The notes beneath the pieces were generated by a model. That model did not search any database and was not told the origin of the DNA. It saw only the letters and a program-made list of their open reading frames with translations. A stretch of 64,000 nt of DNA from an uncultured Flavobacteriaceae bacterium (GTDB lineage: Bacteria; Bacteroidota; Bacteroidia; NS11-12g; UBA955). A program made the position numbers and the translations under genes. Shown here one piece after another: positions 1 to 64,000 of the stretch (its first letter is position 1; each line of letters opens with the position of its first letter). Where the stretch lies: the NCBI GenBank assembly GCA_964626685.1, contig CAZVJY010000002.1, forward strand, positions 128,246 to 192,245. Reading direction: 5' to 3'.

Positions 1-386
1 TTGAAGACATTGTCAAGAAGAAAGCTGATGGTGTACCTACCCTGCCCGAGATTGAATATGACCTTCAAATTTCTCTAAGCGATATCAATACCAAAATGCT
101 GAATATCGTAAACCAGATGGCGCCATTTGGTCCGGGCAACATGATTCCGGTTTTCAGAAGCAACAATCTGCATTCCAACGGAACTGCCCGCGTACTAAAA
201 GACAAGCATCTGAAAATGACGTTACACCAGCAAGGTTCAGGTCTTGACAGCATTGGCTTTGGAATGAGTCACCATATCCATACAGTAAGTAACAGACAAG
301 TGTTTAATGCCTGTTATTGCATCGAAGAAAACACATTTAACGGAAGAACCAGCATTCAGCTAAAATTAAAAGACGTAAAGGCCTGA
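1..386 (+). CDS. recJ: single-stranded-DNA-specific exonuclease RecJ, C-terminal fragment (5' end lies outside the window)
   Basis: Frame 3 is open from base 3 to the TGA at 384-386. The translation ...MAPFGPGNMIPVF... resembles the RecJ C-terminal FGxGNPxP region. Confidence 0.5.
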   Translation, partial: EDIVKKKADGVPTLPEIEYDLQISLSDINTKMLNIVNQMAPFGPGNMIPVFRSNNLHSNGTARVLKDKHLKMTLHQQGSGLDSIGFGMSHHIHTVSNRQVFNACYCIEENTFNGRTSIQLKLKDVKA

Positions 387-390
387 TAAA

Positions 391-1152
391 ATGGATATCG
401 AAATAATCATTTCTATTTTGACACTGGTACTGCTGGAAGCGGTACTAGGTATTGACAATGTCATTTTCATCTCCATACTTGCTTCCAAACTGCCTGCTGA
501 ACAACAGCAAAAAGCACGCCGAATAGGTTTAATCCTGGCCGGTGTATTGCGATTGGCCTTGTTAAGCGTCATAACACTTATCATGCAACTTCAGGACCCC
601 CTGTTTACTTTGCTAGAAAAGAGCTTCACAGGTAAAGACCTTATACTGATTTCCGGAGGTCTGTTTCTACTGTACAAAAGTGTTGCTGAAATTTATCACA
701 AAACAGAAGGTGAGTCCGGAGACATTTCATCCAAAATCAAGATTGCAGGCTTTTCTGCCGTGGTTTTTCAAATTCTGTTGATGGATCTTGTGTTTTCCAT
801 TGACTCTATTATTACGGCTATCGGTATGGTAAGTGAACTTTGGGTAATGTACGTGGCTGTAATTTTATCCGTGGTTATGATGCTTTTTGCAGCAGGCCCT
901 ATAAGCAATTTTGTAAACAAACACCCTGCATTCAAAATGCTGGCGCTGGCGTTTCTGCTGCTTATTGGATTTTCTCTGATTGCAGAAGGATGGGGACTGG
1001 AGATTCCCAAAGGATATATTTATTTCGCCATGGCCTTTTCTTTTCTGGTTGATATTCTTCAGATGCGCATGCACAGAAAAACACAACCTCCTGCAGAGCT
1101 CAGGGAACATTATAAACCCGGAGAGGAAAATTTGCCCAAGGATATGATTTAA
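391..1152 (+). CDS. TerC family integral membrane protein
   Basis: 253 aa and multi-TM. The N-terminus carries the LEAVLGIDNVIFISI hallmark of TerC/YkoY-type proteins. Confidence 0.8.
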   Translation: MDIEIIISILTLVLLEAVLGIDNVIFISILASKLPAEQQQKARRIGLILAGVLRLALLSVITLIMQLQDPLFTLLEKSFTGKDLILISGGLFLLYKSVAEIYHKTEGESGDISSKIKIAGFSAVVFQILLMDLVFSIDSIITAIGMVSELWVMYVAVILSVVMMLFAAGPISNFVNKHPAFKMLALAFLLLIGFSLIAEGWGLEIPKGYIYFAMAFSFLVDILQMRMHRKTQPPAELREHYKPGEENLPKDMI

Positions 1153-2430
1153 ATGATAAATTGCGGCATGCAGCGCCGCGATTTTCTTTCAGGTTCTCTG
1201 GCTCTTGCCGGATCTGCCCTTGTAATTCCCAAATTAACGGCCGATGAACTACCCACGCCACCCATATTGGGCAGCGGCGTAACAGATGAAAACTACTGGA
1301 GTACGGTGAGGTCTTTTTTTACCAGACCAGATGGTTTTATTAACCTGGAAAACGGCTATTTCAGCCATCAGCCTGCTTCCACCCTTGCGTTTCACCAGCA
1401 TCGGGAAAAGGACATTAACACGCGAACCAGTTTTTTTATGCGCCGCGAACAACAACCTGCCATCGAGAATGCGAGAACGGCACTGGGGGCATTTTTGAAA
1501 TGCAACCCGGAAGAACTCGCGCTGGTGCGCAATACCACTGAGGCCATGAATATTGTTATCATGGGCTTTCCATGGAAGAAAGGAGATGAAGTGGTGCTGG
1601 GGAATCAGGACTATGGCAGCATGACAGAAGCTTTTCAGCAGGCGGCCAAACGATTCGGCATTGTGTTAAAATATGCACGGATACCGTTAAAACCCGGCAA
1701 TGACGGGGAAGTCATTGAAGCCTACACCGGTTTGTTTACCCGAAAAACCCGAATGGTTCACCTTACTCACATGATTAACCTTTCAGGGCAGGTAATTCCG
1801 GTTGCTAAAATTGCTTCTGAAGCACGAAAACAAAGAATTTCGGTTGCAGTTGATTCGGCGCATGCATTTGCCCAGCTTGAATTTGGCATTGAAGATCTTC
1901 AGGCAGATTTTGTAGGTGCCAGCCTGCACAAATGGCTTTGCAATCCGCTTGGTTCAGGCTGTTTGTGGATGAGAAAGGAACTCATACATAAAATTTGGCC
2001 ACTCATGGGAGACAACACGCAGGCATCAGACAATATAAGGCGATTTGAACACGTCGGAACCCGGCCCATCCAAACATTACAGTGCATTCCGGATTCCATC
2101 GCATTTCACAACAAAATAGGAGGCGAACTTAAAGAAAAGAGACTGCGCTATATGATGCAATACTGGACAACAAAGGTGACCCGACTTCCTAAAATACAAT
2201 TAAACACTCCTTGGGAAGATGCAGCACGTTGTGGCGCCATTGCCAACGTGGCTATTGATGGCTTCACTCCCACCAAACTTGCAGAAATCCTGTTTTCAAA
2301 GTATAGGATTTTTAGCGTAGCGATTGAGCACCCAGCCATCAATGGTGTCCGTATCACCCCGCATTTAAGCAACACCATGGAGGACCTGGATGCGCTGGTA
2401 AATGCGCTCAGTGAGATATCATCCGGCTGA
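1153..2430 (+). CDS. aminotransferase class V-fold PLP-dependent enzyme with twin-arginine (Tat) signal
   Basis: 425 aa. The N-terminus MQRRDFLSGSLALAGSAL is a Tat motif. An internal SLHKW region looks like the PLP-lysine site. Overall it resembles isopenicillin-N-epimerase or cysteine-desulfurase-like enzymes. The real start is probably the second Met at 1168. Confidence 0.7.
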   Translation: MINCGMQRRDFLSGSLALAGSALVIPKLTADELPTPPILGSGVTDENYWSTVRSFFTRPDGFINLENGYFSHQPASTLAFHQHREKDINTRTSFFMRREQQPAIENARTALGAFLKCNPEELALVRNTTEAMNIVIMGFPWKKGDEVVLGNQDYGSMTEAFQQAAKRFGIVLKYARIPLKPGNDGEVIEAYTGLFTRKTRMVHLTHMINLSGQVIPVAKIASEARKQRISVAVDSAHAFAQLEFGIEDLQADFVGASLHKWLCNPLGSGCLWMRKELIHKIWPLMGDNTQASDNIRRFEHVGTRPIQTLQCIPDSIAFHNKIGGELKEKRLRYMMQYWTTKVTRLPKIQLNTPWEDAARCGAIANVAIDGFTPTKLAEILFSKYRIFSVAIEHPAINGVRITPHLSNTMEDLDALVNALSEISSG

Positions 2431-2482
2431 TTGACCTGTATCATCTGGTATAAAACGGTTTAGTCACTTCTTTGCAGCAATC

Positions 2483-3289
2483 ATGAAAGTTGCTCAAAAA
2501 ACCATTGCCGTTACCGGCGCCGGGAATGGCATTGGCAGGGCACTCACCCTGCATTTACTGGATAAAGGCGCACGCGTCGCTTGTATAGACAAAGACGAAG
2601 AAGGCCTGCATAAAACCGAAATGGAGGCGGGATCACTGGCAGTAAGATTATCCTGCCATGCCGTGGATATTACCAAAACAGATGCGCTGCCGAGCCTGAT
2701 GAGTCAAATTCTGCACCAACATGGTTGCATCGACGGCCTTATCAACAACGCAGGTGTTATCCAAACCTTTACAACCGTCAAGAATACGGAAATGAAAGAA
2801 ATAGAAAGGGTAATGAATACTAACTTCTATGGCACCGTGCATATGATTAAGGAATTTCTGCCTCACCTGCTTCCCCGCAAGGAGGCGCATATAGTCAACG
2901 TATGCAGTATGGGGGCATTTGTGCCTGTTCCGGGCCAAGTATTTTACGGAGCTTCCAAAGCGGCAGTAAAACTGCTTTCTGAAGGTTTGCACTCTGAACT
3001 CAAAAACTCCGGTATAGGTGTGTCTGTCGCATTTCCCGGTGCGGTTGCAACAGAGATAACGCTGCATTCTGGGGTTACGCCGCCCAATATACCTCAGTCC
3101 AAATTGAAGAATTATGCGCGAAGCGAACCAAAGACCGTTGCTGAAGCCATAGTGAAGGGCATTGAAAAAAACGCATATCATGTATTTATCGGCAGCGATT
3201 CAAAATGGATGAATACACTGTACCGATTGAACCCGGAACTGGCCGCAAATATGATTCAGCGAAAAATGCGAGATCTTTTGAATCTGTAA
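2483..3289 (+). CDS. SDR family oxidoreductase
   Basis: TGAGNGIGRA Rossmann motif, NNAG, and a YGASKAA catalytic Tyr/Lys. Confidence 0.85.
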   Translation: MKVAQKTIAVTGAGNGIGRALTLHLLDKGARVACIDKDEEGLHKTEMEAGSLAVRLSCHAVDITKTDALPSLMSQILHQHGCIDGLINNAGVIQTFTTVKNTEMKEIERVMNTNFYGTVHMIKEFLPHLLPRKEAHIVNVCSMGAFVPVPGQVFYGASKAAVKLLSEGLHSELKNSGIGVSVAFPGAVATEITLHSGVTPPNIPQSKLKNYARSEPKTVAEAIVKGIEKNAYHVFIGSDSKWMNTLYRLNPELAANMIQRKMRDLLNL

Positions 3290-3295
3290 CTACAA

Positions 3296-4762
3296 CTACC
3301 TCGCTTTAATAAACACACGAACATCGTAGTTGGTATCTTTGGCAGGAAAATGGGCCAGTTCTCTATATTGCGTCATTATACGCATATCCGACAAAGTCAT
3401 TGGCGCGTCCCTCCGGGCGTGAAAGTTATCCCATAACACCACACAGCTGTCGGGCATCCAGTCTTGTCCTGGCCGCTTATCAATACTCCATATGTAAAAC
3501 GTTTTGGCAACTTCCGGCTTTGCCCAGGGATCCAGTCCCTGCTGAGCGTTTAGCCAGGGCATTTGATGCAATATCACCTTGTTGTTTAAACCCTGCTCAT
3601 GTATAAATTTTGTTGCCGCATCCACTTGAGGCACGCCAGGAAAAGCAGCAACCGAAGGAACCGACTGCCAGGGATAAGGGGTTTTACTCCCTGTATAGCT
3701 TCCTATTACCGATAAAACAGTGACTAAAGCAATAAATAGACGCCTGACCGCTTTAACCTCTACCGACAAAAGTTTATCCGATGCATACTGTGCAAGTAAC
3801 GCCGTTAGTGGTGCAGTAAGTAAAAAAACCCTGAGCAAACCATGAGAACCAAAAGATCCTTTATACCAAATCCATGAATGAGCAAGAAAAAAAGCAAGAA
3901 ACATGGGCGCTACCAACCAAAAACAAAACCGGCTTTTTTCTTCGGGTGTTTTTCTTTGAACCAGGTACACAACATGTGCGAGTAACCAAGCCAGAGCCAG
4001 GGTTGACAAGGCTGTTACGGCTATTCCCCATATCTGCCGCTGTGCATGTAAATAATGCAAAAAGTCGCCATGACCAATTTGAAAACGGTTATCGATTTCA
4101 GCCTTAAAATAAGGATTATGTGTAAGTATCCAAAACGGATCTCCTGAATAAACAGCCCCTGCCAAACTCAACAGAAGGAAACCCGAAAATAACCACATCA
4201 AAGGTTTCCATCGACTCCGGATTACAAAAAACAAGAGTACAACCACCCACAGAATTATTCCTTCAGAACGAAAAAAAGGAAATAGCGAAACGAGAATAGC
4301 TGCAGGCACATACCGCAGTGATGCAAGCCAGTAAAGGGCGAGACAAAGCACCAATGCATTCAAAGGCTCGGTAAGCGCACTAATAATATTACCAAAAACG
4401 ACGGGCTGAAACAAAAAAAACAAGGATGCCAGCCAGGGCATTTTAAAATTCAGACGCCTGGAGGTCAGAAACATTAGCCATCCACCGCCTGCCAGGCACA
4501 GGATATTCATCACATAAATACCTGCTATACCAAATTGCGCAAAAGGAACAGCAATAAGCGTAAAAAAAGGCTTTCCCCACTGATCCGCAAACAATTCAGT
4601 ATGTATGGGGGCATATCGCGCATACAGATAATGATTCCAGCTATCCTGTCCTCCTGCAGGCCATTCTGCCCTATACCAAAACAGCAACTGAAGCACCACT
4701 GCCAATGCAATAAACAAAAACGCTATCACCGCATTTTGTGAATTGTTACGCAGGACTTTCAT
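3296..4762 (-). CDS. polytopic membrane protein, GT-C-like glycosyltransferase (ArnT/PMT-like) candidate
   Basis: 488 aa with about 11 predicted TM helices. The first loop reads GGQDSWNHY, which is acidic and resembles GT-C loops. A C-terminal soluble domain follows. I did not recognise a specific family. Confidence 0.4.
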   Translation of the reverse strand: MKVLRNNSQNAVIAFLFIALAVVLQLLFWYRAEWPAGGQDSWNHYLYARYAPIHTELFADQWGKPFFTLIAVPFAQFGIAGIYVMNILCLAGGGWLMFLTSRRLNFKMPWLASLFFLFQPVVFGNIISALTEPLNALVLCLALYWLASLRYVPAAILVSLFPFFRSEGIILWVVVLLFFVIRSRWKPLMWLFSGFLLLSLAGAVYSGDPFWILTHNPYFKAEIDNRFQIGHGDFLHYLHAQRQIWGIAVTALSTLALAWLLAHVVYLVQRKTPEEKSRFCFWLVAPMFLAFFLAHSWIWYKGSFGSHGLLRVFLLTAPLTALLAQYASDKLLSVEVKAVRRLFIALVTVLSVIGSYTGSKTPYPWQSVPSVAAFPGVPQVDAATKFIHEQGLNNKVILHQMPWLNAQQGLDPWAKPEVAKTFYIWSIDKRPGQDWMPDSCVVLWDNFHARRDAPMTLSDMRIMTQYRELAHFPAKDTNYDVRVFIKAR

Positions 4763-4851
4763 TTCACCTGCAATTAATACAATTTGTTTGATAAAAATCA
4801 GGAAACACCTGTAAAATCAGGTTAAAAATAAAATGGTTATGGTTTTTAACC

Positions 4852-5952
4852 TTAGTAGGTGCTGTGCACCAGCATCATATCCTGGATACGTTTTTCAGCC
4901 AGTTTAATGGCCGCCTGCTGGTTGTTTACGTTTTGGTTATCTGCCAGGGTGTAAATATCCAAAATGGTCTTGTAGATATTTTCTGCCTGTGCCATGGCCT
5001 GCTCACGCACATATCCTGTGTATTCGCTGTAAACGTTAATCAAACCGCCTGCGTTAATCACAAAGTCTGGCGCGTACACAATACCCTTGGCTTTCAGTAA
5101 ATCACCGTGAATCTTCTCATCTTCGAGCTGATTATTGGCGGCACCTGCCACCACCTGACACTTCAAACGCGGAATGGTATTATCGTTGAGGATTGCACCC
5201 AAAGCGCAGGGAGCAAAAACATCCACGTCCAGATCATACATATCGTCGCCACTCACAGGGATGGCGCCCATTTCTGAAGCTTGCTTCAAGGCAGCTTCAT
5301 TGATGTCAGCAACATAAAGCTTTGCGCCCTCTTTTTTCAAATGCTCCAGCAAATGCATACCTACTTTACCGATACCTTGTACCGCCACGCTTTTACCGCT
5401 GAGACTGTCGTTGCCCCAAGCTTTTTGGGCAGACGCCTTGATTCCCATATAGGTTCCGAAAGCTGTTACCGGTGAAGGATCACCGCCACCGCCCATAGAT
5501 TCAGGCAAACCCACCACGTGGTCTGTCTCCATATTCACGTATTCCATGTCGCGTGTGGTGGTTCCCACATCTTCTGCCGTAATGTATTTGCCGTTCAGGT
5601 TTTCTACAAAACGTCCAAACTTACGCATAAGTGCTTCACTTTTTGCCGTTTTGGGATCGCCGATAATTACTGCTTTAGCACCTCCCAGGTTAAGACCGGC
5701 AACCGAAGCTTTGTAAGTCATGCCGCGGCTAAGACGAAGTGCATCGCGAACCGCATCTTTTTCGTTGGCATAAGTCCACATGCGTGTACCTCCAAGACCC
5801 GGTCCCAGGACCGTGTTATGAATGGCAATGATGGCCTTAAGGCCTGTGGCATTATCCTGACAAAAAACGATTTGCTCGTGTTGGGTAGATTCAAGCCCTG
5901 CGAAAAGATCAAAGACCGTAGCGGGCATATTCATGGTTTGAATATCAGCCAT
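4852..5952 (-). CDS. leucine dehydrogenase (Glu/Leu/Phe/Val dehydrogenase family)
   Basis: 366 aa. QIVFCQDNATGLKAIIAIHNTVLGPGLGGTRMW and GLNLGGAKAVIIGDP closely track Bacillus leucine dehydrogenase. Confidence 0.8.
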   Translation of the reverse strand: MADIQTMNMPATVFDLFAGLESTQHEQIVFCQDNATGLKAIIAIHNTVLGPGLGGTRMWTYANEKDAVRDALRLSRGMTYKASVAGLNLGGAKAVIIGDPKTAKSEALMRKFGRFVENLNGKYITAEDVGTTTRDMEYVNMETDHVVGLPESMGGGGDPSPVTAFGTYMGIKASAQKAWGNDSLSGKSVAVQGIGKVGMHLLEHLKKEGAKLYVADINEAALKQASEMGAIPVSGDDMYDLDVDVFAPCALGAILNDNTIPRLKCQVVAGAANNQLEDEKIHGDLLKAKGIVYAPDFVINAGGLINVYSEYTGYVREQAMAQAENIYKTILDIYTLADNQNVNNQQAAIKLAEKRIQDMMLVHSTY

Positions 5953-6011
5953 TTTTTAATGAGTTTGCAAAGGTACGACTAAATGAATGAAAAAAATGAA
6001 GGTTTTGCCAC

Positions 6012-7028
6012 TTAAGGTGCGGATAGCACCGGAAGTTCGCGGGGCTTATACTTTGCGGCTGCATCGGAAATGGCTTTGATGTGTTCTGGAGTAGTGCCGC
6101 AGCATCCACCCACTACATTCACCCATCCTTCCTTGCACCAGCTTTCCAGCACCGCCGCCATTCCTTCGGGTGTATCGTCATATTCGCCAAATTCATTTGG
6201 CAAGCCCGCATTGGGATAGCAACTCACATTGATCCATGACACCCTGCTGAGCTCCTGAATGTAAGGACGCATCTGTTCGGCACCCAGGGCGCAATTAAAT
6301 CCTACAGAAATGATATCGCCGTGGGAAACAGAATTCCAGAAAGCTTCAGGCGTTTGCCCGCTTAATGTGCGTCCTGAATTGTCTGTAATGGTTCCGCTTA
6401 CCATAACCGGAATGTCAGAATTCAACTCCTCTTTCAATTCGTTGATAGCAAACAACGCCGCTTTGCAATTGAGGGTATCAAAAACCGTTTCTACCAGCAA
6501 TAAATCGCACCCTGCCTCCATAAGAGCCTGCACCTGTTCACGGTATGCCAACCTCAAATCATCGAAACTTACAGCTCTGTAACCGGGATTATTCACATCC
6601 GGACTGAGGCTCGCTGTGCGGTTGGTGGGACCTATGGAACCTGCGACAAATCTCGGCTTGTCCGGATTAATCAAAGTGTATTCATCTGCTGCTTTCCGGG
6701 CCAGCTTGGTTGCTTCCACGTTCAGTTCCCAAACCAGATTCTCCATATGATAATCAGCCATGGAAATGGAATTGGCACTAAATGTATTGGTTTCCAAAAT
6801 ATCGGCACCCGCCTCGAGAAACGCGCGGTGAATATCCAGAATAATTTGCGGCTGGGTAAGCACCAGCAGATCATTATTGCCTTTCAGTGAATGTGCATAA
6901 TCGCTGAAGCGGTCACCACGGTAATCCTCCTCAGTCAGTTTATGCTTTTGAATCATGGTACCCATGGCACCGTCAATAATCAGTATGCGCTCACTAAGAA
7001 GCTTATTTATGGTAGTTGAAACACTCAT
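6012..7028 (-). CDS. homocysteine S-methyltransferase domain protein (MmuM / MetH N-terminal domain-like)
   Basis: 338 aa. It begins [12 protein letters not shown] and ends with the [11 protein letters not shown] zinc-binding Cys pair. Confidence 0.8.
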
Positions 7029-7939
7029 TTTACAAAAGGTTTTAAGAAGTAAAACATGGCACGGAAAGTCTGGTTTAGATACTCCCGTGATTTTATGCGG
7101 TTATTTTTATCGAGCATCCGCTCCACATCCGATACACTGTACTTCAATCCGGCCTTGCTAAACAAATGAAGAGGCGAAAGTGTCCGTTTGTTTCTGGCGG
7201 AATCCGTATAATAAAACTGCACATATTCACCCGATAACTGCGCACCATGGCCTGCATTTTTCTGCCAAAAAACAATCTGACAGTCCTTATCATACAAATG
7301 CTGCAGTGGTGCCACATTGTAAATACTACTGTCCTTTCGGGTAAAAACAGCCCTCAGCGCCTGCTCAGCAAAGGCAACATCTTCAGAGGTATCTGAAGGA
7401 ATATAAAAAACACAGGCCTTGTGCTTATAGGCAAAATACAGGTTTCTTGTTTTGGATTTCACATAGGTAAAATCTTCTTTATTAACCGGTGCTTCTATGA
7501 GATCTGCCGGTACATTATCCCTGCAAAATGTATTGAGTTTTTCTTCAGATGTCACAGTAAGCCCTGCATACCATCCTTTATCATCCGAGAAGAGCACGAT
7601 ATCCGTCATCAGGTATATACCGGGCTGCCCTGCATCTTTCACGTTGTGCAACACCGGAAGTTTCAACAGGGTGTAATAAAAACTATCGTAATATATGGGA
7701 CGACTGTCAGCTGATTTTCTGGCAGCCTCATCCACGCTTCTGCTCTGAAAGTGATAGAACCAGTTTGCATCTTTGGGAACAATTAGCGGAAGGTTACTTC
7801 GGGAATGAACACCGTATGCCAGATAAACTGCTACCACTGCCGCTGTCACAAGCGTTACGACAATCAACGTAATAACCCTTCGGCGAAATCCTTTATCCTT
7901 TTGCATAACTACTGCAAAATAACATGCAGATGAACGCAT
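7025..7939 (-). CDS. hypothetical membrane-anchored protein
   Basis: 304 aa with a single N-terminal TM helix ([24 protein letters not shown]). The start may be the internal Met near 7906. Its stop overlaps the downstream homocysteine methyltransferase domain gene start by 4 nt (ATGA). No recognisable domain. Confidence 0.45.
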
Positions 7940-7940
7940 A

Positions 7941-7975
7941 AAAAAGAAAAGGCCACCCGAAGGCAGCCTTTTTTT
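7941..7975 (-). terminator. putative intrinsic (bidirectional) terminator downstream of the Cys-rich gene
   Basis: GGCCACCCGAAGGCAGCC is an imperfect hairpin with a CGAA loop. It is flanked by an A-run on the 5' side and a T7 run on the 3' side. Confidence 0.4.
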
Positions 7976-7992
7976 ACGGGTTAAAAATAAAA

Positions 7993-8367
7993 TTAGTTTT
8001 CAGATTTCTTGCAGCAAGGCTTTGCGCAGGATTTTTTCTCACCACCTGCAGCGGCCTCATGACCCTTGCAACCGGCAGCGGCTGTAGCTTTATCCTTGCA
8101 GCAAGATTTGGTTGCAGGAGCAGCAGCAGCTGTCTTTGCTTTGCAGCAAGATTTGGTTGCAGCTGTTCCACTGCATGATTTTGCAGCTCCGGCACACTGT
8201 TTCTTTTCGGTAGCCTGAAGAGGGGTGGCCTTTTCAGCGGCAGATGCATCCTGACTTACCTCAGCTGCGGTTACAGCTGTTACGGTTACTGACGGAGTTG
8301 ACGTTTGGGCTTTGGCAGCCATTTGAACTCCAAAGGCGCACACAGCAAGAATGATTATCTTTTTCAT
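7993..8367 (-). CDS. small secreted Cys/Lys/Ala-rich repeat protein (putative metal-binding)
   Basis: 124 aa. Signal peptide MKKIIILAVCAFGVQMAAKAQ. The mature part holds 11 Cys in about 65 residues, arranged in KSCCK / KPCCK motifs separated by poly-Ala. Confidence 0.55.
   Translation of the reverse strand: MKKIIILAVCAFGVQMAAKAQTSTPSVTVTAVTAAEVSQDASAAEKATPLQATEKKQCAGAAKSCSGTAATKSCCKAKTAAAAPATKSCCKDKATAAAGCKGHEAAAGGEKKSCAKPCCKKSEN
8096..8162. repeat. 45-nt in-frame tandem repeat inside the Cys-rich gene
   Basis: TTGCAGCAAGATTTGGTTGCAG occurs at 8096-8117 and again at 8141-8162. It encodes the repeated TKSCCK(A/D)K units. Confidence 0.7.
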
Positions 8368-8408
8368 ATTCTGATTGTTTAATTGTTTCTAATACAAATT
8401 TACTAAAG

Positions 8409-9062
8409 TCATGCCAAACTTGCAAGTACGGTTTCTCCGCCGATGGTTTTTTGACCCAAACTGACATTTACCTTACAGTCTGTCGGCAAAAAAAGATCTA
8501 TTCTGCTTCCAAATTTAATAAAACCATATTCCGCACCCTGATTCGCCATATCACCTTCACTGGCGTAGCAGACAATACGACGGGCCAGCGCACCTGCAAT
8601 CTGCCTGAACAAAATCTGTGTTTTGGGATTTTCTACCACCACGGTGGTGCGCTCATTTTCCGTGCTGCTTTTGGGATGCCAGGCAACCAGGTATTTTCCG
8701 GGATAATATCGCTGGTATACCACCTTACCTGAAATAGGATATCGATTCACATGCACATTCAAAGGAGACATAAAAATACTGATTTGCTTACGCTTCCCTT
8801 TAAAGAATTCAGGCTCCTCAACATCTTCAATCACAACCACTTTTCCGTCGGCCGGAGCGATAATGTTATTTTCGCTGACTGGAGTTGTGCGGGACGGGTT
8901 TCTGAAAAACTGCAGAATAAGCACATAGAAAACCAATGACAATATCAGCAAGGCGCGTGAAATCCAGCCATCTCCCAGCCACTCATAAAGTCCAAAATTC
9001 AGTCCTCCCAGAATCAGGGTAGAAAACAGAATGATCTTGAATCCTTCTCTGTGAAAAATCAT
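8409..9062 (-). CDS. psd: phosphatidylserine decarboxylase proenzyme
   Basis: 217 aa with an N-terminal membrane anchor. A C-terminal FGSRIDLFLP region resembles the Psd self-cleavage GS(T) site. The size matches short Bacteroidota Psd. Confidence 0.65.
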   Translation of the reverse strand: MIFHREGFKIILFSTLILGGLNFGLYEWLGDGWISRALLILSLVFYVLILQFFRNPSRTTPVSENNIIAPADGKVVVIEDVEEPEFFKGKRKQISIFMSPLNVHVNRYPISGKVVYQRYYPGKYLVAWHPKSSTENERTTVVVENPKTQILFRQIAGALARRIVCYASEGDMANQGAEYGFIKFGSRIDLFLPTDCKVNVSLGQKTIGGETVLASLA

Positions 9063-9071
9063 GTGTTATTG

Positions 9072-10346
9072 TTAGAAGGATCCCCTTAGTTTCAGCGTGC
9101 TGGCTACTTTGTCAATAGCCACGATGTAAGCGGCGATACGCATATTTACCTTGTATTTTTCAGAGGCGGCATAAACATTGTCAAAAGCCATTTTCATGAC
9201 TCTGTCTGCACGGCGATGAACGCGCTCTTCGGTCCAATAGTATCCCAGACGATTCTGTACCCACTCAAAGTAACTTACGGTCACACCACCGGCATTCGCT
9301 AGGATATCGGGAACCACAAGTACTCCTTTGGCATTGAGTATCGGATCGGCATCTGCGGTAGTAGGGCCATTTGCACCTTCCACAATAAGTTTTGCCTTAA
9401 TGTCCGCCGCATTTTCTGCTGTTATCTGATCTTCCATGGCAGCTGGTACAAGCACATCGCAGGGGAGTGTAAGCAACTCTGCGTTGGAAACCTTAGAACC
9501 TGCGGTAAAACCTTCCAGGCTTCTTGATGGGCTATTTGCCACATAGGCTATGGCAGCCTCAACATCGATGCCATCGGGATTGTAATATCCGCCGCTGATA
9601 TCTGAAATACCTACAATTTTCACACCCAGCTTGGATATGAGTTTAGCCGAAATACTTCCCACATTACCAAAACCCTGCACCACACAGGTGGCGTCGGTGG
9701 GCTTCATTCCCAGTTTGGCCAATGCGCTGCGTGTACTTACCATAACACCGCGGCCGGTAGCTTCTACCCTACCCTGGCTTCCACCCAGCACAAGCGGCTT
9801 GCCGGTTATCACACCCCAGCTGTTTTGCCCGCGAATTTTGCTAAATTCATCAAGTATCCAGGCCATTTCCTGCTGACCGGTACCCATGTCGGGTGCCGGA
9901 ATATCTTTATCTTCGCCAAAAACATCTTTCATAGCGAGGGTATACCCACGTGTAAGACGTTCCAGTTCTCCTTTGCTCATGCTGCGGGGATCGCACTTGA
10001 TTCCGCCTTTTGCACCACCATAAGGAATATTTACCACAGCGCACTTCCATGTCATCCAGGCTGCAAGCGCCTTCACTTCATCCAGGTGCACATCCATACT
10101 GTAGCGAATACCGCCTTTACTGGGCCCCAGATGCACACTGTGAACCACGCGATAGCCTTCATAAACCCTTATGGTGCCATCATCCATGGTAACCGGAATA
10201 TTCACTATTACTGCTTTATCAGGCACTTTTAGCACACTGGCGAAATGATCGTCCAACCCTAAAATATTCACTGCCTCATTGAAACGGCTCATCATACTCT
10301 CCAGTGGATTATACTGGGGAGCTCCTTTGCTGCTGATGTCTGTCAT
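9072..10346 (-). CDS. gdhA: glutamate dehydrogenase
   Basis: 424 aa. KGGIRY and GGAKGG motifs, plus a GFGNVG Rossmann motif. Confidence 0.85.
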   Translation of the reverse strand: MTDISSKGAPQYNPLESMMSRFNEAVNILGLDDHFASVLKVPDKAVIVNIPVTMDDGTIRVYEGYRVVHSVHLGPSKGGIRYSMDVHLDEVKALAAWMTWKCAVVNIPYGGAKGGIKCDPRSMSKGELERLTRGYTLAMKDVFGEDKDIPAPDMGTGQQEMAWILDEFSKIRGQNSWGVITGKPLVLGGSQGRVEATGRGVMVSTRSALAKLGMKPTDATCVVQGFGNVGSISAKLISKLGVKIVGISDISGGYYNPDGIDVEAAIAYVANSPSRSLEGFTAGSKVSNAELLTLPCDVLVPAAMEDQITAENAADIKAKLIVEGANGPTTADADPILNAKGVLVVPDILANAGGVTVSYFEWVQNRLGYYWTEERVHRRADRVMKMAFDNVYAASEKYKVNMRIAAYIVAIDKVASTLKLRGSF

Positions 10347-10456
10347 GCTTTATTTTTGATTGTTAGCGGGGCAAATTTAACCCTGCCATTCTTGTAAACA
10401 CTCAAAATAGTTCAAATTTATTCACACAATAGCCTGATTGTCCAAATCGGATACCG

Positions 10457-11401
10457 CTAACTATCGGTAGTTTCAGCCTTTTTCAAGGCAAAGGAAAAAA
10501 CACTGCCCGCTCCTTCCGTACTCATAACTTCAATGTATTCACCGTGTGCATCCATAATATGCTTACATATACTCAAACCCAAACCACTGCCTCCGCGCTC
10601 TCTACTTCTGCTTTTGTCTGCGCGGAAAAAGCGCTCAAAAACCCGTGATTGCGCCTCCTTGGCTATTCCAATTCCATTATCAGCTACTTCCACAATAATT
10701 TTCTCACCGGTATCGCTCAGCCTAATTTTAGTATACCCGCTTTCTTTTCCGTATCGAATACTGTTTAGAACCAGATTGGTCAACACCTGACGGATTCTAA
10801 ACTTATCGGCATGCACAAAGAACTGACCGGATCCCGAATATTCATACAAGGTTATCTTCTTTTCTTTTGCCTGAATTTCAAGACTTTCGATTACCTCATC
10901 TGCCAGCTCCCGCACATTAAAATCTTCATACTCAAGACGTAGAAAACCACTCTCATACTTGGTTATGGTATCCAGATCGCTGACAATCTGCACCAGACGC
11001 TGGGTATTTTTAGATGCTTTTTCCAGAAACAGCTTCCGGGTTTCCGCTTCCATTTCTTCATCATCCAAAACATTGTCAAGGTAACCCTGTATGCTGAAAA
11101 TGGGTGTTTTGAGCTCATGCGCCACGTTGCCTATATAATCGCGGCGATATCCTTCGAGCCGCTTCAAATGCTCCATTTCTTCCTTGCGCGCTTCAAAGAG
11201 TTTCTTCAAGGCCTCCTCCACATCCTTAACCTGAGAAAAATCTCGTTGGTTATGATCTTCCTTCTCGGTAGCAATTAGTTTTGACAACGACCTCAATATG
11301 CGGCGCTCACGCCTGCGCCACACCACCCTCACCACCATGCCTCCCAGGGCAATAATCGCCAGATATAGCCAAAACAGATTTAAACCCGGGAAAAATTGCA
11401 T
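10457..11401 (-). CDS. sensor histidine kinase (orphan, single TM)
   Basis: H-box HELKTP, N-box, DNGIGI, and GGSGLGL ATP-lid motifs. One N-terminal TM helix. No response regulator is adjacent. Confidence 0.8.
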   Translation of the reverse strand: MQFFPGLNLFWLYLAIIALGGMVVRVVWRRRERRILRSLSKLIATEKEDHNQRDFSQVKDVEEALKKLFEARKEEMEHLKRLEGYRRDYIGNVAHELKTPIFSIQGYLDNVLDDEEMEAETRKLFLEKASKNTQRLVQIVSDLDTITKYESGFLRLEYEDFNVRELADEVIESLEIQAKEKKITLYEYSGSGQFFVHADKFRIRQVLTNLVLNSIRYGKESGYTKIRLSDTGEKIIVEVADNGIGIAKEAQSRVFERFFRADKSRSRERGGSGLGLSICKHIMDAHGEYIEVMSTEGAGSVFSFALKKAETTDS

Positions 11402-11446
11402 CAGGCAAATATAAGCTGTAAGCGCTTGGTCAATCCAAACCCAAAC

Positions 11447-11785
11447 TTATTTGGCAGGATATCCCGCATCATACCAGGCCTTGAACTGGTTCATTTCAGC
11501 CTGCGACAACCCTGAAGGCGGCATGGATTTATTGATATATACTTCCTGATACAGGTGACTGATATGCTTTTTTAGGGAGGCCTCATAATTGTCCGGATTA
11601 TAAGCCCATGCGTTGCGGTTACTCCCCTTGCTTCCATGACAGGAACCACAATTTCTGTCGAACCAGGGCCGCATTGTAGCGTGCTCAAAACCGGTCCCCG
11701 ATGACTTTTGACAACCATTAATACTTAATGTGAAAGCAATGGCAATCGGTAAAGCAAACAAGATTCTTTTCATAAACACCACCAA
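11447..11785 (-). CDS. small c-type cytochrome (lipoprotein-like signal)
   Basis: 112 aa. The signal is followed by Cys (INGCQ). One CGSCH haem-binding CXXCH motif. Confidence 0.6.
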   Translation of the reverse strand: MVVFMKRILFALPIAIAFTLSINGCQKSSGTGFEHATMRPWFDRNCGSCHGSKGSNRNAWAYNPDNYEASLKKHISHLYQEVYINKSMPPSGLSQAEMNQFKAWYDAGYPAK

Positions 11786-11821
11786 GATACAGTTTTCTCA
11801 GCAGATTTTCAAACTATTCAC

Positions 11822-12709
11822 TCACCGAACGATAAAACTTCGCATACTGATACCACCATATTCCACACTCTCGTAGAATGTTTGAGCCATTTCAGTCTTT
11901 CCGGCAAGGCCGAGGCTATACAGCATGGGAATGTAATGATCGGGTGAGGGAACGGAAAGTAAACCCATTTTTCCTGCACTTTCATAATTGATTAGTTTAT
12001 TGTAATCCCCGTTTTGCAGGGCATTTCCCACCCAAGTATCGAATTCAACAGCCCAGTCAAATGCAGTTTTATCGCCGCGGCCCAGCATGGGAATACTGGC
12101 GCTCAGGTTGTGAACAATGTTACCGCTGCCAATGATAAGCACGCCCCTGTCCCGAAGCCTGCTGAGCATTCCTGACAGCTCAAAATGATGATGCATGGGC
12201 TTTCCCCAGTCAATGCTAAGTTGAAAAGCCGGAATATCAGCCTTGGGAAACAGGTGCTTTAAAACAGCCCAGGCTCCGTGATCCAGGCCCCAGTCTGCCG
12301 TGGGTTTTGCCTCAGCCAACAAACCCGAAGTTTCATTCGCAAAATCCGGTGAACCTGAAACAGGATACTGAACTTTGTATAAATCTTCGGGGAATCCGCC
12401 AAAATCATAGATAATTTCAGGCTCTTGAGCAACCTGCACATAAGTTCCGCGTGTGAGCCAGTGGGCCGATACAACCAGCACGGCTTTGGGTCTGCTTTTC
12501 TCCAGAATTTCTACTCCCATTGCTTGCAGTGCTGTTGTGTAGGGATTGGTTTCAATTGCGTTCATAGGACTGCCATGCCCGATGAACAAGACCGGCTGAC
12601 GATTGGTAGACGGGGTTTCGTCTATCCACTTGCCGAGTATATTTAAATCTGTTACCATAGCACCGAATGGAAGCGCACACAGCGAGGAGATAAATGCACG
12701 CCTTTTCAT
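11822..12709 (-). CDS. class III extradiol ring-cleavage dioxygenase (LigB/DODA-YgiD family) with Tat-type signal
   Basis: 295 aa. The N-terminus is MKRRAFISSLCALPFG. HGSPMNAIE and SAHW motifs are typical of 4,5-DOPA dioxygenase-like enzymes. Confidence 0.7.
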   Translation of the reverse strand: MKRRAFISSLCALPFGAMVTDLNILGKWIDETPSTNRQPVLFIGHGSPMNAIETNPYTTALQAMGVEILEKSRPKAVLVVSAHWLTRGTYVQVAQEPEIIYDFGGFPEDLYKVQYPVSGSPDFANETSGLLAEAKPTADWGLDHGAWAVLKHLFPKADIPAFQLSIDWGKPMHHHFELSGMLSRLRDRGVLIIGSGNIVHNLSASIPMLGRGDKTAFDWAVEFDTWVGNALQNGDYNKLINYESAGKMGLLSVPSPDHYIPMLYSLGLAGKTEMAQTFYESVEYGGISMRSFIVR

Positions 12710-12825
12710 ATTTGTTTGAACAAATTAAAGGGTTATTTTTTAAAAATAAAAATATTTTTTGGGCATGAACTGTGCAAAAGTGTTTTGCCGGCAGCGTCAA
12801 AGCGGGAGTAAATTTGTGGTTCTCT

Positions 12826-15132
12826 ATGCGCTGGCCCGATCAAAATGAACCCGATGACATTCCGCCGTACCTGGAAAAACTGAATGACCCTCAAAGACAG
12901 GCGGTTACCCATACCGACGGCCCTGTCATGATTATTGCCGGCGCAGGCTCGGGAAAAACGCGGGTGCTAACTTTCCGAATTGCACATCTGCTGAACAAAG
13001 GCGTAGACCCGTTCAGTATTCTTTCGTTGACTTTCACCAATAAAGCGGCACGCGAAATGCGAAACCGTATTGAAAACCTTGTGGGGCCTGCGGCCAAAAG
13101 TCTTTGGATGGGCACATTTCACAGTGTTTTTGCGAGAATACTAAGACAGGAAGCCGAAAAACTGGGATATCCGTCCAATTTTACCATTTACGATACGGAT
13201 GATAGCAAAAGCCTGATAAAAAGTATTCTGAAAGAGTTTAACCTGGACGACAAAACCTATAAGCCCGGCATGGTGCTGAGCCGCATCAGCATGGCAAAAA
13301 ACAACCTGATTACAGCAGCTGCCTACAGCCGCAACGAGGAGCTTAACCAACAGGATAAAAACGCCAACCGTCCCAAGTTCGGAGATATTTTCACGGCCTA
13401 TTCCGAACGTTGCTTCAGGGCAGGTGCCATGGATTTTGATGATATTCTCATCAATACCTACATACTGCTTGAAAAACACGCAGATGTGTGCCACAAATGG
13501 CAGCACCGCTTCAAGTACGTTATGGTAGACGAGTATCAGGATACCAATACGGTTCAGTATATGATTACCAAGCGCATTGCGGCTGTGCATCAAAATATAT
13601 GCGTGGTGGGTGACGATGCACAGAGCATTTATGCCTTTCGCGGTGCAAACATCCAGAACATCCTCAACTTTAACCGCGATTATCCGGACGTTTTTACTGT
13701 GAAGCTGGAACAGAACTACCGTAGTACCCGTAACATTGTCAATGCCGCCTCCAGTGTCATTAAAAACAACCGAAAACAACTGGACAAAGAAGTTTGGACA
13801 GCCAATGAAACCGGTGATAAAATCAAGGTAGTCCGATCTGCCACTGACAGCGATGAAGCCCGTTTTGTAGCCCAGCAAATCATTGAACAGAAAAACCAGA
13901 AACACCTTCCCAACAAGGCTTTCGCCATTCTCTACCGAACCAATAGCCAAAGCCGGAGCTTTGAGGAAGCGTTAAGAAGACAGAGCATAGATTACCGTAT
14001 ATACGGTGGCACCAGTTTCTACCAGCGCAAGGAAATCAAGGACTTACTTTCATACCTCAGGCTAACTGTTAACCCGAATGACGAGGAAGCCCTGAAACGC
14101 ATCATCAATTATCCCGCCAGGGGTATTGGCGATACAACCATCAATAGGCTATTGTTTCTTGCATCTGAAAACAAAACCGGTATCTGGGAAATTGCAGCCA
14201 ATGCCCGCAATTATCCTGATTTGGGAACAGGCGCCCCAAGGGTAGAGAATTTTGCAATCATGATGAAAAGCTTTATGGCCATGACCACAACACACAATGC
14301 CTATGAACTGGCCACGCATGTAGCAAAACAAACCACCTTACTCAAAACGCTGTACGACGATAAAACGGTTGAAGGTATCAGCCGGTATGAAAACGTGACC
14401 GAATTGCTGAATGGCATTCAGGAATTCACGGAAGATGACGAAAGCGAGAAGGACAAAACGCTTGCAAATTTCCTGGAAGAAGTAGCCTTGTATACCGATG
14501 ATCAGAAAGACAAGGATCCTGACCGAGACTGCGTGAGCATGATGACCATACATAGCAGTAAGGGCCTTGAATTTCCCCATGTGTTTATAGGCGGACTGGA
14601 AGAAAACCTTTTCCCATCACAAATGGCTTTGACCTCCAGGGCTGATCTGGAAGAAGAGAGACGGTTGTTTTATGTTGCTATAACCCGTGCCGAAAAAGCC
14701 CTGACCCTTTGTTACGCAAGCAGCCGTTTCAAATACGGAAGCCTTACCCCCTGCGAACCCAGCCGTTTTATTGATGAAATAGACAACCAGTATCTGGATA
14801 TGAACCTGGCTGGACTGAAAAAAGAAAGTCCGCTGAATGCCCTGTTTGAAAGACGTGAAAATCGCCAGGGAACTGAAAAAACACCTGTTTCTACACTACT
14901 TGGATCAAATGCTGTAAAAAACACCAACCTTCCGGAACCGGATCCCAATTTTGAAGCCGGCGACATCAGCGGCTTGAAAGCAGGCGATAAAGTTCAGCAT
15001 CAGCGATTCGGAAATGGAACCGTGAACGCCATCGAAGGAGAAGCAGACAGCAGGAAAGCAACGGTAATGTTTGAAGGCCTTGGCGAGAAAAAACTGGTAT
15101 TAAAATTCGCCAAAATGCGTATTATTGAATAG
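12826..15132 (+). CDS. uvrD: ATP-dependent DNA helicase, UvrD/PcrA/Rep family
   Basis: LNDPQRQAVTHTDGPVMIIAGAGSGKT Walker A, plus helicase motifs through VTRAEKAL. The ORF track begins at an in-frame GTG at 12772, but the ATG at 12826 gives a more typical N-terminus. Confidence 0.9.
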   Translation: MRWPDQNEPDDIPPYLEKLNDPQRQAVTHTDGPVMIIAGAGSGKTRVLTFRIAHLLNKGVDPFSILSLTFTNKAAREMRNRIENLVGPAAKSLWMGTFHSVFARILRQEAEKLGYPSNFTIYDTDDSKSLIKSILKEFNLDDKTYKPGMVLSRISMAKNNLITAAAYSRNEELNQQDKNANRPKFGDIFTAYSERCFRAGAMDFDDILINTYILLEKHADVCHKWQHRFKYVMVDEYQDTNTVQYMITKRIAAVHQNICVVGDDAQSIYAFRGANIQNILNFNRDYPDVFTVKLEQNYRSTRNIVNAASSVIKNNRKQLDKEVWTANETGDKIKVVRSATDSDEARFVAQQIIEQKNQKHLPNKAFAILYRTNSQSRSFEEALRRQSIDYRIYGGTSFYQRKEIKDLLSYLRLTVNPNDEEALKRIINYPARGIGDTTINRLLFLASENKTGIWEIAANARNYPDLGTGAPRVENFAIMMKSFMAMTTTHNAYELATHVAKQTTLLKTLYDDKTVEGISRYENVTELLNGIQEFTEDDESEKDKTLANFLEEVALYTDDQKDKDPDRDCVSMMTIHSSKGLEFPHVFIGGLEENLFPSQMALTSRADLEEERRLFYVAITRAEKALTLCYASSRFKYGSLTPCEPSRFIDEIDNQYLDMNLAGLKKESPLNALFERRENRQGTEKTPVSTLLGSNAVKNTNLPEPDPNFEAGDISGLKAGDKVQHQRFGNGTVNAIEGEADSRKATVMFEGLGEKKLVLKFAKMRIIE

Positions 15133-16564
15133 ATGTCGGGTCAATAGGCGCAGCCTTACCACTGCCATTGGTGCGCCCTTCATAGCCCCCAGTGCCGCGG
15201 CTTTTGGCCCTTCCGAAAGTCAGGTTGATTCCAGCCCTGAAAGCGGCTCCCCTGGCACTTCCCGGCGTAAACGGTGCCAGAAAATTCTCAGAAGCAAAAT
15301 AGGTTTGAACAGCACCCGCATTAAATGCCATACATATACCCGGATTCAGCCAGGCACGTCCATAGAAGGTATTGTTGATGTTTAAACTAAACATTTTCAC
15401 AGGACGCCAAAACAGACCGAGTGTTAGTCCGCCCATCAGGCGTTTGTTATATACATCACCATAGAACAGGGCATTCAACTTCAGGTTTTTACGGAGTGCA
15501 TAAGATGCACCCAGCATCAACTCTGCACTCAGTGAACTGCTGAAAGACCTGCGCAGGGTATCCAAACCAAATAACCCGTTTAGCGAATCGGCTAGTTTGT
15601 CAAAATATTGTTCAGGGTCAAAAACTGTATCTGCAGAAGATATATTAAAACCATCGTAAACAATAGTCGCGTCTGGGTTGGCAGATACAAGGCTGGCTGT
15701 ATTCTGAACCCAATTAATTGAGCCCAGATCAATTAGGCCGGCGGACAGGCTCAACCTGTCTGAAACAGCATATTCAGCCCCCAGATCAATTCCCCAACCC
15801 TTGTTTTTAATACCCCTGTATAGTCCTGCACCATCCATTACAGACGCACTTCCGTCGGCAGTGATCAATTGACCCAGCGAGCTGGCTACATTCAATTCAA
15901 CATTACTGCTCACTTCAAAAGCGTAATCTTCAGGCCTGGTTCGCACTTTCAGGCTTGCTTCCTTCAATTCGGCGCGGGTGATGCCCTTTAGGTATTTTAT
16001 CCTGGCGCCAAGGGTTATTTTATCCGAAAGCCGATACGCATAGCTTAGACCAAATTCCCTGTAGTGATAAGCATCTGCACTGAAACGAAAATCAAATGTT
16101 TCGCCCAGATTAGAACCTCCGTTACCATCTATGATGAAGCGAAACAAATCCTTGGGATAGCCGAATTTAAAACCGGCTTTATCGGTCACATTAGCAGAGA
16201 AGAAATGTTTCTTGGCCCGAAATCCAAAATGGGCCCAGGTCTGATCGGCCTTAATGCTCAGGTAATTCTGACGTGAAAACACATCCAGCATTGCATTCAG
16301 ATCCAATAAATTTCCGTTGGGATTCACTACAATGGCATTGTTTATTGCATTCAGGTTAAAACCGCTGTTGGTAGCCTGCATCCCCACGCTATTAAAGCCT
16401 GGAAATCCAATAAACCACTTACAGTCTGGCAGCAGCGCAGGATTTAAGGAACTGCGCTGAGGCAGGCTTTCCATATGGTATAAACTGAAGTTTTGCTGAG
16501 CCGACAACCAAGACCAGGCCGAAAGCAGTACCGCAAAAAGGCAGAAACGTTTAGAATTCTGCAT
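15122..16564 (-). CDS. outer-membrane beta-barrel protein, PorP/SprF-like N-terminal motif (family uncertain)
   Basis: 480 aa. Signal peptide, then QQNFSLY...SLNPALL, which resembles the PorP/SprF QF(S)QY...INPA signature. Alternating beta-strand character with a C-terminal aromatic residue. It overlaps the upstream lipoprotein gene by 14 nt. Confidence 0.4.
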   Translation of the reverse strand: MQNSKRFCLFAVLLSAWSWLSAQQNFSLYHMESLPQRSSLNPALLPDCKWFIGFPGFNSVGMQATNSGFNLNAINNAIVVNPNGNLLDLNAMLDVFSRQNYLSIKADQTWAHFGFRAKKHFFSANVTDKAGFKFGYPKDLFRFIIDGNGGSNLGETFDFRFSADAYHYREFGLSYAYRLSDKITLGARIKYLKGITRAELKEASLKVRTRPEDYAFEVSSNVELNVASSLGQLITADGSASVMDGAGLYRGIKNKGWGIDLGAEYAVSDRLSLSAGLIDLGSINWVQNTASLVSANPDATIVYDGFNISSADTVFDPEQYFDKLADSLNGLFGLDTLRRSFSSSLSAELMLGASYALRKNLKLNALFYGDVYNKRLMGGLTLGLFWRPVKMFSLNINNTFYGRAWLNPGICMAFNAGAVQTYFASENFLAPFTPGSARGAAFRAGINLTFGRAKSRGTGGYEGRTNGSGKAAPIDPTSIQ

Positions 16565-18161
16565 CGGCTGATAGTTTAATTTCTGCGCCCAACTTAAATT
16601 TCAGTTTCTGGCCTGTGGTTATCCTCACAGGCACAGGGCTGCCGTTGACAGAGGATGTGGAAATCCGTGCCCGCGTCCGTAATCGCTTTGCTTTGAGAAT
16701 ATTGGAAATGCGCGGTTTATCCACCACCAGTTCCCACTGCTCTATGGATGGCGCAATCACATTGCCCCCTGCGTCCACATTGGCCTGTTTCAAGATATAT
16801 CTAAAAGGTTGAAACAGAGAATCCAGCACCTTGTCGGCCGCATCCATAAAATAACACTGAATACCGGCACCCAAAGGAATCCCGTTCTCCGCCTTCACTT
16901 TAAACCTGATCATTTCTATGTAGTCGCCCTCCTTGCCAATACCCAGGTCAAGATCGGAAGTATCCTCAAGAACCAGATCTTTTGCACTTACCAGCATGGG
17001 CAACTCAACAGACACAGTCAGACCCAATGTGCTGTTATCCCAAACAAATCCGCGCCCCGGAGCGGGTACCACTCCTACTTTGTATGTGAGGTAGTGAGGC
17101 TCTGTGCGCATCACGGCGGCTACATTGCTTCCTGATGCTTTTGTTATGTATACGGAATCTGCTTTTCGGGTTTCTGTACTTCCGTCAGACGCAGCACCAA
17201 CATTGCCGGATGGATTGTATGCGGTAACCGGAACAGGCGAACCGTTTCTGTCTACCAGTGAAAGCTGCTGTATCTGATACTGCGATTGAAGTCCGGTTCC
17301 ATTGTTGAAATGCACTTTAATCCTGGCATCTTCAAAAACGATGTTCCCTTTTAAAATATCATTCGAAAAGAGTGACAAATTGATAGAATCCTGCACATCT
17401 ATCAGGCTGGGCTGCCCCAGAAAACCATACAGCTTTCTGAATTTTAAACCCTGCGTAGACAAATTAAGCTGCAATTGTTCGCTACCACCAACGACACCCG
17501 ATTTGGTGAGTTCCCAGGAAACTTTAACGCGAATCTGATTAAATCCCTGATTGCCTTTGGATAAATCAAGCGTTTCAACAGCAGAAACATTGTGAAAAGG
17601 ACTGAGACTAATTGAGCCTCCATTGTTCCAAGCTTCAGACAGCAAAACCGGCGAACCTGTTTTTTTAAAATCAGGAAACGCTACGGTTACTTTACCCTGA
17701 TGCCCTGTAAATGCCGTGATACTGGCAGTAAACAGGCCTTCTTTCAACCAAATTGAATCATATTGAATTCCGGCACCGGGTGCAAGATCAAAAACAAAAT
17801 TCCTAACCACCGATACAACACCTGCAGTGTTGAGTATATTCAGTTCCGCTGCCGTTGGCACCACTGTTCCTGAAAAATTCCTATCGTTGATATTGTAGAC
17901 ATCACCGGCCTTAAGTGAATAGTGCTTTTTGTTGTAATGAATAATCAGTGATTCATCAGGGAAAGAATTTACCCAATCCGGGTTTACGAGTGCAACAGCA
18001 TCTTCAAGATTCAGCTCAGCATTTACCAGCGGCGCGGCATACTGACCTTTCCATCGCACCCCGTTAACATCGTTTATTTTACGGAGAGGATCCTTCATAC
18101 AGCCCGTAATCGAAAATAAAAAGATCAGTAAAAGTGCTACATTTGATGAATGTCTAATCAT
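16551..18161 (-). CDS. hypothetical lipoprotein
   Basis: 536 aa. Lipobox LFSITGC. No recognisable catalytic motif. Predicted beta-rich. Confidence 0.5.
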   Translation of the reverse strand: MIRHSSNVALLLIFLFSITGCMKDPLRKINDVNGVRWKGQYAAPLVNAELNLEDAVALVNPDWVNSFPDESLIIHYNKKHYSLKAGDVYNINDRNFSGTVVPTAAELNILNTAGVVSVVRNFVFDLAPGAGIQYDSIWLKEGLFTASITAFTGHQGKVTVAFPDFKKTGSPVLLSEAWNNGGSISLSPFHNVSAVETLDLSKGNQGFNQIRVKVSWELTKSGVVGGSEQLQLNLSTQGLKFRKLYGFLGQPSLIDVQDSINLSLFSNDILKGNIVFEDARIKVHFNNGTGLQSQYQIQQLSLVDRNGSPVPVTAYNPSGNVGAASDGSTETRKADSVYITKASGSNVAAVMRTEPHYLTYKVGVVPAPGRGFVWDNSTLGLTVSVELPMLVSAKDLVLEDTSDLDLGIGKEGDYIEMIRFKVKAENGIPLGAGIQCYFMDAADKVLDSLFQPFRYILKQANVDAGGNVIAPSIEQWELVVDKPRISNILKAKRLRTRARISTSSVNGSPVPVRITTGQKLKFKLGAEIKLSADAEF

Positions 18162-18341
18162 GGAAGATTTATGTTAGCTAAGTTGTGAAAGCCGCAGAAG
18201 CCAATATTTAATACAGCCTTGATTGAGACTACCACCAAAGACCTCGAAATTAAGCAAAAATACTTGCTTTTCAAGAATATTTGTATTTATTTTGCACCCC
18301 CGGATTTAGGAGACCCGGGCATAAAATAAAAAAAGAAGAAA

Positions 18342-18980
18342 ATGGCAACTAAAATCAGATTGCAAAGACATGGCCGGAAGAAACGTGCTTTCTTCCACAT
18401 TGTGGTGGCGGATTCGCGTGCTCCTAGGGATGGCCGTTTTATCGATAAAATCGGTACTTACAACCCTATCACCAATCCTGCAACCATCGACATCAACTTG
18501 GAAAAGGCCGTACAATGGATGGCCAATGGCGCTCAACCCTCAGACACGGCCCGTGCCATCCTGAGTTACAAAGGCGTTCTCTACAAACACCACCTGCAGG
18601 TGGGTGTGCGCAAAGGTGCTATCACCCAGGAACAGGCTGATGCCAAATTTGCGGAATGGATGACTTCGAAAGAAGCCAAAATCGCAGACAAGCGCAGCAA
18701 CCTCGAAAAGGCTAGCAACAGCCGTAAATCGGATGCTATGAAAGCCGAAGCACAGAAGCGTGAAGCCATTGCAGCCCGCGTTCTGGCCAAGCAAAGTGCC
18801 GCCAGCGAAGAAGTAACTGAGGAAACTGAAAGTACTGAAACTGAAGCCAGCGCAGAAGTAACTGAAAACGTTGCTGCTGAGGAAACCACTGCAACAGAAG
18901 ATGCAGCTGAAGAAGCGCCTGCTGCTGAAGAGCCTGCCGCTGAAGAATCAGCACCTGCTGAAGGTGAAAACGCCGAGTAA
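18342..18980 (+). CDS. rpsP: 30S ribosomal protein S16 with long acidic C-terminal extension
   Basis: [42 protein letters not shown] is canonical S16. About 90 extra C-terminal residues are rich in Glu, Ala and Thr. Confidence 0.9.
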
Positions 18981-18986
18981 CCGCCC

Positions 18987-19490
18987 ATGATTCCTCCCCT
19001 GACCCGCATCGGTCGGATATCCGCAAAGCACGGATATAAAGGAGAAGTCAGCGTTGCTCTGGATGATTCTTCATTAAGTAAAAACATCAAAAAAGGGAAT
19101 TTCCTTTTCGTCGAATTCGATGGCAAGGGAGTTCCCTTTCTCATTGAAAATTGCAGCGATGGCAGTTCTGTAGTAAAACTGGCTGACATTGATTCGGAAG
19201 AAGCTGCAAAAGAATTGATTGGCGCCAGCATTCTTCTGGAAAAAAGCAAGGTAAAGGAAAGCGTCATTCTCGGATTTGACCACCTTGTTGGCTTCGAAGT
19301 TTATGATGAAGATGCTGATTTCAATGCCACCATCACCCAAATTGAAATATACCCTCAAGGTCCCATGCTTGAAGTGTCAAGCAATGAAAAAAAATTGCTG
19401 ATTCCTTTGGTCGAAGACTGGATAACTGAAATTGACGAAGATAAAAAACGCATAGGTATGCGGCTTCCGGCCGGACTTACCGAAATTTGA
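18987..19490 (+). CDS. rimM: ribosome maturation factor RimM
   Basis: 167 aa. RIGRISAKHGYKGEV N-terminal barrel motif. It sits between rpsP and trmD. Confidence 0.75.
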   Translation: MIPPLTRIGRISAKHGYKGEVSVALDDSSLSKNIKKGNFLFVEFDGKGVPFLIENCSDGSSVVKLADIDSEEAAKELIGASILLEKSKVKESVILGFDHLVGFEVYDEDADFNATITQIEIYPQGPMLEVSSNEKKLLIPLVEDWITEIDEDKKRIGMRLPAGLTEI

Positions 19491-19496
19491 GGTAAT

Positions 19497-20192
19497 TTGT
19501 TACGCATAGATATCATATCAGCCGTTCCAGGCCTACTGGAAAGTCCCCTCAGGCAAAGCATTCCAAAAAGAGCCACAGATAAAAAGCTGGCTGAAATACA
19601 TATACATAATCTGCACGATTACGGCCTGGGCAAGTACCGGCAGATCGACGACTACCCATTTGGTGGCGGCGCAGGTATGGTGCTCATGGCAGAGCCACTC
19701 TCTGCGGTAATTGAGAAACTGCAGTCCGAAAGGAAGTACGACGAGGTTATTTACACCAGTCCTGATGGAGAACCTTTTCAGCAAGGTATCGCAAACACAC
19801 TTTCCCTGAAGGAAAACATCATCATCATTTGCGGCCATTACAAAGGCATCGACCAACGTATCCGCGATATGTATGTTACACGCGAAATTTCGCTTGGTGA
19901 TTTTGTGCTGAGCGGCGGTGAAATTGCCGCTGCAGCCATAACCGATGCAGTTGTAAGGCTGCTTCCAGGAGTACTTGGTAACGAAGAAAGTGCTTTGTCC
20001 GACAGTTTTCAGGATGGACTGCTCGCTCCTCCCCTCTACACCCGTCCCGAGGTATTCAAAGACCGCAAAGTACCTGAAATACTTATGAGTGGCGACCATA
20101 AAAAAATTGAGGCCTGGAGACTGGAACAATCCATGGAAAGAACCCTAAAACTGAGGCCTGACTTATACAAAAAACTCGATAACGACATATAA
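19497..20192 (+). CDS. trmD: tRNA (guanine37-N1)-methyltransferase
   Basis: 231 aa. [19 protein letters not shown]-terminus and a SPOUT-type Gly-rich region. Confidence 0.85.
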
Positions 20193-20213
20193 TTTCTTAT
20201 TTTTACAACGCTG

Positions 20214-20981
20214 ATGAAACTTACCCTTAAACGCCCGCTGGTTATTTTTGATCTTGAAACAACCGGGGTTAATACCTCTTCCGACCGCATCGTGGAAATC
20301 TGTATGATTAAGGTTTTTCCCGAAGGCCACGAAGAACTGCGCACCTATCGCATCAATCCGGGAATTCCTATTCCACCACAAGCTACTGCCGTGCATGGCA
20401 TTTCAGATGAAGATGTAGCCGATAAACCCACCTTCAAAATGCTGGCAGCAGAATTGAATCAGTTCATGCAGGAATGTGATTTTGGCGGATTTAACAGCAA
20501 TAAGTTTGATTTCCCTATGCTGGTGGAAGAATTTTACCGCGCCGGCCTGGAGTTTGAGGTAGAAAAGCGCAAATTCATCGATGCACAGCGTATTTTTCAT
20601 GTGAAAGAACCAAGAAACCTCACGGCTGCTTATAAATTCTATTGTGACCGCACTCTGGAAAATGCCCACAGTGCCGAGGCTGACACCCTGGCGACATGGG
20701 CCATTCTAAAAGCCCAGATTGAACGATACGATGATTTGCCCGGCGACATTGATGCCTTGCATAAAATGAGCGGACAGAGCAATCTGGCAGACCTTGCAGG
20801 AAGATTTGTTTTCAATGACGCAGGAGAAGTTGTGTTTAATTTCGGAAAGCACAAAAACAAAAAAGTAAAAGATGTGCTGCGTGATGAACCCGGCTATTAC
20901 AATTGGATGATGGACGGTGATTTTCCCATGCAAACCAAAAACGTACTGACCCGCATACGGCTGAGCATGCGCAACGAATGA
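20214..20981 (+). CDS. DEDDh-type 3'-5' exonuclease (DnaQ/epsilon-like) domain protein
   Basis: LVIFDLETTG Exo I motif, a later H-x4-D motif (HSAEAD), and a C-terminal extension. Confidence 0.75.
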   Translation: MKLTLKRPLVIFDLETTGVNTSSDRIVEICMIKVFPEGHEELRTYRINPGIPIPPQATAVHGISDEDVADKPTFKMLAAELNQFMQECDFGGFNSNKFDFPMLVEEFYRAGLEFEVEKRKFIDAQRIFHVKEPRNLTAAYKFYCDRTLENAHSAEADTLATWAILKAQIERYDDLPGDIDALHKMSGQSNLADLAGRFVFNDAGEVVFNFGKHKNKKVKDVLRDEPGYYNWMMDGDFPMQTKNVLTRIRLSMRNE

Positions 20982-21697
20982 AACAATTTTCCAAAGAATT
21001 TGAATCCTGGATACTGTACCGCGACGATGACTTTATCGTTGTAAACAAACCGCCATTTGTACCATCTCTGCACGAACGCGGCAAGTTTACCCATATTTCT
21101 CTGCTCGAAATGGCCCGGGAGTTTCATCCCGATGCTACCCTTTGTCACCGACTGGACCGCGAAACCAGCGGTGCTGTTGTAATTGCCCTCCATGCTGAAG
21201 CATACCGTCATATGAGCATTCAGTTTGAAGACCGCAAAGTGGAAAAAATTTACCACGCGGTGGTGGAAGGTCAGATACAATTTGACGACCACCTAGTGGA
21301 TTTGCCCATACAGACCGAAATACCCGGCAGGGTAAGAATTGACCGCTCAGGCAAGCCCTCGGCCACGTTCTTCAAAACCCTGGAAATCTTCCGTCATTTC
21401 ACCCTCATGGAGTGCCAGCCGGTTACCGGAAGAATGCACCAGATTCGCGTCCATCTTGAATCACAAAACACCCATATCCTCGCAGATGAACTTTATGGTG
21501 GCAAAACCTTTTTGCTATCGCAACTAAAACGCAAGCACAAAGGCGAAGACAGTCCGCTGATAAAACGTTTTGCCCTCCATGCCGCCGTGATTGCCTTTCG
21601 CAAAATGGATAACGAAGTGCTGGGCATAGAAACGCCCTACCCAAAAGACATGGAAGTGTTGTTGAAAATCCTTCGCAAATACGATGCGGTTTCATGA
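20978..21697 (+). CDS. RluA family pseudouridine synthase
   Basis: The catalytic motif HRLDRETSGAVVIA is present. Its start overlaps the upstream stop by 4 nt (ATGA). Confidence 0.8.
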   Translation: MKQFSKEFESWILYRDDDFIVVNKPPFVPSLHERGKFTHISLLEMAREFHPDATLCHRLDRETSGAVVIALHAEAYRHMSIQFEDRKVEKIYHAVVEGQIQFDDHLVDLPIQTEIPGRVRIDRSGKPSATFFKTLEIFRHFTLMECQPVTGRMHQIRVHLESQNTHILADELYGGKTFLLSQLKRKHKGEDSPLIKRFALHAAVIAFRKMDNEVLGIETPYPKDMEVLLKILRKYDAVS

Positions 21698-22641
21698 GGT
21701 TGCTGGTAAAAATATGGCCCTTTTTTATTGGAGTTGTACTTTGGATGGCCTTTTCCACACCCCCGGATTTCAATGAATTGACTGAAGCACAGATGGGAAG
21801 AAAACTGTTTTTTGACAAACGGTTTTCACTCAATAACAGCATCAGCTGTGCCGATTGTCACATTCCTAACTTTGCTTTCTCAGACACAACCGCATTATCC
21901 AAAGGTTTTAACAGGGAAAGAACCACCCGCAATGCGCCACCGCTGACCAACCTAACCGGAAGACCTTACTTTTTCTGGGATGGACGTTCACCCAGCCTCG
22001 AAGACCAGGTCCTTCATCCCATTCAGCATCCGGTAGAAATGGGATTAACCCTTAAAGAACTGAACAAAAGACTAAGGGCAGATAAATTCTATGTAAATTG
22101 GTTTAAAAAACATTACGGAAAACTCCCTGACGCCTACCTGGCCGCCCGAGCCATTGCCGCATTTGAGCGCACCCTCGAGACCGGCAATGCGCCTATTGAC
22201 CGATTTATGGACGGAGACTCCGGCGCAATCAGCATTTCAGCGATGCGCGGCCGTGATGTTTTCACCGAAAAAGGAAAATGTTTTGAATGCCATTTTACAC
22301 CGGATTTTACGGCCGATGAATTCAAGAACATTGGATTGTTCAATGCCAAAAACCTAAATGACAGCGGCAGATACATAGTAACCAAAAACCCGGCGGATCT
22401 GGGTAAATTCAGGGTTCCGGGCTTGCGAAATGTAACCCTTACTGCGCCTTACATGCACAATGGAATGTTCAAAAGCCTGGAAGAAGTTATCGATTACTAC
22501 AACGATCCTGCGTCGGTGGTTCCGGATGGCATCAACCGCGACACGTTGCTGATTGGCAAATTAAACCTCACTCCTCAGGAGAAAGCAGACTTGCTGGCCT
22601 TTTTGCAAACCCTGACTTCTGCTTCCGCTTCGCGCAAATAA
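21694..22641 (+). CDS. di-haem cytochrome c peroxidase (CCP/MauG family)
   Basis: Two CXXCH motifs, CADCH and CFECH. N-terminal signal anchor. Its start overlaps the upstream stop by ATGA. Confidence 0.85.
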   Translation: MRLLVKIWPFFIGVVLWMAFSTPPDFNELTEAQMGRKLFFDKRFSLNNSISCADCHIPNFAFSDTTALSKGFNRERTTRNAPPLTNLTGRPYFFWDGRSPSLEDQVLHPIQHPVEMGLTLKELNKRLRADKFYVNWFKKHYGKLPDAYLAARAIAAFERTLETGNAPIDRFMDGDSGAISISAMRGRDVFTEKGKCFECHFTPDFTADEFKNIGLFNAKNLNDSGRYIVTKNPADLGKFRVPGLRNVTLTAPYMHNGMFKSLEEVIDYYNDPASVVPDGINRDTLLIGKLNLTPQEKADLLAFLQTLTSASASRK

Positions 22642-22649
22642 TCCCGATC

Positions 22650-23120
22650 ATGAACGCTGCTAAGCCATCATCCAAAGAACTTGGAGAAATTTCAGAGAAA
22701 CTTCGAAGGCTAAAAAAGAAACCGCCAGGCAATCTTGACCGGCAATTTGAGGAAGCACACGACGCGGTTTTTTCTCAAACAGACTGTCTGACTTGCGCCA
22801 ACTGCTGCAAAACCGCTTCACCCATGTTGTTCGAAAAAGATATTGAACGACTGGCAAAGCATTTAAAACTGAAACCCGGTGCTTTTATTGAACAATATTT
22901 GTTCCTCGATACCGACGGAATTCATGCTTTTAGGCAAACGCCTTGTTCGTTTTTAGGCAATGATAACTACTGCAGCGTATATGAACACAGACCCAAAGCC
23001 TGCAGGGAATATCCGCATACCAACATGCGAAAAATGCACACATTGCTGACCCTGGCTGAAAAAAACCTGCAAATTTGTCCGGCGGTTGCCCAAATTGTGC
23101 AACGCATTGAAAATGCCTAA
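22650..23120 (+). CDS. YkgJ family cysteine-cluster protein (UPF0153)
   Basis: The CLTCANCCKT CxxCxxCC motif, plus later Cys residues. Confidence 0.7.
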   Translation: MNAAKPSSKELGEISEKLRRLKKKPPGNLDRQFEEAHDAVFSQTDCLTCANCCKTASPMLFEKDIERLAKHLKLKPGAFIEQYLFLDTDGIHAFRQTPCSFLGNDNYCSVYEHRPKACREYPHTNMRKMHTLLTLAEKNLQICPAVAQIVQRIENA

Positions 23121-23168
23121 AACCCTGCAGTTTGGGGCAGGCTGTAGCGTATATTTGCAGTGCATTTT

Positions 23169-24959
23169 ATGAAAAACATCCGCAACTTCTGCATTATAGC
23201 CCATATTGACCACGGTAAAAGCACGCTGGCAGACCGTTTGCTGGAATATACCGGAACCCTGGATAAACGCCAGCTACAGGCACAGACCCTGGACGACATG
23301 GACCTGGAACGCGAACGCGGTATTACCATCAAGAGCCACGCCATCCAGATGAATTACAGCCTGGATGGTCAGGATTACGTGCTAAACCTGATTGACACTC
23401 CCGGTCACGTGGATTTCAGCTATGAAGTTAGCCGTAGCATTGCCGCCTGCGAAGGCGCCCTGCTGATTGTGGATGCCAGCCAGGGTATTGAAGCGCAGAC
23501 CATCAGCAACCTGTTTATGGCGCTGGAACACGGACTGGAAATCATTCCCGTGCTCAATAAAATTGACCTTCCCGGCGCCATGCCAGAAGAAGTGAAAGAC
23601 GAAATTGTGGAATTGCTGGGCTGCAAGCGAGAAGAAATTATTTCTGCCAGTGGTAAAACCGGGCAGGGCGTTTATGATGTGCTTCGTGCTATTATCGAGC
23701 GTGTTCCTGCCCCCAAAGGAAATCCGGATGCACCGCTGAAGGCGCTTATCTTCGATTCAGTTTTCAATTCCTTCCGAGGAATTATTGCCTATTACAGGGT
23801 GCTTGATGGCAGCATCAAGAGCGGACAGCATGTAAAATTCATGAATACCGGCCTGGATTACCACGCCGATGAAATTGGCGTACTGAAACTGGACCTTGCA
23901 CCCAAAAAACAAATTTCAGCAGGTGATGTGGGCTATATCATTTCCGGCATCAAGGATGCCAAGGAAGTAAAGGTTGGTGATACCATTACTGATTTTGAGA
24001 AACCGGCTTCCGAGGCCATTAAAGGATTTGAAGATGTGAAACCCATGGTTTTTGCCGGTATTTATCCGGTAGATACCGAAGACTACGAAGAACTGCGGGA
24101 GAGCATGTCAAAACTGCAACTCAACGATGCCTCTATTGTTTTTGAACCTGAAAGCTCGGCGGCACTGGGTTTTGGATTCCGCTGCGGATTCCTGGGCATG
24201 TTGCACCTGGAAATTATTCAGGAACGCCTGGAGCGTGAGTTTGGTATGACAGTAATAACCACCGTGCCAAACGTTAGCTACAACGCCTACGATACGAAGG
24301 GAGAAGAAATACTCGTAAATAATCCCAGTGATCTTCCCCCACCGGAGAAGATTGATTATGTGGAAGAACCTTATATCACAGCCTCTGTCATTACCAAATC
24401 TGAATATGTAGGATCGGTGATGAGCCTTTGTCTGGATAAGCGCGGCATATTAAAAAACCAGGTTTACCTAACCTCCGAGCGGGTAGAAATGACCTTCGAA
24501 ATGCCGTTAGCGGAAATTGTATTTGATTTTTATGACCGCCTGAAAACCATCAGCCGCGGGTATGCCAGCTTTGACTATCAGCCATTGGGCTACAGGGAAA
24601 GCAAGCTGGTTAAGATGGATATCCTCCTAAACGGAAAACAGGTAGATGCACTGAGCGCCATTATTCACCGTGATAATGCGCATGACCTCGGCAAGAAAAT
24701 TTGCAAGAAACTGAAAGACCTGATTCCCAAACAACAATTTGAAATTGCGATCCAGGCTGCCATTGGGGCCAAGATCATATCGCGTGAAAACATCTCTGCC
24801 ATAAGAAAAGATGTAACTGCCAAATGTTATGGTGGCGATATCAGCCGTAAGCGCAAACTGCTCGAAAAACAGAAAGCGGGCAAGAAACGCATGCGTCAGG
24901 TGGGCAATGTTGAAATTCCCCAAAGTGCCTTTATGGCTGTATTGAAACTGAACGATTAA
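23169..24959 (+). CDS. lepA: elongation factor 4 (LepA)
   Basis: [27 protein letters not shown]1 motif, [13 protein letters not shown], and the LepA-specific C-terminal domain. The ORF track starts at 23160, but the Met at 23169 matches the canonical N-terminus. Confidence 0.9.
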
Positions 24960-25046
24960 TTCCAAGCCGGAATTTCCAGATAGTTTGGAAATCCGATAGA
25001 AATCGCCTATATTCGAAGATATAGGTTTGTTAATATTTTTATCATT

Positions 25047-26150
25047 TTGGAATTATTTTATTTGTTGTCATTGTCTCAAATTCCCGGTATTGGCCCCATT
25101 TCAGGGAAAACGCTTATTAGCCATTGCGGCTCGGCCGAAGCTGTTTTTAAAGAAAAGAAGCGTGTCTTGGAAAAAATCCCCGGAATCGGCAGCATGGGCG
25201 CTTCTGCCATCAGGCAAGAAAGCGGAGCTTATGTGGCAGAAAAGGAGCTATCGTTTATCGAGAAGGAAGGTATACGGGTTTTACCATACACCTCTGCTGA
25301 ATATCCCATCCGGCTTAAACAAATTCTGGACAGCCCTCTCCTGCTTTTTGTAAGAGGTAATACCGAACTCAACCCCATGCGCACCTGTGCCATTGTGGGT
25401 ACGCGAAAAAACACACCGGAAGGTGCTCAGACTGCGCGCAGCATTGTTTCCGGCTTAAAACAGCACAACTGCCATATTATCAGCGGACTTGCTTTTGGCA
25501 TTGACATTGTGGCACATAAAACGGCCGTGGATGAGCAAATCCCTACGATTGCTGTGGTTGCACATGGACTTGATATAATATATCCATTAAGGCATAAGCC
25601 TGTTGCCGAAAAAATGCTGGCCTCGGGTGGCGCCATTATAACCGAGCTTTTTAGCGGCACCCCGCTGCATCCAGATTTGTTTCCGCGCAGAAACCGTATT
25701 GTTGCCGGTATGAGCGACACCGTGGTGGTCATTGAAAGCATGATCAGGGGCGGCAGCATGATCACCGCACAAATTGCCCACAGCTATGACCGGGATGTAT
25801 TTGCTGTTCCCGGTAAACCCGGTGATAAAATGAGTGAAGGGTGTAATTTCCTAATCAAAAACCTAAAAGCAGGGCTTTGCGAAAATGCCGGCGATGTGAC
25901 CAGAGGCATGAACTGGGATATTGGAAGTGTAAAGAAAACAAACGTTCAAACCTCCATGCTTTTTGACCTTTCGCCAGAAGAAAAGTTGATTATGGATTGC
26001 CTGAAAGGCAAAGCCAGACATGCGGACGAACTGCTATTATCTACCGGACTTCCAATGAGCCGTCTAACGCTTTTGTTACTGGAAATGGAAATGAAGCAAA
26101 TGGTAGGCAGCCTGCCTGGGAAGATGTATAAGAATCTCGCCTTCGGCTGA
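25047..26150 (+). CDS. dprA: DNA-processing protein DprA (Smf)
   Basis: N-terminal HhH-like region, then a Rossmann-like domain with GLAFGIDIVAHKTAV and GGSMITA motifs. Confidence 0.85.
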   Translation: MELFYLLSLSQIPGIGPISGKTLISHCGSAEAVFKEKKRVLEKIPGIGSMGASAIRQESGAYVAEKELSFIEKEGIRVLPYTSAEYPIRLKQILDSPLLLFVRGNTELNPMRTCAIVGTRKNTPEGAQTARSIVSGLKQHNCHIISGLAFGIDIVAHKTAVDEQIPTIAVVAHGLDIIYPLRHKPVAEKMLASGGAIITELFSGTPLHPDLFPRRNRIVAGMSDTVVVIESMIRGGSMITAQIAHSYDRDVFAVPGKPGDKMSEGCNFLIKNLKAGLCENAGDVTRGMNWDIGSVKKTNVQTSMLFDLSPEEKLIMDCLKGKARHADELLLSTGLPMSRLTLLLLEMEMKQMVGSLPGKMYKNLAFG

Positions 26151-27998
26151 TTACTTTTTACCGCCCGGCTTGCGGGTATTGCCCTGGGTCTTCTGCTGCT
26201 GAGCCTTCATTACTTCTTCAAGGCGGCGTGAGAAATTGCTTTTCTTAACCGGCTTTTTACGGGCTTCCGCAATCTGTTGATGCAGTTTCTGATCGTCAAC
26301 CAAACGACGGATAGCAAATTGCTGTCCGAAAGTGACCATATTGCTCACAAAGTAGTACCAGGTGAGCCCGCTGGGATAATCGTTCAGTACACCAAGGAAA
26401 ATGATAGGCATGATGTATCCAATCCATTTCATTTGCCCGGTCACACCCGAAATCTGGTTATTCAGATGGGTATAAATAAGGGTGGAAATGGTCATCAGCA
26501 AGGTAAATAAACTGATATGGTCACCATATCCGGGAATATGAAAACCAAACTCAAGAATGCTGTCATAGGCACTCAGGTCGGGACTCCACAGAAATGATTT
26601 CTGCCTTAGTTCGAACAATACAGGAAAGAATTGAAATAAAGCAAACAAGATAGGCATCTGCAACAGCATGGGAACGCAACCGCTCATAGGATTAACTCCG
26701 GCTTTCTTATACAAGGCCAGATTCTCCACCTGTATTTTTTGCATATCATTGCCATACTTTTCCTTTATCTGGTCAATTTCCGGTTTTAGGATGCGCATTT
26801 TGGCCGTAGATATATAGCTTTTATATACGAGGGGCAGCAAAATGAACTTGATGATCAGTGTAAGCAGCAGAATAAGAACACCCATACTCCCGATTTTCCC
26901 GTCAAGGAAGTTGAAAATAGGCAGCACCATCCAACGGTTAACCCAGCCAAAAATACCCCATCCAAGTGGAATCATGCGGTGCAGTTCATGGTCCGTAAAT
27001 CCGGGATTTACCGCTTGCAATGTCTTGTAACTGTTGGGTCCAAAGAAAAAGGACATATTCCAGGTCTTTTCCTTTTCCCTGCTGTAGGGCAGGTATAGTT
27101 CCGATTGCATATCCTTGATGTAACCGGGCTCCCGGGATTCTTTCCACTCAAGATTGCTTCCCTGCGCAAACCCATCCTTGTTGATGATGGTAGCATTGAA
27201 ATATTGCTGTTTAAACGCTACCCACTGCAGGTTTCCGGGAATTTTCTCCAGTCTTTCGGGACTGCTTGATGATAGAGATTCAGGATGCTCGCCGGGAACA
27301 CGGTACGCAATAGTACTATGCTGATTTTCAAACTGCATTCCCTTCTCCTGTTTGTGGAGAAGTGCTCTCCAAATAAGTTTGAGGTCATTGCTGCGCTGAA
27401 ACTCATTTTCCAGGCCTTGAACTTTTACACTGTAATCCAGTAAAAATTCCTGTTTTGACAGTGTATATTTCTGTTCAATGAAACCACCATTGCCATTGTC
27501 GAGGCGAAAGGTTATACTTTCAGGGGTTTGCGATGCAATCTGCCAGTTAAATCTGTCGGTTCTTAAAACATCATTTTTGGTGGTAATTTCATAAAAAAAT
27601 TCCGTGTGTTTTTTATCCAGCAAAATCAGGTCGGTAGAGTCTGCCCGACGAAACGGGTTCAGTTTGACCTGCGTTGGTCTGCCACCCATGGTAGTAAAAG
27701 AAACCGACATAGAAGCATTGGCCAGTGTCACTTCCGACGACTGACCGCCAAAGTGCCTTGAAAACCCACCGTAAATGGTTTTCAGCAGTGAACTGTCTTT
27801 TTCTGCTTCTGAAGATTTTAATGTATCGGTGAAAACATTGTTTTGAGCCGATTTTTTACCGGCAGCTTCGGTTTTAGCCAGGCTGTCAGCCATTCTTTTT
27901 TGACTGGCAATTTCCTGCTCAGAAGGAGCAGCCCACCAGTAATAGCCTACCAGAATCAAAAAGATGAGCGAAAAACCTATGATTGTATTGCGATCCAT
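26151..27998 (-). CDS. yidC: membrane protein insertase YidC
   Basis: 615 aa. N-terminal TM helix, a large periplasmic domain, and a C-terminal 5-TM Oxa1 core with a basic tail. Its stop abuts the dprA stop with no spacer. Confidence 0.9.
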   Translation of the reverse strand: MDRNTIIGFSLIFLILVGYYWWAAPSEQEIASQKRMADSLAKTEAAGKKSAQNNVFTDTLKSSEAEKDSSLLKTIYGGFSRHFGGQSSEVTLANASMSVSFTTMGGRPTQVKLNPFRRADSTDLILLDKKHTEFFYEITTKNDVLRTDRFNWQIASQTPESITFRLDNGNGGFIEQKYTLSKQEFLLDYSVKVQGLENEFQRSNDLKLIWRALLHKQEKGMQFENQHSTIAYRVPGEHPESLSSSSPERLEKIPGNLQWVAFKQQYFNATIINKDGFAQGSNLEWKESREPGYIKDMQSELYLPYSREKEKTWNMSFFFGPNSYKTLQAVNPGFTDHELHRMIPLGWGIFGWVNRWMVLPIFNFLDGKIGSMGVLILLLTLIIKFILLPLVYKSYISTAKMRILKPEIDQIKEKYGNDMQKIQVENLALYKKAGVNPMSGCVPMLLQMPILFALFQFFPVLFELRQKSFLWSPDLSAYDSILEFGFHIPGYGDHISLFTLLMTISTLIYTHLNNQISGVTGQMKWIGYIMPIIFLGVLNDYPSGLTWYYFVSNMVTFGQQFAIRRLVDDQKLHQQIAEARKKPVKKSNFSRRLEEVMKAQQQKTQGNTRKPGGKK

Positions 27999-28111
27999 GT
28001 TGAAGGGGCGAAATTACGTATATTCTGCCTAAATTCACAGTAGAAATGCCTTGGAAAGGATGCTTAAAAAACCAATGCATGCGTTATAAAAAGATTTCGT
28101 TATTAATATGA

Positions 28112-29664
<1,553 letters not shown>

Positions 29665-29665
<1 letters not shown>

Positions 29666-29895
29666 TGATTGTAGAAATTTTAACTCCCGATAAAACATTG
29701 TTCAGCGGTGAAGCCGATGTAGTAACCCTACCCGGAGCACACGGCAGTTTTCAGGTTTTAAAAAACCACGCACCTATGATTGCCAATCTGAGCAAAGGAA
29801 CCCTCAGCATCAACTCTGTTGAAGGCAAACAGCAGTTTGAAGTGAATGGAGGCCTTGTCGAGGTGCTTAAAAACAAGGTAATCGTACTCGTTTAG
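29665..29895 (+). CDS. atpC: F0F1 ATP synthase subunit epsilon (short form)
   Basis: 76 aa. It overlaps the atpD stop by 1 nt. The N-terminal beta-sandwich sequence is typical of epsilon. Confidence 0.8.
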
Positions 29896-29916
29896 TACAA
29901 AAACCATAGATTAAAC

Positions 29917-29951
29917 AAAAAGGGATGGCTGCTTGCCATCCCTTTTTGTTT
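29917..29951 (+). terminator. rho-independent terminator after atpC (bidirectional-looking)
   Basis: AAAAAGGGATGGCtgcttGCCATCCCTTTTTGTTT. A perfect 8-bp GC-rich stem with an A-run upstream and a T-run downstream. Confidence 0.65.
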
Positions 29952-30163
29952 ACCATTTTGTCACGACAATATCATTTGTATTGTTTAACTTTTCAACAAC
30001 TACATAAAACAAAACAAAACACCAAACATAGGAAAAGCCTCTCTGCAATTGGTTTTTAGGGCGTTTACATTACACTCAGCCCTTGCCGCGCTTTTATCTG
30101 TTTAACTTTTGATATTGAATACCTATACAAAAAGCTTGAACAAAAGACAAGTTTTGTTAAACT

Positions 30164-30718
30164 TTGCTAAACAAATCTATGACAAAACTAACCTCAGACT
30201 TCAACAAACTCATGGTGCATGAATTGCAACCACTGAGAAACTATGCATTGTCGTTGACCCACAATATGGACGATACGAAAGACCTGGTGCAGGAAACCCT
30301 GTTGAAGGCCCTGCGCTACAAAGACAAGTTTGCTGAAGGCACCAATCTTCGCGGATGGCTCTACACCATCATGAAGAACAACTTCATCAACAACTATCGC
30401 AGGGATGCCAAAAGGAACACGTTTCTTGACAGCACTGACAATACCTATTTCATCGATTTGCCTTCACACCGCGTAGACAATGACGCGGAACTGAAGTTTA
30501 TCCGTAAAGACCTGGAAGAAGCCATCGATAGCCTGCCACTTGAGTTAAAAATAACCTTTACCATGAATGCGGAAGGTTACAAGTACCATGAGATTGCTGA
30601 AGAGCTCAACATACCCATTGGTACAGTAAAAACAAGAATATTCGTTGCCAGAAGAATTCTTCGCGAACAATTGGCCTCCTATGGTTCTGAATTTGGCATG
30701 AATGCAATGAATGCATAA
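30164..30718 (+). CDS. RNA polymerase ECF-type sigma-70 factor
   Basis: Region 2 reads LVQETLLKALRYKDKF...GWLYTIMKNNFINNYRR. Region 4 has an HTH (YKYHEIAEELNIPIGTVKTRIFVAR). The start could be the downstream Met (MTKLTSD). Confidence 0.85.
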   Translation: MLNKSMTKLTSDFNKLMVHELQPLRNYALSLTHNMDDTKDLVQETLLKALRYKDKFAEGTNLRGWLYTIMKNNFINNYRRDAKRNTFLDSTDNTYFIDLPSHRVDNDAELKFIRKDLEEAIDSLPLELKITFTMNAEGYKYHEIAEELNIPIGTVKTRIFVARRILREQLASYGSEFGMNAMNA

Positions 30719-30750
30719 CATTTATTAACGAACTTTGCAGGCATCCCACA

Positions 30751-31500
30751 TTGGGATGCCTTTTTTATAATATGAGCAACAACACCTATCTCTGGATTGA
30801 CATCGCAACCATCGCAGGCCCACTTGCATTGTCTTTTGACAAAAGGGTTGCGTTTCATACACAGTGGAAATATTTCCTTTCTGCCATGCTCATTACTTCA
30901 GGTATATACCTCATTTGGGATGTGATTTTTACTGCCATTGGCGTTTGGCATTTTAACCCGGCATTCGTAACCGGTTTTTATATTGGAAACCTGCCTTGGG
31001 AGGAAATCTTTTTCTTTATTGCCATTCCCTATTCGTGCCTGTTTATTTATGCTTGTTTGCGCCATTACTTTCCACGCCTGGAAAACAGAAATGCAGGACG
31101 AATCATTTCACTCGTATTACTGGCATTCAGCATTGGGATGGTGGTATTGCATTATAACAAACTGTACACCGCGGTTACATTCAGCCTGATTGCATTTACA
31201 CTGCTGAACCAGCTACTCGTGACACGGGGAAGTTACATGTCACATCTCTATGCGGCATGGTTTCTGAGCATTATTCCTATGATGGTGGTGAACGGGCTTC
31301 TGACAGGGTTGCCCATCCTGATTTATGAAAACACAGAAAACCTGGGAATCAGGGTTCCATCCATGCTTCCCGGCATGCAATATGGCATTCCGGTGGAAGA
31401 TTTCTTTTACAATTTATTGTATATGATGTGGATGATCTGGATTTACGAAGCCAGAAAAAACAGAAAAGCCATTCACCTCTTTACCCCTGAACCGGAGTAA
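30751..31500 (+). CDS. lycopene cyclase domain-containing membrane protein (CrtYcd-type, two half-domains)
   Basis: 249 aa with about 7 TM helices. FNPAFVTGFYIGNLPWEEIFFFIAIPYSCLFIY resembles the conserved PxEE(L/I) core of the lycopene-cyclase domain. Assigned from memory of the family, not from a search. Confidence 0.5.
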   Translation: MGCLFYNMSNNTYLWIDIATIAGPLALSFDKRVAFHTQWKYFLSAMLITSGIYLIWDVIFTAIGVWHFNPAFVTGFYIGNLPWEEIFFFIAIPYSCLFIYACLRHYFPRLENRNAGRIISLVLLAFSIGMVVLHYNKLYTAVTFSLIAFTLLNQLLVTRGSYMSHLYAAWFLSIIPMMVVNGLLTGLPILIYENTENLGIRVPSMLPGMQYGIPVEDFFYNLLYMMWMIWIYEARKNRKAIHLFTPEPE

Positions 31501-31509
31501 ATACGGTTT

Positions 31510-32502
31510 TCACCGCGCAGTATCGGCTGTGACACGTTTTCTTTCGCTTGCTTTTTTGGCTTTTTTACGCTGTGATTTACCCCATGGCAGCGGTAAAAAC
31601 TTTTCCGGGTAATGATTGATATCATACGCCAGCGATTCAAGGTTCTTGGTGGTTTTTACCAAGTTGTCATACAGAACAGGATCCTTGGCAAGCTTACCCA
31701 GAGAACCTTTGCCCTGCTCAATATTTCTGGTAATTGCAGCCAATGCAGAAGCTGTTTCTTGTAAATCTCTGCCTATTTTCTGAAGCTCAATGCTGTCCAG
31801 GCGTGCGGTAGTCCGGTTTAGGTTTTTCAAACTACCCTCAATGCTTCTGCCGTATTGATCCAGGCTGGATGAAAAACGGGCTGCATTATCCAGGGTTGCG
31901 GTCAATCCCGGGCGGGAAGCAGCCAGTGTACCCTGTATCTCGGCAATGGTGCTGTTTAGTGATGCAAGCACCACAGGAAGCTGATCAACTGCCTGAGTCA
32001 GGCTTTGACGGGCTATGATGGAATTCAGATGCGTAAGCAGGGAATCTGCTCCTGCCGCTATGGGGGCAATCTTCTCATTCACCATACTCATCACATCCTG
32101 CGTATACATGGGGAGCAAAGTATCTCCGTCTTCCGCAAAGGTTTTAGAGTTTCCCGGTATCAGTTTCAAGGTAGTTGAACCAAGCAAAGCAGATTCAATT
32201 TTTATTTTTGAATTTTTGGGTATTTTTATTTCGCTATAAATTTCAATTTCGGTCACCACTTTGCCTGAATGGGGATCCATCTCCATGCTGCGTAGCTGCC
32301 CAACCCTAAATCCATTATACATCACAGCTGTATTATCGGCCAAACCCTGAGCACTGTCATACAACACCACAAATTCCCGGGCGCCACCGAGTGGATTGTC
32401 TCTTCCGACCATGTAGTTATAACCCAGAATTAGCACGGTAATGGCTACAGCTGCCAATGTGCCTACTTTTGTTTCTTTGGATACGCCTGTAAATAATGCC
32501 AC
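31510..32502 (-). CDS. MlaD/MCE family protein
   Basis: N-terminal TM helix then an MCE domain (REFVVLYDSAQGLADNTAVMYNGFRVGQL). A C-terminal coiled region with a basic tail. Confidence 0.75.
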   Translation of the reverse strand: MALFTGVSKETKVGTLAAVAITVLILGYNYMVGRDNPLGGAREFVVLYDSAQGLADNTAVMYNGFRVGQLRSMEMDPHSGKVVTEIEIYSEIKIPKNSKIKIESALLGSTTLKLIPGNSKTFAEDGDTLLPMYTQDVMSMVNEKIAPIAAGADSLLTHLNSIIARQSLTQAVDQLPVVLASLNSTIAEIQGTLAASRPGLTATLDNAARFSSSLDQYGRSIEGSLKNLNRTTARLDSIELQKIGRDLQETASALAAITRNIEQGKGSLGKLAKDPVLYDNLVKTTKNLESLAYDINHYPEKFLPLPWGKSQRKKAKKASERKRVTADTAR

Positions 32503-32534
32503 GTTAAATGATGTTCAAAGATAAGACTAAATCA

Positions 32535-33392
32535 TTAACGGCGCATATCACCACTGTCACGCACCTGCACTGATTTCTCCTCCGGATTCTTCACCGGTGC
32601 TGCTTTTTCGAGCTCCCGCTTATACTGCCGAACTGCCCTGAAAATCCCTTTGGCCACCGTTTTCTGACCTTCTTCTGTTTTCAAAAAACTCCGGTCAGAC
32701 TGATTGGTTAAAAACCCAATTTCTACCAGCACTGACGGCATAGCCGTTTGCCAGAGAACAAGAAATCCGGCTTGTTTAACCCCACGGCTTTTAATTTTGG
32801 ATATCCTATGGGTATGCGACTCAACCAGGGTACTAAACTTCAGGCTTTGCTGCAAAAATGCATTTTGAACCAGGGAAAAAATGATGTGCCCTTCCGGCGA
32901 ATTGGGATCAAAACCACCATAGCGCTCATTGGTTCTGTAATTGGATTCAAACTTAATCGCGGCGTTTTCCCGTTTGGCTACATCCAGGTTACCCTGGCTT
33001 TTATGCAATCCCATGAAATAGGTCTCTGACCCGGCGGCCGAGGTATTGACATTGCTATTGCAATGAATGGAAATAAATAAATCAGCCTTGATTTTATTGG
33101 CCATGTTAGGACGCTCCCACAACTCAACGAACTTGTCTGTCTTTCGGGTAAAAACCACCTGCACATCCTGCAAACTATCCTCTATTAACTTTCCCAGTTT
33201 AAGTGAAACAGCCAGTGTCACTGCTTTTTCCCAAATCTCATTGGCGCCATTGCAACCGGGGTCCAGCCCCCCGTGTCCGGGATCAATAACGATGGTTTTA
33301 ACCTGTTTTCCGGGAACACGGTTCACCGGCTTGCCCGAAGGCAGTGTGGTAATAAGCAGTAGCAGCAGCAGACCAACAGCAATGCGTCTCAT
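32535..33392 (-). CDS. N-acetylmuramoyl-L-alanine amidase (Amidase_3)
   Basis: Signal peptide. IVIDPGHGGLDPGCNG, SIHCNS, and Glu/His zinc ligands. Confidence 0.85.
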   Translation of the reverse strand: MRRIAVGLLLLLLITTLPSGKPVNRVPGKQVKTIVIDPGHGGLDPGCNGANEIWEKAVTLAVSLKLGKLIEDSLQDVQVVFTRKTDKFVELWERPNMANKIKADLFISIHCNSNVNTSAAGSETYFMGLHKSQGNLDVAKRENAAIKFESNYRTNERYGGFDPNSPEGHIIFSLVQNAFLQQSLKFSTLVESHTHRISKIKSRGVKQAGFLVLWQTAMPSVLVEIGFLTNQSDRSFLKTEEGQKTVAKGIFRAVRQYKRELEKAAPVKNPEEKSVQVRDSGDMRR

Positions 33393-33500
33393 GAGGTAAC
33401 TTTTATCATAACTTCACAAACCTTGCCAAAATTTTAGCATAAACATTAATTTTTTCTAAGGAATGGCAAAGTTTTTGACGAATTTCGCGGTATCTCTCTT

Positions 33501-36092
33501 ATGTGCGATCATGATGCTGCAAATCTTTATAAACTTTCGTTGTGGAAGGTTTGCATTTTCATCATTGCCATAGTCGCTATAACGCACCCGGTAAAGGTTT
33601 CAGGCCAAGTGTCAACTCCTTCCGACACCCTTAAAAAAAGCATCTCCCGTTCCGGCAGTGATCTTGACAAACCTATAGTTTACAAAGCAGCCGACTCCAT
33701 CTGGTTTAACCTGAAAAATAAGAAGGTTTATCTTTATAAAAATGCCTCTATTGAATATGGCGAAATGAATTTGACCGCGCATTTCATCGAAATAGATTTA
33801 AACAAAAAAGAGATTTTCGCCACTGGCGGGCCTGACAGCGCAGGAAAATACAGCAATCTTCCCGTGCTGAAGGATGGTGGAGACAATTATAAAGCAGACA
33901 GTATTCGTTATAACAGCCAGTCAAAAAAAGGCCGGGTATACGGATTGCGGCTCACACAGGATGAAGCGGTAATTCACCTCACCAAAGTGTTAAAACAGGA
34001 CGACGGCAGTTTTATTGGGCAGAGCGGAAAAATAACCACATGCAATGAGGACCATCCGCATTTCTATTTCAATGCAAGCCGTATCAAGGTAATTCCGAAT
34101 AACAAGGCACTTTTCGGGGCAGCCAACCTTGTGGTGGAAGATGTGCCTACTCCCCTGGCGCTTCCTTTTGGTATTGCACCGCTAAAAAAAGGTCAGCGCA
34201 ATGGTATTTTGTTTCCCGGATATGGCTACAACCAGTTCAACAAAAGTTTCTATCTGCAAAATTTCGGTTACTATCTTGGCCTGGGAGAGCATGCAGACCT
34301 CACACTTACTACAGATGCTTACCTGAACGGCGACCTGAGACTGGGTGTAACATCCAACTTTGTAAAGCGCTATAAATACAGAAGCAACTTTGGACTGGGG
34401 GCCAGCTGGTTTGGAAATGGACTTGAACGCAGCAGTCCCGGTTTTAAAAAGAATCTCGACCTAAGCATCAGGGGCAATTTTGCATTTGATCCTAAATACC
34501 TTCCTGGTCTTTCTCTGAATGGGGATATCAATATTCAAACCGGCAATTTTAATCGCCTGAACTCGAGAGATATCAACAGCATTAGCAATCAGCAGTTTCA
34601 AAGTTCCGTTAATTTTGGGAAAACCTTTTTCCAGAATAAAGTCAATTTTACTGCCGCTGCCAGACACTCGCAAAATACCGTTAACAGAGACTTTCGCCTG
34701 GAATTGCCCAGCATGAACCTGGGTGTTTCTTCTCTTACCCCTTTTGCACGAAAAAACAGCAGCGGGAACAAATGGTATGAACAACTGCGACTCAGCTACA
34801 ACATGCAGTTCAGCAATGTCATTAACACCAAAGACAGCATTTTATTTAGCCGCGATTATAAAAAAGCACTGCAAAAGACCCAGAGTGGAATCAGCCACAG
34901 CCTGCCAATCAACACCAATATCAAACTTCTCAAAGGCATTGTGAATATGTCTCCATCTTTTAATTACCGTGAAACCTGGTACCTAAAAGCCACCGACCAG
35001 TTTATGGATGATACGGGCAAGATACAAATCCGGGAAGAAAATGGATTTTTCAGGCTTAACAACTGGGATTTCAACACCGGTTTTACCACCAACATTTACG
35101 GAACTTTCCAACGCACAAAAGCAAAAAAAATAAAGGCTTTGCGGCACACTATCACGCCTACCCTCAGCATGGGCTACCAACCCAAAATCAATGCGGCGCT
35201 GCGAGGCTGGGAGCGAAACTACACTGATACTTCAGGAAAACAGGTACGTTACAACCGATTTGAAAGAGGCATTTACGGAGGTGGACAAAGTCAGGCAGAG
35301 AGCGGCTACGTAGGCATTGGAGTAAACAACAACTTACAGGGCAAAAAAGTGGTAAGCACAGACAGCAACGGTAAAGAGAAACTGGAAAAATTCAACCTGA
35401 TTGACCAACTAAGTTTCAATACCCGCTATAATCTGGCAGCCACCAAATTCAAGTGGAGTGATGTATCTGCCAATTTCAACACCACGGTGATGAAAAACAT
35501 CAATATCACGGCAAGATCCGCCTTTAGCCTGTATCAAAAAGACTCTCTGTTGAAAAACGTGCAGCGGTTCCTGTATGTAGACAAAAAAACACCCCTGCGC
35601 ATGCGCAATGCCGGCATGAGCATCAGTACAAGGTTTAGTCCTGAAATGTTCAGAAAGAAAACCAAACTCACACCGGTTAAAACCAAGGGCAATAGCGATG
35701 AGCAGGAGAAAAAAGACATCCTCGGCCGTCCCGATGACTACTTCCATTTCGACATCCCCTGGAACATCGCGCTCACATATGTTTTTGACTACAACGCGGA
35801 GACAAATAACAAATCTCAGCGAATTGGAAGCAACCGAATCAATATCAGCGGTGACATCAGTATCACACCGGAATGGAAGATCGGTTATACTACCGGTTAC
35901 GATTTGCAGGAAAAAGAAATCGCCACCAGCCAGTTTACGGTAAGCCGCAACCTGCATTGCTGGCAAATTGATTTTAACTGGGTTCCTTCCGGCTTTGCCA
36001 AACAGTGGACTTTCAGTATCAGACCCAAATCGGGCATGCTGCAGGATATGAAGCTCAACAGGCGGGCATTCTTTAATCCCGTGATGTTCTAA
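33501..36092 (+). CDS. LptD/OstA-like outer-membrane LPS-assembly protein
   Basis: 863 aa. N-terminal OstA/LptA-like jellyroll (ADSIWFNLKNKKVYLYKNASIEYGEMNLTAHFIEID) followed by a large beta-barrel. Confidence 0.6.
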   Translation: MCDHDAANLYKLSLWKVCIFIIAIVAITHPVKVSGQVSTPSDTLKKSISRSGSDLDKPIVYKAADSIWFNLKNKKVYLYKNASIEYGEMNLTAHFIEIDLNKKEIFATGGPDSAGKYSNLPVLKDGGDNYKADSIRYNSQSKKGRVYGLRLTQDEAVIHLTKVLKQDDGSFIGQSGKITTCNEDHPHFYFNASRIKVIPNNKALFGAANLVVEDVPTPLALPFGIAPLKKGQRNGILFPGYGYNQFNKSFYLQNFGYYLGLGEHADLTLTTDAYLNGDLRLGVTSNFVKRYKYRSNFGLGASWFGNGLERSSPGFKKNLDLSIRGNFAFDPKYLPGLSLNGDINIQTGNFNRLNSRDINSISNQQFQSSVNFGKTFFQNKVNFTAAARHSQNTVNRDFRLELPSMNLGVSSLTPFARKNSSGNKWYEQLRLSYNMQFSNVINTKDSILFSRDYKKALQKTQSGISHSLPINTNIKLLKGIVNMSPSFNYRETWYLKATDQFMDDTGKIQIREENGFFRLNNWDFNTGFTTNIYGTFQRTKAKKIKALRHTITPTLSMGYQPKINAALRGWERNYTDTSGKQVRYNRFERGIYGGGQSQAESGYVGIGVNNNLQGKKVVSTDSNGKEKLEKFNLIDQLSFNTRYNLAATKFKWSDVSANFNTTVMKNINITARSAFSLYQKDSLLKNVQRFLYVDKKTPLRMRNAGMSISTRFSPEMFRKKTKLTPVKTKGNSDEQEKKDILGRPDDYFHFDIPWNIALTYVFDYNAETNNKSQRIGSNRINISGDISITPEWKIGYTTGYDLQEKEIATSQFTVSRNLHCWQIDFNWVPSGFAKQWTFSIRPKSGMLQDMKLNRRAFFNPVMF

Positions 36093-36124
36093 ACATTTCT
36101 AAACACACAATTGTTAAATTACAT

Positions 36125-36592
36125 ATGACACTCACTATCGGCCAGTCCGCCCCCGAATTCACGCTTTTCAACGATCAAAAAAAAGAAGTAAGCCTTGATA
36201 GCTTCCGTGGTAAAAACGTAGTGCTACTTTTTGTACCGCAGGCATTCACAGGTGTGTGCACGGCAGAGTTATGCCAAATGCGCGACAGCCTGCATGACTA
36301 CAACAACATGAATGCTGAAATCCTTGCTGTGTCTGTTGATTCTGTTTTCACACTGGAGAAATGGAAAAAGGACGAAGGTTTCAATTTTAACCTGCTTTCC
36401 GATTTCAACAAGGATGTTAGCCGCGCATATGGCAGCATTTATGAAGAATGGATTTTTGGCATGAAAGGCGTTTCAAAAAGAAGTGCTTTTGTGATTGACA
36501 AAGATGGCATCATTCGCTATGCCGAAGTACTTGAAAACCCGGGTGAAATGCCCAACCTGCAGGCAGTGAAAGATACCGTTGCCTCTCTTTGA
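36125..36592 (+). CDS. peroxiredoxin (AhpC/TSA, Bcp/AhpE-like)
   Basis: Peroxidatic-Cys context PQAFTGVCTAELC. Confidence 0.85.
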   Translation: MTLTIGQSAPEFTLFNDQKKEVSLDSFRGKNVVLLFVPQAFTGVCTAELCQMRDSLHDYNNMNAEILAVSVDSVFTLEKWKKDEGFNFNLLSDFNKDVSRAYGSIYEEWIFGMKGVSKRSAFVIDKDGIIRYAEVLENPGEMPNLQAVKDTVASL

Positions 36593-36686
36593 TAGGCCAG
36601 CAAAGTATTTTACCGGATAAGGTAAAATAAGCCTCAAAATCTCTTCCCTACGACTTGGGAATAAATTCCTGTTGTGTTAATTTGCA

Positions 36687-37772
36687 ATGATGCGCCTCAA
36701 ACTATTGGGAATTTTTATACTGGGTTTCAATCTGGGATTTGCTCAGCCGTATGCTGTTCCAGAATCTATTCGTACCAAATACTACTATCAACCGGGCGAT
36801 AGCATCATTGTTTCGGAAAAGCCCTCTCCTGCTTTGGTAAAAATGCTAACAGGATGGAATTATATTTCTTCAGACAGCGTGATGGTGGAACCCATAGACG
36901 GATACGACACCATACTGCCACTTTACCAGTTTGCTTACAAGGCTGTTCATGGAGGCTTTTTTTACCTGAAAACCGAAGTAAGCAATGCTGCATACAGGCG
37001 ATTTGTGCAAGCCGCAAAAAATCCGTCCTACACCCCTGATACAAGCTGCTGGACCAGCCAAAATACATACAGCGAACCCTATGTTCATTATTACTACCAG
37101 CACCCTGCCTACAACAACTTTCCCGTATGCGGCGTTTCCTATTTACAGGCAAAAGCCTATTGCCACTGGCTTCAGGATAGCTTAAACAATGCATTAAAGA
37201 AGAAAAACATACCTCAGCGCGTGGAAGTAGATTTGCCGAGTTCAGATGAATGGATAAATGCGTATTACCATGCTGTTCGGCAATATGCGCAAAAACAAAA
37301 GATAAGAATTCCCGGCCCTACATACCTCCATTTTTCCATGCCGGGCAATACAATCCATGTTGTATCCGGGAATTGGCTGAGTGCAAGGCTCTCTGTGATT
37401 AAACCCCTATCCATTTACCAGGGATATACAGCTGCCACAGACGGCATGCAACCCATTGGCGGCGTGTATCATATCATGGGCAATGTAGCTGAATGGACAA
37501 GATCTGAAGCTAAAAATCATCTTTTCAACCACAAGGAATACACCTACACTGTAACCGGATTGCTGGTACCGAATGTTTATGAAAACCACAGCAAAGCCAC
37601 ACTTGACAAATACGTGCGTGGCGAAAACCTGAATGACCTGATGGCCGTAAAAGGAGGATCATGGGTGGATGACCCGTTTTACCTGCAGCCCGGAGCTTTG
37701 TATTTTGTTCCGAAAAACCAGGGTCGGGCGAATATTGGCTTCAGACCAATAATTCGGGTTGTAAAACCTTAA
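36687..37772 (+). CDS. formylglycine-generating enzyme (SUMF1) family protein, secreted
   Basis: Signal peptide. C-terminal HIMGNVAEWT and GGSWVDDP motifs are typical of the SUMF1/FGE fold. Confidence 0.7.
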   Translation: MMRLKLLGIFILGFNLGFAQPYAVPESIRTKYYYQPGDSIIVSEKPSPALVKMLTGWNYISSDSVMVEPIDGYDTILPLYQFAYKAVHGGFFYLKTEVSNAAYRRFVQAAKNPSYTPDTSCWTSQNTYSEPYVHYYYQHPAYNNFPVCGVSYLQAKAYCHWLQDSLNNALKKKNIPQRVEVDLPSSDEWINAYYHAVRQYAQKQKIRIPGPTYLHFSMPGNTIHVVSGNWLSARLSVIKPLSIYQGYTAATDGMQPIGGVYHIMGNVAEWTRSEAKNHLFNHKEYTYTVTGLLVPNVYENHSKATLDKYVRGENLNDLMAVKGGSWVDDPFYLQPGALYFVPKNQGRANIGFRPIIRVVKP

Positions 37773-38977
37773 AGCACCTCTATTTCATTGCGCACCAGGT
37801 CCTCGAAGGTTTCCCTGCGTCTAATAAGTTTGGCCTCTCCATTTATCACCAAAACTTCTGCAGGCCTGAAACGAGCATTGTAATTATTGCTCATGGTGAA
37901 ACCATAGGCACCCGCATTGTAGATAGCCAAGATATCGCCTTCACGCACTTCCGCAATTTTACGATCATAGCCCAGTGTATCGGTTTCGCAGATATAGCCC
38001 ACTACAGAATAGAGCCGCGGCAAGCCTTCGGGGTTGCTCACGTTTTCTATTCGGTGGTATGCATCGTAAAACATAGGTCTGATCAGGTGGTTTTGCCCGC
38101 TGTCTACCCCAATAAATACCGTGCTCGTTGTTTGTTTAATAACGTTGGCTTTTACCAGTAAAAAACCTGCTTCGCTTACGATGAACTTACCCGGTTCAAA
38201 CCAGAGTTCCAGTTCTCTGCCATATTGGGCACAAAACCTTTGAAAAGCTTCTGCTATTCGGCTTCCCGTATCGGCAATATCAGTAACAATATCGCCTTCC
38301 TTGTATGGCACTTTAAATCCGCTACCAAAGTCCATAAACTCCAAATCAGGAAAATCAGCAGCAGCTTCAAACAACAAATCTGCACCCCGCAAAAACACGT
38401 CCGCATCCAAAATATCGCTGCCGGTATGCATGTGAAGGCCATTGATTTTCATGCCGTGATTTTGTACCACACGCAGTACATGCCTTAACTGGTAAATACT
38501 GATACCAAATTTTGAATCAATATGCCCTACGGAGATATGGCTGTGACCACCAGCCATGATATGGGGATTCAGGCGTATACAGCATTTAACCGTTCCTCCG
38601 TAATGATGCCCGAATTCTTCAAGAATACTGATGTTATCTATGTTGATGTGTACACCCAATTTCACTGCCTCCTGTATTTCTTCAAAATCCACACAATTCG
38701 GTGTATACATGATTTGTTCTGGTGCAAAACCCGCTCTAAGCCCGAGCTGAACCTCCTGTATGCTCACTGCATCCAGACCTGCGCCTTCATTTTTCAGCAA
38801 CCGTAAAACGTTTACGTTGTTTAAGGCTTTCAGTGCATAATGCAGGCTGACTTTTACGCCGGGAAAGGCATTTTTCAATCGATGATATTGCGCAGTAATG
38901 GTTTGTGCATCATACACATATATAGGGGTTCCAAACTGTGCCGCAATTTCCGTTGCCGGTATTCCTCCAATTTTCAT
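37769..38977 (-). CDS. lysA: diaminopimelate decarboxylase
   Basis: 402 aa. Fold-III PLP decarboxylase with HYALKALNN (PLP-Lys), GSG and EPGKFIV motifs. Confidence 0.9.
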   Translation of the reverse strand: MKIGGIPATEIAAQFGTPIYVYDAQTITAQYHRLKNAFPGVKVSLHYALKALNNVNVLRLLKNEGAGLDAVSIQEVQLGLRAGFAPEQIMYTPNCVDFEEIQEAVKLGVHINIDNISILEEFGHHYGGTVKCCIRLNPHIMAGGHSHISVGHIDSKFGISIYQLRHVLRVVQNHGMKINGLHMHTGSDILDADVFLRGADLLFEAAADFPDLEFMDFGSGFKVPYKEGDIVTDIADTGSRIAEAFQRFCAQYGRELELWFEPGKFIVSEAGFLLVKANVIKQTTSTVFIGVDSGQNHLIRPMFYDAYHRIENVSNPEGLPRLYSVVGYICETDTLGYDRKIAEVREGDILAIYNAGAYGFTMSNNYNARFRPAEVLVINGEAKLIRRRETFEDLVRNEIEVL

Positions 38978-38994
38978 AATCTAATTTTAACTGC

Positions 38995-39029
38995 ATAAAA
39001 AAAGCGGGGATTAAATCCCCGCTTTTTTG
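38995..39029 (-). terminator. intrinsic terminator after secDF, immediately upstream of lysA
   Basis: AAAAAAAGCGGGGATTAAATCCCCGCTTTTTT. A perfect 9-bp stem with A/T runs on both sides. Confidence 0.65.
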
Positions 39030-39045
39030 CGAAGACAATGTCTAT

Positions 39046-42000
39046 TTATGCTTTCTTAATACTTTTATTCTTATTCATACCAAAGTCCACAACCACAGGC
39101 GTAGCGATGAATATAGATGAATACGTACCTACAATAATACCCAGCACCAGCGCCAGTGAGAATCCTTTGAGAGCATCACCGCCAAACAGGAACAGAATGA
39201 TACAAACAAAGAATACGGTAGCAGAGGTGATCAACGTACGGCTTAAGGTTTGGTTAATAGCCATGTTGATGAGCTTATGATCGTCTTTTTCAACGCGGCT
39301 GTTACCGGAGAGGAATTCACGAATACGGTCAAATACAATTACCGTATCGTTCATTGAATAACCAATCACTGTAAGCAAAGCGGCAATGAGGTGCTGGTCG
39401 AATTCCACAGGGAATGGCACCCAGCCGTCCATAATGCTGTAGCAGGCCAGAATGAACACCACGTCATGCACAAGGGCAATGGTAGCACCCAGACCGTAGG
39501 CTGCACTGCGGAAACGAAGCAGAATGTAGGCAAACATCAGGAAGATAGCCACAATCAGCAACACCGTAGATTTGTTGCGTGTGCTGGCAGCTACCGAAGA
39601 GCCCACTTTCGAAGTTCCTTTGATAGACTCGGCTGTAACACCAAAATCTTTGAGTGCGCTAACCACTTCTGTTGTGGTTTTGTCACGTGCTTCTTTGCTG
39701 TTTTCATTCAGCCTGTGGGTGGTTATCACACGGAACTGTCCATCCTTACCAAAGGTTTTGGCTTCGTTGCTGCTTCCTGGGAAAGCTTTATCGAGGGTTT
39801 CTTTAATCTGACCGACAGATACATCTTTGGACTTATCGAACTGAATAATGAACGAGTTACCCCCTTTAAAATCGATACCGGTGGTTAAGCCTCCTTTGTA
39901 AATGAATGTGCCAATACCAAAGAGAATAATTGGCAGTGACAATACATAGGCGCGCTTACGGTATTTTACAAAGTCGAAATTGGTGTTGTTAAGTACATTC
40001 TCGCTATATGGGAATGAGAACTTGATATCTTTCTTTTTGTTAACACGGTTCTCAAGCATCCAGCGGGTAACCAGCAGAGAAGTGTACATTGAAGTAAATA
40101 CGCCAATTACAAAGATTACGGCAAAGCCATAAGCGGGTCCTGAACCTGCCATGAGCAGAGCTACACCGGCAAGCAGGGTGGTTAGGTTTGAGTCAATAAT
40201 CGCTGAAAGCGCATATTTATAACCGTTCTTTACCGCCTGTGCCAGGCTAATTTTGTTTCTGAGTTCTTCTTTTATACGCTCATAAATCAGTACGTTGGCA
40301 TCCACCGCCATACCGATGGTCAATACGATACCTGCCATACCGGGAAGTGTGAGCGATGCACCAAGGCTGGCCAGGATACCAAAAATGAGAAACATATTGG
40401 CAAACACCGCGATGATAGAGTAAACACCGGCACGGTTGTAATACAGCACCATGAAGATAAGAATGGCTACAAAACCCACCAGCAAGGCACTGGTACCTCT
40501 TGTGATTGATTCTTCACCGAGTGAAGGACCTACAACGTCGCTGGCAACAATTCTTGCAGGAGCAGGGAGTTTACCTGCCTTCAATACGTTGGCGAGGTCA
40601 TCGGCTTCCTTGATATCAAAGTTACCCGTAATCTGGCTTTGGCCTCCGCTGATTTTCTGGTTAACTACTGGCGCTGAGTAAACGCGGTCGTCAAGCACAA
40701 TGGCAATGTGTTTGTTGATGTTCGCGCCGGTTATCTGAGCCCAGCGGCTGGCAGCCTGAGGGGTCATTTCCATGCTCACTTCCACTTCGCCGGTCTGGCT
40801 GGTTTGAGAGCGGGCATCAGAAATAATATTTTCTTCTTCGCTGGCCAGGGCGGCTTTGCCGTCACGATCGAGTTTAAGCAGGTAAACCAGGTGCTGATCG
40901 TTGTATTCTTCAATGAGTTTGTTGGCAGCACTTTCTGATTTTTTATCATTTTTCATCAGGCTGCTTTTCAGTTCACCCTGGTCGATGGGCTTCGCGCTGA
41001 AGGCCACTTTCATGGTGCCTTCCATGACCGCAGCATACTGCGGTTTTTTCAGTTCTTCTACCAATGCATCGCGGTCTGCTCCACGCACCGATGCCACTGA
41101 GCTTCCCATGGCAGCAAAATAGCTGTAGCCTTTAAGCCTGCGCATCAACTTGCCGAGGGGGCCGTCATCTTTAGATTTGCCGGCAACGGCAGAATCTTTT
41201 TTGGCAACGGTTGAATCCACTTTGGCAACACCAGAATCAGCGGTAGCAGCCAGGGCAGACTGTTTACCAGCCTTGAAGAGCATGTCCAGCATTTTGCTGG
41301 CTTCGGCACCTTTTTGGGTATTGCCGTAAACTTCGTAGAATTCAAGGTTTGCGCTTTTTTCAACCAGGTCTTCCAAACGACGGGGATTGTCTACACCAGG
41401 CAATTCCACGCTGATACGGCCACCGTCGATTTTCTGAATGGTAGGCTGGGTTACGTTTGCCTGGTTGATACGTTTTTCAACTACATCATATACCCTGTCA
41501 ATTGCAGTGCCGGTTTCATCGCTTAATATTTTGCGAACCTGAGCCTCAGAACTGGAAGTATTGATACCATTGGGATTGTTGCTTTTAGCAAAAAGGTTTA
41601 CAACCTTGCGGTTGGGGGCAATCTTACTAAAGGCCGACATAAAATTATCAACGTAATCACCGCCTTTGGTTTTCTCGTCTTGATTGGCCTGGGCGATAGC
41701 CTTAAGCAGATCTGCATCTGCGGGATCATTCGCCATCCCTTTGATAATAGCACCTTTATCAACCTCGAGGATTACGTTCATACCACCACGTAAATCCAGA
41801 CCCAGATTGATTTCACGCTGCTTACACTCAAAATAGTTGTAATTGGCAATTCCCAGATCATAAATAATTTCACGGGAACCCAGGCTATCTATGTAGCCAC
41901 GGTATGCTTTACCATAGTTTATACCTTTTTTCTGCTGTTTTTCGGCAAATTGCTGGGCCTTGTTTTCAAAACTTTGGGCTTTCCAGGTGAATGACAGCTG

Positions 42001-42060
42001 GAATAAACAAGCGATGGCCAAAACGACCGAGAATACAATAACGGAACGATTATTCTTCAT
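39046..42060 (-). CDS. secDF: protein translocase subunit SecDF (fused)
   Basis: 1004 aa. Two RND-like 6-TM modules with large periplasmic domains. Confidence 0.95.
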   Translation of the reverse strand: MKNNRSVIVFSVVLAIACLFQLSFTWKAQSFENKAQQFAEKQQKKGINYGKAYRGYIDSLGSREIIYDLGIANYNYFECKQREINLGLDLRGGMNVILEVDKGAIIKGMANDPADADLLKAIAQANQDEKTKGGDYVDNFMSAFSKIAPNRKVVNLFAKSNNPNGINTSSSEAQVRKILSDETGTAIDRVYDVVEKRINQANVTQPTIQKIDGGRISVELPGVDNPRRLEDLVEKSANLEFYEVYGNTQKGAEASKMLDMLFKAGKQSALAATADSGVAKVDSTVAKKDSAVAGKSKDDGPLGKLMRRLKGYSYFAAMGSSVASVRGADRDALVEELKKPQYAAVMEGTMKVAFSAKPIDQGELKSSLMKNDKKSESAANKLIEEYNDQHLVYLLKLDRDGKAALASEEENIISDARSQTSQTGEVEVSMEMTPQAASRWAQITGANINKHIAIVLDDRVYSAPVVNQKISGGQSQITGNFDIKEADDLANVLKAGKLPAPARIVASDVVGPSLGEESITRGTSALLVGFVAILIFMVLYYNRAGVYSIIAVFANMFLIFGILASLGASLTLPGMAGIVLTIGMAVDANVLIYERIKEELRNKISLAQAVKNGYKYALSAIIDSNLTTLLAGVALLMAGSGPAYGFAVIFVIGVFTSMYTSLLVTRWMLENRVNKKKDIKFSFPYSENVLNNTNFDFVKYRKRAYVLSLPIILFGIGTFIYKGGLTTGIDFKGGNSFIIQFDKSKDVSVGQIKETLDKAFPGSSNEAKTFGKDGQFRVITTHRLNENSKEARDKTTTEVVSALKDFGVTAESIKGTSKVGSSVAASTRNKSTVLLIVAIFLMFAYILLRFRSAAYGLGATIALVHDVVFILACYSIMDGWVPFPVEFDQHLIAALLTVIGYSMNDTVIVFDRIREFLSGNSRVEKDDHKLINMAINQTLSRTLITSATVFFVCIILFLFGGDALKGFSLALVLGIIVGTYSSIFIATPVVVDFGMNKNKSIKKA

Positions 42061-42104
42061 GTGATTGTGTCAATGCGGATTTTACGAAGTCGCGAAAATA
42101 GGGA

Positions 42105-42138
42105 AAAAATTACGAACTGCAAGGAAAAAACGCAGTTC
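42105..42138 (-). terminator. putative terminator hairpin after the GT9 gene
   Basis: GAACTGC-(11 nt)-GCAGTTC, a perfect 7-bp stem. On the minus strand it is followed by GTAATTTTTT. Confidence 0.4.
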
Positions 42139-42150
42139 AGACAAGCATTT

Positions 42151-43113
42151 TCACATTTGCTGCAAAAGCCTGCTGATTTCGGCGGCTGATTGCTTTTGCA
42201 TGCAATCAAAATGGCCTTTGGGACAGGTATTAAACCCTATTTTACTGCAGGGCCTGCAGGAAACCCTTTCTGCCTGAACCAAAACCGGTCCGGTTGTTAC
42301 ATTAACGGGCAACAACGGCCCCATACCAAAGTCGGGTGTGGTGTTGCCCCAAATAGAAACGATGGGCTTTTGTAAAGCCGCAGCGATGTGCATCAGACCA
42401 GTATCGTGGGTCAGCACCTTATCAGCGCCCGCAAGCACTTTCGCGCTTTGATCCAGCGATAGCTTGCCACACATGTTGCTTACACGATCCGGAAACCTTG
42501 CTGCGATGGACTCCCCCACCATTGAATCGTGGTTATCGCCAAGCAGTATAAAATGCTCGCTTGAAACTTCCATCAATTCCGCAATTTTATTTTCAGGCAT
42601 TCGCTTGGTAGCCCAGGTCCCGCCAATGGCATAGGCCACATAAGAAGAAGGCAAATCTGGGATTTCACAATCCTTGTAATAAAAATCCAGCCCTTTACCA
42701 TCGTATTGCACGCCCCACTTTTTTACCGTTTCCATGTACCTGAAAACAACATGTTCACAGGGTTTGCGGGTAAGCTTCTTCACCAGCAGCCATTTGTGCA
42801 TGTTTTGCTTACGAAACACCGTAAAAGGCACACCGGGCAACAAGCTGCGGAGCAGGCGGGTTCTGAGGTTGGCATGCAAATCCACCACCGCGTCGTATTT
42901 TTCAAGTCTCAGGATTTTGGCCAGTGAGGAAACACTGCCTTGCAGGGTAATTACCTTGTCTATATTGGGATTGGCTTGCAAGATCCCTGCGTACTGCGGC
43001 TTGGTAGCGAAGTGAATCTCCACATTCGGCAGCTGTGCTTTAAGACAGCGCACCACCGGCGTTGTGAGCACGATATCGCCAATGGAACTGAAGCGGAGAA
43101 TGAGGATTTTCAT
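42151..43113 (-). CDS. glycosyltransferase family 9 (LPS heptosyltransferase-like)
   Basis: MKILILRFSSIGDIVLTTPVVRCLK N-terminus and a GT-B C-terminal domain (GNDSGxMH-like HDTGLMHIAAAL). Confidence 0.85.
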   Translation of the reverse strand: MKILILRFSSIGDIVLTTPVVRCLKAQLPNVEIHFATKPQYAGILQANPNIDKVITLQGSVSSLAKILRLEKYDAVVDLHANLRTRLLRSLLPGVPFTVFRKQNMHKWLLVKKLTRKPCEHVVFRYMETVKKWGVQYDGKGLDFYYKDCEIPDLPSSYVAYAIGGTWATKRMPENKIAELMEVSSEHFILLGDNHDSMVGESIAARFPDRVSNMCGKLSLDQSAKVLAGADKVLTHDTGLMHIAAALQKPIVSIWGNTTPDFGMGPLLPVNVTTGPVLVQAERVSCRPCSKIGFNTCPKGHFDCMQKQSAAEISRLLQQM

Positions 43114-43128
43114 AAACCCGCTGCGAAG

Positions 43129-44775
43129 TTACGCCCTTTTCAAAGACAGCCAGGCTTCAAATTCCTTCAGCGATTTCGCATTTAGCGTCAAATTTCGGGT
43201 AAGACCGCCTTTACGCGCCGCCAACGTGCCGTAATACATATCGTGGTAGCCTTCTTTCTCGTGCGCATCGGGGTTGATGGAAATGAGCACGCCTTTTTCC
43301 ATGGCATAGGGAATGTGGGTCCAATCTATATCCAGGCGAAACGGATGGGCATTGAGTTCGATACTCACGCCATTGGCGGCGCAGGCATCAATCAGGTTGC
43401 GGTGGTTTACAGGATATCCTTTGCGAACCAGCAACAACCTGCCGGTGGGATGCCCCAGTATGCGGGTATAGGGATTTTCAATGGCCTTAATGAGGCGCTG
43501 CATGGCCTTTTCTTCGGTCATGTTGAGCGTAGAATGCACGCTGGCCACCACAAAATCAAAGCGGGACAGCATATCAGTTTCGTAATCCAGCGAGCCGTCG
43601 GACAGAATATCGCTTTCTATGCCTTTGAATATGCGGAACGGAGCAAGTTCTGCATTCAGCGCATCAATTTCCTGCATTTGCTGAAGCACCCTTTCGTTGC
43701 TGAGGCCCTGTGCGTAGCCAGCACTGCGGCTGTGGTCGCAGATTCCAAGGTATTCATAGCCCAGCTTTTTGGCATGTTCCGCCATTTCGCGCAGGCTGTG
43801 AAGTCCGTCGCTGTAGGTGGTGTGGTTGTGCAAAATACCTTTAAGGTCTGAAAATTCAACAAGCGGCTCATCGCTAACCTGCCATTCGCCAATGCCCTCG
43901 CGGCGCTCGGGCAATATAAATGGGAAGCCCAAAATTTGGTAGATTTCGGTTTCTGAATTGCCAGTTAAGGCGGTTTGCGCGGCAACTCCCAAAGCCTCAA
44001 AATGGGCCGCACTACCGGTTCCCAAGAACCACTGCCTTTCAAACTCAGCATCCTTTGCAATTTCGAAGGCAAACAAAAAACCATTGGCATCACGGAATTT
44101 GAGTTCTGTATCGGTGTGACGTTCCAGTTGATGGGCAGCAGCAAATTCCAGTAAGGCCACTTCCGTGGTGGAGGTTAGTATCGCTACCGATTCCAGCACA
44201 ATGGCATTGCGGCGAAAATCGCCGGTAAATTCTGAGCGGGATTCTGGAAATTGCTCCCTGAGATTTTGCAGCATCTGATGGGCCGGTGCTTCAACCCTGG
44301 CGAAGTGAAACCAGCCGCGGGCATTGAGGGCAAAGTGTATGGCCTGCTGAATTTCATGCTGGGTTTTAAGTCCGAAACCGGGAAACTCCACCAAACGATT
44401 TTCGCGGCAGGCATCCAGCAAATCTTCGATGGTTTCAACGCCCATTTTGCGCCAGATTACCGCCACTTTTTTGGGGCCAAGCCCTTTCACTTTCAGCATT
44501 TCCAGCACACCGGGCGGGGTTTTGGCAATAAGCTGTTCCAGCTCGGGGAAAGTGCCGGTTTGCAGCAGATTTTTGATGGCAGACAATACGCTTTTACCTA
44601 TACCGGGAAGGCCTGCAAGGGTTTCCTCGTTCATATCCTGCAGGGGATCTTTAAACTTCTTGATATTGAAGGCAGCTGCAGAAAGGGCTTTTACCTTAAA
44701 AGGATTTTCCTCATGCAGTTCGGCAAGTTTGGCGTAAGTACCCAACAGGGTTGAGATGTCGTAATTGTCCATCAA
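43129..44775 (-). CDS. DNA polymerase X family protein with C-terminal PHP domain
   Basis: N-terminal helix-hairpin-helix pol-beta-like region (GLPGIGKS, KGLGPKK) and a C-terminal PHP domain (HNHTTYSDG). Confidence 0.85.
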   Translation of the reverse strand: MMDNYDISTLLGTYAKLAELHEENPFKVKALSAAAFNIKKFKDPLQDMNEETLAGLPGIGKSVLSAIKNLLQTGTFPELEQLIAKTPPGVLEMLKVKGLGPKKVAVIWRKMGVETIEDLLDACRENRLVEFPGFGLKTQHEIQQAIHFALNARGWFHFARVEAPAHQMLQNLREQFPESRSEFTGDFRRNAIVLESVAILTSTTEVALLEFAAAHQLERHTDTELKFRDANGFLFAFEIAKDAEFERQWFLGTGSAAHFEALGVAAQTALTGNSETEIYQILGFPFILPERREGIGEWQVSDEPLVEFSDLKGILHNHTTYSDGLHSLREMAEHAKKLGYEYLGICDHSRSAGYAQGLSNERVLQQMQEIDALNAELAPFRIFKGIESDILSDGSLDYETDMLSRFDFVVASVHSTLNMTEEKAMQRLIKAIENPYTRILGHPTGRLLLVRKGYPVNHRNLIDACAANGVSIELNAHPFRLDIDWTHIPYAMEKGVLISINPDAHEKEGYHDMYYGTLAARKGGLTRNLTLNAKSLKEFEAWLSLKRA

Positions 44776-44824
44776 AAATTAATATACGAAAAAAGGGTGA
44801 ATTTTCCAAATTTTTTGGAGAAAA

Positions 44825-45253
44825 TCAATCCGGCAACTTCAGCTCGCCAGTTTCGAAAGCCTTGTCAAAATCCACCCAGATAATCAAATTGGGCTTTTCG
44901 CCCTGCAGGTACATGATATTCATGGGCTGTGCTGTTTTTTTATTGCTGAGTACTTCCACGCCCAGCACCACAAACTTGCGGCCTTCATATGCCTTTGGCA
45001 GTTCGGCCACATCAAAATCGCCGGTGGCAAAAAAAGACTGAAAAAATCCGTTGCCTGTGGCGGTATCGTAGGATGGCTCATTCCCTGTCCAGCGGGTTTT
45101 GCGGTACATATCAATGTGCTCAAACACATCCCGGCCTTTGGCCTTGCCTATCTGCAACGTATCGCCACGGCCGATTTCCACCTCTACGTCGCCCGAACTC
45201 TGGGCTTGCAGGGAACCTGCCAGAACTAAAAATAAAATCAACAAAAGGCGCAT
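44825..45253 (-). CDS. hypothetical secreted protein
   Basis: 142 aa. Signal peptide MRLLLILFLVLAGSLQAQ. No recognised domain. Confidence 0.5.
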   Translation of the reverse strand: MRLLLILFLVLAGSLQAQSSGDVEVEIGRGDTLQIGKAKGRDVFEHIDMYRKTRWTGNEPSYDTATGNGFFQSFFATGDFDVAELPKAYEGRKFVVLGVEVLSNKKTAQPMNIMYLQGEKPNLIIWVDFDKAFETGELKLPD

Positions 45254-45288
45254 ACTTCAAAGTTATCAAAAAAAATGCCGCAATGAAA

Positions 45289-46431
45289 TTATCGGGTTTC
45301 TTTTACCAACCGCGCCAGCTCGCGGCTCACCATCGCGCTGAGGGCCACACCCATGCCTCCCATGCGCACGCAGGCGTAAAGGCCGGCATCTATCCGCTGC
45401 ACAATAGGCGTGCGGTTTTGGTGCATGCCCATGGTTCCTGCCCATTGGTGTGTTATTTCAAATTTCTCGCCCGGCACCACCACTTCCTGCAGGTATTTCA
45501 GCAGGTATTGGGTAATGGCCTCGGTGGTGTTCAGTTCGGGTGTGGTTTCTCCCTCAAAATCCAAATTTCGGCCACCGCCAATGAGAATGCGGGTTCCGAG
45601 ACTTCTGAAATAAATGTAGCCTTTATCGGCATGCATGAGTCCGCGCCAGGCCAAACCGGGGATGACGGAAGTGACCAGCACCTGCCCGCGGGCGGGCATG
45701 ACCTCCAGTTCGGGCAGCAGTTGTGCGGCATAGCCGTTGGTACAAACCACCAGCGTTTGTGCATCCAATGTATATCCTTCGTGGGTTTTAACGCGCCATT
45801 TTCCGCTATCCAGTTTTTCCGGAGGCAGGGCGGTAAGTCCGCCCAAAATCCTTACTCCGCTTGCCATGGCGGCATCATACACTTTTTTGTAAAGCAAATG
45901 GGTTTGCACCATGCCTTCCAGCGGGGTGTAAATGCCGTTTTCCAGCACTTTCATGCCCAGCTTGGCGGTGCTTTTGAGCAGAAAAGGATTTTCACCCGTA
46001 ATTTCTTTCAAGGCTGAATTCACCTTGTCGATATTGGCCCCCAGGTGTTCACACTCTGCTGTGGCTTCGGGTTTAAAAACCTCATAACCGCCAGTTTTTT
46101 CATAGCCGATGGAGGTTTCACCAAAATCGGCCAGCAGTTGTTTGAGGCCAGAAAAGCGTTTTTCATAGAGCGTAAAGGCGGTTTGTTCGTCGGTGCGCTC
46201 AATATCATCCAGTATTTCGCCCATGCTACCAAAACAGGCAAAGCCGGCATTGCGGGTACTTGCACCCAGGCTTACCGGAGCACGGTCTACCACCCACACT
46301 TCGCGGTGCGGCCACTGCAGCTTGAGGTGACGTGCGCATTGCAGCCCTACAATACCTGAGCCAACGACCAGGATATCTGTATTTTTCAGCCATTGCTGTT
46401 CCCAGAAAGAAATGGAAGGTAAGGGATTCAC
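45289..46431 (-). CDS. FAD-dependent oxidoreductase (DAO family)
   Basis: ILVVGSGIVGLQCARHL dinucleotide-binding motif and a C-terminal GMGG motif. Confidence 0.8.
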   Translation of the reverse strand: MNPLPSISFWEQQWLKNTDILVVGSGIVGLQCARHLKLQWPHREVWVVDRAPVSLGASTRNAGFACFGSMGEILDDIERTDEQTAFTLYEKRFSGLKQLLADFGETSIGYEKTGGYEVFKPEATAECEHLGANIDKVNSALKEITGENPFLLKSTAKLGMKVLENGIYTPLEGMVQTHLLYKKVYDAAMASGVRILGGLTALPPEKLDSGKWRVKTHEGYTLDAQTLVVCTNGYAAQLLPELEVMPARGQVLVTSVIPGLAWRGLMHADKGYIYFRSLGTRILIGGGRNLDFEGETTPELNTTEAITQYLLKYLQEVVVPGEKFEITHQWAGTMGMHQNRTPIVQRIDAGLYACVRMGGMGVALSAMVSRELARLVKETR

Positions 46432-46454
46432 GGTGCAAAGTTCGTGAATTGCCT

Positions 46455-47390
46455 TTACCGATTTATATAACGTTTAACGGCTTTTTTGGTGCTGTACCAC
46501 ACGCGACCCTCCTTTATGGCTTCCAGCTCCCCGCGGCGGGCCAGCAGGCTCAGGTATTCCTGCCCATAGGGAACAGCAGGGTCATTGGCAATCTGATTAA
46601 GTGGGAGGTAATCATCGTAACCGTTGCCAAGGGCAGATAAATACAGCTCCAGGCTGCGCTCGGCACCCTGAAAAAACAGCAGCAGTAGTTTTTCAAATTT
46701 CCCCTGATTGGCATCGTTCAAGGCACGGTAGTATTTATTGCGGTCGGTTCGCAGAATGATGACAGGCGGGAAACCCAGTTCCATGAGGATCATGTTCATG
46801 GCCAAACGCCCGGTGCGCCCATTGCCGTCGAAAAAAGGATGAATCCACACAAAACGGTGGTGAAACACCGCCGAAAGGCTCACAGGATCGAGGTTTTGAG
46901 GATTGCATCGAACCCATTCCAGCAATTCATCCAGCAAATCGGGAACCTTAAACGGATTGGGCGGAATGAAATTGGCTCCGGTTATTTGCACCCTGCCGGT
47001 TCGAAAACGGCCACCAAAATCATCATCGATGGCAGTCATCACCATTTTATGCAGGGTTAAAATATCGGCACCCGAAATCACATAACCCGGGGTAACTTTT
47101 TCTTCCAGCCATGCAATGGCCTTATTATGGTTGATGGCTTCAAAATGCTCCCGCAGTGTTTTTCCGCCTATGGTCAGTCCATCCTGCAGCACCACACGGG
47201 TTTCTCGCAGGCTGAGGGTATTTCCTTCAATGCTGTTGGAATTGTAGGTCCATTCTACGGCAAAATCCTGTTGCAGGCGCTTAAATGCGCTACCCGGAAA
47301 AGGGCGCAATGCATCCAGCCGGGTTTTCTTATCCCGAATACGCTGTTGCTGCTCCGCATCCAGCCCTGTATTTGGATACCACTTTTCCAC
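46455..47390 (-). CDS. Fic family protein (class II, intramolecular inhibitory helix)
   Basis: HPFFDGNGRTGRL Fic motif. The N-terminal SNSIEGN matches the [ST]xxxE[GN] inhibitory motif. Confidence 0.85.
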   Translation of the reverse strand: MEKWYPNTGLDAEQQQRIRDKKTRLDALRPFPGSAFKRLQQDFAVEWTYNSNSIEGNTLSLRETRVVLQDGLTIGGKTLREHFEAINHNKAIAWLEEKVTPGYVISGADILTLHKMVMTAIDDDFGGRFRTGRVQITGANFIPPNPFKVPDLLDELLEWVRCNPQNLDPVSLSAVFHHRFVWIHPFFDGNGRTGRLAMNMILMELGFPPVIILRTDRNKYYRALNDANQGKFEKLLLLFFQGAERSLELYLSALGNGYDDYLPLNQIANDPAVPYGQEYLSLLARRGELEAIKEGRVWYSTKKAVKRYINR

Positions 47391-47484
47391 CCCTCAAAAA
47401 TAATATCGGTAAACCGGTTTTTTATCATTCCCGATATTTTTAACCCCAATTTTTTCCCAGGCTTTTAAATCAATAAAAAATGAA

Positions 47485-49701
47485 TTAGCCTATGGCTTCT
47501 GCGATTACGGTATTGTAGGGTTTGGCAAAATCCTGCACTTCACCCCAGCTTTGACCGTTTACCCCAATACCGTTAGCCGTTACAGTGCCGATGTGCAGGG
47601 TTTTCACACTAGCCTGCTGCATGGCACTTTCAAATGCGGCCTTGTTTTTCTCGGAAATGCTTACCACCACGCGGCTTTGGCTCTCCCCAAACAACCAGGC
47701 ATCATTTCTAACTCCTGACAGGGTGCAGATATCAAAGCCTGTTCCGCCAGCCATGGCACTTTCCAGACAGGCAACAAACAAGCCACCTTCGCTGATATCA
47801 TGGGCGCTATTGAGCATACCTGAGGTGATGGCATTGTATACAGCCATTTGCACAGCGTATTCTTCATCCAGGTCAAAATGCGGACAGGGACTGAATTCAA
47901 CGCCTTTGAGCTTGGCCAGATACTGGCTGCTGCCCAGGTCATTTTTGGCTTCGCCAACCAGGTAAATCAGGTTGCCGGCCTGTTTAAAATCCAGTGTCAT
48001 GCGGTGTTCAGGCTTCTCAATTATACCCACCATGCCGATGGTTGGTGTGGGATAAACCGCATTGCCATTGGTACTTTGATTATAGAAACTCACGTTTCCA
48101 CCGGTTACCGGGGTATCAAACTTGCGACAGGCTTTACCCATGCCGTCGATAGCGTGTTTGAACTGGTAATAAACTTCTTTGTTGTAGGGGTTACCAAAAT
48201 TCAGGCAGTTGGTAACTCCGGTAGGCACACCGCCAGTAACGCGGATATTGCGGGATGCTTCGGCCACGGCAATCTGCGTTCCTTTATCGGGATCAGCAAA
48301 GATGTAGCGGCTGTTGCAATCTACGGTAAGTGCCAGGCTCTTGTTGGTCCCTTTCACCACCACCACCGAAGCATCGCTGGGCCTATTGGTACTTTGGTTT
48401 ACAGTACCCACCATACTGTCATACTGCTCATACACCCAGCGCTTGCTTGCGATATTGGGTTCGGCACAAAGCTGCATGGCGGCTGTTTTGGCTTCTTCCG
48501 GCGTAATGTCTGCGATTGAGGCAATATCAAACTTCTCAATCTCTGCAAAATATGCGGGGATTGCCCATTCTCTTTTATATACAGGTGCTCCGCCACCCAG
48601 CACCAGGCTTTCGGCGGGAATATCGCCTTCCAAAGTGCCGTTCATGTAATAGCGAACGCGTCCGGTATCGGTTACCTGACCGATATGGGCATAGGTAATT
48701 TCCCATTTCCTGAAAACTTCTTCAGCCAGGTGCTCCTTCCCTTTCTCTACTACTACCAGCATGCGCTCCTGGCTTTCGCTGAGCAGCAATTCCCATGACT
48801 TCATATCGGACTGGCGCATGGGAACTTTATCCAGCCACACATCCATACCCACGCCGCTTTTGGCGCTCATTTCACTGGTTGAGCACGTAATACCTGCAGC
48901 TCCCATATCCTGCATGCCCACTACAGCGCCGGTTTCAATCAGTTCCATGGTGGCTTCCAGAATCAGTTTCTCCCAGAAAGGATCACCCACCTGCACACTC
49001 GGCAGATCCTGTATGCTGTCCTCGCTCATGTCCTTACTGGCGAAGGCAGCACCGTGTATGCCGTCTTTTCCGGTAGCAGAGCCAAAGATATAAACCGGGT
49101 TACCGGGAGGGCCTGCAGCAGCAGAAATGCTTTTACCTACGGGTACAATACCCACACTCATGGCATTCACCAGGTTGTTCTGTTCGTAGCAGTCGTCAAA
49201 ATACACTTCGCCACCCACAGTGGGTATACCGAAGGCATTTCCGTAATCACCGATGCCTTTTACCACACCTTTCATCAGCCACTTGGTTCGATCGGTTTTT
49301 AGGTTCCCGAAACGCAGGCTGTTCAGTTGGGCAATGGGCCTTGCACCCATGGAAAAAATATCGCGGTTGATGCCACCCACACCGGTTGCTGCACCCTGGT
49401 AAGGCTCAATAGCACTGGGATGGTTATGGCTTTCAATTTTAAAACAGCAGGCAAGCCCATCGCCAATATCCACCAGTCCGGCATTCTCCTCTCCCGCTTC
49501 TGCCAGCATCTTGCTTCCTTCGCGGGGCAGGGTTTTCAGCCATACAATGGAATTTTTGTAACTGCAGTGCTCACTCCACATCACCGAGAAAACGCTCAGT
49601 TCTGTAAAATTGGGTTCACGGCCCAGAATGCTGCAGATGTGGTGAAATTCTTCTTCAAGAAGGCCCAGTTGTTTGGCCTGATCAACGGTAGCGACTTGCA
49701 T
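47485..49701 (-). CDS. purL: phosphoribosylformylglycinamidine synthase subunit PurL
   Basis: 738 aa with duplicated PurM-like domains. The N-terminus EEFHHICSILGREPNFTELSVFSVMWSEHCSYK is canonical. Confidence 0.95.
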   Translation of the reverse strand: MQVATVDQAKQLGLLEEEFHHICSILGREPNFTELSVFSVMWSEHCSYKNSIVWLKTLPREGSKMLAEAGEENAGLVDIGDGLACCFKIESHNHPSAIEPYQGAATGVGGINRDIFSMGARPIAQLNSLRFGNLKTDRTKWLMKGVVKGIGDYGNAFGIPTVGGEVYFDDCYEQNNLVNAMSVGIVPVGKSISAAAGPPGNPVYIFGSATGKDGIHGAAFASKDMSEDSIQDLPSVQVGDPFWEKLILEATMELIETGAVVGMQDMGAAGITCSTSEMSAKSGVGMDVWLDKVPMRQSDMKSWELLLSESQERMLVVVEKGKEHLAEEVFRKWEITYAHIGQVTDTGRVRYYMNGTLEGDIPAESLVLGGGAPVYKREWAIPAYFAEIEKFDIASIADITPEEAKTAAMQLCAEPNIASKRWVYEQYDSMVGTVNQSTNRPSDASVVVVKGTNKSLALTVDCNSRYIFADPDKGTQIAVAEASRNIRVTGGVPTGVTNCLNFGNPYNKEVYYQFKHAIDGMGKACRKFDTPVTGGNVSFYNQSTNGNAVYPTPTIGMVGIIEKPEHRMTLDFKQAGNLIYLVGEAKNDLGSSQYLAKLKGVEFSPCPHFDLDEEYAVQMAVYNAITSGMLNSAHDISEGGLFVACLESAMAGGTGFDICTLSGVRNDAWLFGESQSRVVVSISEKNKAAFESAMQQASVKTLHIGTVTANGIGVNGQSWGEVQDFAKPYNTVIAEAIG

Positions 49702-49771
49702 GTGTGCACAAAGTTAGTACACAACTGCACCCAATAATCCTCAATTTACTGACACTTTTTACCCGAATTCA

Positions 49772-51892
49772 TCAGCGCAGCAGAAGTACGCTACCTTTGG
49801 CCGTTCCGCGGCGCACACGACTTCCTGCAGGCATTTCATATTGAAAAACGTAATGGTATAAACCCTCCATACAATCGCTGTCGGCAGATTTTCCATTCCA
49901 TTGGTAAATTCCTTTTTCGCGGCTGTCAAATACTTTGCCACCCCAACGGTCGTATATCAGCATCAGAATGGGCTTGCCCCCTCTTACAAAAATCTGGAAA
50001 TCATTGTTTTTATCATCATTATTGGGCGTAAACGCATTAGGGATGAACAAATCACATAATTCTTCCTGGTAACGCACGTTTACGGCATCGGCAGCCACAC
50101 CACAGGGATTGGTAACTGTTACGCTGTAGGTTCCGCCTTTGGTTACATATATTACAGAATCCGTCTGTCCGGTGCTCCACTTGTAGCGGCTTTGAGGCCA
50201 GGTTGCAGACAGTTTCAAAATACCCCCTCGGCAGAGAAGGGTATCTGCCGGCAGTTTCACGATGGGTTCATCGCCAAGAAATATACGCAGCGAATCTGCC
50301 CAAACACAGCCTAAATCATCGGCACTGGCGTGAAACAGCCCACCCGAACTCACTGCAATGGCGTTCCCCGACTGTCCGGTATTCCAGGTAACGGTGCCAG
50401 GCGCATTTACGCTCAATGTCAGACTGCTACCATTGCACAGACTGGTATCTCTACCCAGATTAAAGCGTGGCAACGGGTGAACCTTGATGGTAGCAGTAGT
50501 AGAATCAGGACAATCGGCATCCGGGATGGTATACTTGATTGTATAATTTCCGGGAGGTGAACAAGTGAATGTATTTCCGGAAACCGGGCCACCACTGAAT
50601 CTTCCACCCGGTGCTTCGGCAACCAAACTAATCGCAGGGGCATTTTCGCAAGCGAAGGCAGGTAAACCCGTGAATTTGGCGGTTACGTTGGCCCTAACCC
50701 TTATATACGTCGTGTCGGCACTAAAACACCCTTCTGCACTGCGTGCACTGTGCATAACCCTGAACACACCGGTATCGCTGTAGGAATGGGTTGCATTCTG
50801 CAATACTGAGGAATCTCCATCACCAAAATACCAGCGATAGTAAACCAAATTGGAAGTAGAATTCTGAAAAGTAAAACTATTGTTCTTGAGACACTGAATG
50901 GAATCGTTGATTTTAATACCGCTACTTGGGTCAGGTATAACTCGCAAAACAATGGAAGCTGTATCTGTGCAACCTGTATTGTATACATTGCCATTCAGCC
51001 CATAGGTAGTTTCACTTTTGAAAAAAATTCGATACTTCCCTGGCACAGTGTAATTCTTATCCGGATTTGGAAAGGATGTACTGTCGGCTCCGCCCAGATA
51101 CCACATCACGCTCTTACCGCATCGCGGAATCGGCGGTATGGTTGTTTTATCTTCAAAGTAAAAACGATTATTATTTAGGCATTGTGCTGTATCCCAGTTT
51201 CTAACAGTCGGGGAACTGCGTGGCCTTGGAACAATAAAAACACTTCGCGGCAGGGTGAAATTATTTACGCAGCCCAGTGATGGAGAAGCAATCAGCTGAA
51301 CTGCATAATTCCCTCCGGCATTGTAGGTGTGAAGTGCATTAACCCCAGTATCCGAATTACCATCGCGAAACAACCAGGTATAGGTAATCCATCCAAAGCT
51401 CGCCTGTGATTTATTGGTGAAAATAACCTTGTTGGTCTTTTCACAGCTGTCTGTTCTGCTGAAACTAAAATTCAGATTCAGCGAATGCGTTTTGAAAGAA
51501 GCAGTGGCAAAAGAGGAAGTGAGATAGTTCGGGGCAAGTCCGTCATGCTCAAAAACAGCCACGTGATAGGTAACTCCGGGCTGCAGGCCGGTAATGGTTA
51601 AGGAATTGGATATATTATCAAAAATTACATAATTACCGGTTCCAATCTGCGTGCCTGAGCCGAAGGTTGAAAAAGCGGTGTATTTGGTACCATCCAGCGG
51701 AACAGCATCGACAGCACTGCCTTGTTTGATTAGGATTGTGCGCCAGGACCCATTGCCTCTGGTAAAGGTAAGATTCACAGACAAACAGGTAAGGTTACCG
51801 AACTGCAGGTTACTGGCCGGAATGGTAGGTTCTGCCGCTTTTAATCCCGCGAATAAGTGTATTAAGAATATAACCGAAAGAAGTTTGCGCAT
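49772..51892 (-). CDS. T9SS type-B C-terminal-domain protein with PKD-like repeats
   Basis: 706 aa. Signal peptide, repeated about 85-aa modules ending GC..., and a C-terminal CDLFIPNAFTPNNDDKNNDF...YDRWGGKVF gliding-motility-associated CTD. Confidence 0.75.
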   Translation of the reverse strand: MRKLLSVIFLIHLFAGLKAAEPTIPASNLQFGNLTCLSVNLTFTRGNGSWRTILIKQGSAVDAVPLDGTKYTAFSTFGSGTQIGTGNYVIFDNISNSLTITGLQPGVTYHVAVFEHDGLAPNYLTSSFATASFKTHSLNLNFSFSRTDSCEKTNKVIFTNKSQASFGWITYTWLFRDGNSDTGVNALHTYNAGGNYAVQLIASPSLGCVNNFTLPRSVFIVPRPRSSPTVRNWDTAQCLNNNRFYFEDKTTIPPIPRCGKSVMWYLGGADSTSFPNPDKNYTVPGKYRIFFKSETTYGLNGNVYNTGCTDTASIVLRVIPDPSSGIKINDSIQCLKNNSFTFQNSTSNLVYYRWYFGDGDSSVLQNATHSYSDTGVFRVMHSARSAEGCFSADTTYIRVRANVTAKFTGLPAFACENAPAISLVAEAPGGRFSGGPVSGNTFTCSPPGNYTIKYTIPDADCPDSTTATIKVHPLPRFNLGRDTSLCNGSSLTLSVNAPGTVTWNTGQSGNAIAVSSGGLFHASADDLGCVWADSLRIFLGDEPIVKLPADTLLCRGGILKLSATWPQSRYKWSTGQTDSVIYVTKGGTYSVTVTNPCGVAADAVNVRYQEELCDLFIPNAFTPNNDDKNNDFQIFVRGGKPILMLIYDRWGGKVFDSREKGIYQWNGKSADSDCMEGLYHYVFQYEMPAGSRVRRGTAKGSVLLLR

Positions 51893-52018
51893 GCGGAACT
51901 ATTTGCAAAGATAACGGCAATGAACTCGCTGCCGAAAGGTTACCTGTTTAAATAACTGACAACATGGCAACCCAACCTGTTGCCCGGGCATGCTTAATCA
52001 AGTATAACCGCCAGGTAA

Positions 52019-52756
52019 TCAGGCATAAACCACATCCTCATCGGATATGCTTTTTTCACCTCTAAAGCGTAAAAAAACCCTGGCCAGGGTAAGCACATCT
52101 TTACAACAATACCGGGCAATCCTGTCCAGATCATTCTCCTGCCAGTATACAGCACCCACCATGGATCCGTCGATATCGTCCTTGGGCGTGGGAATATCAA
52201 ACAGATGTGCCAATAGATTCAACGAAGTAAAACTCTTTCTATCGCCGAATTTCCAGAGCTCCATGGTGTCAATATGGGGAACCTCCCATGGTTTTTTTCC
52301 CTGCGTATCGAGCATACGGGGCAATTCTATACCATGCACCATCATTCTTCTGGCCAGATAAGGAAAATCGAATTCTTTACCATTGTGCGCGCACAGCAGA
52401 TAATTGACTCCGTTAAAACTGCGGTTCAGCAAATTGGAAAAATCCTGAAGTAACTCACGCTCATTATCGCCGCAGTATGACTTGACACGAAACTGCAGAC
52501 CATCCTTCCCTCTTCTCAAAAAACCGACACCTATACAAATAATTTTTCCAAACTCTGCATAAATGCTGGCCTGATCGTAAACCTCGGCCTCTGTTTGCTC
52601 GTTCTTAATCAGATTTTTGGCTTTGCGCTTCCACAAATCCTGCCACTCCGGGCTCAGTTCATCAAAGCTTTTTCGGGCAGATACAGTCTCTATATCTATG
52701 AAAATGATATTTTCAAGCAGCACCTGCTTAATATTCACACCATCCATAAATAACAA
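52019..52756 (-). CDS. RNase-H-like 3'-5' exonuclease (PolB-exonuclease-like, COG3298-type)
   Basis: 245 aa. IFIDIETV Exo I-like motif, then later acidic motifs (HNGKEFDFPYL, YCCKD). Confidence 0.6.
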   Translation of the reverse strand: MLFMDGVNIKQVLLENIIFIDIETVSARKSFDELSPEWQDLWKRKAKNLIKNEQTEAEVYDQASIYAEFGKIICIGVGFLRRGKDGLQFRVKSYCGDNERELLQDFSNLLNRSFNGVNYLLCAHNGKEFDFPYLARRMMVHGIELPRMLDTQGKKPWEVPHIDTMELWKFGDRKSFTSLNLLAHLFDIPTPKDDIDGSMVGAVYWQENDLDRIARYCCKDVLTLARVFLRFRGEKSISDEDVVYA

Positions 52757-52785
52757 AAATACGATATTTGTCTTAAAATGACAAA

Positions 52786-53085
52786 TTATTTACGAAAAAC
52801 CAGTTTCTCAAGATAAAAGGTACCAAATGGCAAAAGCGACAAGAAAACGGCAAGTATTGCTTTAGACAGGGTAATTTGTTTTTTTAGTTGCATCCAAAAC
52901 AACAGCAAACCAAACCACACAAAGAGAAATCCGTGCACTGAGCCAAAAACAGACACAGCCATCGGCCAGCCGGCGAGATATTTCAGAGGCATAGCCAAAC
53001 CAAGCAGCAACAAATAGCTGATTCCCTCCCAGTGTCCAACCTGAATTAGGCGATGCTGCATGGATGTAGTCTGTTCTTTTTGCAT
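52786..53085 (-). CDS. DUF3817-like small membrane protein
   Basis: The ORF track extends to 53172 (128 aa), which would overlap ftsX. The internal Met at 53085 gives about 100 aa with 3 TM helices and the EGISYLLLLGLAMPLKY motif. The start is uncertain. Confidence 0.45.
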   Translation of the reverse strand: MQKEQTTSMQHRLIQVGHWEGISYLLLLGLAMPLKYLAGWPMAVSVFGSVHGFLFVWFGLLLFWMQLKKQITLSKAILAVFLSLLPFGTFYLEKLVFRK

Positions 53086-53174
53086 AGCGCAAAAATAACG
53101 GATAACGGCACTATGCACAATTGCGGATAACTTATTACTTGTTCTTTGTTTTGATTTTGTGTAATTCGCCATGC

Positions 53175-54065
53175 ATGTCTGAAGTAACAGAAATAAAATC
53201 CAAACGACGCAGGCCCAGTGCTTTGCCGGGCATCATCAGCCTGGCGTTGGTTATGTTCATGCTGGGATTGCTTTCCCTCACCTACCTTGGTTTCCAGGGA
53301 TTGAGCAAAAGCCTGGTAGAAAGCAGCAGCCTGGATGTCTATTTCAAGGATTCGTGCACATCAGAACAGGTAAAATCTCTCGAACAGGAACTCAGCAGGG
53401 AAAAATGGTATAAAAACTCCCGTTTTGTAAGCCGGGAAGAGGGCATGAAAGAAATGGCCGAAAGCAACGATCCTGCCTTTATGCAATATGTGGAATTGAA
53501 CGCCTTACCCCTAAGCCTGGAATTGTTTTTTAAAGCAGAATTCGCCTCGGCGCCACAGCTGGAGAAAGTGGCTGAAAAGCTCCGTCAACTGCCATTGGTT
53601 GAAAGTGTTGTTTACCAAAAAAACCTGCTTGAATCGGTAAACGATAATGTGGCCAAAGTACAACTTACATTGCTCGGCCTAACCTGCATATTTGTGATTA
53701 TTGCCATCGGACTGATACACAATTCCACCCGCCTGAACATCTTTGCCAACCGCTTTATCATCAAAAGTATGCAGCTTGTTGGGGCTACCCATGGCTTTAT
53801 CATCAGGCCCATTATAGGCAAGTTTATTTTGTATGCGCTAATCGCTTTTCCCATTTCCCTCATCATGCTTTTTGGCGCTATGAAGGGTATTCATACCATT
53901 TGGGACGGGCTGGGATCCATTGCTGAAATCGCGGGATTCATTGAGCCTTTGCAGGCTGCTGTTTGCCTGACGGCTACCGCACTTTGCGGAATTTTAATTG
54001 CAGCAGGTAGTGCATGGTTCAGCACCCGTAAGTATCTTCGCAGTAAAATTGAAAATCTATACTAA
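53175..54065 (+). CDS. ftsX: cell-division protein FtsX (permease-like)
   Basis: N-terminal TM helix, periplasmic domain, and three C-terminal TM helices. The start is taken at the Met (MSEVTEIK) that avoids overlapping the minus-strand gene. Confidence 0.8.
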   Translation: MSEVTEIKSKRRRPSALPGIISLALVMFMLGLLSLTYLGFQGLSKSLVESSSLDVYFKDSCTSEQVKSLEQELSREKWYKNSRFVSREEGMKEMAESNDPAFMQYVELNALPLSLELFFKAEFASAPQLEKVAEKLRQLPLVESVVYQKNLLESVNDNVAKVQLTLLGLTCIFVIIAIGLIHNSTRLNIFANRFIIKSMQLVGATHGFIIRPIIGKFILYALIAFPISLIMLFGAMKGIHTIWDGLGSIAEIAGFIEPLQAAVCLTATALCGILIAAGSAWFSTRKYLRSKIENLY

Positions 54066-54325
54066 TGAGCAATAAGCTAAATACCAATTCCGATGTAAAA
54101 AAGGAAATTTCAGGCAGCAAACCTCAAATGGTTTTCGGAACCCTGAATTATATAATGCTGGGAGTATCACTGATGGTGCTTGTCATTGGCTTTGCCCTGA
54201 TGAGCGGTACAACCGACATATACAGCAGCACCAAGATTACCCTGGCACCCATTGTGGTAATGCTGGGTTTTGGCCTGGGCATTGTTTCCATTTTCTACAA
54301 AGGGAAAACAAATTCGGGTGAATGA
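54065..54325 (+). CDS. DUF3098 small membrane protein
   Basis: 86 aa with 2 TM helices. It sits in the conserved ftsX-DUF3098-uppP arrangement of Bacteroidota. Overlaps ftsX by TAATG. Confidence 0.6.
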   Translation: MSNKLNTNSDVKKEISGSKPQMVFGTLNYIMLGVSLMVLVIGFALMSGTTDIYSSTKITLAPIVVMLGFGLGIVSIFYKGKTNSGE

Positions 54326-55086
54326 CCTGGATTGAAAACCTGATTTTGTCCCTCATTGAGGGCGTCACTGAATATTTACCGGTAAGCAGCACCGGCCATC
54401 TCATGATGGCGGGTGAAATCATGCAGCTGGATGCCGCAAAAATTGACACCTACATCATTACAGTGCAGTTTGGGGCCATTTTGGCGGTGATTGCAGCCTA
54501 TCCAAAAAGATTCTTTGCTTTCAGGGATTACACTTTTTACCTGAAGCTCTTCGCCGGTTTTTTACCCGCTGCTGTGCTGGGTCTGATGTTTGATGATTTT
54601 CTTGAAGCATTGCTTCAAACACCCGCCATTGTCGGTTTTACCCTGATTCTTATTGGCATATTCCTGCTGTTCATGGAAAAACTGTTACCGGAAGGCAATA
54701 AAACCGTCGATGATATCACTTACAAGGATGCATTGAAAATAGGATTGGTTCAGAGCTTTGCCATGGTGCCCGGTGTAAGTCGCAGTGCCGCTTCCATCGC
54801 CGGAGCCCTGGGATGCAAACTGAGCAGGGTTGCCGCTACCGAATTTAGTTTCTTCCTTGCTGTCCCTACACTGACTGCAGCAGGTCTTTACAAGCTTTTA
54901 AAAAACTGGGATAATCTCTCGGCTTCGCAACTGCAGGATATTGGCCTGGGAAACATATTCAGCTTCATTACGGCCCTCATCGCCATACGATTCTTTATAC
55001 AGCTGGTAAAAACCAAAGGGTTCGCCTGGTTTGGCTATTACCGCATTGCCGCAGGATTGGCATTTCTTTTGTACCTTTACCTGTAA
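54322..55086 (+). CDS. uppP: undecaprenyl-diphosphate phosphatase
   Basis: EYLPVSSTGHLMM and PGVSRSAASIA BacA motifs. Overlaps the upstream stop by ATGA. Confidence 0.9.
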   Translation: MTWIENLILSLIEGVTEYLPVSSTGHLMMAGEIMQLDAAKIDTYIITVQFGAILAVIAAYPKRFFAFRDYTFYLKLFAGFLPAAVLGLMFDDFLEALLQTPAIVGFTLILIGIFLLFMEKLLPEGNKTVDDITYKDALKIGLVQSFAMVPGVSRSAASIAGALGCKLSRVAATEFSFFLAVPTLTAAGLYKLLKNWDNLSASQLQDIGLGNIFSFITALIAIRFFIQLVKTKGFAWFGYYRIAAGLAFLLYLYL

Positions 55087-55091
55087 TTCAG

Positions 55092-55775
55092 ATGTTGAGT
55101 TCCATAAACCGCATCACGCTGGGACTGGTATTAACCGCTGCCACACTGCTTCTGGGTGCTATGAAACATCCGTCGGCCGGTTATTCGGTAAAACTGGGCA
55201 GACTGAAATACAATGGCGGCGGTGACTGGTACAGTTCAAAAACAGCGCTGGGCAATCTGGCCAAATTCTGCAACACGCGTCTCGGCATGCGCATTGATCC
55301 CGCTGAAAGTATTGTAGATGTGGGTGGACCTGATTTGTACAACCACCCCTACATTTTCATGACCGGACATGGCAACGTGGTTTTTAGTGATGCAGAAGCA
55401 TTAAACCTGAGAAAATACCTGGAAAGCGGTGGTTTTTTACATATTTGTGATAATTACGGAATGGATAAATTCGTTCGGTCTCAAATGAAAAAGGTATTTC
55501 CGGAACTGGATTTTAAAGAACTTCCGCACAATCACGCCATATACAATTCTCCATTCATATTCGCTCAGGGATTACCCAAGATACACCAGCATGAAGGGAA
55601 ATCACCCCAGGGCTTTGGCCTTATTTATAAAGGCAGGCTGGTTTGCTTTTACGATTATGAATGCGATCTGGGTAACGGGTGGGAAGATGCCGAGGTACAC
55701 AATGATCCCGAGCCACTGCGTCAAAAAGCACTGCAAATGGGTGCCAACATTCTACAATACGTATTTAAAAACTGA
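55092..55775 (+). CDS. DUF4159-like secreted protein (GATase1-like fold candidate)
   Basis: Signal peptide. The LGRLKYNGGGDWYS motif is recalled from DUF4159 family members. Family assignment is from memory only. Confidence 0.45.
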   Translation: MLSSINRITLGLVLTAATLLLGAMKHPSAGYSVKLGRLKYNGGGDWYSSKTALGNLAKFCNTRLGMRIDPAESIVDVGGPDLYNHPYIFMTGHGNVVFSDAEALNLRKYLESGGFLHICDNYGMDKFVRSQMKKVFPELDFKELPHNHAIYNSPFIFAQGLPKIHQHEGKSPQGFGLIYKGRLVCFYDYECDLGNGWEDAEVHNDPEPLRQKALQMGANILQYVFKN

Positions 55776-56659
55776 TGGGTAAAACCGATAAAAAAATAGC
55801 ATTTCTGATTAATCCTGCCTCCGGCAATGCAGCCGTGAAAAAGAAAGGTAAAGAAATGGCTACCGCTGTTAAAGGCATGCAAGGCTACTCTCTATATGAG
55901 ACAAAATCCCCCGAGGAGTTGATTGAACTTACCGGAGAGCTGGCTAAGAAAAACTACAGGGCGGTTTTTGCCTGTGGCGGTGACGGTACACTGAACCTAG
56001 TAAGCAGCCAGTTGACAGGTACGGAAACCGCTTTGGGTATCATTCCGCTGGGCTCTGGAAATGGTTATGCCAGACACCACCATATTTCACTTAAATGGGA
56101 AGAAGCACTCAAAGCGGCTGAAAACCCTATAGTTTCCTTGCGGGATACAGGCCTTTTCAACGGTTACCATTTTTTGAATATTGCAGGGGTGGGCTATACC
56201 GCCAAAATTAGCCATGAGTTTAAACGTGAAGAGCATAGGGGATTGAGAGGCTATATTAAAACGGTTTTCAAAAACCTGAAAATGGATGCATTCGACACCC
56301 GCATTACCAATGAAAATGGTCAGTGGGAAGGCAAAGTATGGATGGTAGATTTTTGCAATGGAAGCCAGTGGGGCAACAATTTCAGAGTAGATCCGGCTGC
56401 AAGAGATGATGACGGGGCTATTTCAGCAGTCATTTTTCGAAAAACCAATCCTATAAAAATCCCTGCCATCGGTTTTAGGCTCGCAGCAGGCAGCATTCAT
56501 AAAAGTTCGGATGTTTACCGTATTTCGGGGAGCAAATTCGCAATGGAATTTGCAGGGAAAAGGCCATTGCACCTGGATGGCGAGGCGGCGGCCATCATAG
56601 AAAACATAGCAGAAATCGAGGTTGTCCCCAGAAGCCTGATTGTATGGACCCCGGGTTAA
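55775..56659 (+). CDS. diacylglycerol kinase family lipid kinase (YegS/DagK-like)
   Basis: IAFLINPASGN, ACGGDGTLNLV, and IPLGSGNG motifs. Confidence 0.8.
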   Translation: MGKTDKKIAFLINPASGNAAVKKKGKEMATAVKGMQGYSLYETKSPEELIELTGELAKKNYRAVFACGGDGTLNLVSSQLTGTETALGIIPLGSGNGYARHHHISLKWEEALKAAENPIVSLRDTGLFNGYHFLNIAGVGYTAKISHEFKREEHRGLRGYIKTVFKNLKMDAFDTRITNENGQWEGKVWMVDFCNGSQWGNNFRVDPAARDDDGAISAVIFRKTNPIKIPAIGFRLAAGSIHKSSDVYRISGSKFAMEFAGKRPLHLDGEAAAIIENIAEIEVVPRSLIVWTPG

Positions 56660-58071
56660 AAATCCTAACCTCAGCACAAAGCAGGCAGTGCGATACCCTC
56701 ACCATGAAACAAGAGGGAATGCACCCCCACGACCTCATGGACAGGGCTGTTCAGCGAATATTTCAGCACCTGCAAACATTATTAACTTCAGACACCGCTA
56801 TTACCATCATTTGCGGCCCCGGAAACAACGGTGCTGATGGACTGTGTCTGGCTTCACTATTAGCAGCAAAAGGTTTCCGTGTATCAACAAAAATCTGTCT
56901 TTTCGGTAAAAAGCCGGGACAGACGCTTTCGTTCAGGATGGCTCTATACAGCGGTCAACCAGGCATCCACTTGGATATTGTGCATGATGTCCAAAATATT
57001 GTGATACCTAAAAACACAGTGGTAATAGACGGCTTGTTTGGCACCGGCCTTTCAAATCCCTTGCAGGATGCATGGAAATTACTGGCAGAGAAAGTCAATG
57101 CTTCGGGTGCAGAAATCATATCCATTGATACACCGAGCGGATTGCCTGATGAACCCGATAACAAAAATATCACCTGGATAAAAGCAGGAAAAGTAATTGC
57201 CATACAAACGCCCAAACCTTCCCTGCTTTACCCCGAATTTAAAATTGATTTTAGCGTGGTGGATTGCGGTATTGTGACCGATTCCATTGATACGAATCGC
57301 TACTTCCTGGATACAAATTCCCAGGTTTACGAACAACTGAAAAGCTTGTTGCCTGAACGCCCCCGACACAGCCACAAAGGCACTTTTGGGCATACGCTGC
57401 TCATTGGCGGCAACATAGGCATGCACGGTGCTATAAGCATGGCTGCAAGAGCGTGTTATGATGCAGGAAGCGGCTTAACGACGGCGCTCTCACCGGAAAG
57501 TGCTGCCGCCTGTCTGGCAAACTATCCGGGGATAATGCATTTATCAAGAACACTCGATGAGAAAGCAATTGAGGACCTGCCGGCAGAAAAATACCGATCC
57601 ATTGCCATAGGACCAGGATTGGGGAACAACGCAGAAACCCATAAATTGTTGGAAGCGGTCATAAAACACTTTCATTTACCGCTTATTGCTGATGCAGATG
57701 CACTTAACATTCTTGCTGAAAAACCTGAAATGCTGAGCCAATTACCCAAAGGAAGCCTGCTGACACCTCATCCTGCAGAGTTTAACAGGCTTTTTGGCTC
57801 CACAAAAAGTGGCCGGGAAAAGGAAATACTTGCGGTACAAAAATCTCAGGAATTGGGAATATATATCCTTGCCAAAGACACCTACAGTTTACTGGCATGC
57901 CCGGATGGAAACGTATTTTACAACGGATCAGGGAATGCAAAGCTGGCAAGGGGTGGTAGTGGCGATACCCTTACCGGTATGATTGCAGGCCTGTATGCAC
58001 AAAACCAAAACATGCGTGATGCCGCGCTGGCAGGCATGTATTTTTCAGGTGCCGGAAAAATGATTATTTAA
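56644..58071 (+). CDS. nnr: bifunctional NAD(P)H-hydrate repair enzyme Nnr (epimerase / ADP-dependent dehydratase)
   Basis: YjeF-N (GPGNNGADGL) and YjeF-C (GPGLG, GGSGDTLTG) domains. Confidence 0.85.
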   Translation: MDPGLKILTSAQSRQCDTLTMKQEGMHPHDLMDRAVQRIFQHLQTLLTSDTAITIICGPGNNGADGLCLASLLAAKGFRVSTKICLFGKKPGQTLSFRMALYSGQPGIHLDIVHDVQNIVIPKNTVVIDGLFGTGLSNPLQDAWKLLAEKVNASGAEIISIDTPSGLPDEPDNKNITWIKAGKVIAIQTPKPSLLYPEFKIDFSVVDCGIVTDSIDTNRYFLDTNSQVYEQLKSLLPERPRHSHKGTFGHTLLIGGNIGMHGAISMAARACYDAGSGLTTALSPESAAACLANYPGIMHLSRTLDEKAIEDLPAEKYRSIAIGPGLGNNAETHKLLEAVIKHFHLPLIADADALNILAEKPEMLSQLPKGSLLTPHPAEFNRLFGSTKSGREKEILAVQKSQELGIYILAKDTYSLLACPDGNVFYNGSGNAKLARGGSGDTLTGMIAGLYAQNQNMRDAALAGMYFSGAGKMII

Positions 58072-59356
58072 CTTCCCGAACCCAGGACTGGGTAAGTCCT
58101 ACCTCAGAGCTCAGCAGAAAACGATCTGCCTCATTGCGTGTTTTGAAGTACTTCACATACACGTAATAGCTGTTATTCTTGCGGTCATGGTATTTGTACG
58201 AGAACTGATCATTCATGTACAAATTCTTTATCATTTTATTGGCTTTCGACTCGTCGGAACTTACCCCGGTAACAATATAAAAGCCGGCTGCAGCCTTGGC
58301 ATTGCTATCCAGTTTGGCAATAGTAATACCAGCAGTATCTATACCCAAACCTGCTTCGATAAACCCGGGAAGATCGGTAACGGTTATTTGCACTTTACGC
58401 CTTTCTGAGGTTGCTTTCTCTTCCTGCGTTGTTTCATCAGGAATAGGTGCAACCGATCCTCTTCCCAAGCCTATGGTGAAGAAAAATTCGTGTCCATTGC
58501 CAAGCACTTCTCGCGACTTTCCGGTAGGATACATAAAGGCATAACCGAAACGGGTTCCACCTCCCAGATTTGCACCCATATTGGCACCAAACTGGGATGC
58601 ATCATTGCCTGAAAAACCAAACCAGAACTTATTATCATAGCTGGCATTTATGTTCAGCTGGGCTCTGTAATTTTTAAAATCCCAGAGCGTAACATTTGCC
58701 ATAGGCTCAATTTTCACTTTCTCTCCAACTTCGAATGAATGGCCTAACAATATATTTGATACGTTTTGAAGATTATATTCAGCAGCATAGTTAAAATAAC
58801 TATAATCAAAACGTGGCTTAGGCAGGCGACTGGTAGAAACACCGAATCTGAATCCATTGCGGGTGTAAAAAGCAGAAGCACGCAGATCTGCACGGGTAAC
58901 GGCAGGGCTGAATATCAGGGAATTGATAATTGGGTCGTTAGAATGGATGTATACCGCTTTGCTAGGATCAAAACTCTGGTTCATAAAACCCACTGAAACA
59001 CCGAGACTCAGCTTGCTTTCATCCTTAAATGGGATTGCATAAGCATAGGAGACATAGGCATTCTGAAGGCTGCTAAAACCTGCATTTTCATTCAGATAGA
59101 AAACTCCGAATGTGGTGCGCTCATTGGGCAACGGCAATACGATATTGGCAAGCACATTCTGGGGGGTTCCCTGAACAGCAGAATAGATGCGGTTGAAAAA
59201 CAATGAAGCCGTAGCAGATTTCTGCATGGACATGGCCGCCGGGTTTATTACCGAAGGATCCAGAAAGAACTGATCTATGCGCGAACTCATCTGAGCTGCT
59301 GACTTGCCGGCTATGCCCAGCAAAGCAATAAGGAGGGTATATTTGGTGATTTTCAC
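58064..59356 (-). CDS. PorP/SprF family T9SS outer-membrane protein with C-terminal SPOR-like domain
   Basis: Signal peptide then QFFLDPSVINPAA, the PorP/SprF signature. A beta-barrel body of about 330 aa. The C-terminal 85 aa (GFYIVTGVSSDESKANKMIKNL...SYYVYVKYFKTRNEADRFL) has a SPOR-like beta-alpha-beta-beta-alpha pattern. It starts 4 nt downstream of the giant CTD protein gene. Confidence 0.6.
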   Translation of the reverse strand: MKITKYTLLIALLGIAGKSAAQMSSRIDQFFLDPSVINPAAMSMQKSATASLFFNRIYSAVQGTPQNVLANIVLPLPNERTTFGVFYLNENAGFSSLQNAYVSYAYAIPFKDESKLSLGVSVGFMNQSFDPSKAVYIHSNDPIINSLIFSPAVTRADLRASAFYTRNGFRFGVSTSRLPKPRFDYSYFNYAAEYNLQNVSNILLGHSFEVGEKVKIEPMANVTLWDFKNYRAQLNINASYDNKFWFGFSGNDASQFGANMGANLGGGTRFGYAFMYPTGKSREVLGNGHEFFFTIGLGRGSVAPIPDETTQEEKATSERRKVQITVTDLPGFIEAGLGIDTAGITIAKLDSNAKAAAGFYIVTGVSSDESKANKMIKNLYMNDQFSYKYHDRKNNSYYVYVKYFKTRNEADRFLLSSEVGLTQSWVREVK

Positions 59357-59360
59357 AGTA

Positions 59361-62300
59361 TTAACGTATTACGTGGATGAAGCCTTTCAATTCTGAGTGA
59401 TTACCCCTATGGTGCAGCAGATAGTAATAGATACCGTCCGGCAATCGGTTGTTGCTTTTATCGACAGCGCCCCAGTCATTCTGGTAGTTGCTGCTTTCGT
59501 AAACAACTTTTCCTGCATAATCTACAATCGTCAGATCATATAAATCTAGATCACGGAGTTCTTTTACATCCCACACATCGTTATCTCCGTCTCCATTGGG
59601 TGAAATGATATTGGGTATGCGCGTAAATACTGGATCAATTACAGTAACGGTAACAGTATCCTTACCCGAACAACCATTTATATCAGTTCCTGTAACAACA
59701 TAGTTGCGTGTTTGCAGGGTTGAAGACCTAACCTGAGACCCTGTAGCAGTATTTAATGCCGTTGCCGGAGTCCAGCTGTAGGTTGAAGCGCCGGTAGCCC
59801 TCAGAAATGCAGAAGACCCCCTGAAAATGGTAGTGTCAGAGAATACCTTCACAACAGCTTTGGGGAATACAAGAACGGTATCATCATCTTCAACGAAGCA
59901 GGTAGTGCCGTTATATGCCCTAACCCTGTAGCGGATGGCAGATTTAAACACTTTGGTTCTGTTGGTATCATTGTCGTTCAGCCAAACAATGTTGGTTCCG
60001 CCGTTGGCGCGCACTTTCAGGCTATCTCCCTCGCAGAAAGGGGAAGTTCCTGTAAGGTTGAAGGTTAGATTTGGGTAAGTTATAAATGAAAATGTCTTGG
60101 AAATTGTATCGGTGCACCCTTCAGCGGTGGTGATAGTGTATGAAACCGTATATGGGCCTGTTCCGTTAAAGAAAATTTTGGCAGGAGAAACAGCAGATGC
60201 GTTGGCCCCATTTACTTTCCACATGCGGCTTGCTATGGCGGAACTGGCAGAAACGGCCGAATCACTGAAAATAATGCTGTCTGGCACACAGCTACCCGAT
60301 TTTGAAAAGTTCAGGCTCAGGGTACCACGAACCCGGTAAATGTTGTTGGCACTGTCTGTGCAACCCCTGTTTGTGGTAGCAACAAGCGTTACTGTGTAGT
60401 TGCCTGTAGAAACATAAGAATGCACACTATCCTTCAGCATATCTGTGCTGCCATCTCCCCACTTCCAGTTTCCGCTGGCAATGGTTTGTGCCTGCGTGGT
60501 GGACAGGGTTGGGAAAGAAGTAAATTTATTGCCTTTCAGACACTGGGTTTGGGTATTGCCTGCAACGGAAGGATCGAGGACGAAACCGACCGAAGGCAAT
60601 CCATACACAGTAAATGTCTTGGTGATGCTGTCTTTGCAGCCAAAAGCAGTAACACCATAAAGCGAAGCAGTATGAGAACCGATGGTGGCAAATCTGATTT
60701 TAGCGGCGGTATCACCCGCAAGCGGAGCACCATCTGCCTTCCATGACCAGGTTATTTGGTTATCGGGAGGAATGGTGTTGGCTATGCGACGGAAACGGGC
60801 TGTATCTGAAAGACAGATATCGGAAGTCAGGAAATTAGCAACGGGCAGATTCTGAACCGTTATGTTTTTAGTGATACTATCCTTGCAACCGTTTATGGAC
60901 TGTCCGGTTAGCTTTACAGCATGCGGACCGGCTACAGTGAATTTGTACTTAAATGCTGTATCTGTGCTTGCAGACACCCCATCAACTTTCCATCTCCATG
61001 AAAGGGTACTTTCCGGCGGAATCGTGTTTCTGATGCGAAGGAAATAAGCACTGTCATTGAGGCAAACGACCGGTACAGTAAAATAGGGGACAGGCAGGTT
61101 GAAAAGATTGAAAGTTTTGGTAATACTGTCCACACAGCCATTGGTAGACGTGGCAATGAGTTTTGCGCTTTGCGAACCCGGAATGGTGAAAAGATATTTT
61201 GTGAGGGTATCTGTTTTATGGAATGCCCCATTGATATACCATGTATATGAAACCTGATTCTCAGGAGGACTGGTATTTCTGATTCTTCTAAAAATAGCTG
61301 AGTCATTGATACAGCTTGCAGGCGACAGAAAATTTGCTGTTGGTTTTGCGAATACGCGCACGGGCTTATCGGTAGAATCCGAGCATCCGTTGTTGGTTGT
61401 TACAACCAACCTTGCGTTGAATACACCATCCGTAGCATATGGATAGTTCACAGGCGAACCTGTGCCAATGCCACCGTCTCCGTAAGACCACTTTCTGGAA
61501 GCAATGGATGATGGTGCATTTATTTTAGATGAATCTGTAAAGCGGGTAAGCGCACCTTTACAAACTTCGGTAAATCCGAAATTCACAGCAGGTAAGGCAT
61601 TGATTCGAACAACTGCTGTGGTGGAATCCTGATAACCTCCACTGTTATACACTTTCAACTTCACAATGTAATTACCGGTATCAGCATAGGTATAGGACGG
61701 GGCTTGCTGGCTGGAGGTATCCGTATTAAGCAAGGCAACACCAAAATCCCAAAAGAAGGAATCAATCGAAAAGCGAAGACTCACGGAAGAATCGCTGAAG
61801 TTAACGGGCTGTCCCAAGCAGGCATTAAATGTTGCGGGAAGAACAGCAAACACTTCATCAGAGCCCAGGGCGTTGTGACCCAGTGAATCATTGGCATACG
61901 TAAAGAATGCCAGGGTATCTGCAGGAAGTGTATTCTGCAAAGTACCTGCATCGTCAGCAGTTCCTATTCCATCAAGGGAAATCCAGTTTCCTGACCCCTT
62001 GTGCATAACAAGTCTTAACCCGTCTGCATCGCCGGCTTCGTCATCAATATTCTGAAAATCATAATCTGGCTCAAGGACAAAGTCACTTGCTGAAGTATAG
62101 TTGCTGGCTCCCAGTTTAAAATAACGGATATCACTGATGTTCCTTATTCCTGCAGGAAGAGCCCCACTAACAGGAGCAGCTCCATAATTCATGCGGTTTT
62201 CAATGTAAACCGTATCAGTTCCGGTTTTTGTAAAAGTAACCCTTACCTTCCTGTAATCGGCATTATTATTGTCGCCCAGATGAAAGATTACATCAGCCGG

Positions 62301-62819
62301 ACCTGTTGACACACCAATGGCATATTTCCCATCAACAAAAGAACTTGAGTTACCCCCGTTTTGAACACATTCAGGGGCAAGCCTAAGACTTGCATTGGCG
62401 GTGGAAGTGTAAAGTATACTGTTGTTAAAATTCAGGGTATCTTTAATGGTTAAGCTGTTACCTGCTGCACCAATTACGATGCAGGCCGCTCCGGCGCCAT
62501 CCAGCGACACTGCCTTAACTACAGTATTGCTCACTGCAATGTAAACATCTTTGGTAGACATGTAAAAATGCTCAGCAAAGTAGCCGCTGCCCATGAAAAT
62601 GGTATCCGCCACTGCAGCAGAATCATATGCAGCCGACAGGGTTCTTAGCGGACCAATATTTCCGGAAATAAATGTGGCGGATTTGCCTGTATAGGCATTA
62701 CTACCTGCAACATCCACATACCATTTGGCAGCATAGGTTACTTGAATAACAACGAAGGCTGCAATTAAAATGATGGTTTTTTTTAACGAAAAAACACCGG
62801 GTATAAAAGGTATTTTCAT
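59361..62819 (-). CDS. giant T9SS type-B CTD cell-surface protein with about 6 PKD-like repeats
   Basis: 1152 aa. Signal peptide, an N-terminal beta-helix-like region, six roughly 90-aa repeats each ending ..GC(K/T)DSITKTF.V..LP, and a C-terminal IPNIISPNGDGDNDVW gliding-motility CTD. Confidence 0.75.
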   Translation of the reverse strand: MKIPFIPGVFSLKKTIILIAAFVVIQVTYAAKWYVDVAGSNAYTGKSATFISGNIGPLRTLSAAYDSAAVADTIFMGSGYFAEHFYMSTKDVYIAVSNTVVKAVSLDGAGAACIVIGAAGNSLTIKDTLNFNNSILYTSTANASLRLAPECVQNGGNSSSFVDGKYAIGVSTGPADVIFHLGDNNNADYRKVRVTFTKTGTDTVYIENRMNYGAAPVSGALPAGIRNISDIRYFKLGASNYTSASDFVLEPDYDFQNIDDEAGDADGLRLVMHKGSGNWISLDGIGTADDAGTLQNTLPADTLAFFTYANDSLGHNALGSDEVFAVLPATFNACLGQPVNFSDSSVSLRFSIDSFFWDFGVALLNTDTSSQQAPSYTYADTGNYIVKLKVYNSGGYQDSTTAVVRINALPAVNFGFTEVCKGALTRFTDSSKINAPSSIASRKWSYGDGGIGTGSPVNYPYATDGVFNARLVVTTNNGCSDSTDKPVRVFAKPTANFLSPASCINDSAIFRRIRNTSPPENQVSYTWYINGAFHKTDTLTKYLFTIPGSQSAKLIATSTNGCVDSITKTFNLFNLPVPYFTVPVVCLNDSAYFLRIRNTIPPESTLSWRWKVDGVSASTDTAFKYKFTVAGPHAVKLTGQSINGCKDSITKNITVQNLPVANFLTSDICLSDTARFRRIANTIPPDNQITWSWKADGAPLAGDTAAKIRFATIGSHTASLYGVTAFGCKDSITKTFTVYGLPSVGFVLDPSVAGNTQTQCLKGNKFTSFPTLSTTQAQTIASGNWKWGDGSTDMLKDSVHSYVSTGNYTVTLVATTNRGCTDSANNIYRVRGTLSLNFSKSGSCVPDSIIFSDSAVSASSAIASRMWKVNGANASAVSPAKIFFNGTGPYTVSYTITTAEGCTDTISKTFSFITYPNLTFNLTGTSPFCEGDSLKVRANGGTNIVWLNDNDTNRTKVFKSAIRYRVRAYNGTTCFVEDDDTVLVFPKAVVKVFSDTTIFRGSSAFLRATGASTYSWTPATALNTATGSQVRSSTLQTRNYVVTGTDINGCSGKDTVTVTVIDPVFTRIPNIISPNGDGDNDVWDVKELRDLDLYDLTIVDYAGKVVYESSNYQNDWGAVDKSNNRLPDGIYYYLLHHRGNHSELKGFIHVIR

Positions 62820-62979
62820 AGTTTAGCAATCGCAATATTACAAAAAATATTCAATTATTCTTAATAATCATAATTAGCAGCAAATAATTAAGAGTGATTA
62901 TTACTTCTACACAAACCCAAATCAATACACAGTAAAGAATGATAAAGCTGTTTATTTAATAGTGATGGGACCAAACCCT

Positions 62980-64000
62980 TTAGTTACCCGATAAAACAGT
63001 TACCATGCCTGTTTCTGAGCGGATTTTACTACCTGAAATGTGGTTATTAAATAAAAGATAAATCACATAAACATATTGTCCATCAGACACTGTTTCACCC
63101 ATGAATGTTCCATCCCATCCCTCAGTGGCAGGAGCATCATACAATTTTTCACCCCATCGGTTGTAGATACGCATGCGCGATTCTTTCAAAGTGCAATCAC
63201 TGTATTTACAATCCAGGCTTGGTTTGAACACATCGTTTCTGCCATCTTTGTTTCCAGGTGTAAAGGCCGAGGGAATGCAGATTTCACAAATACAATCTAT
63301 TAGGGTCACATCCACGGAATCGTTGCGGGTACCACAATAGCCTGTAGTAGTAAGCAGGATTTTACTGCTGTTTCGAAAAATTGCAACCGGGCCTGAAGTC
63401 CCATCGCTCCATCGGTAGCTATAAATCCCATTACCCGGCTGAGCTCCATTCAGTATGAAGCCATTGCCCCTGCAACCCATTATTGTTCTCTCTAAAACCC
63501 TTTGCGGGCGGGATTGTAAAACTATTTCAAATGAATCCTTGCGCATGCCACAGGAATCTGTGTAATTCAGAAAAAATTTACCCGGTTTATAGAATTTCTT
63601 TATGTGAGCAGTATCACCATCAGACCAAGTTATTTTAACAGCATGGTTTTGGGTGTTTTGAATAAATACAAACGGGGTATCGCAAATGGTGGTGTCCCGC
63701 AAGGCAAAAGAGGGCCCTGCAGGCGCAGCTGCGTACAGTGTATCCCGTCTGCTGCCGCAGGCATCGGAGGTAACAAGTATATACACACCCGGTTTATTGA
63801 TTATTCGCTGTGGATGTACAATTCCATCGGTCCAGTAATAACTATAACTAAAACCAAGCGACTGTGACCCATTTATTACAATGGAAGAACCCGGGCAAAG
63901 GGATACTTTACTGGGCAAAACCTTGACCATTGGGGGGTAATTCTTGATTTCAAATGTATCACGATAGGTTCCGCAGCTATTGGAAAGAAACAAGTGAAAA
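62980..64000 (-). CDS. T9SS type-B CTD protein, C-terminal part (N-terminus beyond window end)
   Basis: The frame is open to the window edge. The C-terminus CICEICIPSAFTPGNKDGRNDVF...YNRWGEKLY is the type-B CTD. The ORF-track Met at 63993 is probably internal. Confidence 0.7.
   Translation of the reverse strand, partial: FHLFLSNSCGTYRDTFEIKNYPPMVKVLPSKVSLCPGSSIVINGSQSLGFSYSYYWTDGIVHPQRIINKPGVYILVTSDACGSRRDTLYAAAPAGPSFALRDTTICDTPFVFIQNTQNHAVKITWSDGDTAHIKKFYKPGKFFLNYTDSCGMRKDSFEIVLQSRPQRVLERTIMGCRGNGFILNGAQPGNGIYSYRWSDGTSGPVAIFRNSSKILLTTTGYCGTRNDSVDVTLIDCICEICIPSAFTPGNKDGRNDVFKPSLDCKYSDCTLKESRMRIYNRWGEKLYDAPATEGWDGTFMGETVSDGQYVYVIYLLFNNHISGSKIRSETGMVTVLSGN

Follow-up and report, generated by a model that had tools for sequence, protein, structure and literature searches.

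The locus raises the question of what function a small cysteine- and lysine-rich protein with a signal peptide serves in an uncultured freshwater Bacteroidota. The window, i.e. the whole 64-kb stretch of DNA that was analyzed, carries its gene on the minus strand at positions 7993..8367 from ATG to stop (stop codon at 7993..7995). The encoded precursor has 124 residues and consists of three parts, MKKIIILAVCAFGVQMAAKA, QTSTPSVTVTAVTAAEVSQDASAAEKATPLQAT, and EKKQCAGAAKSCSGTAATKSCCKAKTAAAAPATKSCCKDKATAAAGCKGHEAAAGGEKKSCAKPCCKKSEN, which are the signal peptide, a spacer, and a Cys/Lys-rich domain, respectively. The signal peptide (residues 1-20, minus strand, 8308..8367) is of the Sec/SPI type with the predicted cleavage site AKA↓Q, so that the mature chain begins with QTS. 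The spacer (residues 21-53, minus strand, 8209..8307) comprises 33 residues with four prolines, is rich in Thr, Ala, Ser, and Val, and evolves faster than the rest of the protein. The domain comprises the last 71 residues (54-124, minus strand, 7996..8208). The mature chain of 104 residues contains ten cysteines; the initial annotation had counted 11, the eleventh of which (C10) belongs to the signal peptide. The initial observation was largely right and needs correction in three respects, which are this cysteine count, the strand, and a CxC-like spacing that it had proposed.

The ten cysteines of the domain are arranged in seven clusters (C, C, CC, CC, C, C, CC) with the spacing C-x6-C-x8-CC-x13-CC-x9-C-x13-C-x3-CC. 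The KSC, KSCC, and KPCC motifs previously read from the translation are indeed there, and so are the Ala/Thr-rich linkers between them. CxC and CxxC motifs are absent from the domain, which has three CC pairs and one CxxxCC instead. Aside from the cysteines, which account for 14% of the residues, the domain has 15 lysines and one histidine, and its net charge is +10. Only A, K, C, G, S, T, E, P, Q, D, H, and N occur in it; by composition count, it is devoid of L, I, V, M, F, W, and Y, and the whole mature protein is devoid of Met. Cysteine is strongly enriched, as it makes up 10 of the 104 mature residues versus 1.2% in the confident ORFs of the window (binomial P = 6 × 10^-7). Each of the ten cysteines has a lysine within two positions on either side, while shuffled sequences give a mean of 6.2 (p about 0.01). 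The 64-kb window contains neither a paralogue of the gene nor another Cys-dense real ORF. Binding of haem or an Fe-S cluster was considered and rejected, CxxCH being absent.

We then inspected the signals that flank the reading frame. A predicted σA-type Bacteroidetes promoter lies on the minus strand at 8395..8425. It is composed of a -33 TTG (8425..8423), which overlaps the 3' end of psd, a 20-nt spacer, and a -7 box, TAAATTTG (8402..8395); the consensus and the position of such -7/-33 promoters have been described (PMC9723704). The window and each of the 12 related genome loci have the motif TAnnTTTG at 33-39 nt 5' of the ATG, and TTG precedes it in 12 of these 13 loci, the remaining one (L013) having ATTGG. 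The predicted mRNA leader is short (~23 nt) and A-rich, and has no Shine-Dalgarno sequence. On the other side of the gene, a predicted intrinsic terminator (minus strand, 7937..7972) combines a hairpin (7972..7947), whose 11-bp stem is GC-rich in its core, with a T-run after it. The hairpin is kept in all 13 loci, and the changes in its stem are compensatory. A terminator of its own and a position between psd and a hypothetical gene, both of which had been claimed for this gene from the single sequence, are thus borne out. Together with the near-consensus promoter, the terminator makes the gene a monocistronic unit.

The same comparisons bear on whether the ORF is a gene at all. Its low-complexity composition, a cysteine within the signal peptide, and the low confidence of its AlphaFold2 model would be in keeping with an ORF of low complexity that is spurious or in decay, or with a lipoprotein anchored through Cys10. 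Pairwise dN/dS against the relatives, computed on the whole gene, is 0.13-0.18 in those pairs that allowed dS to be estimated; the Cys domain has values of 0.04-0.21, while the spacer, with dN of 0.24-0.85 and many indels, evolves faster than the other parts. By these ratios, the Cys domain is under strong purifying selection. The promoter, the terminator, and the reading frame are kept in more than 20 loci. Judged from dN/dS and from the conserved promoter and terminator with its compensatory stem changes, the ORF is real and translated. The spurious-ORF reading is hence refuted by the comparative data, and considered together with the Cys10-anchored lipoprotein it is scarcely credible.

The lipoprotein alternative is further weakened by the position at which the signal peptide is cut. 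C10 is missing from seven distant orthologues (L017, L018, P0009, P0010, P0011, L033, and L035), whereas the A-x-A↓Q site is invariant across all orthologues. Hence, C10 is not a lipobox cysteine, and cleavage by SPI is supported. No twin-arginine was found in the signal peptide. In Bacteroidetes, SPI substrates expose a glutamine at position +1, which is cyclized to pyroglutamate (PMC5837995). Cleavage after A-x-A exposes Gln21 in the window gene and the corresponding Gln in every orthologue, from which we infer an N-terminal pyroglutamate. The clear signal peptide noted initially is therefore upheld by the invariant site, and the sequences support the assignment of the protein as an exported Sec/SPI substrate.

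Relatives of the protein are few. A word-index search of 5.8 × 10^9 clusters returned six, all of which are hypothetical proteins without a Pfam domain, and an exhaustive HMM search of 1.84 × 10^9 representatives with the Cys-domain profile returned only three. Genome contigs provided 12 loci from metagenome-assembled genomes titled Flavobacteriales, Bacteroidota, or Bacteroidia, and in one case Sphingomonadales; the locus under the last title is taken to be mis-binned. A scan of metagenome contigs with a narrower alignment added nine further loci. According to the labels of isolates and samples, the loci are presumably of lake and river origin (Rimov, Zurich, Tanganyika, and Mendota). A permissive second search gave three weak matches, P0009 (E = 0.1), P0010, and P0011, and these are positional orthologues in the slot between psd and a gene for a 304-residue orphan protein. 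Two more occupants of the slot, L033 (134 residues, seven cysteines) and L035 (141 residues, ten cysteines), were found through the most distant homologues of that 304-residue neighbor; both have the same architecture as the window gene.

Wherever the contigs reach, the order of genes is HisKA, GDH, psd, the Cys-rich gene, the 304-residue orphan, homocysteine S-methyltransferase, and Leu/Val dehydrogenase. The slot is occupied in every locus examined, even where psd has diverged to ~70% and the 304-residue gene to ~37-47% identity. All orthologues share an SPI signal with Gln at +1, the spacer, an [EK]KK-x-CAG motif, a second cysteine 3-6 residues farther along, K[SA]CCKAK, and a terminal CCKK. 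In an alignment of seven sequences, all ten cysteines are invariant. As far as gene order and sequence conservation tell, the ORF is a real gene, conserved in uncultured freshwater Bacteroidota and outside any described family, and a lineage-restricted core gene of the group.

A search of Pfam-A with hmmscan found no family for the protein at E ≤ 10, the metallothionein, Csp, HMA, thionin, and defensin families included; NCBIfam gave only noise, and a profile search of the PDB with the family gave no hits at E ≤ 10. Literature searches on bacterial and periplasmic metallothioneins, on metallothioneins in Flavobacteria, and on new prokaryotic metallothionein families brought up no description of such a family either. 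These results, together with the three representatives among 1.84 × 10^9, agree with the initial annotation, which had recognized no described family. An AlphaFold2 model was obtained from the family alignment, as had been suggested, with a mean pLDDT of 39, a pTM of 0.14, and no secondary structure, which is too poor for a fold search. The 71-residue domain falls on the disordered side of a charge-hydropathy plot. The protein is hence predicted to be disordered on its own. The lack of hydrophobic residues leaves the domain without a core, so it would be either disordered or organized by metal-thiolate clusters or by disulfides.

The thionin and defensin profiles are pertinent because a secreted, cationic, Cys-rich product could be an antimicrobial peptide or bacteriocin of thionin- or defensin-like type, and in the literature searched, the 5-mer KSCCK came up only in plant thionins, at whose N-terminus it stands. 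Neither profile matches, and KSCCK is all that is shared; it is a coincidence of five residues. Thionins have a conserved disulfide scaffold of 6-8 cysteines with aromatic or hydrophobic residues. The complete lack of such residues in the domain leaves no amphipathic face. Immunity, processing, and transporter genes are absent nearby, and the gene occupies a fixed core-genome slot in every relative. An antimicrobial role is therefore very improbable. A RiPP precursor was rejected as well, there being no modifying enzymes nearby.

The neighborhood offers little that would point to a function. The upstream neighbor psd is located at 8409..9062, and the downstream neighbor, which is given here as context only, encodes the membrane-anchored orphan of 304 residues (minus strand, 7025..7939). 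Wherever a locus reaches far enough downstream, this orphan is found beside the Cys-rich gene; the pairing falls within a wholly syntenic block and need not reflect a functional link. Against Pfam, the 304-residue protein has a sub-threshold match to DUF4836 alone, and NCBIfam and PDB sequence searches gave no match. Its AlphaFold2 model (pLDDT 79) has an N-terminal helix of ~40 residues and an α/β domain, and the sole fold match, to the Treponema pallidum lipoprotein TP0453, is weak (TM 0.33-0.39). The gene evolves fast and is itself a lineage-restricted orphan, with 18 clusters. The genes around the pair are psd, GDH, homocysteine S-methyltransferase, Leu/Val dehydrogenase, and a generic PhoR-like kinase, and no metal transporter, sensor, or resistance gene was found near the Cys-rich gene. 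The rest of the annotated window is of housekeeping character (TerC, SDR, UvrD-like helicase, S16/RimM/TrmD, YidC, AtpD, LptD, SecDF, and others), and Rfam has no match across the whole 64 kb.

The internal repeat of the gene was also examined, as it had been interpreted as a sign of recent expansion. Two exact copies of a 22-nt sequence lie on the minus strand with the 45-nt spacing previously noted. The first (8141..8162) encodes (A)ATKSCC(K), residues 69-76, and the second (8096..8117) encodes (P)ATKSCC(K), residues 84-91. The 22-nt core sits in a 43-nt direct repeat of 79% identity, and Tandem Repeats Finder reported no array, there being just two units. When synonymous codons were resampled for the same protein with the codon usage of the window, identity over at least 22 nt occurred in 0.05% of the samples, and with the gene's own codons in 0.4%. 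Because the identity of the DNA thus exceeds what identical peptides explain, a small conversion tract is plausible. The number of repeats in relatives, a check that the initial annotation had put forward, speaks against recent expansion, since the window gene and all 12 close homologues from genome contigs have both KSCCK units. Among these homologues, the spacing of the units varies from 33 to 60 nt solely by indels in the Ala/Thr linker. Between the two units of the closest relative (L007), 3 of the 22 positions are different. Distant orthologues do differ in their number of CC-K units: P0009 has about two, and P0010 has three of the form CCKSK.

With a real, exported, and presumably disordered protein at hand, we considered what its cysteines could do. 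We tentatively regard a periplasmic sponge or buffer that binds metal through thiolates, in the manner of a metallothionein, as the best explanation. The cysteine thiolates, those of the three vicinal CC pairs among them, and perhaps also the one histidine would serve as ligands for soft metals in the periplasm or envelope, Cu(I), Zn(II), Cd(II), and Hg(II) being the candidates. Metal-thiolate clusters would collapse the chain in metallothionein fashion, nearby lysines would neutralize the charge of the clusters, and the N-terminal glutamine of the mature chain is probably cyclized. The role would be like that of SilE and PcoE, with Cys replacing Met and His. As the gene has a fixed slot in the core genome without regulator or efflux genes, housekeeping buffering would be likelier than inducible resistance.

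Several features favor the metal sponge. The first one is the composition of Cys, Lys, Ser, Ala, and Gly without aromatics, with Lys placed beside Cys. The second is the three vicinal CC pairs. Vicinal pairs bind Hg(II) and As(III), and also Cu(I), in MerT, in the C-terminus of MerA, and in ArsD. The third is the variable length of the linkers between the clusters, together with the total number of cysteines in the mature part, which is 7, 8, 9, 10, or 11 among the orthologues, with 10 in most and several odd. The fourth is the extra histidines beside cysteines in distant orthologues, namely DCHK, GKHE, and KKHNCADHK in P0010 and KKHC and VHKC in L033. The Ni-binding tail of Helicobacter pylori HspA is likewise rich in Cys, His, and Lys.

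Other observations stand against the metal sponge. Metal genes are absent from the neighborhood, there is no match to a metallothionein, Csp, or HMA profile, and the domain has neither CxC nor CxxC. The cysteine density of 14% is below that of classical metallothioneins, in which Cys accounts for about 30%, and falls in the range of bacterial ones. The periplasm is an oxidizing compartment, for which reason most known metal binders there do without Cys, and in vivo the thiols may become oxidized. The initial preference for a metallothionein-like cluster rather than a structural disulfide fold is compatible with the predicted disorder and with the odd cysteine counts, but its argument from CxC spacing falls away.

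Oxidation of the thiols leads to an alternative in which the protein is a polycationic component of the envelope cross-linked by disulfides. The Lys-rich domain would adhere to LPS, phospholipid head groups, peptidoglycan, or capsule, and disulfides within and between molecules would stiffen or glue the envelope, like Chlamydia OmcA or Cys-rich protamines. Export into an oxidizing compartment, the net charge of +10 without any hydrophobic residue, and the even number of cysteines in most orthologues are all consistent with this. So are a constitutive-looking core gene beside the phospholipid-synthesis gene psd and an adjoining membrane-anchored orphan that weakly resembles the membrane-associated lipoprotein TP0453. 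In one Tanganyika lineage, the first and last cysteines were lost together (C58Y and C119S), as seen in the independent assemblies L028 and L015/L029. Such a joint loss is what a disulfide pair predicts, and in this respect it counts against the metal sponge; a metal site shared by the two cysteines would account for it equally well. On the other hand, cysteine numbers of 7, 9, and 11 in several orthologues and variable loop lengths argue against a fixed fold held entirely by disulfides. The protein has no lipobox, it matches neither the chlamydial OmcA family nor a disulfide-rich fold, and its AlphaFold2 model shows no fold. A literature search on the disulfide-forming capacity of Bacteroidetes had no usable result. 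Taken together, we consider the cross-linked envelope protein unlikely.

The lysine beside every cysteine also has a reading that involves no metal. Such lysines would be expected to lower the pKa of the thiols, and the resulting reactive thiolates could act as a sacrificial periplasmic buffer that scavenges H2O2, singlet oxygen, HOCl, or electrophilic quinones in sunlit humic lake water, followed by re-reduction by an envelope thiol-disulfide oxidoreductase or by turnover. A chain predicted to be disordered would be accessible to oxidants, and the carriers are all planktonic freshwater bacteria. Metallothioneins double as antioxidants (reviewed in PMC11273490), which lends the idea some precedent. 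However, no reductase partner is adjacent, and the exact cluster motifs KSCCKAK and CCKK are conserved more than a reservoir of thiols needs. A sacrificial protein would also be costly in stoichiometric terms for streamlined genomes. We thus view a sacrificial thiol buffer as decidedly unlikely.

Returning to the metal sponge, we compared the protein with known systems. It shares with the metallothioneins BmtA/SmtA and MymT a small Cys-rich domain without aromatics, the juxtaposition of Lys and Cys, CC pairs, and predicted disorder without metal. It differs from them in that there is no sequence relationship (Pfam, E ≤ 10), CxC and CxxC are absent, long Ala/Thr linkers part the clusters, and a signal peptide predicts export, whereas classical metallothioneins are cytosolic. 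SilE is a disordered metal sponge of the periplasm that uses Met and His (PMC5008109). Like SilE and PcoE, the protein is small, exported, and predicted to be disordered alone, and could plausibly fold on soft metal ions. Met/His motifs and location in sil/pco efflux operons on mobile elements are features of SilE and PcoE, in contrast to the single histidine, the chromosomal core gene without efflux neighbors, and the lack of homology seen here.

Two exported proteins and one cytoplasmic protein offer further comparison. Csp1 of methanotrophs is an exported copper storage protein built as a four-helix bundle lined with Cys. The Cys-rich protein resembles it as an exported bacterial protein with about ten cysteine thiolates as potential extracytoplasmic ligands of Cu(I). 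Csp1, however, is exported by Tat and forms a stable helical bundle on a hydrophobic scaffold, whereas the Cys-rich protein has a Sec signal, no hydrophobic residues in its domain, and no helices in a low-confidence model. Chlamydial OmcA comes close in size, is also an exported protein with much Cys and Lys, and is found at the envelope. It is, however, a lipoprotein in a disulfide-cross-linked complex of the outer membrane, while the protein studied here has no conserved lipobox, no sequence match to OmcA, and often an odd number of cysteines. The tail of HspA is also of low complexity, with vicinal SCC and ACC pairs among lysines, and P0010 gains several histidines in addition. That tail is a His-dominated cytoplasmic appendage of GroES, while the Cys-rich protein is free-standing and exported, and has at most 1-4 histidines.

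To our knowledge, the few bacterial metallothionein families known are all cytosolic, and the periplasmic metal sponges known use Met and His rather than Cys. A disordered, exported binder based on Cys would therefore be a new solution to metal handling in the envelope. Our proposal, somewhat more tentative than the metal sponge itself, is that the protein is the first member of a new family of exported proteins that resemble metallothioneins without being homologous to them, a disordered periplasmic metal buffer of Cys thiolates encoded by a core gene of abundant, uncultured freshwater Bacteroidota. Should the cysteines be cross-linked by disulfides instead, lake Bacteroidota would have in this protein an unrecognized component of their envelope. 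If the metal-binding proposal holds, it would mean thiolate-based metal buffering outside the cytoplasm in Bacteroidota, as a fixed core-genome feature of a widespread lake-bacterial group. The family could then shape the speciation of Cu, Zn, Cd, and Hg at the cell surface of lake bacterioplankton, and could bear on how cell-surface thiols control the uptake of Cu, Cd, and Hg in freshwater plankton.

The gene directly downstream of the Cys-rich gene, at every related locus that reaches that far, encodes a 304-aa membrane-anchored protein (7025..7939, minus strand), a second lineage-restricted orphan, which falls into 18 clusters among 5.8 × 10⁹ proteins. It evolves fast, with 38% identity where GDH has 85%. 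Its AlphaFold2 model has a pLDDT of 79, and the sole fold match of this model, TP0453, a lipoprotein of Treponema pallidum, is weak (TM 0.33-0.39). A 488-aa multi-pass membrane protein (3296..4762, minus strand), whose place within the syntenic block is conserved, has no Pfam match; in NCBIfam it weakly matches AZOBR_p60025 (cell-surface glycopolymer formation). In the related locus L019, the protein at the corresponding position weakly matches PIG-U.

Among the annotated ORFs of the window, a single Cys-motif protein was identified in addition to that of the Cys-rich gene. This 156-aa CxxCxxCC-domain protein (PF03692, putative Zn/Fe chelating) is encoded immediately 3' of the gene for a di-haem cytochrome c peroxidase (CCP_MauG), the two spanning 21694..23120 on the plus strand. 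A small lipoprotein-like cytochrome c of 112 aa with a CGSCH motif adjoins an exported LigB-family extradiol dioxygenase-like protein (11447..12709, minus strand). This pair is kept in the close relatives L001-L006, and is missing in the more distant L019-L021. Separately, ribosomal protein S16 (18342..18980, plus strand), whose gene is followed by rimM and trmD, carries an acidic, low-complexity, Ala/Glu/Thr-rich C-terminal tail of about 120 aa.

In the Cys-rich gene (7993..8367, minus strand) and the family genes, the Ser codon immediately 5' of a Cys codon is TCN in 56 of 57 cases; in the other genes of the window, AGC and AGT together account for over half of all Ser codons. The TCN bias before Cys fits a single ancestral unit from which every K-S-C unit descends. 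Cysteines have also been lost within the domain. C118R occurs without a second Cys change in L012 and L025, and the Cys replaced there is retained in the near-identical L026. In one lineage, on Lake Tanganyika contigs, C58Y and C119S occur together, so that both the first and the last Cys of the domain are gone. The pair was recovered in independent assemblies, L015/L029 and L028, where the gene lies at 6001-6384, 5001-5384, and 2861-3244, respectively. The paired loss of C58 and C119 could reflect two cooperating residues, joined in a disulfide or sharing a metal site.
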